From contig CP075496.1 of NCBI GenBank assembly GCA_021613535.1, forward strand, positions 12,586,001 through 12,650,000: DNA of 64,000 nucleotides. Direction: 5' to 3'. Shown piece by piece: positions 1-64,000 of this stretch. Positions within the stretch are counted from its first letter, which is position 1, and every line of letters starts with the position of its first letter. Both the position numbers and the translations under genes were made by a program. The notes under the pieces are model-generated. The model was not told the origin of the DNA. It made no database searches and saw nothing but the letters and a program-made list of their open reading frames with translations. Source of the stretch: Adineta vaga (Eukaryota > Animalia > Rotifera).

Positions 1-50
1 GTGAAGGTGATGATGAAGATGACGATGAACAAAATTCGGTAGAGGCGTGA
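1..50 (+). CDS. 3' end of an unidentified gene (acidic C-terminus ...EGDDEDDDEQNSVEA*)
   Basis: Open acidic reading frame from the window edge to TGA at 48-50, followed by T-rich 3'UTR-like sequence. Too short to identify. Confidence 0.55.
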   Translation, partial: EGDDEDDDEQNSVEA

Positions 51-578
51 TTTTCTCGTCTTGTTTCGTCACTAAACTTTTCTTTCTTCATCATTCATAT
101 ATTGCTTTTTCATTTTCTTTCTTTTTCTTCTGATTTGTCCGCTTACAATGTTCGTTTTTGTCTTGTTTTCTTTTTTTCTGCTTCTTCTTCATTTTTCTTT
201 TCTTTTTCTCATTACAATGTTTATTCGTATTGACTAATAAAGATGGAGAGAGAGAGAGAAAACTAACTAGCAAAAATCATTTGTGATTGTTTTTAATATT
301 TATCATATGAAAAACAAAAAAAGGATCAGCAATTAACATGACAAATGTCAGAAAATATTGATCGAATCAAATATAATTCAATGATATGAAATTCAAACAT
401 TAACACAAATGACATTTTATCAATTGATTAATAGACAAGATATTTCATTCATTTCTTTCAATGGTTATTTTATGACTCCTTTTATATTCTTACAGTGTCA
501 CATCTGTTACTCATATAAACAGAGATGTGTATATAAATCAAAGCAATTTCTTTAGTTCGAATTGATAGTTTCTTTGCA

Positions 579-902
579 ATGGTGCAAACAATGAATCATC
601 CAAAACAAATGCCCCAACAGTCACAAGAAGTACATCATAAACCGCAAACGATTATCATTGTTTATGAACAACCGAAAGTGAATGTTGTACGTCAATATAC
701 GAAAACATTCGTTCCTCATGTTAATCCTGTCGAATATGAAAAACGGTTTAGTAATGTTCTACTTGATACAGCAACATTATTAGATTTCGTTCGACGACTT
801 AATATTCAAGAAGATCTAGTAAGATGAACTACTTTTCAAGAAGAAAAATTATTCTTTCTATTCTTTTAGATAACACCTCCATCTTATCGTCATATGAAAT
901 AA
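579..902 (+). CDS. Small protein of unknown function (~90 aa, 2 exons: 579-818, 870-902)
   Basis: ORF MVQTMNHP...NIQEDL, GTAAG donor at 819, TTTTAG acceptor ending 869, last exon ITPPSYRHMK*. TATATAAA near 530. The motif IIIVYEQPKVNVVRQY...NPVEYEKRF..LLD resembles, from recall, the C-terminal module of an expanded rotifer protein family. Confidence 0.7.
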
Positions 903-1886
903 AAGATACGAAACTATGAAGATTAGTAATGGATTGTTAACATCATGATTGAATTGAAAAGAGAATGAACATATGCTTTCGATGAAACTTATGTATATAT
1001 ATCTGAGTCGAGCTTTTTTGTCTTTTTTTTCTGAAAAGTTAACCATGCTTGTAATAAACATCTATGCGTATCGAAAAGAATTAAAATGAACTTACCCGAA
1101 TCGTTGATCATTTGGTTTATAATCTGATAAGTTTTTAAATCTTCTATATAAAAACAAAAAGAGATGAAAAGTTGCCGATTCATTAATTTTCTTTTGACGA
1201 ATTATTTTCATCTGAAAGAACAAGAAAATCCTTTTCAGAATCATGCATCTTTGATCTATATCATACTTCCGATAATTAAGAACAAAGAATTTGTTTTTTC
1301 GATGTTGATAATTGATTTATCAAAGGTTTACTTTAATTAATGATGTAAAAATGGTTGTTGTTGAACGTTGTTGCTTCATCTTTTACTTTCTTTCGATATA
1401 AGAATAATAATATAATCAGAATTGTTGAAAGATTTTTATTAGAATTTATCCTAAGGACATTGAATGTCGTTTGTTTTATCTCAGAATTAGATTAGAGTCT
1501 ACATTGTTGAGACAAACTGTCGTTTTATTAGAAATAAGCTTCGCAGTTTACTTTCCTATCGTATGGAAAAACTAGAGAGAGAGAGAACTCTTTACTGTGC
1601 AGAATCTTATTTGTATTTATTATTAGAATATATTGATAGTTCTGACTAGCTGTCTTACGTCCATCAGTGATTCATTAATGATTTGTTTCTATTTTCATCT
1701 CTTTTATTATACGGTCGTATTGTTTTGCTGAATATATGCATCGATGATGAAAGCATATCTTAATGCATTTTATTTGAATATTAATAATAGATCTTATATA
1801 GCAGAATATTGATTTTTGAATGAAGAGAGAAAGTGATCGAAGATGTAAATGTTTGAATAAGAAGTTTTGAAGATAAATTGTAATAG

Positions 1887-1909
1887 ATATATATATATAT
1901 ATATATATA
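1887..1909. repeat. (AT)n microsatellite
   Basis: Perfect atatat run. Confidence 0.85.
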
Positions 1910-2216
1910 CTGAATAGATTGTTTACAATCATAAATCTGTCATGATCTTGAAAATTGTCAATATTTATGTCCATTTAGATAGAAATCTAAGAGATAATGA
2001 GAAACATCAATTTTAAAATTGATAAGATTGTTGGTATGTTTTACACATATGGAAAAAACTCATTGATTTCAATCTAAATTTATTGAAAAAGATTTGCTAA
2101 AGTAGTTGTGGAAAATTTTTGATATAAATAAATAAAAATAGAACGAATGCCATAACGTCATCATTTGCTTGTCGAGATTGTATAAGTGACTTTGTATTGC
2201 TCATTGTGCCAATGTC

Positions 2217-4540
2217 TCAATCATCATCCAAATTCTCGTCAATCAACAAGAGATCTACAAAGTTCTGAATTAGTTGCCATATGATATCTAAAAATTACAT
2301 CATATACTTCAAGGAGGTTTAAATTAGTACCATAACATCGATGGAGAAATCTTCTACAGACTACTTATAACTATTATTACATAATCAATGTTGATTGGAT
2401 CTTTACTTTTCTTTTTCTTTCAATTAGGTTTTATTAAAGAATCAGACGATGATGCTTATTTGTGACTGATATCAATAGTAAAAGTCTTTCGTCGTATTCA
2501 CTTACGTTTCCATTCGTCTACGCTATATTCTGCATTTTGATGTTCGTCAATTATTTGGCCTCTAGATGGTTCATCCATGGGATCATGGTATTCAGATAGA
2601 AAAGGATGAGCTAGAAAGATAGATATTTTATGTAAAAAAAAGCATAAGCTTAAGTGATTAATACTGTTGAGATAGATTACCTAGAGCTTCTTCAGCGCTT
2701 GGACGTTGACGATGATCAAAAGATAGAAGACGTCGAAGGAGATCAACACCTACAATGAAGTCAAATGAATGAATGAGTGAAGAAGATAAAAGAATTGTAT
2801 GTGATCGATTTACCGTCTGGTGAAACACCAGATGTTGGATTTGCATTGCCTTCAGTATATTTGTAGCCAAAGAGTTGGTTAAAATCTTGTGGTGATCGAG
2901 GTGCTATTTGTCGAATATACGCTGCTGCATCTAAAAAACATTTCGATATATTAATATAGTGTTGGTACTTGATAGTTTGAAATAAAATACTCTATCAATT
3001 AATTGAAAAGTAAGCAATGATCAAGCGAATCCAACTTCAAAAACTATCTCTGAGATTTATCAAACTCGACTCTAGATTGTTTTCAAATTCAAAATATTCG
3101 ATTGGTTTGTATGTTGTCTACCAACCTGGTGCACATATATCATCTATTGTTGTTAGATCAGGTGTACCAATAATATCAAATATTTTATCTAATTGATCGG
3201 TATGGTCTACTCCACAGAAAAGCGTTTTATGTACGATCAATTCAGCCATTATGCAACCGACAGACCATACGTCTAATTTATTATTACATTGTGTTTCGTT
3301 GGTAAAAGTTTCTGGTGCATCCCAAATTCTAATCAAAGGAACATTTCATATGTTTAAAAGTCAAAATTTAACTATTAATATACCTAGCAGAAAAATCTTC
3401 AGATATAACATGACGAAATGAAAAATTAACTGAGACATTTGTAGCGATCTGAATTAAAATAATAGAGTATAGAAATAACAAATTACTACAAAAATAAGTT
3501 CAAAATCTTATTTGTACTTTGATCATGTTCATCTTTTCGTTTCATAATAATCATATAATCAATGATTCCTACGCAATAGAATCTCATTGAACAATGTAAA
3601 TTATTATGAAATAAAAGAGATCACTGTAGAATGACTATATATCTTAGAGTAATTTGTAATACTTACTGTGATATTTCCATTCTTATCTATTCTAACATTT
3701 TTTGGTGTCAGATCCTATTTCAATCATAAGACATGTAAGTTCATGTATATCTTTATTTCTGTGTTACACTTACACGATGAATAATACCCGCTGAATGAAT
3801 AAACTAAATAGGAACGAAACCAAATAGAATTTTAGCACATACAGCTGATCCTATTCACAATAGATTCATACTTTTAAACCGCGAAGTAGTTGATAGATTA
3901 TTAGTTTGACATGTTCTTCAGTAAATGCAGTACATTCAAAAGCTTCATGTAAATTATAATCAACATAATTCAATACAAAATATCTAGAAGGTAGTTACAG
4001 AAATATTAACATTATAATTATACGAAATTCCTTCTAAAAAGAAAAACATACAATGTTTGAAAATTGTTTACATCTTGTTCCGGTGTGAAGACATTGTATA
4101 ATTGCATGACCTATGATCGAACGAAGTAGTACATTGTATCATAATATGACAAGAAAGTGTAGGATTACAAACTTGCACATCTGGATAGTTGAGATCCATC
4201 AGAAGTTTAAGCTCCTGATAAGCTCGTTTTGCATGGATTGTATCTTGAAATGGGCGACGTATATTTTTAATTGCGACATGTCTACCTGTTTTCTAAATTA
4301 TAATACAATAGTATTTACTTATAGAGATATTTATAATCATCTATACTGTATCTAACGCATGACTAAAAAGATAAATGTACTTATACAAAAAGGAAAAAAA
4401 GATATTTGAACTTACAGAACAATACCAAAAGCGCCTTGTCCTATTGGCTGTAGATCTTGATATCGGATAGGTAATGTGAATGAATGATTATCATAGATAG
4501 CTGTATGCCACCGGGTTTGATTTGAAGAAGGAACAGTCAT
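2217..4540 (-). CDS. p38-like MAP kinase paralog A, predicted pseudokinase
   Basis: Spliced model: MTVPSS..LPIRYQDLQPIGQGAFGIV, VAIKNIRRPF, HAKRAYQELKLL, VMQLYNVFTPE, FIHSAGIIHRDLTPKN, IATNVSVNFSFRHVISEDFSAR, IWDAPE, DVWSVGCIMAEL, AHPFLSEYHDPMDEP, IIWQLIQNF..DDD*. All introns are GT-AG and the frame stays open. No DFG or TGY motif. Confidence 0.88.
2677..2894. repeat. Near-identical tract, copy 1 (shared with 5526-5743)
   Basis: About 218 bp with only 3 mismatches seen against 5526-5743, including an identical intron. Confidence 0.9.
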
Positions 4541-5173
4541 CTCTATGTTTATTACTCAGAAAAAAAATAATCCTTTATGGCTGACTTTAGGTGATATTGA
4601 TTGTGTATATATATATATATGTACGAAAGAGACCAATAATTTTCACCTACTCACTGAACCACGATAGAGGAAAAAGTACATGTGATGATAGGTAGTAGCG
4701 ATAAACGAGAAAGAACTACGAAAAACCAAACATCGATGATATGAAATATAATCGTTAATGATGTTTTAACATTGGAATTTATATACAATTATTCGTCGTT
4801 GTACAGAATCTATATATACTTGTTGTAATGCTTATTAAGTCATATGAAATCTGTTCATGTAATGTGTATGTAATCCTTGATTGGACGAACATTTTTATCA
4901 GTATAGAATAGTGTATACACAATGCACAATTCATAGGAAAAGAAATATTTTTTGAAAGGCTCACAAAGATACAAGAATTTGTTTTTCACAAATGAAAGCA
5001 AATAACAAGACATAGGTTTGAAGAAAACACAAATAAATCATGATTACATGTTCAAATAAACTCAAAAAACTGAAAGAATGTCTGTGAGTAATCAAAATAT
5101 AAATGAGAATGATTTTATATCAAATGATGTAATGCCAATTTAAGTATAGTTCTATTGTTTTTTGTGTTTGCTT

Positions 5174-7235
5174 TTATTGTTGATTATCATTATTTTCGTT
5201 AGCCCAAGCTGGTTCCACGAAATTATGAATTAGTTGCCAGATGATACCTAGAATAATATGAATGATTTTAATCGAACTCTAAACAGTACTCTTATCTGTT
5301 GATTCTGAATCCATCAGAGAGAAGGGAGATAGTGTCAACTATGTTTCACTCACGTTTCCATCCCAATATGTCATGTTCCGCGTCTCCGTGTTCATCAACT
5401 ATTGAATTTCGAGCTGGTTCATCATCTGGATCATGAAATTCGGCCAAAAACGGGTGAGCTAAAGAGATATAGTAAAATACGTTATGATAATGATTGAAAA
5501 GGATGACTAATAATATTAAGATAACTTACCTAAAGCTTCTTCAGCGCTTGGACGTTGACGATGATCAAAAGATAGAAGACGTCGAAGGAGATCAACACCT
5601 ACAATGAAGTCAAATGAATGAATGAGTGAAGAAGATAAAAGAATTGTATGTGATCGATTTACCGTCTGGCGACACACCAGATGTTGGATTTGCATTGCCT
5701 TCAGTATATTTGTAGCCAAAGAGTTGGTTAAAATCTTGTGGTGGTTGAGCTGGTATTTTTCGAATATACGCTGCTATTTCTAGAAATACAATATACACAT
5801 TAAGTGTCGACTAACAGATGTAGCTGTGATTCCAGCAACTTCTTCTCTAATCTTTTACTGAAATGTGTGAGTAAAATCTCAAATAATATTAATTTCGTAT
5901 TCATGCTATAAATTTAGTTTGCACATTATCTACCAACCTGGTGTACAAATCTCATCTATTGTTGTTAGATCAGGTGTACCAATAATATCAAATATTTTAT
6001 TTAATTGATCAGTATGATCTTGTCCACGAAAAATTGGGCTGCGTACAATTAATTCTCCCAGTATACAACCAATTGACCATGTATCAAGTTTTTCATTATA
6101 TCGTTCCCAATTGATAAACACCTCCGGTGCACGCCACCATCTAACAAAGAATAAAACTAACAGATATGTAAATTCTTCCAATAATTTGACAAATTTCTCG
6201 TATGAAAATTAATCTGCATCCATTTGTTTTACAATGCGAAAGTTAAAAAATTAATAGCATACCTTGCTTGAACGTAGCCTGTGTTAACACCGTTTGCTAA
6301 AACACGAGACAAGCCAAGATCTAAAATCTATTCAAAACAAATAGAAATAAAACTTATATTTTTTCATTTACCATAACATTTGACTCGCGATCAATTCCAA
6401 TATTTGTTGGTTTTAGATCCTATTTCAATAATATGAAATATATGATTTCATTCATATGTATCCTTTCGAATTATACATACACGATGAATAACACCAGCTG
6501 AATGCATAAACTAAAGTCGAACATTATGAAAAGTATTGCAAATACGACATGACTATTGACAAGAATTTCCTACTTTTAAACCACGAAGTAATGAATAAAT
6601 AATTTGTTTGATGTGGTCTTCAGTAAATGCATTAGATCGAATAACTCGATGTAAATCATAATCAGCATAATTCAATACCATATAACTGAAATATAATCAG
6701 AAAAAAAACAAGTGTTACTCGAACAATACAAAAATTCTCTATAAAAAACATACAATGTTTGAAAACTGTCAATATCTGATTCCGGTGTGAAGACATTGAG
6801 TATTTGCTAACTACATTAAGAAGAAGTCGATAGGAAGTTGAAAGACTCTAGGAGAATGTATATTTATATACCTGTGCATCAGGATGATTGAGATCTATCA
6901 GAAGTTTAAGTTCCCGATAAGCTCGTTTTGCATGGAGTGGATGTCGAAATGGTTGGAGTAATTTTTTGATAGCGACATATTTACCTGTGTTCTAAATTAG
7001 AATATATTAATATTTACTTATGGAGACATTTACAGTCATTCCTACTGTATCTGTCACACGACTAAAAATAACAATGTAATTATACAAAAATGAGAAAAGA
7101 TATTTGAACTTACATAACGAGACCAAAAGCACCTTGTCCAAGTGGCTCTGGATTTTGGTATCGTGTAGGTAGAGTAAATGAATGATTATCAAGGATAAAT
7201 GTATACAATCCTGTTTGATTTGTATTCGCAGCCAT
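5174..7235 (-). CDS. p38-like MAP kinase paralog B (TGY activation motif)
   Basis: Spliced model: MAANTN..LPTRYQNPEPLGQGAFGLV, VAIKKLLQPF, HAKRAYRELKLL, FMHSAGVIHRDLKPTN, ILDLGLSR..NTGYVQARWWRAPE, DTWSIGCILGEL, AHPFLAEFHDPDDEP, stop at 5174-5176. Same exon structure as paralog A. Confidence 0.9.
5526..5743. repeat. Near-identical tract, copy 2 (shared with 2677-2894)
   Basis: Direct comparison of the two MAPK paralogs. Confidence 0.9.
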
Positions 7236-9211
7236 TGTATCAATTCGGTGAAATCTATAAGTACAAAATGAGTTTATCTCGATTTTTAAAAAGAACTTTT
7301 AAATGTATGAATAGGAACTAGCAAAATCTGAATGCTTTTTCATAGAAATCATTCAGATAGGAAAAAAGTTGGTTGCATTTCGAAGTAATTCAAGTTAAAA
7401 TGGTACAGGTGAGAAAAAAGAGGAAGTGAAACGATTCATCGCGGAATATGTATATAAATGACTGTCAAAAGGAAAAAACCACGAGAATGAAAATGATCTG
7501 ATGTAAAAATGAATACTTATAAAAATTATATGGAAATTTACAAGAAGAATAGTATTCTCCTTCTTTTGCAGCTTTGTAAAATAAGACATTCCTTTCATAT
7601 TTTGCAATACTTGTCCATATAACGATTTTTTTCATATTAGATTCGTTGTCATTATACGAGAATATCTACCAGACATCGAATATGCCATTTTATCTTTATG
7701 AAATAGAAATACAAAAAGAGAAGGTAATCAAAATCTCATTACAAAAGAAACAAATAAAAAACAACATCGTATCATGCGGTAAAATGTATTGGTTGGGTTT
7801 TTATTTTGCTGTTTTTCGAAATTTTCCTTTTAAGTAACACTCTGGCTGGCGACAGGAACGAAAAAAAGAGTAAAATAAATATGAGAACCTTCATAAATGC
7901 ATGTGTCTGAATGGTTTGTTTTTACTAAAAACAATTCTTTTTTGTTGTTACTTCACTCAATCCATTGACTTTCGTATTGTATGACTACGAAAGAATTATT
8001 AATCAATGTGAATCTATTAATTATCAATTTAATTAAAATAAATATGCCTTTTCTCATTTGAATTCTAAGTACATGTAGTTAGAATGATGATGGAACAATA
8101 TTGCTGATTTTGTATTCATTTGTTGTGTACAAAACAGAAATAATTTAGAAAGAAAATTCATGGGTCAGTGATCGATTTAAGTGAAGCGAAACAATCTTCT
8201 ATCATAGACAGATTATATTTCTCACATAAAGTCACGAACAAAATAATTTTTTCTCATCAATTGATAAGATAAAGCAAACAGAATCGAATTTAATACAAAG
8301 GATGATTATTCTTTTTCAATAGGATCTTCGTTTTATCAGTTTGAAGTAATCGAATCTTAGCTTGATCAAAATTCTATACAATTAAAGGATAAGATTTAAA
8401 AAGAAAAGCTGAATGCATTTTTTTTACAATAGAATTGTTGAAGAAAACTACTATTCGTTTGACATACTTTGTATTCTTCGAAGTTTATTTCTTATCTATT
8501 CATAGTAAATCAAAAGAATCCACCGAAGACACATATACATGAATATATAAACGATGAATGATCAAAGAACAAACGAGATCCTATTTGGAATTCTGATCGT
8601 TGCAAAGGAATCGATCATCACTCCTCATAAATTAACATATAGACAAAAGTATTATCAACAAAAGTTCATTTATAGATAAAACAAGAATACAACTTCTAAT
8701 TTGGAAACATCGAGAAAACTATTTGTATACATTACTTTTCATTAGTTTAATGAAAAATTAATATTTTATGTAGTTCTTTTTGTCCAAGTTATTCACGTTG
8801 AGTTCAAAAGGAAAAAAGTACAAGGATACATGGGAATTTCTTGTTTTTATTCATGTCAAAAAGTCATGTTTATATTCTTTCTTTTGTCTCTCTTTATTAC
8901 TATTTTATTGCAACGAAATTCTTAAGATAGATTGAACTAATTTATACGAGTTATCTGATGCATGAGAAAAACACAACTCGGTTCTTTGATCTCTATTATC
9001 TATTTTTCTTTCTTTTTCTTCATCAACGTTGTCCTTTTATGTGTGTGTGGTATATGGTTTCCAAAAGTGAGTATGCCATACAAGTAATTATAGATGACTG
9101 ACGTGCTTTTCCTCTTCTTTTCTCTCCAGTGCTCGTTTTCTTGCATAAAAAATAAATGAATGAAGTAAAAAGAGACATAAGAAAAGAAGAAAACGTTTTT
9201 CATAAATTATT

Positions 9212-9493
9212 ATGGGTAAATTCTTTTCGCCATCAATGTTAACGAGATGTCCATTGACGACTGCAACGAGAATGAATGCCAGTTATAAAAATATCATCGG
9301 CAATAAACCATCCAAACTACACCGATGGTTATTTGGAATGATTATTGGTTCGGCACCATTTTTAATTATTCTTCTTAGTTGGATGTTTGTTTCTATTTGT
9401 CTGAATAATCTTGTTCGACTTTATCATTATCAAAGGAAACGATATCATCGAACATCACAAATGAATGATGTGAAGAATAGAATTAATATTTAA
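9212..9493 (+). CDS. Putative small single-pass membrane protein (93 aa), orphan
   Basis: ATG-initiated ORF with a hydrophobic segment WLFGMIIGSAPFLIILLSWMFVSICL followed by a basic stretch YQRKRYHR. It lies in an otherwise gene-free gap. No recognisable homology. Confidence 0.4.
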   Translation: MGKFFSPSMLTRCPLTTATRMNASYKNIIGNKPSKLHRWLFGMIIGSAPFLIILLSWMFVSICLNNLVRLYHYQRKRYHRTSQMNDVKNRINI

Positions 9494-11012
9494 TCATTCA
9501 ACAGCAAATGATAACGAGTATTTAGAAAGTTTCAATCGGTAAGGACAATTTTTGTTTCTTTTTCTGAATGGAAAGAAAAATTTCAATACTCTAAAAGGTT
9601 TTTAAACCAAGTTACGACTGATTTGTATCATATTTTCTTTGTATAGAAGTTACGCATATATAAAGAAACTCATGGGAAAAGTATAATGTTATTTTGCTAG
9701 TTCTGTTTTTTTTTTAAAGAAAGAATCTATTCATTCACATGGAATTGTATATATAATGTGAGAAATTTCTTCAAGTGTAAATAAATAGAATAGTCAATTT
9801 GAATTAGTTATCATTTCCGGACATAAGTTGCAATTCAACTATCAAGTAATAGTTGAAATAACTAATGAAATTGATGTATTTACTCTTAAAATCTAGGCAG
9901 AAAGTTTGATTATGAATACATTGTCCTATTAAGAACAAAGTACAATATTTTACTAAAGTTTGTGAGAATTTAATCAAATGGTATGGACAGTTTGTCTGAT
10001 TAAGTAAAGTGTAAATCATACTTAGAACAGAAAGATATGAATAAGAATACGTTCTATAATGTGCTTACTAACCTTTGCATCGGGATAAACTACATTTATT
10101 TCTGACAAAATACCATTAGTTACGCTAAACATCGGTTGGAAGAATCTGTTTTTTCTTGTTTATTAATCTATCACTCGTTCTATAATGCAGGATTGATCTT
10201 CTTATGAATAGTATGTGCAAGGAATATTGCAATGGAATCTTTCACACATTCTTCGGATTACCTAATTGCATATGAAGTTTAGCATCCTAAAAGATTTATT
10301 TATATCTTATTCCTAGTTTTACATGTATTCAACGATTAGAAATATCCCCACGATCTCATGTTTTCTTTCAAATAGAAATTCAAAACGATTTCTACCATCT
10401 CATCAATACTTTTCCCATATTAACTGTTTAATAAATCGGTACAACTTTCTATTTCAGGAATCTTCAATACAATAACAATAACATAGATTTCAATAATATC
10501 AAAACTTTTCAATTATGTATATTTATGTGTATAATAGAACCAAAAAAAAAGAAAATTTATTTTTTTATCTTCACCAGTCATGAGGAACAGCCAAAGAAGG
10601 AGAAAATCAAGCAAAAGAAAAAACACACACACACAGAGGAGAAAGAGAGAAAATTTTCGTGTTTTCTATAGATAGATACTGTTACGAGAGCAAAACGTGG
10701 TTGTATGAAGTTTTTTTTTCTTTTTTTTCGAACAATTCATTTAGCTTGTTGGGGATTGTTTGATGATATAATAAACTCGATGGAATGCAAGCAAATCAAG
10801 ATGACAAAAACAAAACGAAAGGAAAGAGAGAAAAACCGAGAAGCAGTAATCGACAAGTAGCACCCTGTTTGAGAGAGAGAGCGAGAGAAGATAAAGAAGA
10901 AGAAGAAGACGCCGAAAAAAAGAGAATCAATCATCAGACTAAATATTTTGTGGCTAGAGAGAGGTTGAAAAAGAAAAGGAAAAAGAGAAAAATTGTACAT
11001 ATATAATTAAAT

Positions 11013-13771
11013 CTATCTCGATGATGAATCCATTCGACGAGTACCACTGTTCGACGAATAAAGTTGAATCCATGCATCGAGTGACTGTTGACACACCTGA
11101 GGACGTTTTCCTAAAGAATAATATTATATGATAATTGTTCTTTCAATAAATATCAAGAAAAAATAATCATTTCCGACTTACCAACTTTTTGTTTAGCTAC
11201 TAATAGACCATTACTTGTAAAACCACAATCGAGCCATTGATGAAGTATTGCTTGTTCATGTCCAATCTACGATGAATATTTCTTATTTTTATCTTTTCAA
11301 TAAAATTAATTTTCATACTTCAGATGATGTAAGAAAATGAACGGGTAAAAGATTTCCATCACAATCCATCAATGGATGATAGAAAATTTGTTGATCATTA
11401 TTATCATTTTGTGGTTGAGTTATTAATGAAGATGATGATGACGATGGTGGACGTTGTTGAGTATCATTATCATGATTGAGAATTAAAGGTGATGATGAAC
11501 GTGATGATGATGAAGACGAGATATTAATACGTTCTTGCATAGGTACAAGAGCTGAAAAATGATTTCGAGTAAAACCGAGACATATCGGTGATTTTGAACA
11601 AAAATTCGTTTCCCAAAGTAATGGTAAATAGACACCTTGAAATCGAGCAAGACCAATAAAATATTCTCCACGATAGGATTTAACATTCGTTACACCATAG
11701 ACAATGATTGGTCGACGAAGTATATGTGACAATGCGAATATATGTGCATGTCCTAGACTTTCACCAGGTTGATTTGCAAATGTTAATACATCATTCCAAT
11801 CACTACGTAATTGATGTTCATCTTGTCGATATTGTTGTTTTTCAGCTACTAATCGTTCATATTCACTCCATCTTTCGAAAAATCTATTTCAATAAAAACA
11901 AAAATTAGAAAAAGAAACAAAGCTTCTATCGTTTGTCTTACTTATTTGAACCATTTTGTAGACATTCAGCCATGGCTCGACGTAATGTATTCTCTGTATC
12001 CCATACCCCTAGACAAACTTGTAGAACACTATCTAATAAACAATCACCATTCTTTCGATTCCATAATGCATATAAACGAGAATGAAATCGAGTGGTTACT
12101 TCACTATTCCAATTAATAATTCGATTGTCAATTTCAAGTTCTAGAAACAAAAAATAAAGGTAATAATAGAATTCAGTATGAATAATTATACCTTGTTGAA
12201 CTTGTTGATCAAGAATATCATCAAATATTTGTTGTTGTGTTCGATGAGAAAAATCACGAATTTCTAAATAAATGATGTTCAAACAGATTTATTTCTTTGA
12301 GAAAAGCTCACCTGCTGGTAGTACAGCTGTAAACCATTCTGTTAAAAAATAGGATTGAAAATCAGTAATTTTCTTTAATTTTAAGTGACTATGAAAAAAA
12401 TGTTGAATCATTCCATTAATTCGATTACAAATATTTGCTGGCACACGTCGTGGATGTGGAAGTTTCTTTTGTTGTCTCATTAATTGTTGAAATGCACTTT
12501 CAAATTTACAAAATTGTTCTATTTGTCCAGTTATATTTGCTAAATTTTTCAATGTACGTCCAACAAGATCAATTGATGAGAGATATGAACAACTAAGAAA
12601 TTGACTATCTTCAATAGTAATCTGTCGTGTTGGATCTCCACCACAAATTAAATATTCAAATACAATTGTTAATGAACCATGATCAAGTAATGTTTGACAA
12701 GCTTTTAACCACAAACGATCTGATGATGTTGAGGAAGTTTTTTTTTGATTTGATATAATACGTTTGTCTCCACTAAGACGATTATGTTTACTTTCTTTAT
12801 TAGATATTCTTTCAACATTGATATTTTCCATTGATTTATTAATAGCATTCATACGTTGTTCTTCATGAGTACCGATTAATATCGATGAACATGTGGATGA
12901 TGATGTTGATGTTGATGAACATGTCGGTGGTGTTGGAATAGGTGGATTTAAATTATTATTAGTATTATTATTATAACGTGAATTTCCACATGATATACAT
13001 TTTTTTGTTGCTGGATAATCTATAATAAATCAAATAATTTATATAAACGAAAGACAATCGAAGAAAAGAAGAAAAGAAATCTATCCTTTGTTGTTTACAT
13101 GACCTTGATCTTTAAGAGTTCGACGTGTTTTTATTGGCAAGGACGTTTTTTTATTCTATTAGATTATCTATTATTTTCTCATTTAATGGAGATTTCCAAG
13201 TTTGAATTATGAATAAAATGAAAATGGAATTCTTACTATCAGTTGTACATCGACTACAAGTCCATTTTCTTAAACGTTGAGCAATACGACGTGAATCAGT
13301 TATTGATGGTGGTGGTGAAATTCGTTCATTTATATTCGTATCGATAGATGGTTGAACAGGTGATACACGTGATATAGCAATTAAACGATATGATCCACAT
13401 TGAGTACAACGTACTGCTCGTGGATAATTAAGAAATGTACATTGATCACATGGCCATTTTTCAACTGAATCAATATATGTTGCTGGTATTTGTTGTTGAG
13501 CTTGTTCTTGTTGGGTATTCGATTCAGATGATGCATTTAATTGATAAATATCCGCTGAAGCTGCATTTATTGTTGATATTTTTGCTTGTCGACACATGGT
13601 ACATTTTTGTGCTACAGCAAAGTTTAAATATGTACATACTGAACAAACCCATTTATCTTCAATTATAGGCGTTGTTGCCATTGTATTCGAAGAATTTTTC
13701 TCCAAATCTTCATTTCGATGTTCAAAATCATCGATGGACGAATCGTCATCATCATCAATTGGATTATTCAT
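11013..13771 (-). CDS. ZRANB1: Ubiquitin thioesterase ZRANB1/TRABID (3 NZF fingers, AnkUBD, OTU domain)
   Basis: NZF fingers WVCSVCTYLN..KCTMC, WPCDQCTFLN..RCTQC and WTCSRCTTDN..KCISC. AnkUBD-like YLICGGDPTRQIT..VGRTL. OTU catalytic motifs RLYALWNRKNGDCLLDS, HILRRPIIVYGV, GVYLPLLWE and NHFSALVPM. Stop TAG at 11013-11015. Confidence 0.95.
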
Positions 13772-14532
13772 CTGATAAAAACAAGAAAAAAACAAAACAT
13801 CACGTTAGTAAACAGGTAAATATATCAATCAATTAAATAAATATATTTATATATATATATCTTGATAGATATATAAATATATTTTCATTTATTTACTGTG
13901 AATATATTTGTTGTTATTGTTCCAATATGAACATTGATACCAATAAAAACAATTGCTCATCGAAATTGAAAATTGAACAATAGAAACAAAAAATATATAT
14001 ATGTAAGTTTTTATTTTTATTTTCTAACGATTTGAGAATAAATATCTAAAAATAATCAATAAATTTTATTTTCTTGAATGTAATTCAAACCAATGATGAC
14101 GGCAACAGAAAAGTCACCTGCTTTCCTTCGTGCCTCGCTCGTTCTTGCAGCTACGTCTTCCTTTTCTTCCTGTTGCTTTTTCTTGCTCTGCGTCTATTTG
14201 TCTGCTTGGTTACTACGAATGAATATAATCAACCAATCGAATTCATCAACAAATCCTCTACAGATATATTATGCGAAAAAATAACTTTTTTCGTTCAAAA
14301 GAAAAACTATATTCTCAAGTATTTGAAATAAAAATTGCTCGTGTTTTCTTCATAATTAACAATGATTTTTAAGTTTTTTGTTGTTTTTTTTAACTGTTTC
14401 TTTTCTTTTTATAACAGATCAATACAAAACACACACATTAACAAAAACAAACGTAACATGTACGATTGATGATGATGTGACTTTGTTTGATGGAAATAAA
14501 CCGATGACTTTTTTTTGCGTTTTTCATTTATT

Positions 14533-14951
14533 TTAATCGAATAAACCAAAACCCTAAAAAAACAAAACAAATCAAATTTAAATAGATGAATTTCATTTCT
14601 ATTAAAACTACAAACCATATCATCTCCTTCTTCATCCGATTCTTCTTTTTTCTTTTCTTCTTTCTTCGCTTCTTCTTTAGCACCACCTTTCTTAGCATCA
14701 CCTGCAGCTGCAGCTGGTGCACTGGCAGGTGCAGCAGCAGCACCACCACCAGTTGGTAAAGCTGAAAGTTTCTTTGTACCTTCGGCGATGATTTGTTCAA
14801 GATCTTTTCCTTTGCATGCATCGATTACTTTTTGTGCTTTGGTTTTGTCACAATCGATACCAACACTGCCGAGAATTTGCGATACAGTTGCAACATCGGG
14901 AGTGGCATTACCAGCAAGTACGGCTAAAACGTAGGCAGCAGCGTAACGCAT
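14533..14951 (-). CDS. RPLP2: 60S acidic ribosomal protein P2 (exons 14951-14616, 14553-14533)
   Basis: MRYAAAYVLAVLAGN N-terminus, Ala-rich hinge, and the canonical EESDEEGDDM|GFGLFD* C-terminus after removal of a GT-AG intron. Confidence 0.97.
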
Positions 14952-15080
14952 TTTGATAGAATCGGTAATAAATTAGTTAAGAAACTTCTGAAAAAAGAAA
15001 AGAAACAGAAAGATGTTAAGAAAATTTCGAAATGATAAAATAACTAATAATAAACCAACAGAAGTATTTATCAAACCTCG

Positions 15081-15092
15081 ACGAAAGAGGAT
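15081..15092 (-). promoter_or_regulatory. Putative TCT/5'TOP pyrimidine initiator of RPLP2
   Basis: The minus strand reads TCCTCTTTCG about 135 bp upstream of the RPLP2 ATG, ahead of a probable 5'UTR intron. This fits the TCT initiator typical of ribosomal protein genes. Confidence 0.55.
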
Positions 15093-15145
15093 AACTGATA
15101 TTGCATGATTGCATTAGAATATAAGAAAAAATAAACATACAATTG

Positions 15146-15168
15146 ATTGGTAGAGATTTTCAACCAAT
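15146..15168. promoter_or_regulatory. Inverted pair of CCAAT boxes in the RPLP2 / PP2A-B55 divergent promoter
   Basis: ATTGG at 15146-15150 and CCAAT at 15164-15168, between two head-to-head genes whose ATGs are 460 bp apart. Confidence 0.45.
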
Positions 15169-15410
15169 CTAAAAATGAAGAAATAAGAAGAACATGAAAA
15201 ATTTTGTTTACTTTTATTATTCTCTTCTTTTACCATCGCTCTTATGTCATTTTGATTTCTATCAACTTATTTTGATGGTTTATATGAAATATCAATTAAA
15301 AGTGATTACATTCTAAATTACTTCTTTATCGAACAAGAAAAACAAGGCACACTCTCATTTTTGGTACTTTTTAATAATCCTTCAAGCTGGATAATCCACC
15401 TGATGTTGAC

Positions 15411-18283
15411 ATGCAGAGTTAGTTATTTTAATTGAAGCAATTAAAAGAGAAAAAGAGGTAGAAAGTATGTGTGTGTTTATTTCTTTAGATGCCGGTAATG
15501 ATGATGATTTACTCGAATGGTATCCATCACAAGTTAAAGGACCGGTCGATGATGAAGTACAAGAAGGTAGAATATTTTGATTGAATGGAACTTATTGTTC
15601 AAAAAAATGAGAAATCTTTTTTTAGCGGACTTAATATCTACTATTGAATTTAATGAAGATGGAGAATTTCTTGCCGTTGGAGATAAAGGTGGACGAATTG
15701 TGGTATTTCAACGTGAACAACAAGTAAGAAATATTTGTTGGAATAAAGACTTCCGTGATGGGAAAATTTAAACTTTTAGACGAAAACATCACCACGTCGT
15801 AATGAATATAATGTCTATATAACATTTCATTCTCATGAACCTGAATTTGATTATTTGAAAAGTTTGGAAATTGAAGAAAAAATTAATCAAATACGTTGGC
15901 TAAAAAGAAAAAATCAAGCACATTTTCTTCTTTCAACCAATGGTACATTGATCTCTCTTTTCCAACAATTACTATTCGATCTTTTGCTTACATTTAGATA
16001 AAACCGTTAAATTATGGAAAATTTCAGAAAAAACGAAACGAGCTGAAGGTTTTAATTTACGTGATGACAATGGTATAATACATTCAGCCAATCATATAAC
16101 CAATCTACGTATACCAGTGATACGACCGATGGAATTAATGGTTGAAGCAACACCAAAACGTGTCTTTGGCAATGCTCATACATATCATATTAATTCAATA
16201 TCATTAAACAGTGATCAAGAAACATTTCTATCTGCTGATGATTTACGTATTAATTTGTGGCATACAGAAGTAACAGATCAGAGTTTTAGTAAGTCATTTA
16301 AATGTTTTTCTTGCTCTATGAAAGTACATTGAATTAACAAATAATATTTACGTTTGATTTACTCATTCATGCATATATCAACGTTATTTTTGTTTAGAGT
16401 AATCATAGAATAATCGATGTCTAAGTATATATATATATTGAAGACCATTATGACAGAGAATTCAATCTTTTAATTTAAGTATGATGTTAAGAATATCTAA
16501 CATTTAAAATATCGATTGTATTGTAATTCATATGTATATATTCTTGTTTTCAGAAAAAAAGATTTCTATTTTTTTAACCTTGAATTGTTTTTTCAAAATC
16601 ATTCCTAATAAGCAAACATTATTATATCTAATTATCTGAAACATCCTGTCGAGAGTATCTTGAATTTGAACATAATCATCTAATCTTTTTACACATATCT
16701 GTAAATCGAACATCAATATTGTTTGACAATTATATGTTGTTGTAGTACAACGACTACTAACGAAATTCTTTTTAAAGTATAACATAAGATTATGATGATT
16801 TTGTGTTATGACAGTAAAGTCACGGATGAGATAATTGAACGTTTGTGTCCTTCTTTTTTTCTTCTCTTCAATAGTAATTATAAACATCATGGTTTTTCTT
16901 CAAGAAAAATGAAGTTGTCTGCTATCATTTATCCTTTATAATAATGAATGTCAGCATTTTCGCTGATTTAACATGAGAATCTTTAATTAGAGAAGAGATT
17001 GAAGAAAAATGAGGTTTGATTCATGAAAAAGGGAAATCAAGAAAAAGAAACACATATCTCTATTCAATAGAATCATTATTTCGATGATTGCTCATTGTAA
17101 TTCCTTTGAGAATATGCAAGGTGAAACACGAGAAATGCATATCCGGTTTAGTAAGAGAGAAAACACCTGTTGAATACTTTCATCAAAAAACAAAACGATT
17201 TCGTGTCAGAATATAAGGTATGATTGATTATCCTTGAGATTCTTTTTGATTCATTGAACTGGAATTCATCAGTATATCTGTAGTTGTTTCCGGTCGAGAA
17301 AAGAAACCATTGAAATTGTCGATTGTTTTCAAAAGTAGAAATTCATAACAAATAGACTTGTTAAAATTCTACGCGTCATAATTCCTAAAGAAGAATGATA
17401 AATATTTATTAGAATTTCTTTTCAATTAATTCTTTTCTTTATTTAGATATTGTCGACATCAAACCACCAAATATGGAAGATCTTACCGAAGTGATAACTG
17501 GTGCCGAATTTCATCCACGTGAATGTAATATATTTGTATACAGTAGTTCGAGAGGTATTATCCGTCTTTGTGACATGCGACAATCAGCTCTGTGTGATCG
17601 ACATTGCAAAGGTACATAGAAAAGAAAAGAAAAGATTTATGATTTATGTTTTGATTTAGTCTTCGAAGAACCTGAAGATCCAACGACACGAAGTTTCTTT
17701 TCGGAAATTATTTCATCTATAAGTGACATTAAATTCAGTCATTCAGGCAGATATATGCTGACACGAGATTTTCTCAACTTGAAGATTTGGGATTTACAAA
17801 TGGATAATAAACCAGTTGAAACTTATCCAATTCATGAATATCTTCGAACGAAATTATGTGTTTTATATGAAAATGATTGTATTTTTGATAAATTTGAATG
17901 CTGTTGGTCACCTCATGATGAGTAAGTGTTAATTTTGTTTTCTCAAAATAATCCATTGTTTGCTTTTCTGTAGTCATTTACTTACTGGTTCTTATCATAA
18001 TTTATTTAAAATAACATCACGTTCAACACGTAAAGACGCAATATTCGAAGCTTCTCGTGAACAAGCTATTCGACCACGACAATTATTAAAAGCCAAAAAA
18101 GTTCTCCCATCAGCTCGTCGAAATCGTCGTGATGAAATCAATCCGGATAGTTTAGAATTTCCCAAGAAAATTCTTCATTGTGCTTATCATCCTACAGATA
18201 ATATTATAGCAATTGCTACTGCACACAATCTTTTTACATATGTAGCCAAGGATTCATGTCCATCATCATCAGCATCATCCTAG
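15411..18283 (+). CDS. Protein phosphatase 2A regulatory subunit B55 (PPP2R2/twins family)
   Basis: Spliced motifs [126 protein letters not shown]. The first exon is ATGCAGA at 15411. Confidence 0.96.
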
Positions 18284-18787
18284 ACAAATAGACATACTTT
18301 TTTTTCTTCTTTTCTATTCAAATTAGATTATTGAAATGAACAAAACCAACATATATTTCTTCTTTCTTCGTTTGAGCATGTATTTTTTTTCTTCTTCTTC
18401 TTCTTCTCTTTTGTGTGCTTCTTATAAATCATCTTGAATAGCAGGTGAAAAGGAATTAGTCAGTGCATAGGAAAAGTCCTCAAAACTTTATTTATTTTTT
18501 CTTCGAAATGAACGTCTTTATTCTATGTAATATCATTCTCATTATGAAACCTCGGTGATTCAATCTATCCTCTATACTACAATGTCATTTCGTTTTTCTA
18601 TCCTTAAAATGGACCAGTGAGTTTTTTTTCTTCTTCTTTCGTTCTAACATCATTCTTTTTCTTTTCTAATATACACACATATACCATTCCATCTTGAAAA
18701 ATGTAATATGTGTCTATATAGTACTTATCTAACTTGTTCCCTTTTTGCTTCGTGTTGTTATTCTCAAAGAAAGGCATGTCTCTATTC

Positions 18788-18810
18788 TGTGTGTGTGTGT
18801 GTGTGTGTGT
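18788..18810. repeat. (TG)n microsatellite
   Basis: Perfect tgtgtg run upstream of the FAD synthase CDS. Confidence 0.9.
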
Positions 18811-19038
18811 ACGCGTAGTTTTTTTTATCACTCGACTTTTTTTCCTTACCATCGAATCAAAAAAACAAAGCAACAAACAAGAATGATTGTAACTGTCTAT
18901 TGTCTCTCTCTCTCTCTCTTTCTTTTTTTTCTTCATTCATCTGTCAGAAACTTTCAAAGAAAAACAACAAACAATAAAAAAAACCAAAGTTTTGAGAATT
19001 CATACATATTTACTTTCTATTTTCTTGTAGTACCTATT

Positions 19039-19728
19039 ATGACAGTTGACTATCTGCAATTAATAACGGATACAGAATTAAATGCTAAAATTCGTCATTC
19101 ATTCGATGTACTTGAGCAATGTTTAACGAAATATACACCTGATCAAATTGCAGTTGCATTCAACGGTGGAAAAGATTGTACGGTTGTTCTTCATCAATAT
19201 TCATTAGTATTACGGAAAAAATACGCACATTTAAATAAGAAACCGACTTTACGAGCTTTATTCATACATAACAAACCACAGTTTGATGAAGTTTTACAAT
19301 TTATTAATAAATGTGAACAAAATTATGAAATTGATTTGATTGAAATTAATGGTTGGATTAAAGATGCATTGTTTCAATTGAAATCTTCTCATCCGGAAAT
19401 ACAATGTATTATTATGGGATCACGTTTAACTGATCCGCACTCATCAAATTTAAATGATTTTTCATTGACAGATCCAACTTGGCCTGAATATATGAGATGT
19501 AATCCAATATTGAATTATTCTTGTAAAAATATTTGGACATTTTTAAGAACTTTTAATGTTTCTTATTGTCCATTGTATGACAAAGGTTATACATCTTTAG
19601 GTGATAAAGAAAGAACAATTCCAAATGCAAATTTACAATATTATAATAGTGCTACAGGTTTAGTTGAATATAAACCCGCTCATTCATTAGATGATGAAAC
19701 CAGTGAACGATATGGCCGAGAACAATAA
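19039..19728 (+). CDS. FLAD1: FAD synthase (FMN adenylyltransferase, PAPS-reductase fold only; FLAD1/FAD1 family)
   Basis: AFNGGKDC PP-loop, GSRLTDP, TDPTWPEYMRCNPI, YCPLYDKGYTSLG, ERYGR. The start is placed at MTVDYLQ (19039), just after a TTCTTGTAG acceptor. The upstream in-frame extension is simple-repeat sequence. Confidence 0.9.
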   Translation: MTVDYLQLITDTELNAKIRHSFDVLEQCLTKYTPDQIAVAFNGGKDCTVVLHQYSLVLRKKYAHLNKKPTLRALFIHNKPQFDEVLQFINKCEQNYEIDLIEINGWIKDALFQLKSSHPEIQCIIMGSRLTDPHSSNLNDFSLTDPTWPEYMRCNPILNYSCKNIWTFLRTFNVSYCPLYDKGYTSLGDKERTIPNANLQYYNSATGLVEYKPAHSLDDETSERYGREQ

Positions 19729-20627
19729 ATCAAAATACACAGCAAAAGCACGAAACATTTTTATTTTATTCTATTTTTAGGTATTTAATTTATTGTTCTA
19801 GTTTAATGAATCTTTTTTTGTTGAACATATTATAAAAAATAATATGATCATCAATAAATTAATCATGTCAAATGTCAAACTACCTAGAGAAATGAAAGTG
19901 CAGCAAGTGAGAAAGTGTCATATTTTATTATATGAGATATCTTCTGATATGAAAGGGTACATATAAAGCAATTTTGTCAAATTCAATACTCTTTCTATAG
20001 TAAAATCAATCATGTAAACTAAAGATGTTTTGAAATCACAATATTTCGTCAACTAAACATGATTATTGTGTTTTTTTTTATTTCGAGCTTTTGAATACAT
20101 GATGTTAGAGTCTTGAAAGGTCATTTGGCAGCAGTCCATATTATAGTTTAAGATCAAACAAGAACAACAAATTTTGTAAAGTAGATCATTGAAATTTAAT
20201 ACTTTTTGCAGTCAGTAATAAAAGCAGCAAATACAAGAATTGTAATATCAAAATGTCCGACATCAACTGCTAATACCATTCGTATAGCTAGGATGAGCGT
20301 GGTTATCTCTTTTTTGCCCTCATCCACATCCTTTCTTTTTTCAATATCAAATTCATTCAAAATCGTTTTATCACCACAACTTTCGGGATCAATTTAATAT
20401 CTCTATAGGAAGTAATAACTGAATCGTTAACACGTACAAATCTGTCTCCTACAAGCTAAAAGAAAAAGTGAAATTCCATTCATCATACACACAAATTATA
20501 ACCTAAACATTTGAACAAGAGCGCCTATGAAAACAATAGAAGACAGAAAAAAGAAAAAACACTGTTTCGTTGTTTGAAAAGAAAAAGAAAGAAACAAAAA
20601 TCAATCATCTATAATCGAAAGACTCGA

Positions 20628-22215
20628 TCACATTGGCACAGGTATTAATTCATTTCTTGAAGAAGAAGATTCTGATGTTGAATGAGTTTGTGTTTTGACT
20701 TGACGATGAATGACCATAAGTGTGAATAATAATGGTAAATATATCAGACTATAACGAAAAAGTTTTCTTGATGATTGTGCATCACGTTGACGATAGAATT
20801 TGTAAGAAAGATAGATTAAATAACCATTGACAGGTAATGTATCCAAAGCAAATAACCATGTCGTCATATCAATCGCTGGTGCAATTAATGAACAAGAAAG
20901 AAGTATCATTATTGAATAACGAAGTGATGTTACTAGACATAATCGTTCATGCGATACACACATCATTTTATAACCAGCACGATCATATTCACGTCTGATA
21001 TTCCAACTTAAAGAATTAAAATGTGGAAATTGCCATGCATAGAGTATGAAAGCAAGTAGAAGAGCACCTAGAAACAAATCATGTTGAAAGAAAAAAAAAA
21101 CTAGTAAATTTTATATTCACCTGAATCTATTGAACCAGTACATGCTGTCCAACCCATAACAGGCGGTATTGCTCCAACAATAGATCCTAGCCATGTATTG
21201 ATAATATGTTTGCGTTTCATCGGTGTATAAACACAGGTGTAAAGTAAAAAATTTGATAATCCAAGTAGACCAGTCAATGTATTACAACCTAATGTAAGAA
21301 GAGTTACACCTGAGATCAATGTTACAGTAGCAAAACCAATGGCATGTCGATAACTAAATAGATAAACAACAAAAGATAATCATTTTGAAGAGAAGAATTT
21401 GAGGAAACTCTGTACCTCATTTGACCAAGAACAAGAACACGATTTCGTGTACGTTTCATTTGTGCATCATATGGAATTTCCATCAATTGATTGATTGTGT
21501 TCGCTGAAGCTGATGTTAAAATAGTTCCAAGTGTTACGCATGCAAGCAATGGGATAGAAACTGGTAGAGGTGCAACAACAAAACCGTAAGCAGCAGTAGA
21601 AGCGACAAGAACTAAAGAAAAGTCATAGATTCATTAATAAAAACAAGTAAATACAGTTTTTTTTCTCATACTAGTGAGATTCTTCTTTGACAATCTTGTG
21701 TAATAATCACATAATTGTCTTATTGATACATGAGCATTTTTATTCAAATCTGTTGGAAGTATAGCAACTTCTTGTTCAGTTTCTTTGAATGTGTGTTTTG
21801 CTTCAACATCATCAGTTTTTATCGGCGGATCACAAAAGGGTTGCGATGCAGTCGATGCTGTTGTTGCTGGCGATGTTGTTGATGATGTAAGATCAATAAA
21901 ATTTTTTTCATTTTGTTTCAAAGTTGACGTAGAACTAGCAATCCATTCATCAGAATTTGTTACTTCAGATATTTTTGGACGTGGAACAGAAGCATATTTT
22001 CGACAAAAGACTAGCGATGTCTAAAAAATCAACAAAACAATTGATTAACTCAATATGATTTCGTTCAAATTATTTACAATAGGTGATGATCGAATAATCG
22101 ATGAAGATTGTCGAGAAAAATTTGATGAAAATAAATGAAGAGATTGCGTGCCAATACAATGAATTGTTAGACCATATCGAGGAGCAGCAATACAAGAGAA
22201 TAATAGACGATTCAT
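20628..22215 (-). CDS. COX10: Protoheme IX farnesyltransferase, mitochondrial (heme O synthase)
   Basis: Transit-peptide-like MNRLLFSC.., then [97 protein letters not shown] across short introns. Confidence 0.95.
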
Positions 22216-22326
22216 TCTGAAATTTAGCACATCTAGACACAAGAAAACATCTGACAAAGTGCTTGATTATAATTTAACAAAAAAAAGAACGAAATATAAA
22301 ACAAGAAGACTTTTCTTTTACTATCA

Positions 22327-22563
22327 TTATTCATCATCGAGTAAGGTTAATGCATCTGGTTTATGTGCTGCTTCTGCGCCTGTTTTGTCACTTTTGACAA
22401 GATATTGTGGATCATCTTTGGATGCTTTGACATGATGATCTTTAATTTGTGTCTCTGATGTTAATTTTTTAATAACAACACCTTCAATTGGACCATTCAA
22501 TGAATTCCATTGCACTTTATCACCCTTTTGAAATTCATCTGTCGATACTTTACTAGTTGGCAT
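22327..22563 (-). CDS. DUF2945 / HVA1-like (hypervirulence-associated Tudor-like) small protein, bacterial type
   Basis: Intronless 78-aa ORF: FQKGDKVQWNS..G.IEGVVIKKLTSETQIKDHHVKASKDDPQYLVKSDKTGAEAAHKPDAL, matching the recalled DUF2945 consensus (GD.V.W....G...G.V......IKG..V.AS.D.P.Y.V.SDKTG..A.HKP.AL). Confidence 0.88.
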   Translation of the reverse strand: MPTSKVSTDEFQKGDKVQWNSLNGPIEGVVIKKLTSETQIKDHHVKASKDDPQYLVKSDKTGAEAAHKPDALTLLDDE

Positions 22564-23005
22564 AATGATTAGATTTCACAAAAGTAGAATGTTCAATAAA
22601 AGTTCAAGATAAAGAATTATTCTTTGATTTTCGTTGTTGTTTTTTCTGTGATCAACTCGATATAGACTAAGAAATCTTTATTCTTTCTTTCATTTCATTG
22701 GTTATTTACTATAGTAAAGAATGGATTTCATATGCTAGAATCCATTTGTAGCTGACTAATAATGACATCTATGAAAAAATCAAAATACTACTTTTCGACG
22801 AAATCATCACATGTATAGTTTAGTTAATAGATCGATTAAATAAAAATCGAAACTATTATTTATAATATCTGTTCAAAGCATATATAAAAAAAGAAACGAA
22901 AGATTATTACATGTACACTATATTTAGAATAGATATAGTAGCACAAAAAAGCACGAAGAAAAGTTGGCATATCATCATCGATATAATCTTTGAAATTCAT
23001 TGTTT

Positions 23006-24140
23006 TCAAGAGAGCGAAGATGTCTGTTCGTCATCGTCAGCAGTTTTTAATTCAAGTTTATCAATAGCATTTAAATCTAATGGTGTTGGTAATACTGATG
23101 TTATTGTATTATGAATATTATTTGAATGCGAGTCAGAATGTGTACCAATCATTACTGGAATTTGTAATTCAAAATCAGAAAAAAGTCCTTTTGCTTTAAC
23201 TTCAAATCTAATATCATAATTAACATAAACATATACATCACAACGATTGTCTCGTCCTTCAAAACGATATGATGGTGAAATTCCAATCGGAATTGTAAAT
23301 GGACATGCTGTTTCTACATGTTGTGCGTTGAAATTAACTAATTGAGGAATTGGAACGCGCATGATTTCTAAACGACGTCGCTGTTGTGCAATATCATAAC
23401 GTTGGATGAGACAAATATCAATACGTTTGATTAATAAATGAAGTGGATTGAGAATATCGAGTGTGATGATTGTTGTTTCACCTGGTACAAGAGCAGAATG
23501 TTGAAGAACACCTTTGATTATAACATCATGACGTCTCGTATCAAATTTAACTGAAGAATGAGAATTATTGACATGACGAAGATTTACACGAGGATAAATA
23601 CGTAATGGATAGTGAAGATAAGTATTTGCAACGTACCACTTCTTTTCTACTAATAACTTTTCATAGAAAATTTAAAAAAATGAAATTCATTCGTAAGAAT
23701 TCTATGAATAATTATTTTACCTCTAATTGATAACGGACAAATGGATAATCTTTTGGATGTAATGTCGGTGGGAGAAGATCTGGTAAAAGAATTGAAAATG
23801 GATATGTATAGAGACCTGGTTCAAAAGTTGTCAAATCTGTTGGACCATGTTTAACTTGATGGTGTGGAACAAATATCATTTGACCTAATCTTACTTTTTG
23901 TCGAAGAATACAAATATCATGACGATCCACTACTTGATTTGTTTGTCCATTTTGCATACGATTTTTATGCATTGTAATATAACCAACAGTTCCATTGACA
24001 ATCAAATGAATATCATCCGTTGTCGGTATACTTTCTGAAACAGTACATTGAACTTTACCAGATATAATATCGCCAGAATAGTAAATTATTGGTTGTACTT
24101 GATCAAGTGTAATACTTATGGTCGCATTGTTATTACCCAT
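23006..24140 (-). CDS. Arrestin domain-containing protein (alpha-arrestin like; exons 24140-23721, 23656-23006)
   Basis: YYSGDIISGKV, PGLYTYPFSILLPDLLPPT..VRYQL (arrestin N domain); LVPGETTIITLDILN and VNYDIRFEVKAKGLFSDFELQIPVMIGT (arrestin C domain). Confidence 0.9.
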
Positions 24141-25239
24141 AATTATTATTAAAATATACAAATGAGTTTTTGTTGAAATAAATCAGCTATGTTGATTTGT
24201 TTCTTTAGTCTTGCCATCTGATATTTTGATTAGACGTCGGTATGAAATATCACGTTTGTTAAAAATAACAAAACCGATGACATTCAAGTGAAATTAATAT
24301 GAACCAAAATAAACATGTCGTGAGATATGTTTAGTCAATTATGATGTCAAAGAAAATGTTCGCGATGAAATTATTCCTAAACAAAATTTACATTTCTTTG
24401 ACTACACAACTTCGAATAGATTTGAGCAAGATTTTGACAATAAGAATTAATAACATACATCTTACTTTCAAACTGTTGAATCAATAGATAAGGGAAAAAA
24501 AGTATCTTCATATCAAGGAAGTATTTTTTATGCCAACTAATCTTTTCATTGAAATGAATTTTTTTCTTCTATTAAGAATAAAGTAATTAGGATATTTTTT
24601 TCTTTTTTTAATGTCAATGTTGAATTTTTCTTTTTAAATATTTGTTTGAAGAAAAAGAAAACAAATTTGTTCGTTAAGTAATTCAACCTCTAATGAAAAT
24701 TAGTATATGAAGAAAAGAAAAACAAAATTTTCCTCACTCAATATGTTACAAATATATAAGAATTTTCTCGATAAGATTATTTATACGAGAATTTAATGAA
24801 ACTAAATTTTTCAAATCAACCTTGAGCACCTATTTTTCATACATGATTTTAATTAGTTTTTTTATCTGTCTTACTTTTTTAATTTCATGCACTAGTTAAT
24901 CAATTTTCATAGACAAGAAAAATCAGTGCATATCAAGATATTGGCCTTGATCATCTTTAGTAGTCGTTCTTGATTCTATATCTATAAAACAGAATCAAGG
25001 ACAATTATAGATTTTTAATTACTGATACAATTATCGAACATGTTTGTTTGTTTGTTTGTTTCGATGTTTGAAGAAAAAAACAAGAAGTGATAAAATTATC
25101 GAGTTCGAATTAAAATACTCGGGTATATTATATTATGAAAAAAATATGAATGAAAAATAGATAAATGCACAAGCAAACAAAATTGTTAGGAAATAAATAT
25201 TTTAAATAGAATTACTTAATTTCATCAATTAACTAAAAT

Positions 25240-28200
25240 TTAATGCCTAGAGAAGATAAAGAATAGAATTGACTTGTTGAATAAATAATTAAAAACTTAC
25301 ATGTCTAATGGAACTATTTCAATTTCTTCGATTTCATTTTCTTTTTCTGATGAAGATGTATCAAGTGTACTAGTAGAATCTCGTGATGGCGACCGTGGAG
25401 ATTGATGAACATGTTGTTTTACTTGAGTTGTACGATGTATGACTGTTGATGAATGTTTATTCAAAATTGGTGCATTGATTTGAGATTGATGGGCATAACG
25501 TGTAGTTTCTTCGATTTGAGCACTAAGATCTAATGCAGCTTTCAATGCGAGATTATCACTACTTCTGACATGTTGAAGAATATCATTGGGTAATTGATCA
25601 ACAATGACAGGTTCAGGATATTTATTCTCAGCATCAGATGTTTTTGATGGAATTGGAATATCCGTTGGTTCAGTTGGTTCTGCATATTCAATACTAAATT
25701 GACAACCATTTAGACTAGGAATTTGGCTGTAATGCAGTAAATGCGAAGAAAAAGTTTATTTTCAAGATTTTTATTCTTACTTGAGCATATTACGAAGATT
25801 GACTTCACTCAATTCTGGTATATCTAATGCTGATGCTGGTCGAAACATTTCTGTGAAAGAAGGTGCCGTATGTGGCCTTGGTATAATATTATCAGGTACA
25901 CGTAGCGAATTATTGTTGTTATTATTAACAGACGTTGGTGATTTGCCATTACCCAAATCGAAATTAATTGGCATAAAACTATTTGGAGTAAAACGGTGTA
26001 CCTGGTTATTGTATACATTTGGTACTACAATGAAGAAAAATAAATTATACATTAGTAATGATATTAATTAATTGAAAAACTAGATAGAGAACGAACGAAG
26101 AAAGAAAGTAGTCATATAGACAAATTAATTAACCTGATGATAGTGGACTGCTAGCCAATGAAGAACTTATATTTCGAATAGGCGAACGATGTCTATTAAT
26201 GGCTGCTGCTTGTATATTTCTAATTGGAATCGGAGCCAATGGACCTGAATGTCCTGGTCGATTATTACTATTTGGTATGAACATATCAGGCGAACGATTC
26301 ATAGAAATAGGTCGACTTGTCGGATGAGCTCGTGGCGGACGTGGAACTACCGGTGGAAGATATGCAGCGGTTTGACTTTTGTCCTGAGTTTGTTGCATCT
26401 GTTGTTGCTGCTGTAGCTGTTGCTGTTGTTGTTGAAATCGTTGCTGTAATTCTTGTTGTTTTTGTTGATGCTGTTGTTGCAATAGTTGACGATATCTTTG
26501 TTGTTCTTGCTCTAATTGCGCCTGTTGATGTTCAATTTGTTGTTGTTTTTGTTGCAATAGTTGCCAATATTTCTGCTGTTGTTGATGTATTTGTTGTTGC
26601 TCTTGCTGCAACTGTTGTTCTTTCGCTTGTTGTCTTTGTTGTTGCTCTACCAGCATTTGTTGCTGTTTTTGTTGTTGTTCTATCAACGATTGCTGTTGTT
26701 TTGCCTGTTGCTCTATTAGCGCTTGTTGTTTTTGTCGTTGCTGAAGTAAGAGAAACTCCTGTTGTAGTCTCTGTTGTGGTTTTTGTGGCACCTGAGACTG
26801 TTGTTTCTGTGGTTGCTGTGGTTGTGTTTGCTGTTGCTGTGGCTGTTGTTGTGGCTGCTGTTGCTGCTGCTGCTGTGGCTGTGACTGTTGTTGTGACTGT
26901 TGCTTTTGTGGCTGTTGCTTTTGTGCCTGTGGCTGTGGCTGTTGTTGTGGTTTTTGTTGCGTTTGCAGTTGCTTTTGTTTTTGCTGTGATTGTAGTTGTT
27001 GCAGTTGTTGTTTTTGATGCTGTTGTACTTGCTGTTGATGCTTTTGATGTAACGGCGCTTGCTGTGGCGGCGTTTGTTGCTGCGGCGGCTTTTGTTGTTG
27101 TTGTTGTTGTTTTTGATTTACCGGCGTCTGTTTGTTTTGAGATGGTAACTGACTGTGCGGTCTCTGTAACTGAGCCTGTGTCTGTTGTTGCTTTTGTTGC
27201 GGCTGAACTTGCGGTTGTTGCTGTGGTTTTTGTTGTTGTTGTTGTTGTTGTTGTGTTTGTACTTGCTGTTGTTTTGGTTGTTGCTGCTGCTGCTGTTGTT
27301 GTTGTTTTTGCTGAAGCTGCTGCTTTTGTTGCATTTGTAATTGCTGTTGTTTATTTTGCACTTGTTGTGTAGCTTGTTGTTGTGGTTTTTGTTGTTGCTG
27401 AAACTTTTGCTGCTGTAGTGTTTGAATTTGTTTTTGCTGTTGTTGCACTGCTTGTTGCAGCTGTGATTGTGACTTTTGCAGCGTCTGTTGCGTCACCTGT
27501 TGTTGTTGTTGTTGTTGTTGCTGCTGCTTCGGTTGCGATAACTGTGGCTGAGGTGATAATCCTTGTTTTCGCTGTTGCTGTTGAGTTTGAAGCAATTGCT
27601 GATGTTGTAATTGTTGTTGCTTTTGTTGCTGAAGCTGCAACTGCTGCTGTTGCTGCTGTTGCGGTTGCTGCTGTTGTTGTGGCTGTTGCTGTTGTTGTGG
27701 CTGCTGTTGTTGTACCTGTGCCTGTAGATGTTGTTGTGGCTGCTGTTGTTGTACCTGTGCCTGTAGATGTTGTTGCTGCTGCTGCGGATTCTGCAACTGT
27801 TGTTGTTTCTGTTGTTGCTGTTGTTGTTGAATGAGTTGCTGTTGTTGTTGTTGTTGTTGCTGTTGTTGCTGTTGCTGTTGCTGTTGCTGTTGTTGAATGA
27901 GTTGTTGCTGTTGTTGCTGTTGAATGAGCTGTTGTTGCTGCTGTTGCTGTTGAATGAGTTGTTGTTGTTGCTGTTGAATGAGTTGTTGCTGCTGAAGAAA
28001 TTGTCGTTGTATCGATTGTAGAGTTTGTTGCTGCTGTGATGGAGCTGGAAATCGAAGACTTGGACGATTAAGTGCATGTCCAGATGATGTAGTCTGAAGA
28101 GTGAATGGTTGCTGTTGTTGTGGTGTTGGTAGTCTAATTGGCGCTTGTAGAATATGGGGATGCATAGATTCATTGAGAAAATTCAAAATGATTGGATCTT

Positions 28201-29034
28201 TAGTTATACGCGGCCCCGAATCTCGTTGTAATTGATTATCAACAGCTTGTCGAATAGCATCTTCTGATGGTGGACCACCAGCTTCTGGATCATAGCGAAC
28301 TTTAACAATAATTGGTGCATCATCATCATCTTCTTCTTCTTCTGCATTAGTATCATCAGCGTCAGTCATTTCCACACTGTTTTGTTGAATATACGAATTC
28401 AATACTGCATTGGGTAATGCTTGTGTTAAACCAGCTGCTTTCATTGTTTGAATATCACTTGGAGTGATAGTACTAGCGAATATATTCGCTTTCTGTGCGT
28501 AATTAGGTCCTAATATTTTAGATAGAGGAGCCATTGTATGAGCTTTTCGTTCTCTTTGAATATACTCATGTATAGTACCAGCTGAACGCGAATTGGTTAA
28601 TGGTGCTGTAGCTTGTGGTAAAAGATCTTCAATTGTTGGTAATGCACCTAAACTTGCTTGTCGAGCTAATGCGCGATTTTGGTTAGGATTGGACATAACT
28701 GTTGGAGTTCTGGATGCTAAAAGAAATAAACGTAAATGATTAACAAAAATAGATTAAAATAAAATAGTATACGTTCTCGAGAAATTTTGTCATTTTTAAC
28801 TCTTGAATCTTTTTTAAATTCATCTTGATGTTTCATTGCTTCTTCTAATGATGAATAAATATGTTTGTCCATATTACCTCGTTGAGAAACTGCATGTGAC
28901 ATTGAACTATGTATTTGCTGCCCTTCATTACCTCGATTCCAAACGATTTCATTAATCTGTCTTAAGTTTGATACTGGTTGACGATAGAATGATTGATGAT
29001 TAAATCCATGAGTTGGTATCGGTGCTTGATACAT
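25240..29034 (-). CDS. Large glutamine-rich, low-complexity protein of unknown function (~1,170 aa)
   Basis: Phase-compatible exons 29034-28772, 28716-26134, 26024-25781 and 25728-25301. It ends either at TAA 25297 or through a final micro-exon G CAT TAA (stop 25240-25242). The central ~550 residues are mostly Gln with Pro/Lys/Leu. Confidence 0.8.
26385..28035 (-). repeat. Coding CAA/CAG (polyQ) low-complexity array containing a 39-nt tandem duplication at 27691-27768
   Basis: Continuous ttg/ctg triplets on the + strand. HLQAQVQQQQPQQ occurs twice and LIQQQQ(Q)n units recur. Confidence 0.95.
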
Positions 29035-30192
29035 TTCACTACTAAACGAAGAAGACAGATAGTTGTCGTTTCACTTGTGCTCTTGTCGATAGTGACGAAC
29101 GAAAGTAATAAAACGAAACAGGTGAACGAACAGAATAGATATATAATATATTTGATATACACATGCATCGACAGAAAAAAATACCTTGGTTACATCAAAT
29201 AGATAGACCGCAACTGTGATTTCATGTGTCTGTACGTTTATGATTCGCTTATTTACTTGCATGAAATTATTCTATTTTTACCTGATGAATCGTATTTACA
29301 AATCGAAAGAAAAATATAATATAAACATGGATGAGAAAAGAGAGAAAAGAAAAGGTCGAAGTTGATTGAAAAGTAATTGTATAATTTGTTCCAAGAGAAG
29401 AGAAACCTGTTGAAACCTTGTCAAAGAAGCAAATAAAGAAAAAAAAAACTTGCTTCCAATTAGTTTCGTTTCTTTTTTTTCTCGATAAAAAATGTTTTCA
29501 ATATTATTAATTGATAGATCACTATCAGTTTTATCTTCAAAGCTAATTATCACATAAGAACTACTATTTAAAAACATTGGTATTGATTGATAAATATTTG
29601 ACATAAAAAGTATTTTCTCTCCTATTAAAACATCATGAATAAATCAATAGCAACCATCAATTGTCGATTTTATGTTAATTACGATTTTATTCAATCAACA
29701 CATACATATATATATATATATCAAATTTAACTAATGTTGATGCTGTATTTATGTGTTTGTTTTTTTTACCTAGGAAGAAAAGAAAGACAAAACAGTAGTG
29801 TTGTGCATGCACACCTGATTAATTATCACTAATCTTCTTGACATATTGACACGTTATTATCGTATTGAAATAAATATTTACCATACGATTGATCAATTCT
29901 CTATGATTTGAATGAATATCGACATCTAATTTCGTGATTTATTGTTGTTTTTATTTCTTCGTTCTTTTATTGACATGAAAAAGAATTGAATAACTCGAAG
30001 ACGTAAACATACATTTTGTATATTAGATGATTTACAAAAAAAAGAGTTTATACAATGAATACTAGAATTCTCAATGAACACATATTCTATTTATACAACA
30101 AGAAGAAAAGGAAAAATATGACTTGGCTAATCAGATCAAAAATTGTTTGTTCATTCAATAGAGAGAAAAATAAATTTGAATCCTACGCTAAA

Positions 30193-31582
30193 TTATGACA
30201 TTAATTGACGTGATTTGTATCGTTTAAGAAAATCTGTATACAAGACACGGTAGAAAAGAATTGGATTTATAATCCACATAACTGGTATAAGTATGCATGT
30301 GACAAATATATAATAAGAATCTCCTACACGATGACGATCATGATAAACGAAAAGAGTGACAAAAAATAACATACATAGACGACAAAAGAAGAATGTCAGA
30401 ATATTAAGAATCATATTTAAACGAACAAAAAAATTCTCTCGTGATATATGAAATAAATGAAAAAGTTTTCGTGCATGAAGAAATATGGAATTGACTTCTG
30501 CTAATAATGCAAACATTTGATATCCAATATTTCGTACACGAAAAATATTTAAACCAAAGAATAATAATACCTAAATAGAAAAGAAATGTGTCAGTGTGTT
30601 TTTTTTCTTCTCCTTCTATTTCTTTTGAAAGTCTTCTAATCGGTGACACATTTTCTCGATTGTTTTAATAGAAAATTGTTGTAACAAATAAGATATCAAT
30701 CATAATGTGTTACGGTACGTTCATTTATAAGGTAAATTGTAGACACATAAACAATTATACTTCATACCTGTCATCGACCGTAACAGGTCTATTCTTTATG
30801 TTACGGTTGGCTAGAAAAGAAAGCTAATTATCTTGTTCGAGAAACCTCAACATTTATTGACAATCATTTGTCATTGATGGTATGTCTTTATACTACGAAA
30901 CAAAAACCATATATAATGACTTTTTTCTTCTGTTTTGTTCGATGATTCAAGCAGAAAATTGACCGTGATCTTATAATTGACGCTGCTTGTGTCTAGGATG
31001 TCAATATCAAAAGAGTTTCACGACATATGATCATGAGTTCGAACTTCAATGAACTGTTAAGGTCTATGTCTCTAGGTAAATCTTCATAACTATTGATATA
31101 CTTACGACAATATGATGTAAAAGAATTTCCAATAAATCAGCTCCTCTTCGATTGGAAATCACATCACATAGATCATAACAAAAATAACCTAAAAAATAAT
31201 TTCGAAATATTCTCAATAAATTTATATAGATTGTCAACATACCAAATGATATAGAACAAGTTACATATGTAACAAAATTGACATGTTCAACAAAATCATG
31301 ACGTAATCCTGAATATGACAAAAAGCTGTAAAGAACAAGTACACCGGTAATAAGAGCATGTATCCAACTAATTAATAAATTTAATCTTTGCCAACGTTCT
31401 TCATCAGAATCTGTTAGCCAAGTTCGACATGGTGGTTTCAATGATGCTTTATCTTGATTATCTGTTTTATTTGGAAATAAACGATAATTCGTTAATGGAC
31501 GTACTAAATATCGACAAGTAAGAAAGCTAACAAAAGATATTATGGTCCAAGAAAGACCGAGTGTTACATTAATTGTAATCAT
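30193..31582 (-). CDS. TLC (TRAM/LAG1/CLN8) domain-containing protein, TLCD1/TLCD2-like
   Basis: WQRLNLLISWIHALITG, SFGYFCYDLCD, EILLHHIV, ALLAEVNSIFLHARKL and LTFFFCRL, spread over three exons and several TM segments. Confidence 0.88.
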
Positions 31583-32355
31583 TTATCTAAACAGAACGAG
31601 AGAAAAAAATGTCAAGAATAATTAGCAATTATTATTTTATTTTTGTTTGTAATCGAGAGATTATCATGTTTAGTTTTTAATTGTAAATGAGCACGTGGAA
31701 GAGAAAGAAAAAGAGAAATAAATGCCACTGATATGCAAGCAAAAGCGGTGATGTCACAAATAAGCGGTGGCTTTAAACATATCACTGTCGTCACAAAAAT
31801 GAGAAAAAAAACATGCTTGGATTATCAGAAAAAAATCGGTTTAGTTTCGTCTATGGAATGAGCATGATGGAAGAGAATGAAATAGCAGATAAACAACAAT
31901 AGTAACAAAAGAAAATGAAATATAGAACACGAAGAAATAAAGAAAATGATAGTCAATAATAGATATAAATACGTTGGAATAAACAATAAAGAAAAATATG
32001 AAATGGATGCAGAAATTATCTGACAAAATGAGTCGAATGTATTGCGTTAATTGGATTAGATTAATAGAAGTAGTTCACATTAGTCGATGGTTGTATGAAG
32101 ACAAAAAACATACATGAAAAGAGAAAAAAGAGCTTGATGAACAAAGAAATTTGTTGTATTTTGTTCTTTCTTTTGTGTATGTATGTTGTTTTATCAAAGA
32201 TAAGGACGGATTAACGTATACATGAAGAGACAAAAGTCTTTTGATGGAAAGGAACAAAAAAAAGAAAAGACAATTCCTGGAAAATGAATAGATAATATAT
32301 AGGAGAGAAGAAACTAAAAGTATTTTCATAAATAACGAAAAGATATTCTTTACAA

Positions 32356-35300
32356 TCAATTTAATGTTCCAAAATTTGATGTTGGTGGCGTATCAAAATA
32401 GAAATCTTTTTGTTTTAATGTTTCACGTACAAATCTTTCTTCTAATTCCTAAAATAAGTCAAATAAAACTTAATTTTTGTATGATTTAAAAATAATTAAG
32501 AATGAAGAAGTTGTTTTTTTTAATAGTTATATATAAATAAAGGTGCAGAGCGACCAAATGAATATATCAAGATAATGATATTGTGTAGGATGTTTCGAGC
32601 AGCAACAGCAATAGTGGATTAGTGAATAGAAATATAAAGAAAAGATATCCCCGGAAGAAAGATGTATGAAATATTGATATAAGAATGAAATAGAATAGAT
32701 ATTCAGACTACCTCTCGATAACTCTCTCGAATATGTTTGAAATGTTCAAAAAAGAATATGCTCGCTATCATTGCTTAATTTCCAAAATTGCTCATCATCA
32801 ATCAATTCAACACCTGGCCATGAATGCCATGATTGAAGACGATAACTACCAGTTGAACGAAGTAAAGCAGGTACATGCGATGTTATTGGGGATTGAACGA
32901 CATTTGTCGTTTTGGGTAAAAATCGAGTTCGCATAGTTGTCGCACTCGAAAATGGTAAAGTTATAGGCAATTGCTAGAGAAAAATATAAAGTAGAAGTTA
33001 GAAACAAAAACTGAACGTTAGCAAGTTAATCAATTTTTAGACCGATCACCAATGAGTAGGAATTTTTTTTCTTTCATTCACCGACAAAACTAACAATTAG
33101 CTATCTAGTGCTAACTATCTAACTACCCGTTTATCAAACATGAACGATGGCAATATTGTTTATATCCGATTGTGGACGACGACGACGACGAGTAGGCAAT
33201 GTTGAAAATGGTTGTGATGCTGGTAGATCAATCGATGGATCGAATGAAGCTCGATCATATCGAACATTTTGTATGGCAGTTGACAATGAACGTGGTACAG
33301 AATGATAATTATTCGGATGGACTTGCTGAGATGATTTTTGAACTGTCATTGGACGAAAATTCGGATCCAAAAGAGCTTCAAGAGAAATCTCATCAGCATT
33401 GTAGACAAATGTCTGACAATGTTGTTTATTATTCTCGATAATATGAGAATGTTTTTCATTAGTCTGAGTGGTGGATTTCATCGCGAAGCGAGGAGGTACA
33501 TCAATATGAAAATGATCAATCTGGATGAGACAAAAATGATAAGATATCACAAAACAAAATAAATTCTTATTTATCAGTAAAATATTTGAAAGGAAATAAT
33601 TAATTAAACTTACCAATTTTCTTGTTTTTTGTGTATTACGAAATTCTACCCAATCACTTTCAAATGTTTGTTGAAGTTCTTGTAACTTTCGTGTTTCAAA
33701 TTCCACACATTGTTCTAATTTTTGTCTCTAAAAGACAAGAACGAAAAATTTCATTGATTTAAAGAATAGAGAAAACCAAATCATATGATCTTACTTGAAC
33801 AAGTAACAATTCATTTCTTGTTCCCTGTTGTTTATTATGAAGACTTTGAATTAAATGACGATGTTTTTCTTTCAAACGTTCTTCATGAATACGACGTCGA
33901 TCATTTTCATCATTTTCGAACTAGAATATCAAAAGAGATTTATAATGATCTCGTGCTCTATGAAAATTAGTTTCCTGCAAACAAATAATTAAATCAAAGG
34001 TATGAAAAACATTCATTAAATATACAAATTGTTCATCAGGGTCAAATAGAAGGAAAAAAACAAGAATCAAATGTTGACTTCAAGTGATTCTTTCGTTTCT
34101 TTTCATAAGAGAAAATGACAGGAACTATGATCTATTTCCGGAAGAAAGTTATCTTAATGGAAAATAGTATTTTCATGAAATATTCTCAGTATTAGAACTG
34201 AGATCGTTCTTCTAAATAACCTTGAATTACGAAGAAGAAAAATATGCTTGAAATGTCACATTATGAATCATGATAGATTAACCGTTTATAATCTCTTAAC
34301 AATTCGTAGAAAGAAACTGTTTGAAGAGATCATTATTGAATATAAATAAGAAATAAAATGTCTACCTTTTTAATAAGAACTTTTTCTTCCTCCAATGGCG
34401 TTTTATTAATAATTAACTGTTGACGAAATTGTTTATTTCGTGTTTTTTGCATTTTTTTCCATGTTCTCGGCCATTCTCGTCGATCTTCAGTCAATCGTGT
34501 TTCTAATGCTTCACGTTCTAAACGTATTTGTTCATCTAATTGTTGTACTTCTTTTTCCGATTGTTGTGTTAACATTGTTCGAAATAGAGAATAAAATGAT
34601 TTCGTTTGTTTACGTAAAAGATCATAACGTGAACGTAATTCATGTTCATCAATTTCCCATAAAGCTTGTTCTTTTGTTTTCATTAAGTTTTGTTTTTCGA
34701 CAAGAAACTGTCGTTCAAAAATTTGTATACGTTGTTTATGATAATTTTCAATTGTTCTCAATTGATTATCGAGAATTTGTTGTTGATTATCCGTAAATTG
34801 TTTTTCACGTAAATAAGATTCATTTTCTTTTTCAATCAGATAACGTTTGAATTGTTCTTTACGATCTTTAATGGAATTGTGACCTAGAAAAATGAAAAGG
34901 AATTTTTCAGAAAATCAATACAATGATTAGTTTACCCATATTATTTAATAAAAGTGAATTGGTTGCATTGTTATTATATGGTGAATCAAAATCACGTTTT
35001 ATCTGTTTGAATTGTTCACGAATTTGTTCGCGAAATTGTTTTAATTCCTTTTCTTGATCTAGACAATAGAGAAAGAAGGAAATTTAAAGATATTTAGATG
35101 CAAAAGAAATGAAATCAGACAAACCAATTTTAATTTGTTTCAATTTTTTGTTACATTCATTGGATAAAATTACGCTTTCACGTTCGATTTCAATCTTTTG
35201 TTTTTGTTCCATTGTTTGTAATTCAAAATCATACTTTTTAACAAGTTCATCACGTTTACGACGAAATTCTTGTCGTTGTTCATCGATTTCAAATTCATGA

Positions 35301-38300
35301 CGATTTAATAATTGTTGTCGACGTTTTTCTTCCAAATGATATAAACGACGAAATTCTCGATGTGCTTCTTTTCTAGAAGAAGAAAAAAAAAGAATTAATC
35401 ATGATATTTCTTTGAACGATCAAATTTCATTTCTTGTTCATATCCAATAGAATACCATTATCATGAAAGAGAATCCTTTTCAGGAACAATGTAAAGCAGA
35501 GGTTTCGTAACTATGTACTTATTTGATTGTTAAAAATTGAGAGAAATATTTTCTCAATTATAAATCATTGTATGTTAGAAAAGCGGAAGAAGAAAAACGA
35601 TTGAACGAGTCGGTTTGAAAAGAGTAAATATTTTCTTTTGCTTTTTTAATTAAAATATCGTTTTTAGTCTGAAGAAAACCTTTCTTAAACTATATACGTC
35701 AAAAAGTAGTTGTAGAAATGGTTATGACATTGAAGTATGAATACATAAGAAGTTACTTGAATAAGACATTGTAGATGTATTATGTCTTTTCCAGTTGACG
35801 TCATGGATCGGGAAATGAAAGAATAGGTAAATACAATGCATACATTTTCTACTTTTTCTTTTCTCCGTGTCGTTCACAGACGTATAAAAAAAATGAAGAA
35901 GTTTTTTTTCCGCTAATTGAAAGAGTGAACTACTTCTTTTTTTTTGCATAAGGAAATTACTAAGTTGTTCGTTGTCACGCTAACGTATGCTCTGAATTCT
36001 ATACTTAAAATATAAAATTATATCAAGTAAATCTTGTCTAGAAGATTCTTTTTTTAGATGTCTTTGATAAATAGATAGGATCTATGTTGTTTTTTGTTTG
36101 ATAATAACTAACCGTTCAGATAATCGAGATTGATAATCGTTATGTGGTTCAACGATTTTAGTAGTAACAATTTCTTCTTGTTTACCGTCTGGTCCAACAA
36201 ATCGTCGTGTTGTTCGAATTGTACGACGGCGTGTTGCTCGAGTCTAAAAACAAATTTTATTCATTTTCTCTCAAGAAAATTCAAGTATACAACGATTTTT
36301 TTTTACCTGCGCATAAGTTGATGATGGATCTGTAGAAGATGTTAAACCAATACTTTGACTTGAACTGTTTGTACTACGTACTGTATCGTGATTACTACCT
36401 CCATTTAAATGCGTAGTTACTTGATTTACACGAGTATAATAATGATCAATATCACCATTTGTCCCATTATTTTGATTATTATGATAGATTGTTGATGAAG
36501 ATGAATGTCCTTTATCTTGATTGAAATTATAGATTTGATTAAATCCATTGAGATGTTGTTGGACAAGATCATTATCTTCTGCTTCTTCTTGATCATCATC
36601 ATGAGTCAAATCAGTTATAACTGCAAGTATAACTTCAGGAATCGATGGTTTTTCAAAATCAGATTGAATCACTTCCTCAATTAGATCATTTATATAAGAT
36701 TCATGTATACGAATGAATTCTTTCGAAGCTAAATCTTCCGTGTCCAAACGACCAACTTCAATATTATTAGCCGGACGATTATTAGTATTGTTAGATGTAG
36801 TTGGTATAGTTGGTGGTGGAACAAAAATTGATGTTGGTAAAGGTTTATTCATTGATGGTTTAATTTTTTCAGGTGATGGAGCTTTTTGTTGAGTAATAGT
36901 ACCTGGTGGAGTTGTTTTCTTTTTATGTCCATTGACAATTGGTATGGGTAGAGGAGGAGGTGGAGTAGGAGTAAGACGTTTGATTGGTGCTGGTGATGCA
37001 GATGGAATTTTAAATGATGCTGTTGCTGTTGTTGTTGTAGAGGTTGATTCTTTTGGTTCAGATGCAGCTCGTACTTTTGATGGCGCAAATTGAGTAGTAA
37101 CAATAGCTGGATTTGTAGTACTGTTCGAAAGAGATGATGTTGGTTTAGATGCTTTTGTTGACGAGGGTTTTGTCGATGAATTCGCGTTTGGAATCGCTGG
37201 TGGTCTATTTTTAATACTAAAAAATTTCATTTTTTTAATATATGAATATAAAAAAATGCTTTTTCTTTCTTATTAAGTTTGAAAAATCAAGGTAGACTGT
37301 GTTATGTTAGAGAAAAAAATTCGATATAATATTTATCTTCATACTCAAACAGTTCGACATATTTCTTTAATTTATGATTTCATGATCTCAAAACCATGTA
37401 AAACAAACATGACAAATTTTCAAGTACCTCTTAACTTCAATATACTATCCTCTAGTCAATTTATATGGCTTCCATTACTAACAGAACAGTACATTGTACT
37501 CCGATAATCGTTTAGCATGCTACGAAAACGTCATGAAAATAAACTTACTTATTATTTGATTCTTTCGATTTAACATCTTTGTCTGATATAATTACTGTTG
37601 GTTTTGTCGGTGGTAAAGATGGTACTGGGACAGTTTCTACACTTGATAAACGTCGAATTTGTTTGAGTACAATAATCCCATCGTTTTCATGATTATTATT
37701 ATTATTTTCATGAGTTTGATTGTCATCAATAGTTGTTGCAATATCTCCATCAGCTATAGATGAATGATTATCATCATCCATATCATTATCTTCATCATCG
37801 GAAAGTGTATTTGTTGAAGGAATAGAATATTTTTTAAGTTCTTCTTCTGTAATTGAACTTTTGGAAAGACGATTTTCACTTTCTAAATCATTTTTTGACT
37901 AAAAATAAAAAGAATAAATAATCATTTTCTTTTTTCGAATTTTCTTATCACTTTTACTTGAGATGATGGAAGAATAATTTCTTCTTCAACAACTTCAACA
38001 ACTGGTGTAGCTTTAAATTCTTCCAATAGATAAAGTATTGATGAATGAGCAGATTTAGCATTTGCCATAAATGGATGTTGTTTCAATTCTTGACATGATA
38101 AACGATCAGCTGCATTACGTTTTAAACAACATGATAATATATCAGAAAATTCGGTACTCCATCGACGAATATCTCTTAATGTTGGTGGTGCTGCTTGACG
38201 AATTTTTGCACCAACACGTTCAGCACGCATTTCATGATATGGTGGATCCATTTCAGCCATTTCAATCAATGTGATACCAAATGACCATAAATCCACACGA

Positions 38301-39050
38301 TAATCATATGTATTATAAGTACTTGCTTCACAAAAGAACACTTCAGGTGCCATCCTAAACAAAATAGAAACAATTTAAAAAAATAAATGAGAACATTGTA
38401 TTTTTAATCAATCGAAAGCTAATATTTGTTTCTAGATCATACCAATAAACAGTTCCAATATATTCATTTCTCTTCTGATCTTGTTGTGTATTCTTTGCTG
38501 AGACACCAAAATCAGCCAATTTAACTTGTCCAGTTTGTGTGAGAAGTATATTACTTGCTTTAACATCTCGATGTATAACAAATTGTTGAGTATGTAAATA
38601 ATCTAATGCTTCTAATATTTCATAACCAATAAAACGTATTTGTTTTTCATCTAATCCATGTTCAAGTGTTGTCATAATATGATCAACTGCTCCATATGTA
38701 CAATATTCGAGAAAAATATATAAATTTTTCTCATAATAATAAGCATCATAAAGTCCAATAATATTTACATGATCACAATCAGATAAAATATTGATTTCAA
38801 CTGTATGTTCAGGTAACTCATCATCAGTACAATCTTCGATAACTTTCGCTGCAGCATATTGTTTAGTTTGATCATGATATGCTTGATAAACTTTTCCAAA
38901 TGCTCCATCACCTAATTCTTTGATTAATTTCCATTCATTTAATGGTGATTGTTCTTTATAAAGACGATTCTTTTTCACCGATGAATTCTTGTTTGATAAG
39001 AATTCGTCACCACTCTGTGTACCAAAGATATTTTTCAGTCGTTTCAACAT
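32356..39050 (-). CDS. SLK: STE20-like serine/threonine kinase (SLK/STK10/Slik family)
   Basis: [67 protein letters not shown]. A long Pro/Ser/Thr linker, then RRTIRTTRRFV..DG....VTTKIV and a C-terminal coiled coil ending ELEERFVRETLKQKDFYF..LN* (stop 32356-32358). Confidence 0.93.
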
Positions 39051-41775
39051 CGAGAAATTGCAATCATTATGTTTTCATATAGATCAAATTGAAAATGACA
39101 AAAATATCAAATCTAAAACGAAATATATAGGCACGTCGATAACATATTCTCATGTCTTAAATCAAAAGTCAGGATTAGCATTTGATGAAGAAAGAGAAAA
39201 AAAAACAGAAGGAGAAAAAATTTTGTTTTATTTACTTTCGATTTTCATTTCCTCCGTGTGTTCGTATTTTCGTTCTGATTTTCGATACAATGTTACTAAA
39301 TGAAGCGCTATGAACAATGCCTTATTTAACATCGATTATAACGATGAACTCAAAGTTCAAATTTACAAATCGAATTCATCGACTTTTTTTAAATGTTTCA
39401 GATGAAAATAATAAAAACACTAAGGAAAAGAAAGGAAAAAAAATGTCATTGTCTGTTTTCTTACATTAATAGAAAGAGGGCGCTAATCATGTGATAATAT
39501 TTTAACTGCTTAGGACACTACACTATAATCAACTTCTCGTGTATGTAAAATCAATATTGATATGAGTTCACAGTATCAATATATCTTAATGGTTTATTAG
39601 CTTGCAATTCTGAGCAGCATTGTAGACTGTTTAGAAAATACTTTATAAAATACACTGGATGTGAGTGACTGAATGTAAGATTGTAGGTATTCATTAGGTG
39701 CCATTGTCGCGTCCGTCCTCTTTTCCTTCTACAGATGACACAATCCAGATGTCTTTTTGGATTTCAAAAATAAGATTGTTGACTTTCAATATATTCATTT
39801 ACACTCGATTCTAATAAAATTTTCGTTCAACAAACATTACTAGACCATTGCATACAATCTATAACCGACAGCCAGATTATATGCTAAATCTAAATATGTG
39901 CAACGTTACAAATAAAAAACTTCTGTAACAATGTTCAATCAAGATAGTATAGGTGCTGTTTTTTAATCGATGGTCAACATTTAGCTCATTTATTCGATAC
40001 ATACGCGAGCCAAATATGAATATACTTATAATCATTTGAAACTAATAAATTTGTTAATTTCCTTCCACGTTCTGTTTACTTTAATCTTGTTGAAAATGAC
40101 TTGTAATTATGAGGAATTATGTGACTTCAGTGAATTGAAATTAACTGACGTGTGTGCATTAGATGAACGGAAAGAGGATGTCGTACTATGGGCAAAGAAA
40201 TTCGGTTATTAAAACTTATTTTTAAATATAGTATCGTCGAATTTTGTGTCTATGATACAATCAGATCATATTCATAATGGTCGTCAATTGTAATCAATAT
40301 CTCGTTTCTTTTTTCGATTCGTTGATAAGGTTCATTTATTTTTTGTTGGTACAATTGTAATTTAACGTTTTCTGATGACTATCAAGCTTCTTGCTAATAT
40401 CTCAATAATACATAGATTATATATCATCTTTTGTATCAACTAACATAAGCTTTTTTTCTTCTTATCCGCAGTATATGTCTTTTCTTCACTAACCCATTAC
40501 ATCACTAGTATCATTAACATAGTTGACCTCTAAAGATAATATGATTGTTTAATATACCATTAGAGAACAATGTTCGATAGAAGAGAAAATTCTTTCTTGC
40601 TGAATATTGATTTACTTTTTGTATAAAACTAAATTGATAGAAGAATTTCTTCAGTATAATAAAGAAATATTTAATTGATAAAGATAAAATGCAAATAACT
40701 AGATGAAATAGAATTGGATGTTTAATTACTAATTGAAAGAGATATATAAAAAGATGACGCACGCTATATCAATGTGAAATTTTATAGTATATTTTTCTCT
40801 TATATCACGCAAGAGAAATAAATCATTCATAATTTTCATTATTTACTGTATGAGCATATCTGATTTTTGAATGAATATTATCGTAAGATGATCTTACAAA
40901 TCATTGAAAAGATGCTATTGTTTACAAGTATGCTATATAGAAAATGTTCGATATCTGATGATACACAACACAGAGATATTACATGAATACAATTGGTACT
41001 TGAGTGACCTTTCTTTTTTGACATAAACATTTTTGAAAGCAAACGGAAAAGTTTTAATTATATTTTCCTGTATACATTTATTTTGTTTGTGACATACATC
41101 TATTTTTCTTTATTCAACATGATCGAGTGTCACTAAAGATGCATTCGGTGACTGAGTTATATTCTTATGAGATTATTGTCGAAGAAAAGTTTTGAGACAT
41201 TCTATAACAAACATTCATAGATGAAACTTGAGAATCGTTAGTTTCTTGCATATAGACTTCGTTCAAATCATTGTTGAATATAGTCTAACAAGAAAGAACA
41301 TGCAATCATATGAGAAGAAGACGATCCGCTGATTAGACGATGTATATACAGAAGAGTATACAAGTGGACTGACTATTGATGGCTGTACACCAAGACAGAT
41401 GACATTTGTAAGTACCCCATCTTCTCGTTTTGTCTAAATGGAAACAATTGATTTGTGTGATTTTGTTTTGTTCTTCATCTTTTTCTTTTTCTCTCTATTT
41501 CTCGTTTAATGTGAATATATGTATGTATGTTAAGATCGTGTGCATTCTGCTAGAACAATCGTGCAGTCAATCACATATAACCATAGAGTAACAACAACAA
41601 AAGACGAAGATTGATCGTGCAAACTTGTCTAACGTTCAATGTGTTCAATCTACGCATGTCGATGCGACACATATACATATAGAAAATATGTCGATCTCTT
41701 TCTCTTGCGACTATATACAAGTACGACTACTGTTGTTACTAGAATACTACTTAGACAGATAGGAGTAAGAACGGG

Positions 41776-41776
41776 T

Positions 41777-41808
<32 letters not shown>

Positions 41809-41947
41809 GAGATGCACACACAAGGAAAGAGGGAGAGAGAGAAAATCAATCCTAATCCACTTCAAGTACGGAAAAACGAGAACGAAAGACAAGAGAAGAA
41901 ATATAAATGAAAAGAAGCGAAGAAAGAGAAGGAGAGAGAGAGAGAGC
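41776..41947. repeat. GA/GACA-rich simple-sequence region
   Basis: Runs of (GA)n and (GACA)n in the SLK-PLC epsilon intergenic region. It may be regulatory or 5'UTR sequence. Confidence 0.7.
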
Positions 41948-44900
41948 AATTGATCATGTCTGTTGTTACCACATATTTCTTCTTCTGTCTTATACTAGCA
42001 GTTATCGATATGGTTCCGTTCATATAATCTTCCCGTGCACATTCTTTTCCTAATGCCATCAACACTCTAAATACAGAAAAGAAAAGAAAAGAAAAGGAAA
42101 AGAAGTAATAGTTCACATCCCTCCATACATCTCTACACGTAAATATTCTCCAAGTGGTCATCATCAGCAGTTGGTATCTCTCTTAATCCATTCTTTTTCG
42201 CATATTTATTAACCAACAATGATCATTATGGACAAGCAGTTGACTAGCTAGAACAGTAGTATGTAAAACGTTATCATACATCATTATCGAGAACGTAAAA
42301 ATAACATTTGGAATATTTTTTTTGTTCTCTTTCGTCATTCTATAGAAATTCTAGATAATCATCATACGGTAACAGTTTAGTTGCTTTTACATCTCTAAGA
42401 TGAAAGAAGATCTATTCGGTAGATTAATAGATAATTAATTACAGTCATATTTATAGAAATGAGGAGAACGTATCATTTTTTAACTATATACACTCGATTA
42501 TATCTCATTTATCTGCTCATAGTAAAAACCGTCTAGAGAAGAAAGAAGAGAAAAGAAAAAATGATGATAAACCTGCTTAGATTTATTGATGAATATATCT
42601 ATTCAAGTATTGAAAAGAAAACATCGATGTTGAAAATAGGATAACGTCAATAACAAAAGAGAACATCGAACAGGTATTGAAATTCAACGAAAGGTAAAAG
42701 AAGAAAATAGAGATAGAGAATCGATACTTCTTCAGTTTGATTTTCTTTACATGATTGTCGTGTTGGAGCACTCTGTCAAAGGTAACAGAATTCTTCTTTC
42801 ATCTTCATTTCTAGCTCAATTTGCCCTACTGAGTAGTTGTCGTAGCATATTCATCATCTCTTTTCATTTGATTATCTTCGAGGAAAAGATGAGCTAGAGA
42901 GACAGAAACAAAGCTTTTATAAACGTAGGAGTGCAAAATATCAGTAAATTTTCATATATTTTGATGTCTCACCGGATTTTCATTTCGTTAGAATGTTTGT
43001 CAAAATATTCAACCAAGTAAGTTCTATATTAAAGAGAATTCGTATAGATAACGACGTCATTCATTCTCATTAGAGACTTCCTTTTCTAAAGTTTCACATA
43101 ACTTTTTAGTTCTATATGTCTTTCATATTGAAAGCTCTTTTTCTTTTACAGAAGCGCATATAATGACAGAGAGCGAGAGAGAGGAGAAAATTATGACTAG
43201 AAGGCTTTTAATTAAATAAATGCTGTTGTGTGTTTTCAATCTTTTCTACTTTATTATCATTAACTGAGCAGATCTAAAACATTCATTTTTTCTCGAAAAT
43301 ATAATTGTTTTCTTTTTTCTTCTTTACTGTTTTCTTTTCTTCATCAGTGAACCATAGTCAATTGCCATTTAGCATTCAGCTATCATCAAATACATTAGAT
43401 TTAGGTGCCGTATCCGTAATAGCGAACAGTTCTTAGCTCGGGTTTTTATTACTTGTTATCGAGAAATATAATGTAAGATCGATGCGTTTTTCTTGTAGTC
43501 GAAGCAAATAACAGCATTGATGATGAATTAGTGAGCGTAAAAACTATCACATATACCGAATGGTTTCTATCATCCATCGGACGACGACAATGGTGACGAC
43601 TAACTATCACCAATAGGTCAATTCCATTGAGACGAGCATACGAAGGGAAAATGTGATGTCGCAATCCTCTTATCTCTCTTTTTCCTTTTCTTATGTTAGT
43701 AATGCATCATATTCTATCCGTACAGACAAGCTACTTCTAGCTGGCCCAAGGTAATTTTCTCCCCAAACTGCTGTCATCGTCATTACAGTGTTTTCCCTCT
43801 TCTACCATTATCGAAATCATTATACACATATATTATTATTGAGCAAGTAGTCAGGTATATATGTTTGTCAAGAACATGCTCATGATCGATCAGAGAAAAT
43901 ATCTCGTCAAGAGAGCAAGAATCAAGAAAAGACTATCGTATCTTCATATGTTCTAAATCAATTGTGCAGTTGCTAGAAATACAAAGGAGAGGGAAGAGAA
44001 AGAGAGTCAGCTGGATTCCTATTATTCTTTATCAGTAGGATGGGAAAAGACAGCGACCAAGAATGGTAGTAATCTAGTTCTAGGCTTTCTAATATATGTA
44101 CTGTCAAAGTGTAAGACAGGAAATGTTCTTTTTTTTCTATGTTCTAATGTTATCCATCATTGTTCTGTCAAACGATGAAGTGTTAATGTTAGTTTTCATT
44201 TCTAAATCTCAGAAAAGAGAAAAAGAAAAAAAAAGAAAGAAAGAAATTAGATACTTGACTTAGCATATCTGAAATCATATGTTGATAGCCTTTCTTCACT
44301 CTCGTATTGCTTCGCTTTTTCTTGTATGTCTTTGTTCGACAAATGTACAGATATGATTATTTCCTTCGATGTCGTCGACGAAGAAAAACGACAACTGTAT
44401 GTTGAGTTTTTCGACCTTAGAAAATTAGAGGACATCGGAAAAGTATAGCTTCAAGTGACATATATATATATATATATATCTTTGCGTTCTTGCTATCAAA
44501 AACAAGTTCTTTTATTAGAAAGTTTGAGGAAAAGAAACGATGACGAGAAAAATGCAACTGCTGTTTTTCTTATGATCGCTCATTCGATATATGATCGATT
44601 GAATGAGCGTAGATGATTTTCTGACATAAGCGATCTTCGTATGTGTGTGTGTAAGCACGCGTATTTATATCTGTCCTATATAATCAAGGTTGATCAAATG
44701 CGATTGGTTAAGAGATATGAACATTAATGATTATAAGCTTATTTTGTTTATCATTCCTCAATATGTAAGAATTCGAGAAATCGAGTAGTACAATGATTCT
44801 AATACATATGTTTGTGCTGATTATCTTTTCGGAAGTGTGAGTCAAGAGATGATGATGATGATGATTATATACACATCAACTTTGGAACAGCCGTGTGCTC

Positions 44901-46180
44901 TTTTGTATATATTTTCATGAAAAAATAACTAGCGGCATAGCATCATTACTAGCAGTACCAGCATATTATTATTTATCTAACGAAGAGTCTATTCAATCAC
45001 ATACGACACATAAACATACATCCGAACGGGAAGAACTTTACATTCAGACAATACAAAAATTTTGCCTTCACCCTAAAGGTACATATATCTAATATAGAGC
45101 AAGACATATATATATATATATATTTGTATGAAGAAGCATCTGGTATCAGATAGGAGAAAAATGAATAGAGGGAATTTGATGGAAGATTAGATGACATTGA
45201 GTTTTGTTTGACCTTGTTTGATAGGTCGGTAATGATTATCGTTACATTGATTAGTTAACTTTACCATCTAGATGTAGTTAACTTTTCAGATAGGAGAAAG
45301 AAACTACAAGGTGTGTAAATTCTTGTATGCTTTATAACTGAGTAAATAAGACGACGAGAATGTCGACGACGAATAATGATTACAGATTTAGTTAGACACG
45401 AAACGTGTGCAAGGGTATTCTTTATATTTCTTTTCTGTCGGCTACTTTTATTTGATAATATTCTGAGAAAATATCATAGAAATAAGAAAGAATTGAAACT
45501 GGTACTTTTCCCTCTGTTTATTTCTAATTGCGATCAAGTAGTAGAACGAGTATGTATTTTTGTTTTGCTTATAAAATAGATTGATTTGTCTTTTTTTAAT
45601 ATAATTAATATCCAATAGCCTATTTTATACTTCTATTCTTTTATCGTAATTACTAAATTAAGATCACAACCAAACTATTGATTGTATTTCTTGTCAATAT
45701 ATGTACATGTACTAAACAGATCAACCTTTTCTATCTACACTTTCCAAGTCACTGACACATCAGTATTGTATTGATCAGATATTGATGAAGGGCAAATGTA
45801 GAGAAAGAGACATAAAAAAATGAAATGCCATTCTCTCGGAGAGATACCTTTGATGCTTGCTTGCTTACTTACTTACTCTTTTTCTTTCTCTTCTCTTCTC
45901 TTCTCTCCTCTCTCGCTCTCGCTCTCGATTTTCCTTTTCTTTCTGTGTGGAAAAAAACGCAACAATGTTTATCTTATCGAATATACGAACCATTACCCAT
46001 TATACACACAGTTGTCATGTTTGTATTATCATTGTATGGTTCCTTATTCTAGGTAATGGCTGGCATTCAATATTGCTGGCAGTGGTCATATTGGTTGCTG
46101 GTCAAGGACATTGAAGAGCATCAAAACTTATTCTAGATTTCTTTTCATACAGAAGATAATTCGATAAAAGAAAACTAATT

Positions 46181-49100
46181 ATGAGTAACCTGAAAATGTC
46201 ACAAATGTTATCTGTACCTTTGAGTCGGGTACGTTCGCCGAAATTAAAACGTCAAACACCCGTTGATGATGAACTCGACGGTCAACAACAAAATCAACCA
46301 ACAAAATCAATTGCTTCTGATTATGAATCAAATTCATCTCGTTCACTTTCACCTTATTGGCGTATTGTTATGGATCCTGAATCATCATCAAGTTATTTAG
46401 ATGTCCCGGAAACAACAAATAATAGTCGACGTTCATCAAATAATAGTGTTGTACGTTTTACACCACATGATGGATCTGATCTTTGTTCAATTCTTGATAT
46501 GACAGTAAAGACTTTTCTATTCAATGAAATTATATCTTTATCTCTTTTTTTTGTAGTACGAATCCGAAAATCTTGAAAAAGCAATTATTAGTAACGATAA
46601 ATACACAGTTCGTCGTATTATCGATATACATCAAAATAAATTTAATCTAATTAAAGATCGTTCAAGTTTACCACATACACAATTAGGTTTTCCTACACAT
46701 CCTCTACCTGCGACACATCTACATTTACATCCTAGTGCCTCATTTGGTTCACCATCAATTACAAGTAATACGGATTTATTAGAAGCTGTTAGTAAACAAG
46801 CATTGATTAGTAATGAAAATTATGAATTACCATCGATATCATCACCTGAACAAACGAATTCAATATTTGAACCATCAAGTAATAATTTACCTTATACAAA
46901 TGGTCCATTAGCAATGGCTTTAATGAATTATCATCAACAAACACATTCAAATAATCATTTAACATCAAATCCTTCACCAATTCAAATCGGATCATCTATG
47001 AATGAACGCATGGAAAATGAACATGATTCCATGATAACAGCTCCAACAAGTTTAAATAAAGAATCCGTTTATCCGACAAGTGATTCACCAAATGATGCAC
47101 CACCTATCTTTCGAAATGTTTTACATGTAGCTGTTATGTATGGTATGTATTTAATTCTTATCTTTTGATCTATTTAATTGAATAATTGATTTGAAGGAGA
47201 AAAAAAACACAATAACATGATTTCATATTAACAATTCTTTAGAGAATAAAATGATGATAAATGAGTTTTGAATATGAAATTGATCTTTGGATTCCAAAAT
47301 AAAAATTTCTCTTCTCTTTAGATGCTCGTGATGTCATGCGTATTTGTTTGAAATATGGTATTGATCCAAATGCACCCGGTATACATCCCAATACTATTCA
47401 TACTTCATCCAATTCTCAAACACCTACATCAAATACATATTCACATTCAAGTACACGTTTATCACCAGATTTACCGCGTGCATCGCCCTGTCGCAATGGT
47501 ACTTTAGATTATACGAATTATTATACAAATGACCGTTTATTTACTTTACCACCATTATTTCTTGCTGCTCAACGTAACAATCATTTTGCTTGTACACTTT
47601 TGCTTCGATATGGTGCCAATATTAATGTACGTGATGAACAATATTGTAGTCCATTACATTTAGCTGCCCGTCTTCAACATGATGTATGTGATATACTTAT
47701 ATCACATCATGCTTGTATAACAATTTCAAATAAATATGGTGATACACCATTATCTCTCTGGCCAAATGTAAAACAATTACAAATTTCATTTGTTGAACGT
47801 GAATTTAGTAAATTATGTCGTAAACAATCATGTGTATCGAAACGTTACCGATTTCTATCACGTGAAACGAATAATGATCATTATCAAACGATATCATCAA
47901 TAATGAATCACAATAATGGTTTAGTACCGGGACATGGATTGAAAAATTTAAAACGTGTCTTTCGATACAGTGGAAGTGATTCATACGATTCGAAATCATT
48001 TAAAAAAAGTTTTTCTTCACAAAGTTCAATTGGAAAATCTAAACGAATAACAGGAAATAATTTACAAGCGAATGGACAAGGAACATCAATTGGCCGAAGT
48101 GAATCGCGACAAGTTTCCGAAGAACGAGAAGATACAGATACACCACATTTTGGAAGATCATTAAATGTTAAACGAAAAGTAAGTTATGAAAGATCTTTCG
48201 TGAAGATAAAATTCGAGTTTGATAAACAACAATAATCCTCAGTTAATTGCGATTTCATTCGTCTAAATTTTCTCGTCATTCTCTGTAATAATTACATCGA
48301 TTGTTTATTGTATCCGAACTATACAGAATATATGTATAGATATATTATGTCTGTTATAAATTGTATTTTGCTCTGAAAAATCTGTAAATAATTAGGTCGA
48401 TGTATAATCGATGGAAACATTCGAGATTTATAATGTCAACGAATATCAATGAAATCCGTTGATACGTAATAATGAAAACTATATTTTATTTATTCATCCA
48501 TTGAATATAATTTTCAGTCGTAATATATAGATCATATTTGTTTTTAAAGATAGAACTACAGAATTTTTGATTAAAGAAGCCGTAAGGTTAGTCTTAACAT
48601 TGTCTATATGATCTTCATCCTATAAAATTCTTTTACGTATGAAAGAAAATGAGAAATATAGGAAATCGTCAAATTCTAAGAGATAGTTCTTCTCATAGAC
48701 AAGTTAACTAACTAACTAAATAAATATTCATTCATACGGAAAAGGATTGCATCAAATTAGAGAGAATATAGAGTATATCCTGTTGGAAATTTCTCTGCTA
48801 GTTTTTTTTAATGTAAAGCTCTATATGCTAAAAGATTTAGTGACATTTGACTGAACAAATATTTTTAGATTCTGAATAAATAAATTTGAATTCAATTGAA
48901 TTAAGTTATATATAGATTCTTGGTAGAGAAAAAAACATCTGAAATAGATATCTGGAGAATGTAATTTTTGCAGAAAAACAAAGAATATCTTTTTTTTTCT
49001 GAACTGTTGACATCTGTCTGAAAAATCTAATTGAAATGGTTCATACTTTGACTCTAACGGAAAATTCATTCATTTGTACAGAAGAACTAACATTGATTGA

Positions 49101-52100
49101 TATATACTTGCTGTAGTTTAATGATAAAATGTGAATGATCTTTAAAGAAAAGAAAAAAAGAAAGATCTATTGAAATAAATTATTTGAAAAAAATAGATTC
49201 TATTAACTGAACGACTTCATCTGTTTTGTATTATAATTCTATTGATGTTATTTAGACCGGTACTTCATCATTGGCTATCAATATTCTTCATCCTCATAAA
49301 TCATCACGTCGACAACGACACTATGCAGCAGCAGCCGCTCAAGCATCAGCAGAAAGTGAGTTAAAGAACAACAATTGTATCGATTCTCGCGTTGTCTCTT
49401 CGAAACATATTTATATTTATGCGAACAGTTTCCTCTGTTTCTCTCTTTCGCCCCTGGCCTCAAGGCGATCTCTTTTTTCGCTCTCTTCAATATATCTCTC
49501 GGCAAGATACATTGACTGTCATCCTATCATTGTCATTGCCTGTTATATACAATGATCAAACTTATTCTCTCATAGAAGTCAGTTAGCTCTACTTTGTATA
49601 ACTAGGATGATTTGACAGATGCTGCAACCTTTTCGACAAGAAACAGTTCTCTCTATTTCTTCGCACACCAGTTGTTTACAATAATCTGTCAAAAATCTTT
49701 TTGCCATCATATTCGAACCATTTACCATGCAAGTTTCTGATTAGATCTATATCTGTAGGTTTTTTTTATAATATACACATATACAACAATCATTTGTTAA
49801 TTCAATGTCTATTGAGAAATATAAGCAGACTAATCGATAAGTTAGTTTCATTTAATATGAGTTCATTTAGAATGTCAGTACATTGATAATAACTTGATGA
49901 CGAAATAAATATTGAGAAAAAAAAAGGATTTATTTCTAATGACATGTTTTTTCTTTGATTAGAATTTGAAGAAGATAGAAAGATATTTTTCTCGATGATT
50001 TTCTAATACTTAGCAGAGAAATTCATCAATCTGATTATCAAATTTCCTATCTATTTATTAGCAGATAGTTTTACCTTTGAGAAAATCTCGTTTTCTTTTT
50101 TCTTTTCTTTTTCATTTGCCATCTCTTATTATCTCGAGCATGTCTATCTAATATTTTCATTAACTGTTATGAAAAACGAGAAAACTCACGTTCTATTTTC
50201 ACTGACTAAAACACCCGGACAGTTGATTATGAACGTGTGTATACGAGAACGGTGTTTTTGTTCTATCGTTGTATATAAATGCGAGCGGCCGTGACTTCCG
50301 ATGGCGTTTTCATTATCCTTTCTTATTTTGGTTGATTTTTCTATCTAAGAAGAGAAGTGAAAACAAACCGAGAAAATCTTTTTCTAATAGTTTTCACTTA
50401 ACAAGAGTTTTCTATTCATTTATAACATCAATAAATATTTTCGTTTATAAATAAAAGAAACGTTCCTTTTTCTTTCTTTCTTTCTTTCTTTCCTTCTTTC
50501 ACACTTTCTCATACACCAATCAATTTTTTTCTGAAATCTATTCATGTCAAGAGAAGTCATAGTATCCATGTTGTATTTGAAAGAAAGACACGCCGTTAGG
50601 TAAGCTGAAGAAGCAATCTTTCCGTTAGAATCTTAGTTCAACAAAATAATACTTTAGCACGCAAGTTCATTTTCTTCTTCAATCTGCAAAACTAGAACTA
50701 TGACACGTTCATTTTTCGCTCGCATTCTTCTATTTATCTTCTCTGAAAAGTTATTATTATCTATTTTATATTATAGCTATAAAAAAACCAATTGTCATTC
50801 GATAGGATTATCGCACCGGAATCTAATACTTCCACCGGATTTTTCAAGTATAGATCTCTCTTCATAGTTCTCGCTTCTCAATAAACTTCTTTTTATATCA
50901 TGTTATTTTCCTATCCGAAACATGTTTCTCTAGTTCTCTCCCGTGACTTTATATTTTTAGGATCAACCTGTTCAGTTGTTTTCTGTAAAAAAAAAGAAGA
51001 TTTATATAGAATTACTCCCTCACGAAAGATAAATTTACATTGACTAGAATCGCGTAAGTGTATGTGACATACTGAATAATAGATTCATCGTTCTCTTCCT
51101 TTATTTTATTAAAATATTCATGTGAGAAAAATATATTTCATACAATTATCGACTAATTTCGAATTTTCTTTTTGTTTAAAATATCTTTGATGTTTCTATA
51201 AGAAGAAAGTTAATTTTAAATAGAACATCGAAGTAGAATTATTTTCATTTATTTTTACGAGTTCATATTTTTGTTTATGTAGTATCATTAAACTACTAAG
51301 AATAAGATTCACCTACTTTTCATTCGCTTCACTTGAGAAAGTCGATGAGAATAGAGAAGTTTTCCTTGTTTTAATGATCATCCTGTACTGTGAACATGTT
51401 GATTGGAGCACTCCTGTCAGTGCCAGTCTCATCATTTCCTGTTTCGTCATTCTTATTTTATTCAAAAATTATCTTTAGCAACATTATAAATATAGACAAA
51501 ACAGAAATCAATGGACCATTGTATCTCTATAGGTTATTTCGACTAGTATTTTTCTTCCTAGTTAAACTAAGTTAATCTTGTCGTTTCTACATTAAAATTA
51601 CTGTTTAATTGTATTACGATAGACTTTTGACATGCTGTTCGTCGTTCTTCTTTTTTTTTCAGTTAGTTATTTGTCTAGAAGGAGAAAAAAATACGAAGAA
51701 GACTAAAATGAAACGTCACTAGCACATACATATATGAAAGAATTCCACTGGTTGATGGATACACGTCTTACTGTCATAGATTTTCTTACGATTGTTATTA
51801 TGATTATTATTGTTATTGTTGTTCTTGTTCTTGTTTCGGATGATTGTTATATGATACTTATTTTTTAGCTCAAGCTCTCAATGATCGTCTATTTAAACGA
51901 TTTTCCGAACTAAGTCGACTGGCGACGAATAGCGAATGTATCGATCAATTGATGGATCTATTGCGTATGCAAAATTCCATGGACGAAATCTTATCTTTGA
52001 TAAGTCAAGCAACATCAGCACAAGTACATGCACGAATTGCTGAATTACTTCATACATTACTTAATGTAAGTTCATATTTTTTTCTTTTATATTTGAAAAC

Positions 52101-54732
52101 CATCAAACCAAAATCAAACGATTGATCGTAACATTATTCATAATGAAATCGATAGAAAATGTTTGTTAGTATCTCATGTTATATAGATTATCAAATTCTG
52201 TTACATATCCTACAATTGTATTAACTTTGGACTGTTGTATGGCATACTAAAATCAATAGAAGACAAACTTAATACAATTCTACGTACGCAACAGATTTGA
52301 TAATCTATATACCATCGAATAACGAGACTTTTTTTTGCTTCTAAAACATTACATCTGTTGCATTTAGTACTAAAAAGTATTCTTGTATATTATGAAATGC
52401 TTTTTCTCAAAAGATTTCTTTGAAAATTAAAAGTGACATATATAGTTGTATAGTAAAGATAATCCCTTTCAAGTATAAATACATTGCATGTTTTATTTGA
52501 ACTTGAATAGATGATGATGATGATGATGATTCAATGCATGAATAAAAATAGCTAAATAGATTTTTAAACAAAAGTCATAAGCTTTGACTTATATAAAGTA
52601 GATATTAGATGATGTCATCGCTCTCTTTCTGATAACATTCGAGGTACCTATGATTGTATATATTGAATAATTAGTATTCCTCTGAAACAAAACATGCTTA
52701 CAGATTTAAATAATTCTCTAAACATTAATCACAATGACAGTTGAATTAATTGAATAAAGATTTCTTTCTTTATTAATTAACATACCAATCATTAAATGAA
52801 AGACTTAAAAGGTTAAGATTTTTCTCTCAATAATAGAAGTTGACATGATTAGAAATGCAAACAAGAGCATAACATCTATGAGATTCTATATTTGTAATAA
52901 TGTCAAAGACGATTTTCGAACAAGGTTACGCATCAGACGATGATGGTGATTGTTATTTTAAATTACTATAGTCATCTAGATCATTCACATGTTTCCATAT
53001 AGTTTATTCAATTAGTTTTGAAAGGATGTATATGAATTCTAGTTTTGCTTTTTCATCCAAGAAAAAAAATCAGAATCAAAGAATATATCTTGATATTTTG
53101 TCATGTTCAATCAACTAGTCATCAATAAATAATAATCAAGGTCGAGAAAAGAAGAAATAGAGTTTGTTTTCTTCTATATCGAGAACAAAGTGGAGTTTTA
53201 TTAATTGTTATCATATCATCATTGGAACACTATTTATCGTCTCATATAGGAAAAGAAAAGAACAAAAAATAACCTGCTGCGTCATATTTGTCTTTATACT
53301 AGATATGATGTTGATATCACATCGTTTTGTTGAGTGAATACTGAAGCAGATGAAGATATAAGAGAATAAAATAAGAAGAATCAAACGTGGGTAGATCAAT
53401 GAAAAGCATAATAATCAATAGGATTTATATATTTGTATGTATTGATGTACTACTCCGCTGGTGCTTGTTTATCTATCATATAAAAGAATAAAGAGCGAAA
53501 CAAAGGAATCTTCGTCTGTTTATATAACAGTATGTATGTATGTACACGTAGAACAAAAGAGAAGATGATAGAGAAACAGGAATAGGAAGACGAAAAACAA
53601 AACTGTCGTTCCGCTATTGTGATGTTAGAAGTAATTGCAACTAATGATGTTCTCTACTGTATATTGTATTTGATATCATTGAAATCTATAGAAAAATAGT
53701 TGAGGAAGTAGTTTTTATATATTCTCTTTCACTCACTCACTATGAACGAGATAGATAGATAGAAGAAAACATTGTCTAGAAGTTTATTCGTTATATATGC
53801 TTCAAATGAATATAAATGAGAGTGGTTATTCTTGTTGTTGAATCATTTCCGTCATCATGTTTCTACTACAATGTCCCAAGACGAATTTATTTGATTCTTT
53901 TCGCGTCAGTTTTTCCTTGTATATTTCTTTTTAAATATAATAATGTCATAGTAGTAGCGACAAACGAACAAAAGAAAGGAAAGTTTAATTTTAAGATAAA
54001 ATTTTTCTTTTTCTTCTTCATCTAATATTAATAATAATTACTAAGATTTGACGGAACAAATCAAAATGAGCAAGACGTTAGAAAAAGATGACTTTTCTTC
54101 ATTGATCTTTCTCTATACTATACAATTAACTAAATGTACTCAAGATGATAAAAGAAATGAACGATAAGCTATTCCATGCCCATTAGCACCGGTATCTAAA
54201 TGTTGCTAAAAAAGAGAAAATAGCATTGATCCATGTCACGTCAACAGATGATAATGAAGACAGGTAATCTGCGAAACTCCAGAGAATGTCACACACATGT
54301 AGACATCATTATCGACTTGCATATTGACGACTAAATCGTCCCAAGAGAACGAGATCTATCTATCATAAGAAGAAATCTTCAGAATGCAAGTCGAAAGATA
54401 TAAAAATCATATTACCAAAGAAATTGAAAATCATTTTTCTTCATCTCTTATCGTTCGAAAATATGGAGAAGTTTTGATAATCATCGAATGTCAAAGTCAA
54501 TGTTAAACAGAGTATAACATGATTTTCTCATGTTACTATCGTAGCAAGAGAGCACAAGCACAGCGTCACGTCCGTTCCGTAGACGACAAGCGGAAGAGCA
54601 GCGAGCGAACGCGTCAACAACTACGACAAAAGAAGAATAGAAGAGAAACAGAGCGAGTAGCAAATCATTTCGTCGAAAATGGGAAGGAGAGATCCTAATA
54701 GATAGATAGATAGATAGATAGAGAAATAGACA

Positions 54733-54766
<34 letters not shown>

Positions 54767-57700
54767 TGTCATTCATAGCAAACAGAGTATCATTTGATTG
54801 CACTTATTATTGATATAAAGTTTTTCTTTTCTCTTATCCATGACTGCTCAGGTTTGTTTCATAGATCACATTGAAATATTTATATAGTTTCTTAATTCTT
54901 TTCCTTGTCGATATTTAGACATGTTATCAAGAATTTTTACGCAATCATGATAAACGTGATCATGTGGAAAAATTTCAAGTACATACAAAAAAATTATTGG
55001 ATATTTCATTGGAATTATTATCGAGTGATATGGTTAATATGCAATATTTAGCATTGATAACAATCAATCGTTTATATGATGTTTATGTATATCACAATTT
55101 AATCAATCCAGGTCGCTATAATGCATGTTATATTCCACCATCACGTCGACAATTAACATTAAATTCTATGACCAATTCCAATTCATCAACATCAAATATA
55201 AATCCATCGGATGATACTAAAACAGGAAATGATCGTTTACCGAAAACATCCGCATTATCAAGTATTTTACGAAAAATATCGCGAGAAACAGATGAAAAAC
55301 GTGCAGTCGCAGCGGCAGCAACTGGTGGAAATACGTATTTAAGTTCAAAATTATCATCGAATACAACACAACAAACATCTGGTCCAGGACCAGGCGGTGG
55401 TAATGGAAACACTAGTAATAATACTACGGGAAATACTGGCGGTCTGTTAACACGTGAAACATCAAAACGATGGATTCCATTGTATAGTAATGATAATCTT
55501 GCTCCGACATCATCATCACCATCTCCTGTTCCACCATCTTCATCTCCAAATATTTCATCATCACAAGGACCAAAACTCTCATCATCAGATTTAACAAATT
55601 CTCAAGCATCACCATCAAATCTTTCTAAATCTCATTTACTTAATTCAGAAAATTCATCAACAAATAATTCATCAACCGCATCAAATGATAATACCAATAC
55701 TGCCTATACATATGAACCATTTTCTCTTCTCTATAAAATCGAACCAATACATTTATTACGTTTAATGCGTACACGTTTGGATGCTCATCGTCGAGAATTT
55801 AATAATCGACCAAAATGTGTTCCATCTACACGTTCACCCTTATGTACCCATCATTGCGTTGTGATTTTAGCTGCACGTATATTAACTATACTTTGTCAAG
55901 ATCACACATTTCAAATGAGATTTATTAGTACAAAAGAAAATCTTGCTATTATTATTGATATGTTAAATATTAATAATGATCCGGTAAATATTCTTGAGAT
56001 ATGATAATATGAAGAAGAAGTTATTTCATCGATTGCTTTTCTATTCCTAATATCTTGACATCAATTCAATAGAAACAGAAAGAAATCAAAATTCAATTAT
56101 GTAGATAATGTTAATCAGAAACAAAACATACATTCTTTTCTTTTCCTAATGACAAAAATAGATCGAAAAGATTGAGACATGTCTTTTCTCTTTCTCTGAT
56201 ATTAAATTAGATCAATAACATCATTTTTGCATATTTGTTCTTTTTTTTTCCTCATTAAGCATTTAATCTGTTTAATTCTTCAAACATTGGGTGTTGTGGC
56301 ATTAAATCCTGATTCTCATGAGGTTTTAACTCAAGCAGATATTCCTGATACTGTTTTACATTTAATTCTGCCAGCTGATGAAATGTTTTATACCAATCAA
56401 ACAACGAAATTTGCTCGCTATGTGAAACATCTTGGTGCAAGAATTCTTGTTTATATGGGTTTATTAACTAAAGTTAGCAATAAAGTGAATCTCTTCGATA
56501 TTCTTGGTAAGTTTTAAAAAAGAAAAGAAATAGATGGATGAATATGTCTGATTCTAACAGTGAAGATGAATAATTCTAACTGTGAAGATAAGATCTTTCC
56601 GTTATCCATTTCATAATGTAATTAAACAGCAAGAAATAACCTTCATAGTTAATAATATATCGTGAGAAAATGAAACAATTAAAATTGTTTTTCTCATAAA
56701 CGATGATAGGAAAAGCTTTTTTCGTCTAAGTATCGGTTGTTATGATCGATGTTGAGACTCATTCATCTCATCATAGAGCTAAGACTAAAAAAGATCGATG
56801 TTTCTCAAGATAAAAGAAAGTTGGAGGTCAAGAAGATTGTTTCCCATTGATCGATTGTTCTTGTCGAAAACGGAAGATAAAAGAAATTTATGTTTGATTA
56901 TATCATAAAAACGAATAACATTGAAAAAGAATTATTTATTAATATTGTTATTTTAATTATTAGATGTTGAACCAGATCCACTTGATTGTGATAAACCACA
57001 ATCTTTTGAAAATAACTTTGTTCATCATATGGCTATTGGAGAAACAGTAGTAGGAACATTATGGACATCATTTGCTGGCATTTGTATTGAAAAATTACTC
57101 GATGAATTACTTAAAGTATATAGAACAAACACAATATATTTGACAGAGAATTTTCAAATCTTCTTTCTTTCTCTATTCAGAATGGAATCAATCAAAAGAA
57201 ATTTCCATCGAAAGAATCTCAAGATCCATCGCAAGTACCAACGAGTCCAACATCTCCAACAGCAATGTTGAATTCAAGTGATAGTCTTCTTTATAATCTT
57301 TCATATTTATCATCTGTGATACATCCTGTTATCATACTTCGTCTACTTGAACATCGTTTATTTACACCATTATTTAAGAAAAAAGCTGTGACAAGTAATC
57401 CACCAACAGCAGTTAATCCTCAACCAGTTAATGAAACTAAAACTTCAACTTCAACAGTAACACCAAATATTGGAACATCTGCTCTGGCATCAATTCCAAC
57501 ATTACCAAAACCAGATCCATTCAAACGACAACGTAGTTCATTATCAAAAGATAGTTTTTCATCAACGAATAATCATGATCGTTCATCATTATTAACAAAA
57601 TTTACACATTCAACCTATGATAAACATCGAAAATCATCGAAAAATACAACACCAAGTCCATCTTTATCAGGTTTTGCATCAACAAATCCTCAAATATCAA

Positions 57701-60700
57701 CCAATCCTACTTTACCAATAACCGTAACATCATCAACAAATGGTATAAATACGAATGATTTAGCATCATTTTTACCAATAAATAATTCCAATTCAACAAG
57801 TTCACGAAAATGGTTTTGGAGAAATTCAGAAAAAAGTACGCAATCGAACATTCCCAATGATCGTAATCCATTATTACAAGCTATTGTTGAAACTGATACA
57901 TCTACAACAGTTAATCACAATCAATCAACATCAAATCCACCGATCAGCAATGGTACTGGTGCTGGTGATATGAAATTATTAGAGAAAGAATTATTAAATC
58001 TACCTTCATTTCAATTGAGTGATTCACAAAATCCTCTATTACCAAGTCCAACAAGTTTAAATTATGATTTTTCAACTCAATTTGATCAAACAAATCCATC
58101 TATTAAAGAACATAATTCATCAAATGGTTTATTCAAACCAAAGTTAACTAATGCTGATTGTAAGTAACAAACAGAAACATGAATAGGAAGAGAAGAAAAA
58201 AGAAAACGATTTTTCAGATATGAATAATAGTTTTGTTTTTTTTGCATGTTTTCTTAATCGATGCAAAAAAAACCGATAATGAGAAATCAATGCGTGCATG
58301 AGTATCATTAGGTTCGAGTAGAATTGATTTATTAGATCTTCTTATATAATATACACATGTATTCGTTATGGTCAAAAGATAACTTATTTTCATACGATAA
58401 AATTTCTTTTCTAGCAAATTCATCTGTCACAGAAAATGGGTGTGGTAATAGTCTCTTAACAACACTAAATATTCCATTTGTTGCTGTACGCACTCCATCT
58501 GATGATAGTAATAGATCATCAAGTCATAATAGTACTCCATCAAGACATTTATCATCGTCAGACAATCGTCAACAACGTTCTTTATCAAATACACGTATGT
58601 CAGTACGTGAAACTGTGAAAAGTTTATTTCGTTCATCAAAAACCTTTGATCATATGTCGCGTGCGACAACAAATGGAAATCATTCGATATGTAATCGAAC
58701 GCTTTCAAAATTGAAATCTTCATCACTATTAATGAAGAATCAATTATCTCATTCACAACCAATTGTAACTGAATCATTGATAAATGAAAATATTCATTTC
58801 GAATCACCATTGATTAGTCATAGTGAACAAACACCATTACTTGATCGTCGAGATGAATCAAAACGACAAAATCATACAAAAAGTTCCTTTGATAATCGTA
58901 ATAATCATCAGACAAATAATCAGAATAATGAAAAACAAATACGTTTAAATCGTCATGGACTACATTTAGCACTTGATATCGAAGGTTTACATCGTAGTCG
59001 TTCATGTACGGATGAAATTATAAATCCATCAAATCATCAAGAAAACGATTTATTAAATGGTACGTCGACTACACCAGTACACACATCAAATCTTCAACCA
59101 GATACTACGTCATTACGTTCGTCAGATAGTACAGCATCATCTTTATCTGCATATTTATCACCACAACAACCAATAACAACACAATTATCAGCACCATCCG
59201 GAATGACTAGTCACGGAAAGAATGAAGCAAATAAATCTCAAGAATCTTTATTTAGTTTTCCATCACCAATACAAAAACAACCATCATTTAAATCATTGAT
59301 TATGGCTGCAGCAACTAAAGATACAGCTACAAAACAAGGCAATGAAGTTCTGTTCCTTATCGCTAATTGGGTATTACGATCACCTGAAGATTTTCAAGGT
59401 AAAAGATTCAAATCTCTTTCATGTTTTTTTTGTATTTCTGATTGATAATTTAGATTATTTGGTTCAAAAAGAATTGAGAAGTTTTTTTACTCTTTTGGAA
59501 TCATTGCGTAGTTCATTTCGTAGTTGGACAAGTCAAATCAAAGAAATTCTTGCTCTTCAAGTAAACATTCTTTTGATTTGAAACAAAAATGAAAATTTCG
59601 GAAAACTTTTTTTCTACTTAGGATATTGAATCGCCATTAGGAACAGAAATGGATGATGCAACTAATGAAGATATCTATCGAGAATATATTAAAATGCAAC
59701 GAGATATTGTTTCAGGACGATTAATTTGTTCAAAAGAAGAAGCAGCAACATTGGCTGCTGTACAATTACGTCTTGAAGCATGGCCAGAAGAAAATCTTGA
59801 TTTAGCTGAAGGTAATTTTCTTTTTGTTTTTCATTAATTCGAATGGTGATTGTAATAACTTTCTTAGATGATGAATTACATACATTAAATTTATCCTTAA
59901 ATGATCAAAATTCTCCTTCACCATTAACGAATACAGGTGGTATGTCAGGTTTACATTCAATGACAGCGTCATGGCGTGATCGTCGTCGTCGTAATCTGAT
60001 AAAATTTCGTTTAACTGATATTCCTTGTTGTAAACGTGTCGATTCAAGTATTCATAAATCGAAAAAACCATTTCTTCCACCAGATTTTCGTCATAGTAAT
60101 GAAATACTTAAATTAATCAAAGATAAACAACGAAAATTATTTCATATTAATGATTATGATAATCCAACACGTTTAAAAGAATGTTACGTACGTTTATGTC
60201 GAAATTTATCGTGTTATAATGCGGAAATGTATGTCGTAAAAGAACTTCATGGCAAACGATCAAAACGAAAAGTTTGTTTCGAAGAAAAAAAATCATTTAG
60301 TTCTTTGATTATTTTCTTTATTCATTATTTTAGGGCAATCGAATCTTATGTATTCGGTCAGATAAAATCTGTTTATTAGATATGAAAACACGTATTATTT
60401 ATAAAGAACAACGTATTGCTGATCTTGAACATTGGATAACAAGTGGACATCATTTAAGTGCAGGAACGAATGATCTTGTTTTAGAATTTCGAAATAAAAC
60501 TAAATGGCGTTTACAATTAAATAATACGGCTGATTTACGTGCTATTACTGTTTATCTATGGAAAATAGTTAATGTCGAAGGTTTTGCTTTATTTGACAAA
60601 CACATTCCATTAAATTCATCAATGCGTCGTTATTCTCAATCACACCAAACGGGTCGTCGAATGACACTTGTATCATCATCACTATTACCTAATTCAAATA

Positions 60701-63700
60701 AGAATCCATATCAGACAATTGCTGATATGTATAATAAATCAACACATCCTTCAAATAAACAACCGATGTCAACAACAGATCATATACAAAATTTAGCATA
60801 TTTAATGCAACAAAATCGGACAACAACAATATCGGGAATCTTAACGAATTCATCATATATTCATCCATCGGATAATACTCAACCGATTTGTTTCTCGTCG
60901 GATCTTGAAGAATTGAAATATTTATTTGATTTTCCTGAAGAAGTTGCAATGCGTTTGACAGAAATTGAACATGAAATATTTCTTAGTGTACCACCATTAC
61001 AATATCTTAGACATTTAACATTAGATATGTCATTTTTATCAACAAATGATACATCAATACAAGGAAAAAGTATTCGAATTCTTGTACAACGTTTTCAAGC
61101 TGTATGTTATTCTGAAAATTTTGCTCGAGAAAATATTGATTTTTCTTTCAGGTTGGATCATTTATTCAACAATTAATTGTTTCACAAACAAGTTTTCAAG
61201 AACGTAAAGCCATCGTTGCTTCTATTCTTCGATGTGCAATTACTTGTTGGTATATGGGAAATTTTAATAGTGCAATGCAAATATTAGCTGGATTAAAGTA
61301 TGTTTAATTTGATGAACAAAATGAGTCGATGATAATCTTTTCTGTTTATTTGATAGAATCGAAGCATTTCGACCATTATGGTTAACAATTACTGATGAAA
61401 TTCCGGGTTTTAAATTTCTTACTGATGCATTTAATTCAAATGAAAAAACACCTCAATATTGCGATGCTGTTAGTCGAGCTTTAGATATTCCAACTTGTAA
61501 AGTTGTACCATTTTTTGGTACTTTTCTAAAAGATCTCCGCTCAATATTGAGTAGTGTACCAAGTATTGTTGTTCTATGTAATCGTAATACACAAAAACCA
61601 ATTGAAGTAAGTTATTTTTATGAATAGAAAGTTTTGTATAAATACATCTCATATTGATAGACGGTGTCTGATTTTCAAAATCAAGAACATTTTCTTACTC
61701 GTAAGTTTTGATTGTAGCTTATGAAAAATCTATAGGATGAATATTATTTTTTTTTGCATTACAAGGTGTTGGTGTTGGTGGTTTGATCAATACAAGAAAA
61801 ATTGAACTTGTTCATATGGTCTTAAAAGATATTGCTATGTTTCACAATCGTCATCGTCGTCAACCATTATTTAAATGTTGTAATGATTTAAATCGTATTA
61901 AATTACCTTCACCATCAGTAATACCAGACATGAAAGAAAAACATTCAGCTACTGTATGTACAGGTGCCGAAACAGGTTCATCGGATAAGTATGTATACGT
62001 TATTTTTCTTATTTGGACACTAAAATGTATTGATTTAGATTAACAAAACCAAAATATAATCGACATCAATCATTTCCATGTGCATCAACGACAAATAATG
62101 AATATGATCAACATCGCACAGCGAACATAGCAATTAAAGTCATTGGTGATAATGAAACATCGAATTTGAATGATGATGAAACAGCATATGGAAGAAATTC
62201 TGTTTTACCCTATCGTTCAACATTAGATATTGATGAACCGGAAACCTATTATTGTTTGAATGTATCATTTTATCAACCAATAACACAACCAAAACATAAT
62301 CATGAAGTTTCGCTTTTATCAATGCATCATATTGTTGATTTTAATAACTTACAAATGCTTCGGTTTGTTTTAATTTTTATTCTTAATAAAACAGATTGAT
62401 TCAATCTTTTTTCTTCGTATCTATCTGTAGAAATGGAACTACATTAATACTTTATGATGAAGATACAATGCATACATGTTTAGTTACTGTTCGACTTGAA
62501 TTGGATAATTGTACATTAACTTGGTAAAATCAAAGCAATTTTTTCTACGGATTTCTATATTCTATTTCTTTTCTATCTTTCAGGACAAAACCTTCTTGGG
62601 ATACACATCGAAGTATTGAAAATGTAAATACAGCTAATCAAATGTCAAGTGAAGCTGCACATTATTCAATTCTAATGAAACGTTATATCTTACGTGATGT
62701 AGCATTTGTTGATATGGATGAAGGTTTTCTTCAATTAAAATATGTTAAACATATTCGAAGTGGTATACTTCATTGTGATCTTCTTCCAGTTATAAAACGT
62801 TATAAATTAACTGATATATCTAATCCAGAAAATTGTTTTACCGTTGTTTATGGTGCATCAATTAATGAAAACAAGTAAATTATTTCTCATGAATCTTTTG
62901 TTTTGTTTTTATGATCATCATTTTTTTTGTGTTTAAAGGTCACTTTGTTTTATCAGTCCAAAATATTGTTCACAAATTTGGTATTCGAGCATCGATAAAT
63001 TAGTTACACAATATCGTAAACATCGTCTTTGTTCGGATCGACGTATTGTTTGGCTTAAAAATCAATATTTATCATTATATCATGAAAATGAACGTTTTCA
63101 AGGACCGACGCCCATGCATGCAATACTTGTCTTTGGTGGACGACAATGGAATTCCAGTTCATTATTTTCATACGAACGTGATCATCCATCATCGAAAAAA
63201 GCCAGTAGTGTGATGAAATCATGGTCAAATTTAGCATTAAGACGACGAAATAAATTCGAACAGGTATAATAAACTTATATTCAATGGCAAGATATTTTTG
63301 AAAAGAAATATCTTTCTAGGATCGTAAAGCAAGTTTTTCGACAGAATCTGATCCAACAGCTGCATCAAAATGGCAACAACAGAATTCGAATTTAGGTTTA
63401 CGTAATAAATCGAAAACACTTGATTATAAACCTAAATCAAATCTTATCACACACAATGTCAAACCTCCTCCTCGTTCATTAACACATCAAAGTAATTCTA
63501 AACAACGTCCTGGTACAACAGCACATCCATCAACACAACGTACAACAACAACAAGTACATTGAATAGTTTAATAAATACCAAACGATTAGCTAGTCGATT
63601 AGCAGCAGCACATACAAATAGTCAAGTACAAGATTCTTCATCACCATGGATTATTAATGAAACTTATATGGATTTTCCTGAGTTTGTTGAATTATTTAAA

Positions 63701-64000
63701 TCATTCTATTTTCATTGTCGACGAGATTTAAAAGATCTATTCGATAAATTTGCATGTGAAATTAATCTTGAACAAGATTTTACTATCAAAGAACATTATA
63801 AAAATGATTTATTAGATATTTCCAGACATTTAACTGGTTTAATTACACGAAATATTGTTGACGATATAACAGATGCAAGTGTACGAAGAATCTATGATAT
63901 GATCGCAATTTCTTCTATACCTTGTTATGCAATTAGTACACATACACGTGGAAATTTTCTCATAACAAAAGAACAATTTCGAGATTTCCTATATGAACAT
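46181..64000 (+). CDS. PLCE1: Phospholipase C epsilon, long form (ankyrin repeats - helical region - FERM-like - RasGEF/CDC25 - PH - EF hands); 3'-truncated by the window
   Basis: Ankyrins LPPLFLAAQRNN..LLLRYGANINVRDEQYCSPLHLAAR..NKYGDTPL. FERM-like IVSGRLICSKEEAATLAAVQLR and CYVRLCRNLSCY. RasGEF FPEEVAMRLTEIEHEIF, GNFNSAMQILAGL, CKVVPFFGTFLKDL. PLC-epsilon-specific DRRIVWLKNQYLSLY, GPTPMHAILVFGGRQW and FVELFKSF..CRRDLKDLFD. The catalytic X/Y boxes lie beyond the window. Confidence 0.9.
54697..54770. repeat. Inverted microsatellite (GATA)n-spacer-(TATC)n able to form a hairpin
   Basis: aatagatagatagatagatagataga (54697-54722) followed after a short spacer by tctatc...tctatt (54734-54767). 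Confidence 0.9.

Follow-up and report, generated by a model that had tools for sequence, protein, structure and literature searches.

The window, a stretch of 64,000 nucleotides of the Adineta vaga genome, carries two p38 genes in tandem on its minus strand, and one of them, gene B, is probably a catalytically dead p38 pseudokinase, as judged from its sequence and that of its ortholog. Our preferred reading, which we hold with moderate confidence, is that gene B is functional and works through its docking surface, binding D-motif proteins without MKK control and holding or scaffolding them. The features on which the argument draws are as follows.

2217-4540, minus strand: gene B, putative p38 pseudokinase, I4U23_021173 / UJR33746.1, Adineta vaga, 379 aa
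4540-4416, 4362-4347, 4292-4173, 4110-4052, 3983-3872, 3803-3774 and 3714-3667, minus strand: gene B exons 1-7
3448-3384, 3328-3126, 2930-2814, 2749-2681, 2610-2506 and 2287-2217, minus strand: gene B exons 8-13
4173-4540, minus strand: exons 1-3; Gly-rich loop, VAIK Lys and alphaC Glu kept, R70 changed to Gln
3872-3983, minus strand: exon 5; hinge and alphaD-alphaE part of the docking groove, with conserved B-lineage-specific residues
3667-3803, minus strand: exons 6-7; catalytic loop HRD-L-T (K152T) and beta7-beta8 turn of the docking groove
3384-3448, minus strand: exon 8, 65 nt; degenerate DFG and activation segment, SED at 3403-3395, R173 changed to Asn, no Tyr
2685-2894, minus strand: tract near-identical to gene A, in runs of 136 and 70 nt that include the whole of intron 10
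2506-2610, minus strand: exon 12; CD docking motif YHDPMDEP, the same in the A. ricciae ortholog
5174-7235, minus strand: gene A, tandem paralog, I4U23_021174 / UJR33747.1; HRDLK, DLG and TGY; spliced in two studies; predicted active

Structure and transcript support of gene B

Rebuilt from these coordinates, gene B consists of 13 exons and 379 codons with no internal stop, and all 12 introns are of the GT-AG type; its last exon (2287-2217) is missing from the NCBI model. Gene A (7235-5174) has the same exon structure. The rebuilt models agree with what the initial annotation had read from the letters: exon 8 is 65 nt in both paralogs (3448-3384 and 6327-6263) and translates as first noted; gene B has HRDLT, IWDAPE, the Gly loop, VAIK, the alphaC Glu and YHDPMDEP; and it has neither stops nor frameshifts, with its splice sites kept. 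The DNA of exon 8 is only 40% identical between genes A and B, compared with 65-99% for the other exons of equal length.

Splicing of the altered exon, which had been proposed as a check, was seen in contigs of run X1, whose RNA nature is a guess, albeit a likely one, and which give neither level nor strand. These contigs lack the introns, and the joints 3667/3448 and 3384/3328 lie together on one contig of 763 nt. Because both joints occur in a single intron-free contig, the altered 65-nt exon is the exon that is spliced in gene B. Spliced contigs were found in one study for gene B and in two for gene A. The use of an alternative exon that encodes DFG and TGY had been raised as an objection to the pseudokinase reading; a scan of all minus-strand frames from exon 7 to exon 9 (3720-3126) gave neither D[FLY]G nor T[GEP]Y, and together with the spliced contigs it rules such an exon out. 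Gene B has no entry in those portions of the supplementary expression tables that we searched for stress values, the identifiers of which may not match the NCBI tags.

Within gene B, the X1 contigs and the assembly disagree at 4446, 2554 and 2229, with P32R, an Ile-to-Leu change in exon 12 and one silent change. These differences, none of which is a stop, probably represent a second allele.

Predicted loss of catalysis in gene B and its ortholog

A. ricciae has the same gene order, comprising an OTU gene, kinase A, kinase B, a small gene and topoisomerase I, on both alleles and in two assemblies. In A. vaga the OTU-domain gene lies upstream of the p38 pair at about 11300-14300 on the minus strand, syntenic with its A. 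ricciae counterpart. A. ricciae B clusters with A. vaga B with a support of 100/99, has a 65-nt exon 8 and is open and intact in both alleles, so that disabling mutations in close relatives, which the initial annotation had named as a sign of a young pseudogene, are not found in this ortholog; the comparison of gene B orthologs comprises two species.

A pseudokinase is defined bioinformatically as a kinase fold that lacks at least one of the VAIK Lys, HRD Asp and DFG Asp (PMC4718504). Gene B falls within this definition by its PF00069 match (159 bits), its motifs and its structure model. Its subfamily is p38, as it is nested among bdelloid p38s and its closest relatives in both sequence and fold are p38s. 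The catalytic triad is incomplete in both species, the DFG Asp being gone from A. vaga B and the HRD Asp from A. ricciae B, with the Lys present; both are thus pseudokinases by the standard definition (PMC4718504), through partly different lesions, as is expected if their ancestor had already lost catalysis. A. ricciae B reads HYGLT in place of HRDLK, and the HYG lies at a clean splice junction in both alleles. At the DFG site the A. ricciae alleles read DFV and NFV, compared with NVS in A. vaga, where no Asp remains, and the codons suggest that the old DFG slid by one residue in the B lineage. The initial annotation had placed the change at TNV; the loss of the Asp stands, and the exact site is less certain, since the old DFG may lie one codon later, at NVS. 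K152T and the loss of the P+1 pocket are common to all B copies. The dual phosphorylation motif TGY, the target of MKKs, is absent from B as had been noted, being replaced by SED in A. vaga and by ACN or AFN in A. ricciae; of the changes to be looked for in an ortholog, A. ricciae B shares K152T but not SED. Since the A. ricciae ortholog also lacks the HRD Asp, selection on gene B is not for catalysis.

Selection on gene B

We estimated dN/dS with a pairwise codon model between A. vaga and A. ricciae. Gene B gave 0.18-0.19 at a dS of about 1.3 (p < 1e-24 for omega = 1), gene A 0.17-0.19 and the canonical p38 gene (gene C) 0.04; between the two A. ricciae alleles of B the ratio was 0.25. Exon 8 of gene B is less constrained, at 0.46-0.55 versus 0.17 for the rest of the gene (p = 3e-4 and 2e-3), and exon 8 of genes A and C is under a constraint equal to that on the rest of the gene or stronger. 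Overall purifying selection with a faster loop exon is what the initial annotation had expected from a per-exon test. The active genes and p38alpha share 102 invariant positions. Every B copy is altered at 15 of them, of which 12 belong to the activation segment or the catalytic loop (p = 1e-6); judged by the positions affected, residue loss in B is targeted and is not general decay.

Signs of a pseudogene, namely frame breaks, lost splicing or a dN/dS near 1, were looked for in gene B and none was seen. Given the intact syntenic ortholog with both alleles open and a dN/dS of 0.18-0.19 over a dS of about 1.3, we conclude that gene B is not a pseudogene, a status that the spliced contigs also speak against.

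Positive selection on exon 8 was considered and rejected. The A-versus-B dN/dS of this exon is 3.5 in A. vaga, a value that rests on a dS lowered by conversion elsewhere, and 1.1 in A. ricciae; because the A. ricciae pair gives only 1.1, relaxation suffices.

Docking surface and predicted fold

We compared 23 positions that we take to be the docking contacts of p38alpha complexes, mapped by alignment across a one-residue indel. Between the species, gene B is identical at 22/23 and 21/23 of them versus 66-68% elsewhere (p = 0.001 and 0.013), a contrast that involves small counts and that A/B conversion may inflate by lowering the background identity. Gene A has no excess identity at these 23 positions between the species. 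In addition, the groove region, 39 of 321 positions, contains 9 of the 23 conserved substitutions specific to B (p = 5e-4), and the CD motif YHDPMDE is identical in B of both species. The retained docking site had been put forward as a means to scaffold or compete, and the conservation of the groove and CD site at 21-22 of 23 positions is consistent with such a role.

Structure prediction, also suggested at the outset, gave a confident p38 fold for gene B, with a mean pLDDT of 88.9 and a TM score of 0.82-0.87 to p38alpha; the model matches p38alpha structures that include complexes with MKK3b and MEF2A docking peptides. The docking groove and the CD site are kept in B, as are Lys53, Glu71 and the greater part of the Gly loop (p38alpha numbering is alignment-based and unreliable before about residue 50).

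The sequence shows that copy B no longer has the Mg-binding Asp, the catalytic-loop Lys or TGY; the P+1 pocket is gone as well, together with some of the phosphate-binding arginines, but the fold, Lys53 and Glu71, the docking groove and the CD site have been kept. We propose that such a protein would not be switched by MKK dual phosphorylation, and its effect would thus be set by its amount. It could bind D-motif proteins such as MKK3/6, MAPK phosphatases, MK2-type kinases or transcription factors, and by holding or scaffolding these clients it would tune the output of active p38. ATP binding may persist in a structural role, and the SED letters would represent incidental drift in a relaxed loop. 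Of the initial idea of a dead, MKK-independent p38 acting as a scaffold or competitor, what survives is a gene that is intact, spliced and under selection with its docking site kept; the phospho-mimic part does not.

Alternative explanations

That phospho-mimic part held that SED imitates doubly phosphorylated TGY, locks the active shape and traps phosphatases or substrates that read activated p38. The letters are as first read, and two acids do occupy the Gly and Tyr positions in A. vaga B; the Thr position, however, holds Ser, which is no acid, and the ortholog has ACN or AFN instead. The residues that hold the phosphates of active p38alpha are Arg67, Arg70, Lys66, Arg149 and Arg173 for pThr180, and Arg186 and Arg189 for pTyr182 (PMC6141180). 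R67, R149 and R186 remain in A. vaga B, but 3 of the 6 arginines are replaced, one of them by Asp (R70Q, R173N and R189D); in A. ricciae B the replacements are R149Y, R173N and R189D. The segment is also encoded by the most relaxed exon of the gene, with its dN/dS of 0.46-0.55 against 0.17 elsewhere, and residues 175-190 are the only internal part of the model with low confidence (pLDDT < 50), which is weak evidence by itself since this loop is sparsely covered in the model alignment. With the acids not conserved and the arginine pocket broken, phospho-mimicry was rejected as a conserved function, and we regard the decoy as most improbable. Hardly better placed, and very unlikely in our judgment, is a pseudogene in slow decay, with conversion from gene A keeping its frame open. 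Conversion-like A/B tracts do occur in A. vaga; yet B groups with A. ricciae B and the two share 24 lineage-specific residues that are absent from A, A. ricciae shows a dN/dS of 0.25 between its B alleles without any long A/B tract, and no frame break has arisen over a dS of 1.3.

Purifying selection on the whole fold and the retention of Lys53 and Glu71 would also be expected of an allosteric partner that contacts an active kinase (gene A, the C1 p38 or an MKK) directly instead of holding D-motif proteins. STRAD acts on LKB1 by direct contact in this way, and the tandem linkage of B with A has been kept in two species. The linkage, though, is explained by the tandem-copy origin, the excess conservation maps to the docking groove and evidence for a dimer was not found, which makes such a partner improbable. 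We consider it quite unlikely that B is an atypical, CASK-like, Mg-independent kinase, constitutive because loop phosphorylation is not needed. The Gly loop, VAIK, Glu71, HRD and Asn155 are all still present in A. vaga B, and precedents exist in CASK, active without a DFG Asp (PMC4718504), and in p38c, active without TGY (PMC4177744); against this stand the missing HRD Asp in both A. ricciae alleles and, in all B copies, K152T and the lost P+1 pocket. A similarly low probability attaches to an immune decoy, in which a docking-competent dead p38 absorbs pathogen effectors aimed at MAPKs. The bdelloid p38 family is expanded and degenerate copies recur in it, but no positive selection was seen on the surface, the groove is conserved and not fast-evolving, and searches of the supplements yielded no infection expression values. 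The reading that we prefer remains that of a protein acting through its docking surface.

Proposed history of the p38 genes

A genome search of A. vaga found four p38 genes of this type: A, B, a canonical gene on C1 and a degenerate gene on C3. The other strong MAPK matches in the genome are JNK, ERK and NLK. The C3 gene, gene D (I4U23_015828, C3 about 15,336,700-15,338,500; L040:3730-5538), is a second p38 pseudokinase by its motifs, with an altered Gly loop, the alphaC Glu changed to Lys, HRD changed to HCR and no TGY. Its clade (98/94) also contains an A. ricciae protein and degenerate proteins of Rotaria. A single origin of the B and C3-type pseudokinases was rejected by an AU test (p = 0.002), run on a quick LG+G4 tree of 24 rows with the group named after earlier trees were known. 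Gene D thus looks independently derived, and two of the four A. vaga p38 genes look dead. Bdelloid p38 proteins in the databases often have altered catalytic or TGY motifs, and further single Rotaria p38 proteins look degenerate; since faulty gene models or recent pseudogene formation may explain these, the count of 7 changes on the tree is an upper guide and two lineages the safe number.

The C1 locus is collinear with the A/B locus on both sides, on which basis A and B would represent a tandem-duplicated homoeolog of the canonical C1 gene. The C4 locus would accordingly be the homoeolog of the C1 locus with its canonical p38, and the tandem duplication on C4 would predate the split of A. vaga and A. 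ricciae. Identical A/B runs of 136, 70 and 49 nt (2685-2894 versus 5534-5743, and 3140-3188 versus 5952-6000), together with several exons that have few synonymous differences despite many amino-acid ones, point to repeated gene conversion between A and B in A. vaga as the probable cause, with an assembly artefact as an alternative. No long identical tract was found in the A/B comparison of A. ricciae.

Gene A had been described as an active paralog. HRDLK and TGY are present; activity is predicted only, and the motif in exon 8 (6327-6263) is DLG, not DFG. The A. ricciae ortholog has DFG but APD for APE. At intron 3 / exon 4 (6872-6806), exon 4 begins with 5 additional letters in contigs of two studies and so reaches the usual 59 nt, and the only in-frame version in the assembly is two codons shorter; the discrepancy reflects either another allele or an assembly error. 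In the NCBI model of gene A, the 16-nt exon 2 is followed by 4 further residues that are absent from the contigs.

Comparison with known systems

MAPK pseudokinases are known in yeast (Kdx1) and TGY-less p38 in flies, and duplicate-derived pseudokinases are common in general. Among solved structures p38alpha (MAPK14) is the best sequence match to gene B (E = 1e-75), and the likeness extends to the fold, Lys53, Glu71 and the CD site; the differences are the missing DFG Asp and TGY, K152T, R70Q/R173N/R189D and a C-lobe insert of about 12 residues that is common to the other aligned bdelloid p38s. Yeast Kdx1/Mlp1, a paralog of the MAPK Slt2, is likewise a dead stress-MAPK duplicate with a non-catalytic, probably scaffolding role; it is without the Lys of subdomain II and an Asp of subdomain VIb, and its T-loop must still be phosphorylated by Mkk1/2 (PMC3983003). 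Gene B, by contrast, is an animal p38 that keeps the Lys and has no loop Tyr in either species, and with its phosphate-binding arginines lost, activation of the T-loop by an MKK as in Kdx1 is not predicted. Drosophila p38c, a lineage-specific p38 duplicate with TDH in place of TGY, phosphorylates ATF2 in vitro (PMC4177744), but the DFG Asp is also missing from B, as is the HRD Asp from its A. ricciae ortholog. CASK's CaM-kinase domain resembles B in lacking the DFG Asp with the Gly loop and beta3 Lys intact, and it is weakly active (PMC4718504); it belongs to another kinase group, and the B ortholog lacks the catalytic base.

Our search of published work returned no paper on bdelloid p38 pseudokinases, and no animal p38 in the literature searched has lost both catalysis and its activation switch with its docking surface under selection. 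Gene B offers a natural test of docking-only functions of p38, and this change has taken place two or more times within a stress-tolerant animal group. It is a tentative possibility that bdelloids repeatedly made p38 duplicates into kinase-dead, MKK-independent docking proteins, each with its own partner specificity, that tune p38 stress signalling, for example in desiccation and rehydration. If so, bdelloids would have a docking-only p38 layer for which the literature searched holds no description in animal p38 pathways.

Other features of the window and genome

Four JNK-like genes lie within about 110 kb on C4 (14,561,500-14,669,000; L049-L052), two of them with TPY read directly. In the window, 26001-28000 is anomalous in composition (GC 0.42, GC skew 0.35, AT skew -0.53) and has matches in the C1 homoeologous region; it is probably a low-complexity coding stretch. 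A further protein kinase match, distant from p38, lies at 38439-38939 on the minus strand.

What the first reader, a model, noticed from the sequence alone, without database searches (positions are those of the whole stretch)
22215..22563. Bacterial-type HVA1/DUF2945 ORF apparently sharing a transcription unit with COX10 (bicistronic mRNA or trans-spliced operon)
Seen: the DUF2945 stop (22327) is only 111 bp upstream of the COX10 ATG (22215) on the same strand. The spacer has no AATAAA or ATTAAA. It is a U-rich tract followed by acceptor-like AGs (gtctag; tttcag one base before the ATG), and a possible GTAAAA donor lies within the stop run. The nearest promoter-like element (CCAAT, about 22697-22701) is upstream of the DUF2945 ORF. 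Known: spliced-leader trans-splicing has been reported in bdelloid rotifers, and fungal HVA1 (Cryptococcus) has been linked to energy/NADPH metabolism. Inference: a foreign gene was domesticated by inserting between the promoter and CDS of an essential heme A biosynthesis gene, giving co-expression or uORF-type control of cytochrome oxidase assembly.
Basis: partly seen in the sequence, partly recalled or inferred. Interest (0 to 1): 0.85.

Follow-up and report, generated by a model that had tools for sequence, protein, structure and literature searches.

The report
Bacterial gene lodged upstream of COX10
A small gene of bacterial origin sits between the promoter and the coding exons of the essential mitochondrial gene COX10 in a bdelloid rotifer. 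The two probably share one transcription unit that is cut into two separate mRNAs, which would be the first operon-like unit described in rotifers, but no reads prove it yet.

Summary
A 78-aa Hva1/DUF2945 ORF (22327-22563, minus) ends 111 nt before the COX10 ATG (22215). The spacer has no AATAAA or ATTAAA.

Both genes are expressed. RNA contigs from three studies give separate Hva1 and COX10 contigs. There is no stable bicistronic mRNA and no intron in the spacer.

All three COX10 contigs stop at 22234, on a conserved pyrimidine-tract YAG site. That is the branch point expected if the rotifer spliced leader, which ends in AG, is joined there. SL joining is inferred, not read.

The Hva1-COX10 order is kept in 14 distinct bdelloid loci. 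In one lineage most of Hva1 was deleted, and COX10 now sits directly behind the same CCAAT promoter block that precedes Hva1 elsewhere.

Hva1 forms one rotifer clade inside bacterial sequences and is under purifying selection.

A new detail is a 2-codon uORF (ATG-NNN-stop) at the start of the COX10 leader, present in all 14 loci.

Best reading (about 0.5): a foreign gene inserted into the COX10 outron, giving a Ciona-like SL-resolved two-gene operon. Main rival (about 0.35): COX10 has its own compact promoter in the last 50 nt of the spacer.

This scan flagged the same stretch before as an HGT candidate.

The parts
22748..22770 (-). Conserved upstream block (AGATGTCA...TCAG..AC), a likely distal promoter element
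   Evidence: Partly invariant across 8 loci in alignment A2; position.
22697..22701 (-). Invariant CCAAT box about 50 nt upstream of the Hva1 RNA 5' end
   Evidence: Invariant in A2. The same block precedes COX10 directly in the Hva1-deleted locus L036.
22564..22646 (-). Hva1 5'UTR; RNA contigs begin at 22646 (X1) and 22645 (X18)
   Evidence: table 8. No RNA contig that truly lies on the window covers 22661-23302. The only depth there (23089-23195) comes from unrelated contigs that match about 21 nt at 23098-23118 and then run on unlike sequence.
22327..22563 (-). Hva1_TUDOR/DUF2945 CDS: 78 aa, intronless, of bacterial origin
   Evidence: Pfam E 3e-22. Single copy in the genome. Bacterial relatives at 64-78% identity. 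One rotifer clade, SH-aLRT 96. Median dN/dS 0.18.
22235..22326 (-). Spacer, equal to the Hva1 3'UTR and the proposed COX10 outron end; no canonical poly(A) hexamer
   Evidence: Hva1-side RNA contigs reach 22226 (X1), 22239 (X16) and 22279 (X18). No AWTAAA here.
22260..22269 (-). Conserved TAATCAAGCA block 20-45 nt upstream of the acceptor; a branch-point candidate, with TATA-like or PAS-like roles not excluded
   Evidence: Present in 13 of 14 loci and retained in the Hva1-deleted locus. Resembles TTAATCAA near the 3' end of COX10 intron 1.
22233..22252 (-). Pyrimidine-rich tract plus YAG: the proposed SL trans-splice acceptor (cut between 22233 and 22232)
   Evidence: AG is invariant in A1. 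COX10 contigs from X1, X16 and X18 all end at 22234. The SL ends in ...AAGAG.
22224..22232 (-). Two-codon uORF ATG-TGC-TAA, the first bases of COX10 exon 1
   Evidence: ATG-NNN-TAA/TAG is present in all 14 loci with a variable middle codon; it sits 8 nt (9 in L030) before the COX10 ATG.
22078..22232 (-). COX10 exon 1 (ATG at 22215)
   Evidence: Joints; ORF.
21672..22020 (-). COX10 exon 2
   Evidence: Joints 22020/22078 and 21611/21672, GT..AG on the minus strand, in 4 runs.
21416..21611 (-). COX10 exon 3 (UbiA)
21118..21353 (-). COX10 exon 4 (UbiA)
20366..21064 (-). COX10 exon 5 with the stop at 20628-20630 and the 3'UTR; ATTAAA at 20393-20398; RNA contigs end at 20366

Best explanation
A bacterial DUF2945/Hva1 gene was acquired once by an ancestor of these bdelloid rotifers. 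It landed in the transcribed leader (outron) of COX10, between the CCAAT-box promoter of COX10 and its spliced-leader acceptor.

Transcription starts near 22646 and runs through Hva1 towards COX10. Each precursor then takes one of two routes. It is either ended and polyadenylated close to the acceptor, giving a monocistronic Hva1 mRNA, or trans-spliced to the 22-23-nt SL at 22233|22232. The second route gives a capped COX10 mRNA whose 17-nt genomic leader opens with a conserved 2-codon uORF.

The locus would therefore work like a Ciona-type or C. elegans SL1-type operon with almost no intercistronic DNA.

Shown: the gene identities, the foreign origin, expression of both genes, separate mature RNAs, the four COX10 introns, conservation of the gene order, of the acceptor and of the uORF, and homology of the promoter block.

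Inferred: SL addition at this site, the polycistronic precursor, and the absence of a second promoter.
For: (1): spliced COX10 contigs from three studies all end at 22234. The SL was recalled from memory, then found 59 times in this genome against 0 for the control, and is followed by a GT donor. It ends in AG, so the SL-joined form and the genomic form diverge exactly at 22234.

(2): a pyrimidine tract plus YAG, followed at once by ATG-NNN-stop, is kept in all 14 loci. The distance from the A/T-rich block to the AG varies from 20 to 45 nt. That variation fits a branch point and 3' splice site better than a TATA box and initiator. An in-frame stop kept after a uAUG matters only if the uAUG is not at the very cap, which again points to added leader sequence.

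(3): Hva1-side contigs run through nearly the whole spacer (to 22226 and 22239), so the upstream RNA ends where the downstream RNA begins. No AATAAA or ATTAAA is present. Both features are reported for Ciona operons (PMC1488885).

(4): in four metagenome contigs about 230 nt of Hva1 plus spacer are deleted. A 30-nt remnant of the Hva1 CDS remains (26/30 matches, 0 of 2000 shuffles score as high). COX10 now follows the same CCAAT block that precedes Hva1 in a close relative (76% over 116 nt).

(5): no conserved element lies in the variable part of the spacer, and the Hva1 CDS shows no block of synonymous-site constraint.

(6) More than half of bdelloid mRNAs carry the SL (stated in PMC1925144).
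Against: No contig bridges the acceptor by 31 nt or more on both sides, and no SL letters were seen on any COX10 contig. Contigs cannot show starts, ends or precursors.

The Hva1 5' ends agree within 1 nt between two studies and do not fit the SL-branch position. Contig ends can therefore coincide at an ordinary transcription start, and 22234 also fits an initiator-like YYA+1 site.

The conserved 50-nt block before the acceptor could be a compact COX10 promoter. Run X5 shows COX10 but no Hva1 coverage. Operons have not been reported in rotifers (PMC7986045).
Confidence: 0.5

Rival explanations
1. There are two independent transcription units packed tightly together. Hva1 uses the CCAAT promoter. 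COX10 has its own compact promoter in the conserved last ~50 nt of the spacer, with the A/T-rich TATAAT/AATAAA-like element plus an initiator at the A of the AG, or a start just upstream followed by SL trans-splicing of a very short outron.
For: TATAAT at 22266-22271 lies 32-37 nt upstream of 22234, and TCTA+1GATG resembles an initiator. This block is the only conserved part of the spacer, and it survives the Hva1 deletion. The contigs show no SL letters and no bridging. The depth ratio of Hva1 to COX10 varies between runs, and X5 has COX10 only.
Against: The spacing from the A/T-rich element to the AG varies from about 20 to 47 nt among loci, and L013 has no TATA-like element at all. A 17-nt leader with a uAUG at +3 from the cap would make the conserved uORF and its stop pointless. 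The site has the same Y-tract-YAG form as the four COX10 introns. All three studies agree on exactly 22234, whereas the Hva1 start is ragged by 1 nt.
Confidence: 0.35
2. One stable bicistronic mRNA carries both ORFs, and COX10 is translated by reinitiation or internal entry.
For: Only the short same-strand spacing and the lack of a canonical poly(A) hexamer.
Against: In three studies the abundant COX10 RNA ends at 22234 and the Hva1 RNA forms separate contigs. Nothing bridges the two, although depth is 24-190 on both sides. A 78-codon upstream ORF followed by a second uORF would nearly abolish COX10 translation.
Confidence: 0.04
3. Hva1 is fused to COX10, or supplies its leader, through a cis-spliced intron in the spacer (the GTAAAA donor joined to one of the AGs).
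For: GTAAAA at 22316-22321 and AGs at 22233 and 22217.
Against: One search reports the four COX10 introns in up to four runs but no joint anywhere in 22216-22326. Contigs read straight through 22226-22464.
Confidence: 0.02
4. The Hva1 ORF is bacterial contamination or an assembly artefact.
For: Bacterial homologs reach 64-78% identity.
Against: The ORF lies inside a 15-Mb chromosome-scale contig, between an arrestin-domain gene and an intron-bearing COX10. The same order appears in independent assemblies and metagenomes. GC is 35%, close to the host's 30.6%, and dN/dS is 0.18. It is expressed together with spliced host RNA.
Confidence: 0.01

Closest known systems
Ciona intestinalis operons without intercistronic DNA, and C. 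elegans SL1-type operons
   Same: Two same-strand genes. The upstream mRNA ends at or next to the trans-splice acceptor AG of the downstream gene. The upstream cistron has no canonical AAUAAA. A single SL serves all genes. Processing of one precursor may be mutually exclusive (PMC1488885).
   Different: Neither the SL junction nor the dicistronic precursor has been read here. One member is a horizontally acquired bacterial gene. The phylum (Rotifera) has no reported operons (PMC7986045). The Hva1 contig in X1 runs 7 nt past the cut site.
C. elegans SL2-type operons
   Same: Short same-strand spacing (about 100 nt between the stop and the next ATG), a U-rich stretch before the acceptor, and a downstream gene with a very short leader.
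   Different: This genome shows one dominant SL sequence plus copies that differ by a single base, and no second SL class was looked for. The gap between the upstream RNA's 3' end and the acceptor is about 0-45 nt rather than about 100 nt. No canonical PAS is present.
The proposal that SL trans-splicing rescues host genes after a foreign gene inserts into their 5' UTR (Paulinella micropora, PMC6053224)
   Same: The logic is the same: a transferred ORF upstream of a host CDS is tolerated because the SL gives the host CDS a new capped leader. That paper names rotifers as an HGT-rich group that also uses SL trans-splicing.
   Different: Here the inserted gene is itself conserved, expressed and under purifying selection in many species. 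The arrangement has lasted to saturation of synonymous sites.
Cryptococcus neoformans Hva1 (CNAG_02591, PDB 4P5N) and bacterial DUF2945 proteins
   Same: The same Pfam family, PF11160. Small proteins of about 70-80 aa. The highly conserved core DPQYLVKSDKTGAEAAHKP is shared with the bacterial members.
   Different: The match to the fungal structure is weak by sequence (E 0.72). The rotifer proteins have a Ser/Lys-rich N-terminus and an acidic C-terminal tail that bacteria lack. The biochemical function is unknown, and the NADPH link is only proposed for the fungus (PMC5008624).

Membership tests
Hva1_TUDOR / DUF2945 (PF11160) | Profile match above the curated cut-off over the whole domain | tested here: met
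   78.9 bits against a cut-off of 24.1, E 3e-22, profile positions 1-59 of 59.
Hva1_TUDOR / DUF2945 (PF11160) | Sequence similarity to the solved founding member (4P5N) | tested here: inconclusive
   phmmer E 0.72, aligned over residues 12-77. No fold was predicted.
COX10 / heme O synthase (UbiA prenyltransferase family) | UbiA profile across the exons, and orthologs named protoheme IX farnesyltransferase | tested here: met
   Three exon ORFs hit PF01040, covering profile positions 22-249. Homologs of exon 5 are named protoheme IX farnesyltransferase / heme O synthase.
Horizontally acquired, domesticated gene of bdelloid rotifers | Nearest non-rotifer relatives are bacterial, and the rotifer copies form one clade | tested here: met
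   The tree places the 31 rotifer rows on one branch with SH-aLRT 96 (quick tree, 78 columns).
Horizontally acquired, domesticated gene of bdelloid rotifers | Linked to metazoan intron-bearing genes, expressed, and under purifying selection | tested here: met
   Flanked by an arrestin-domain gene and COX10. RNA contigs in 3 studies. Median dN/dS 0.18.
SL-resolved operon | Same strand with a very short intergenic distance | tested here: met
   111 nt from stop to ATG; the RNA ends lie within about 0-45 nt of each other.
SL-resolved operon | The downstream cistron carries the spliced leader | tested here: inconclusive
   Contigs end at the predicted SL/genome branch point, 22234, in 3 studies, but no SL letters were seen.
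SL-resolved operon | A polycistronic precursor RNA exists | tested here: inconclusive
   No contig bridges by 31 nt or more. The X1 contig crosses the cut site by 7 nt only. Raw reads were not available.
SL-resolved operon | No promoter between the cistrons | tested here: inconclusive
   Only the acceptor-proximal 50 nt are conserved. The deletion derivative places COX10 behind the shared CCAAT block. A compact promoter in that 50-nt block is not excluded.
Minimal uORF (AUG-codon-stop) | An upstream AUG with an in-frame stop, inside the mature leader, and conserved | tested here: met
   22224-22232 lies inside the RNA contigs. Kept in 14 of 14 loci with 6 sequence variants.
Minimal uORF (AUG-codon-stop) | Ribosome occupancy and an effect on COX10 translation | not testable with these tools
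   Needs ribosome profiling or reporter assays.

The most novel reading that the evidence does not exclude
This is the first operon in phylum Rotifera, and it was created by horizontal gene transfer. A bacterial ORF dropped into the outron of an essential mitochondrial gene and captured its promoter. SL trans-splicing made the insertion harmless. Precursor processing (3'-end formation at the acceptor versus trans-splicing) now sets the balance between Hva1 and COX10 output, and a conserved 2-codon uORF adds translational control of heme A synthesis.
Probability: 0.4. Interest if true: 0.8.

Novelty: new variant of a known kind. Interest (0 to 1): 0.6.

Why it matters
Bdelloid rotifers carry unusually many foreign genes, and how a promoterless bacterial ORF becomes expressed in an animal nucleus is an open question. 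This locus offers a concrete, testable route: insertion into the discarded leader of a trans-spliced host gene. The foreign ORF would be transcribed at no cost, and the spliced leader would protect the host gene.

The locus would also extend SL-resolved operons to a phylum where none has been reported. A naturally occurring deletion derivative is available for comparison.

Separately, the strictly conserved 2-codon uORF suggests translational control of COX10, the enzyme that commits heme to cytochrome oxidase assembly.

Tried and rejected
1. I looked for RNA contigs joining Hva1 to spliced COX10 in other species through the look-up of encoding contigs. Several contigs of 1.8-3.1 kb had the size expected for a dicistronic RNA (L012, L013, L021, L024, L025-L028). 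All keep the introns, so they are DNA.

2. An acceptor at 22217 (tttcag) is rejected: contigs read through it and it is not conserved.

3. A cis-intron from the GTAAAA donor is rejected: there is no joint in the spacer.

4. TAATCMAGCA as a genome-wide signal: only 997 matches against 711 for the control. It is not a general motif, so I treated it as local.

5. I found no ohnolog of COX10 or Hva1 in this genome that could show a pre-insertion state. Both are single copy.

6. I searched for an ancestral empty site. The only Hva1-less loci (L034, L036, L038, L039) turned out to be a secondary deletion with an Hva1 remnant. No locus that is clearly outside this clade was recovered. L041 and the loci below it are too distant to be bdelloid.

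7. I looked for a promoter hidden in the Hva1 CDS. There is no run of constrained synonymous sites.

8. The original SL paper (doi 10.1093/molbev/msi139) is not held. The SL sequence came from memory and was then validated against the genome.

10. Exons were searched one by one. In one search I concatenated the five exons inside a script, only to check that the frame stays open (451 codons). That joined sequence was not sent to any search tool.

Full report
**Setting.** The window is part of a 100.8-Mb genome in six contigs. The closest named proteins are from the bdelloid rotifer Adineta steineri. The local gene order on the minus strand is an arrestin-domain gene, the 78-aa ORF, then COX10. 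A PAPS-reductase-domain gene converges from the plus strand.

- The ORF at 22327-22563 (minus) matches Pfam Hva1_TUDOR/DUF2945 over the full model (E 3e-22).
- COX10 begins at 22215, 111 nt downstream on the same strand.
- The spacer has no AATAAA or ATTAAA on that strand.

**Foreign origin and domestication.**
- The gene is single copy in this genome.
- About thirty rotifer-type proteins of 70-81 aa share a Ser/Lys-rich N-terminus and an acidic tail. The next hits are bacterial DUF2945 proteins at 64-78% identity.
- In a quick ML tree the rotifer rows form one branch (SH-aLRT 96) among bacterial rows. With only 78 columns the donor cannot be named.
- Among rotifer orthologs the median dN/dS is 0.18, and synonymous sites are saturated for the most distant pairs. 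GC is 35% against 30.6% for the window.
- The gene is therefore an old, maintained acquisition. This scan had flagged the same stretch before as an HGT candidate.

**RNA evidence.** Logan contigs of four runs from four studies were laid on 20200-23400. They are spliced, so they derive from RNA.
- COX10 has five exons. Its four introns (53, 62, 60 and 57 nt) all have GT..AG ends.
- In X1, X16 and X18 the COX10 contig ends at exactly 22234.
- Hva1 is covered by separate contigs: 22226-22646 in X1, 22239-22547 in X16 and 22279-22645 in X18.
- No RNA contig that truly lies on the window covers 22661-23302. The only depth there (23089-23195) comes from unrelated contigs that match about 21 nt at 23098-23118 and then run on unlike sequence. 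Hva1 RNA therefore starts near 22646 and is not read-through from the arrestin gene.
- No joint lies in the spacer, and no contig bridges the two genes. The X1 Hva1-side contig crosses the proposed cut site by only 7 nt.
- These results reject a stable bicistronic mRNA and a cis-intron. Contigs cannot prove starts, ends or precursors, and no raw reads were available.

**Is 22234 a spliced-leader acceptor?** I recalled the bdelloid SL from memory and tested it.
- It occurs 59 times in this genome against 0 for the control, often in divergent pairs. It is followed by a GT donor...CCAAGAG|GTAAAT.
- Because it ends in AG, an SL-COX10 mRNA and the genome (...tctAG|atg...) share those two bases and diverge at 22234. 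That is exactly where all three contigs stop.
- The site has a pyrimidine tract and YAG like the four COX10 introns, and the AG is invariant in all loci.
- The distance from the conserved A/T-rich TAATCAAGCA block to the AG varies from 20 to 45 nt. That suits a branch point better than a TATA box.
- More than half of bdelloid mRNAs are reported to carry this SL (PMC1925144).

Three points count against:
- No SL letters are present in any contig.
- The Hva1 5' ends agree within 1 nt between studies without fitting an SL branch, so coincident contig ends can also mark a plain start.
- TCTA+1GATG resembles an initiator.

I put SL use at this site at about 0.8.

**A conserved mini-uORF.** The first nine bases after the AG are ATG-TGC-TAA (22224-22232), 8 nt before the COX10 ATG and out of frame with it.
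- All 14 distinct loci keep ATG-NNN-TAA/TAG. The middle codon varies (TGC, TAC, CTT, TAT, CAT, TGT). The spacing is fixed at 8 nt, or 9 in one locus.
- The bases after the stop vary freely.
- A retained in-frame stop matters only if ribosomes use the uAUG. That in turn requires leader sequence in front of it, which is indirect support for SL addition.

**Synteny and the promoter.** Hva1 followed by COX10 occurs in every locus recovered that still holds an Hva1 ORF. These are three of four A. steineri assemblies plus several unnamed Logan, ENA and JGI contigs, with spacers of 111-210 nt.
- Upstream of Hva1 three elements are conserved: an invariant CCAAT (22697-22701), a block at 22748-22770, and the start region.
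- In most other species a TTCTAG|TCAAT site sits 13-17 nt before the Hva1 ATG and looks like an SL acceptor. It is lost in this window.
- A metagenome scan with the COX10 exon-4 ORF found four contigs from different samples with arrestin followed by COX10 and no Hva1 ORF.
- These are not an ancestral empty site. They keep 30 nt of Hva1 codons 6-16 (26/30 matches; 0 of 2000 shuffles score as high), fused to the conserved spacer block.
- Upstream of that remnant lies the same CCAAT block that precedes Hva1 in the close relative L024 (76% over 116 nt).
- In that lineage a roughly 230-nt deletion removed most of Hva1 and the variable spacer, and left COX10 directly behind the shared promoter block.
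- The Hva1 CDS shows no stretch of constrained synonymous sites that would suggest an embedded promoter.
- The only remaining places for a COX10 promoter are the shared upstream block or the last ~50 nt before the acceptor.

**Mechanism proposed.** Transcription from the CCAAT promoter runs through Hva1 into COX10. The precursor is either ended and polyadenylated close to the acceptor, giving Hva1 mRNA, or trans-spliced, giving SL-COX10 mRNA.
- The upstream RNA ends (22226-22279) abut the acceptor, and the spacer lacks a canonical hexamer. COX10 itself uses ATTAAA 27 nt before its contig end.
- Both features match Ciona operons, which lack intercistronic DNA, mostly lack AAUAAA, and may process each precursor in only one of the two ways (PMC1488885).
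- The idea that SL trans-splicing makes insertions into 5' leaders tolerable, and so favours gene transfer, was proposed for Paulinella with rotifers mentioned (PMC6053224).
- Operons have not been reported in rotifers (PMC7986045).

**Odds.** I put the operon reading at about 0.5 and a separate compact COX10 promoter at about 0.35. The remainder covers a bicistronic mRNA, a rare cis-splice, or an artefact.

**Function of Hva1.** The biochemical role is unknown. The fungal founding member is a small protein whose loss alters the nicotinamide cofactor pool and TCA flux (PMC5008624). The rotifer protein matches that structure only weakly by sequence. A functional tie to COX10 is speculation.

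Noticed in passing
L016:824-2116 and L016:3007-4316: One A. steineri assembly holds two tandem copies (95-98% identical) of a 1.3-kb segment made of the Hva1 promoter, the CDS and the first 79 nt of the spacer. Both copies stop at ...AATAAATAATCA, followed by an N and unrelated sequence, next to a kinase gene. The break falls inside the conserved TAATCAAGCA block. It could be an assembly join or a real breakpoint.
   Followed up: partly
L036:2840-3082 (also L034, L038, L039): A bdelloid lineage lost Hva1 through a deletion of about 230 nt that leaves a 30-nt CDS remnant. The junction lies at GATAA-like microhomology between the CDS and the spacer. COX10 and its mini-uORF stay intact.
   Followed up: yes
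L012, L013, L015, L019, L020, L022: about 13-17 nt before the Hva1 ATG (alignment A2 columns 446-457): A conserved TTCTAG|TCAAT site looks like an SL acceptor for Hva1 in other species. In this window it is degraded to aatctaatc, and the RNA extends 83 nt upstream instead.
   Followed up: partly
G000, e.g. C1:2551160-2551336 and C5:9884356-9925969: The 59 spliced-leader matches mostly lie in divergently oriented pairs about 154 bp apart, in clusters on C2, C5 and C6. Some copies carry single-base variants (C10A, C13A, and others).
   Followed up: partly
L003:1465-1480 and window 22748-22770: AGATGTCA occurs about 30 nt upstream of an SL RNA gene and also in the conserved block upstream of Hva1. 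TGTCAGAT also recurs in the spacers of several species. This may be a shared transcription-factor site.
   Followed up: no
L031:4310-4740: The hits to COX10 exons 3 and 4 lie only 11 nt apart, which suggests that intron 3 is missing in that lineage.
   Followed up: no
L012:700-860: The spacer holds a tandem duplication of about 75 nt that includes the TGTCAGATAATAAYCMAGCA block. This explains its 210-nt length.
   Followed up: no
window 23006-24161 (minus strand): The arrestin-domain gene upstream shows no real coverage in any of the four RNA runs over the part laid (22661-23400), while its neighbours are well covered.
   Followed up: no
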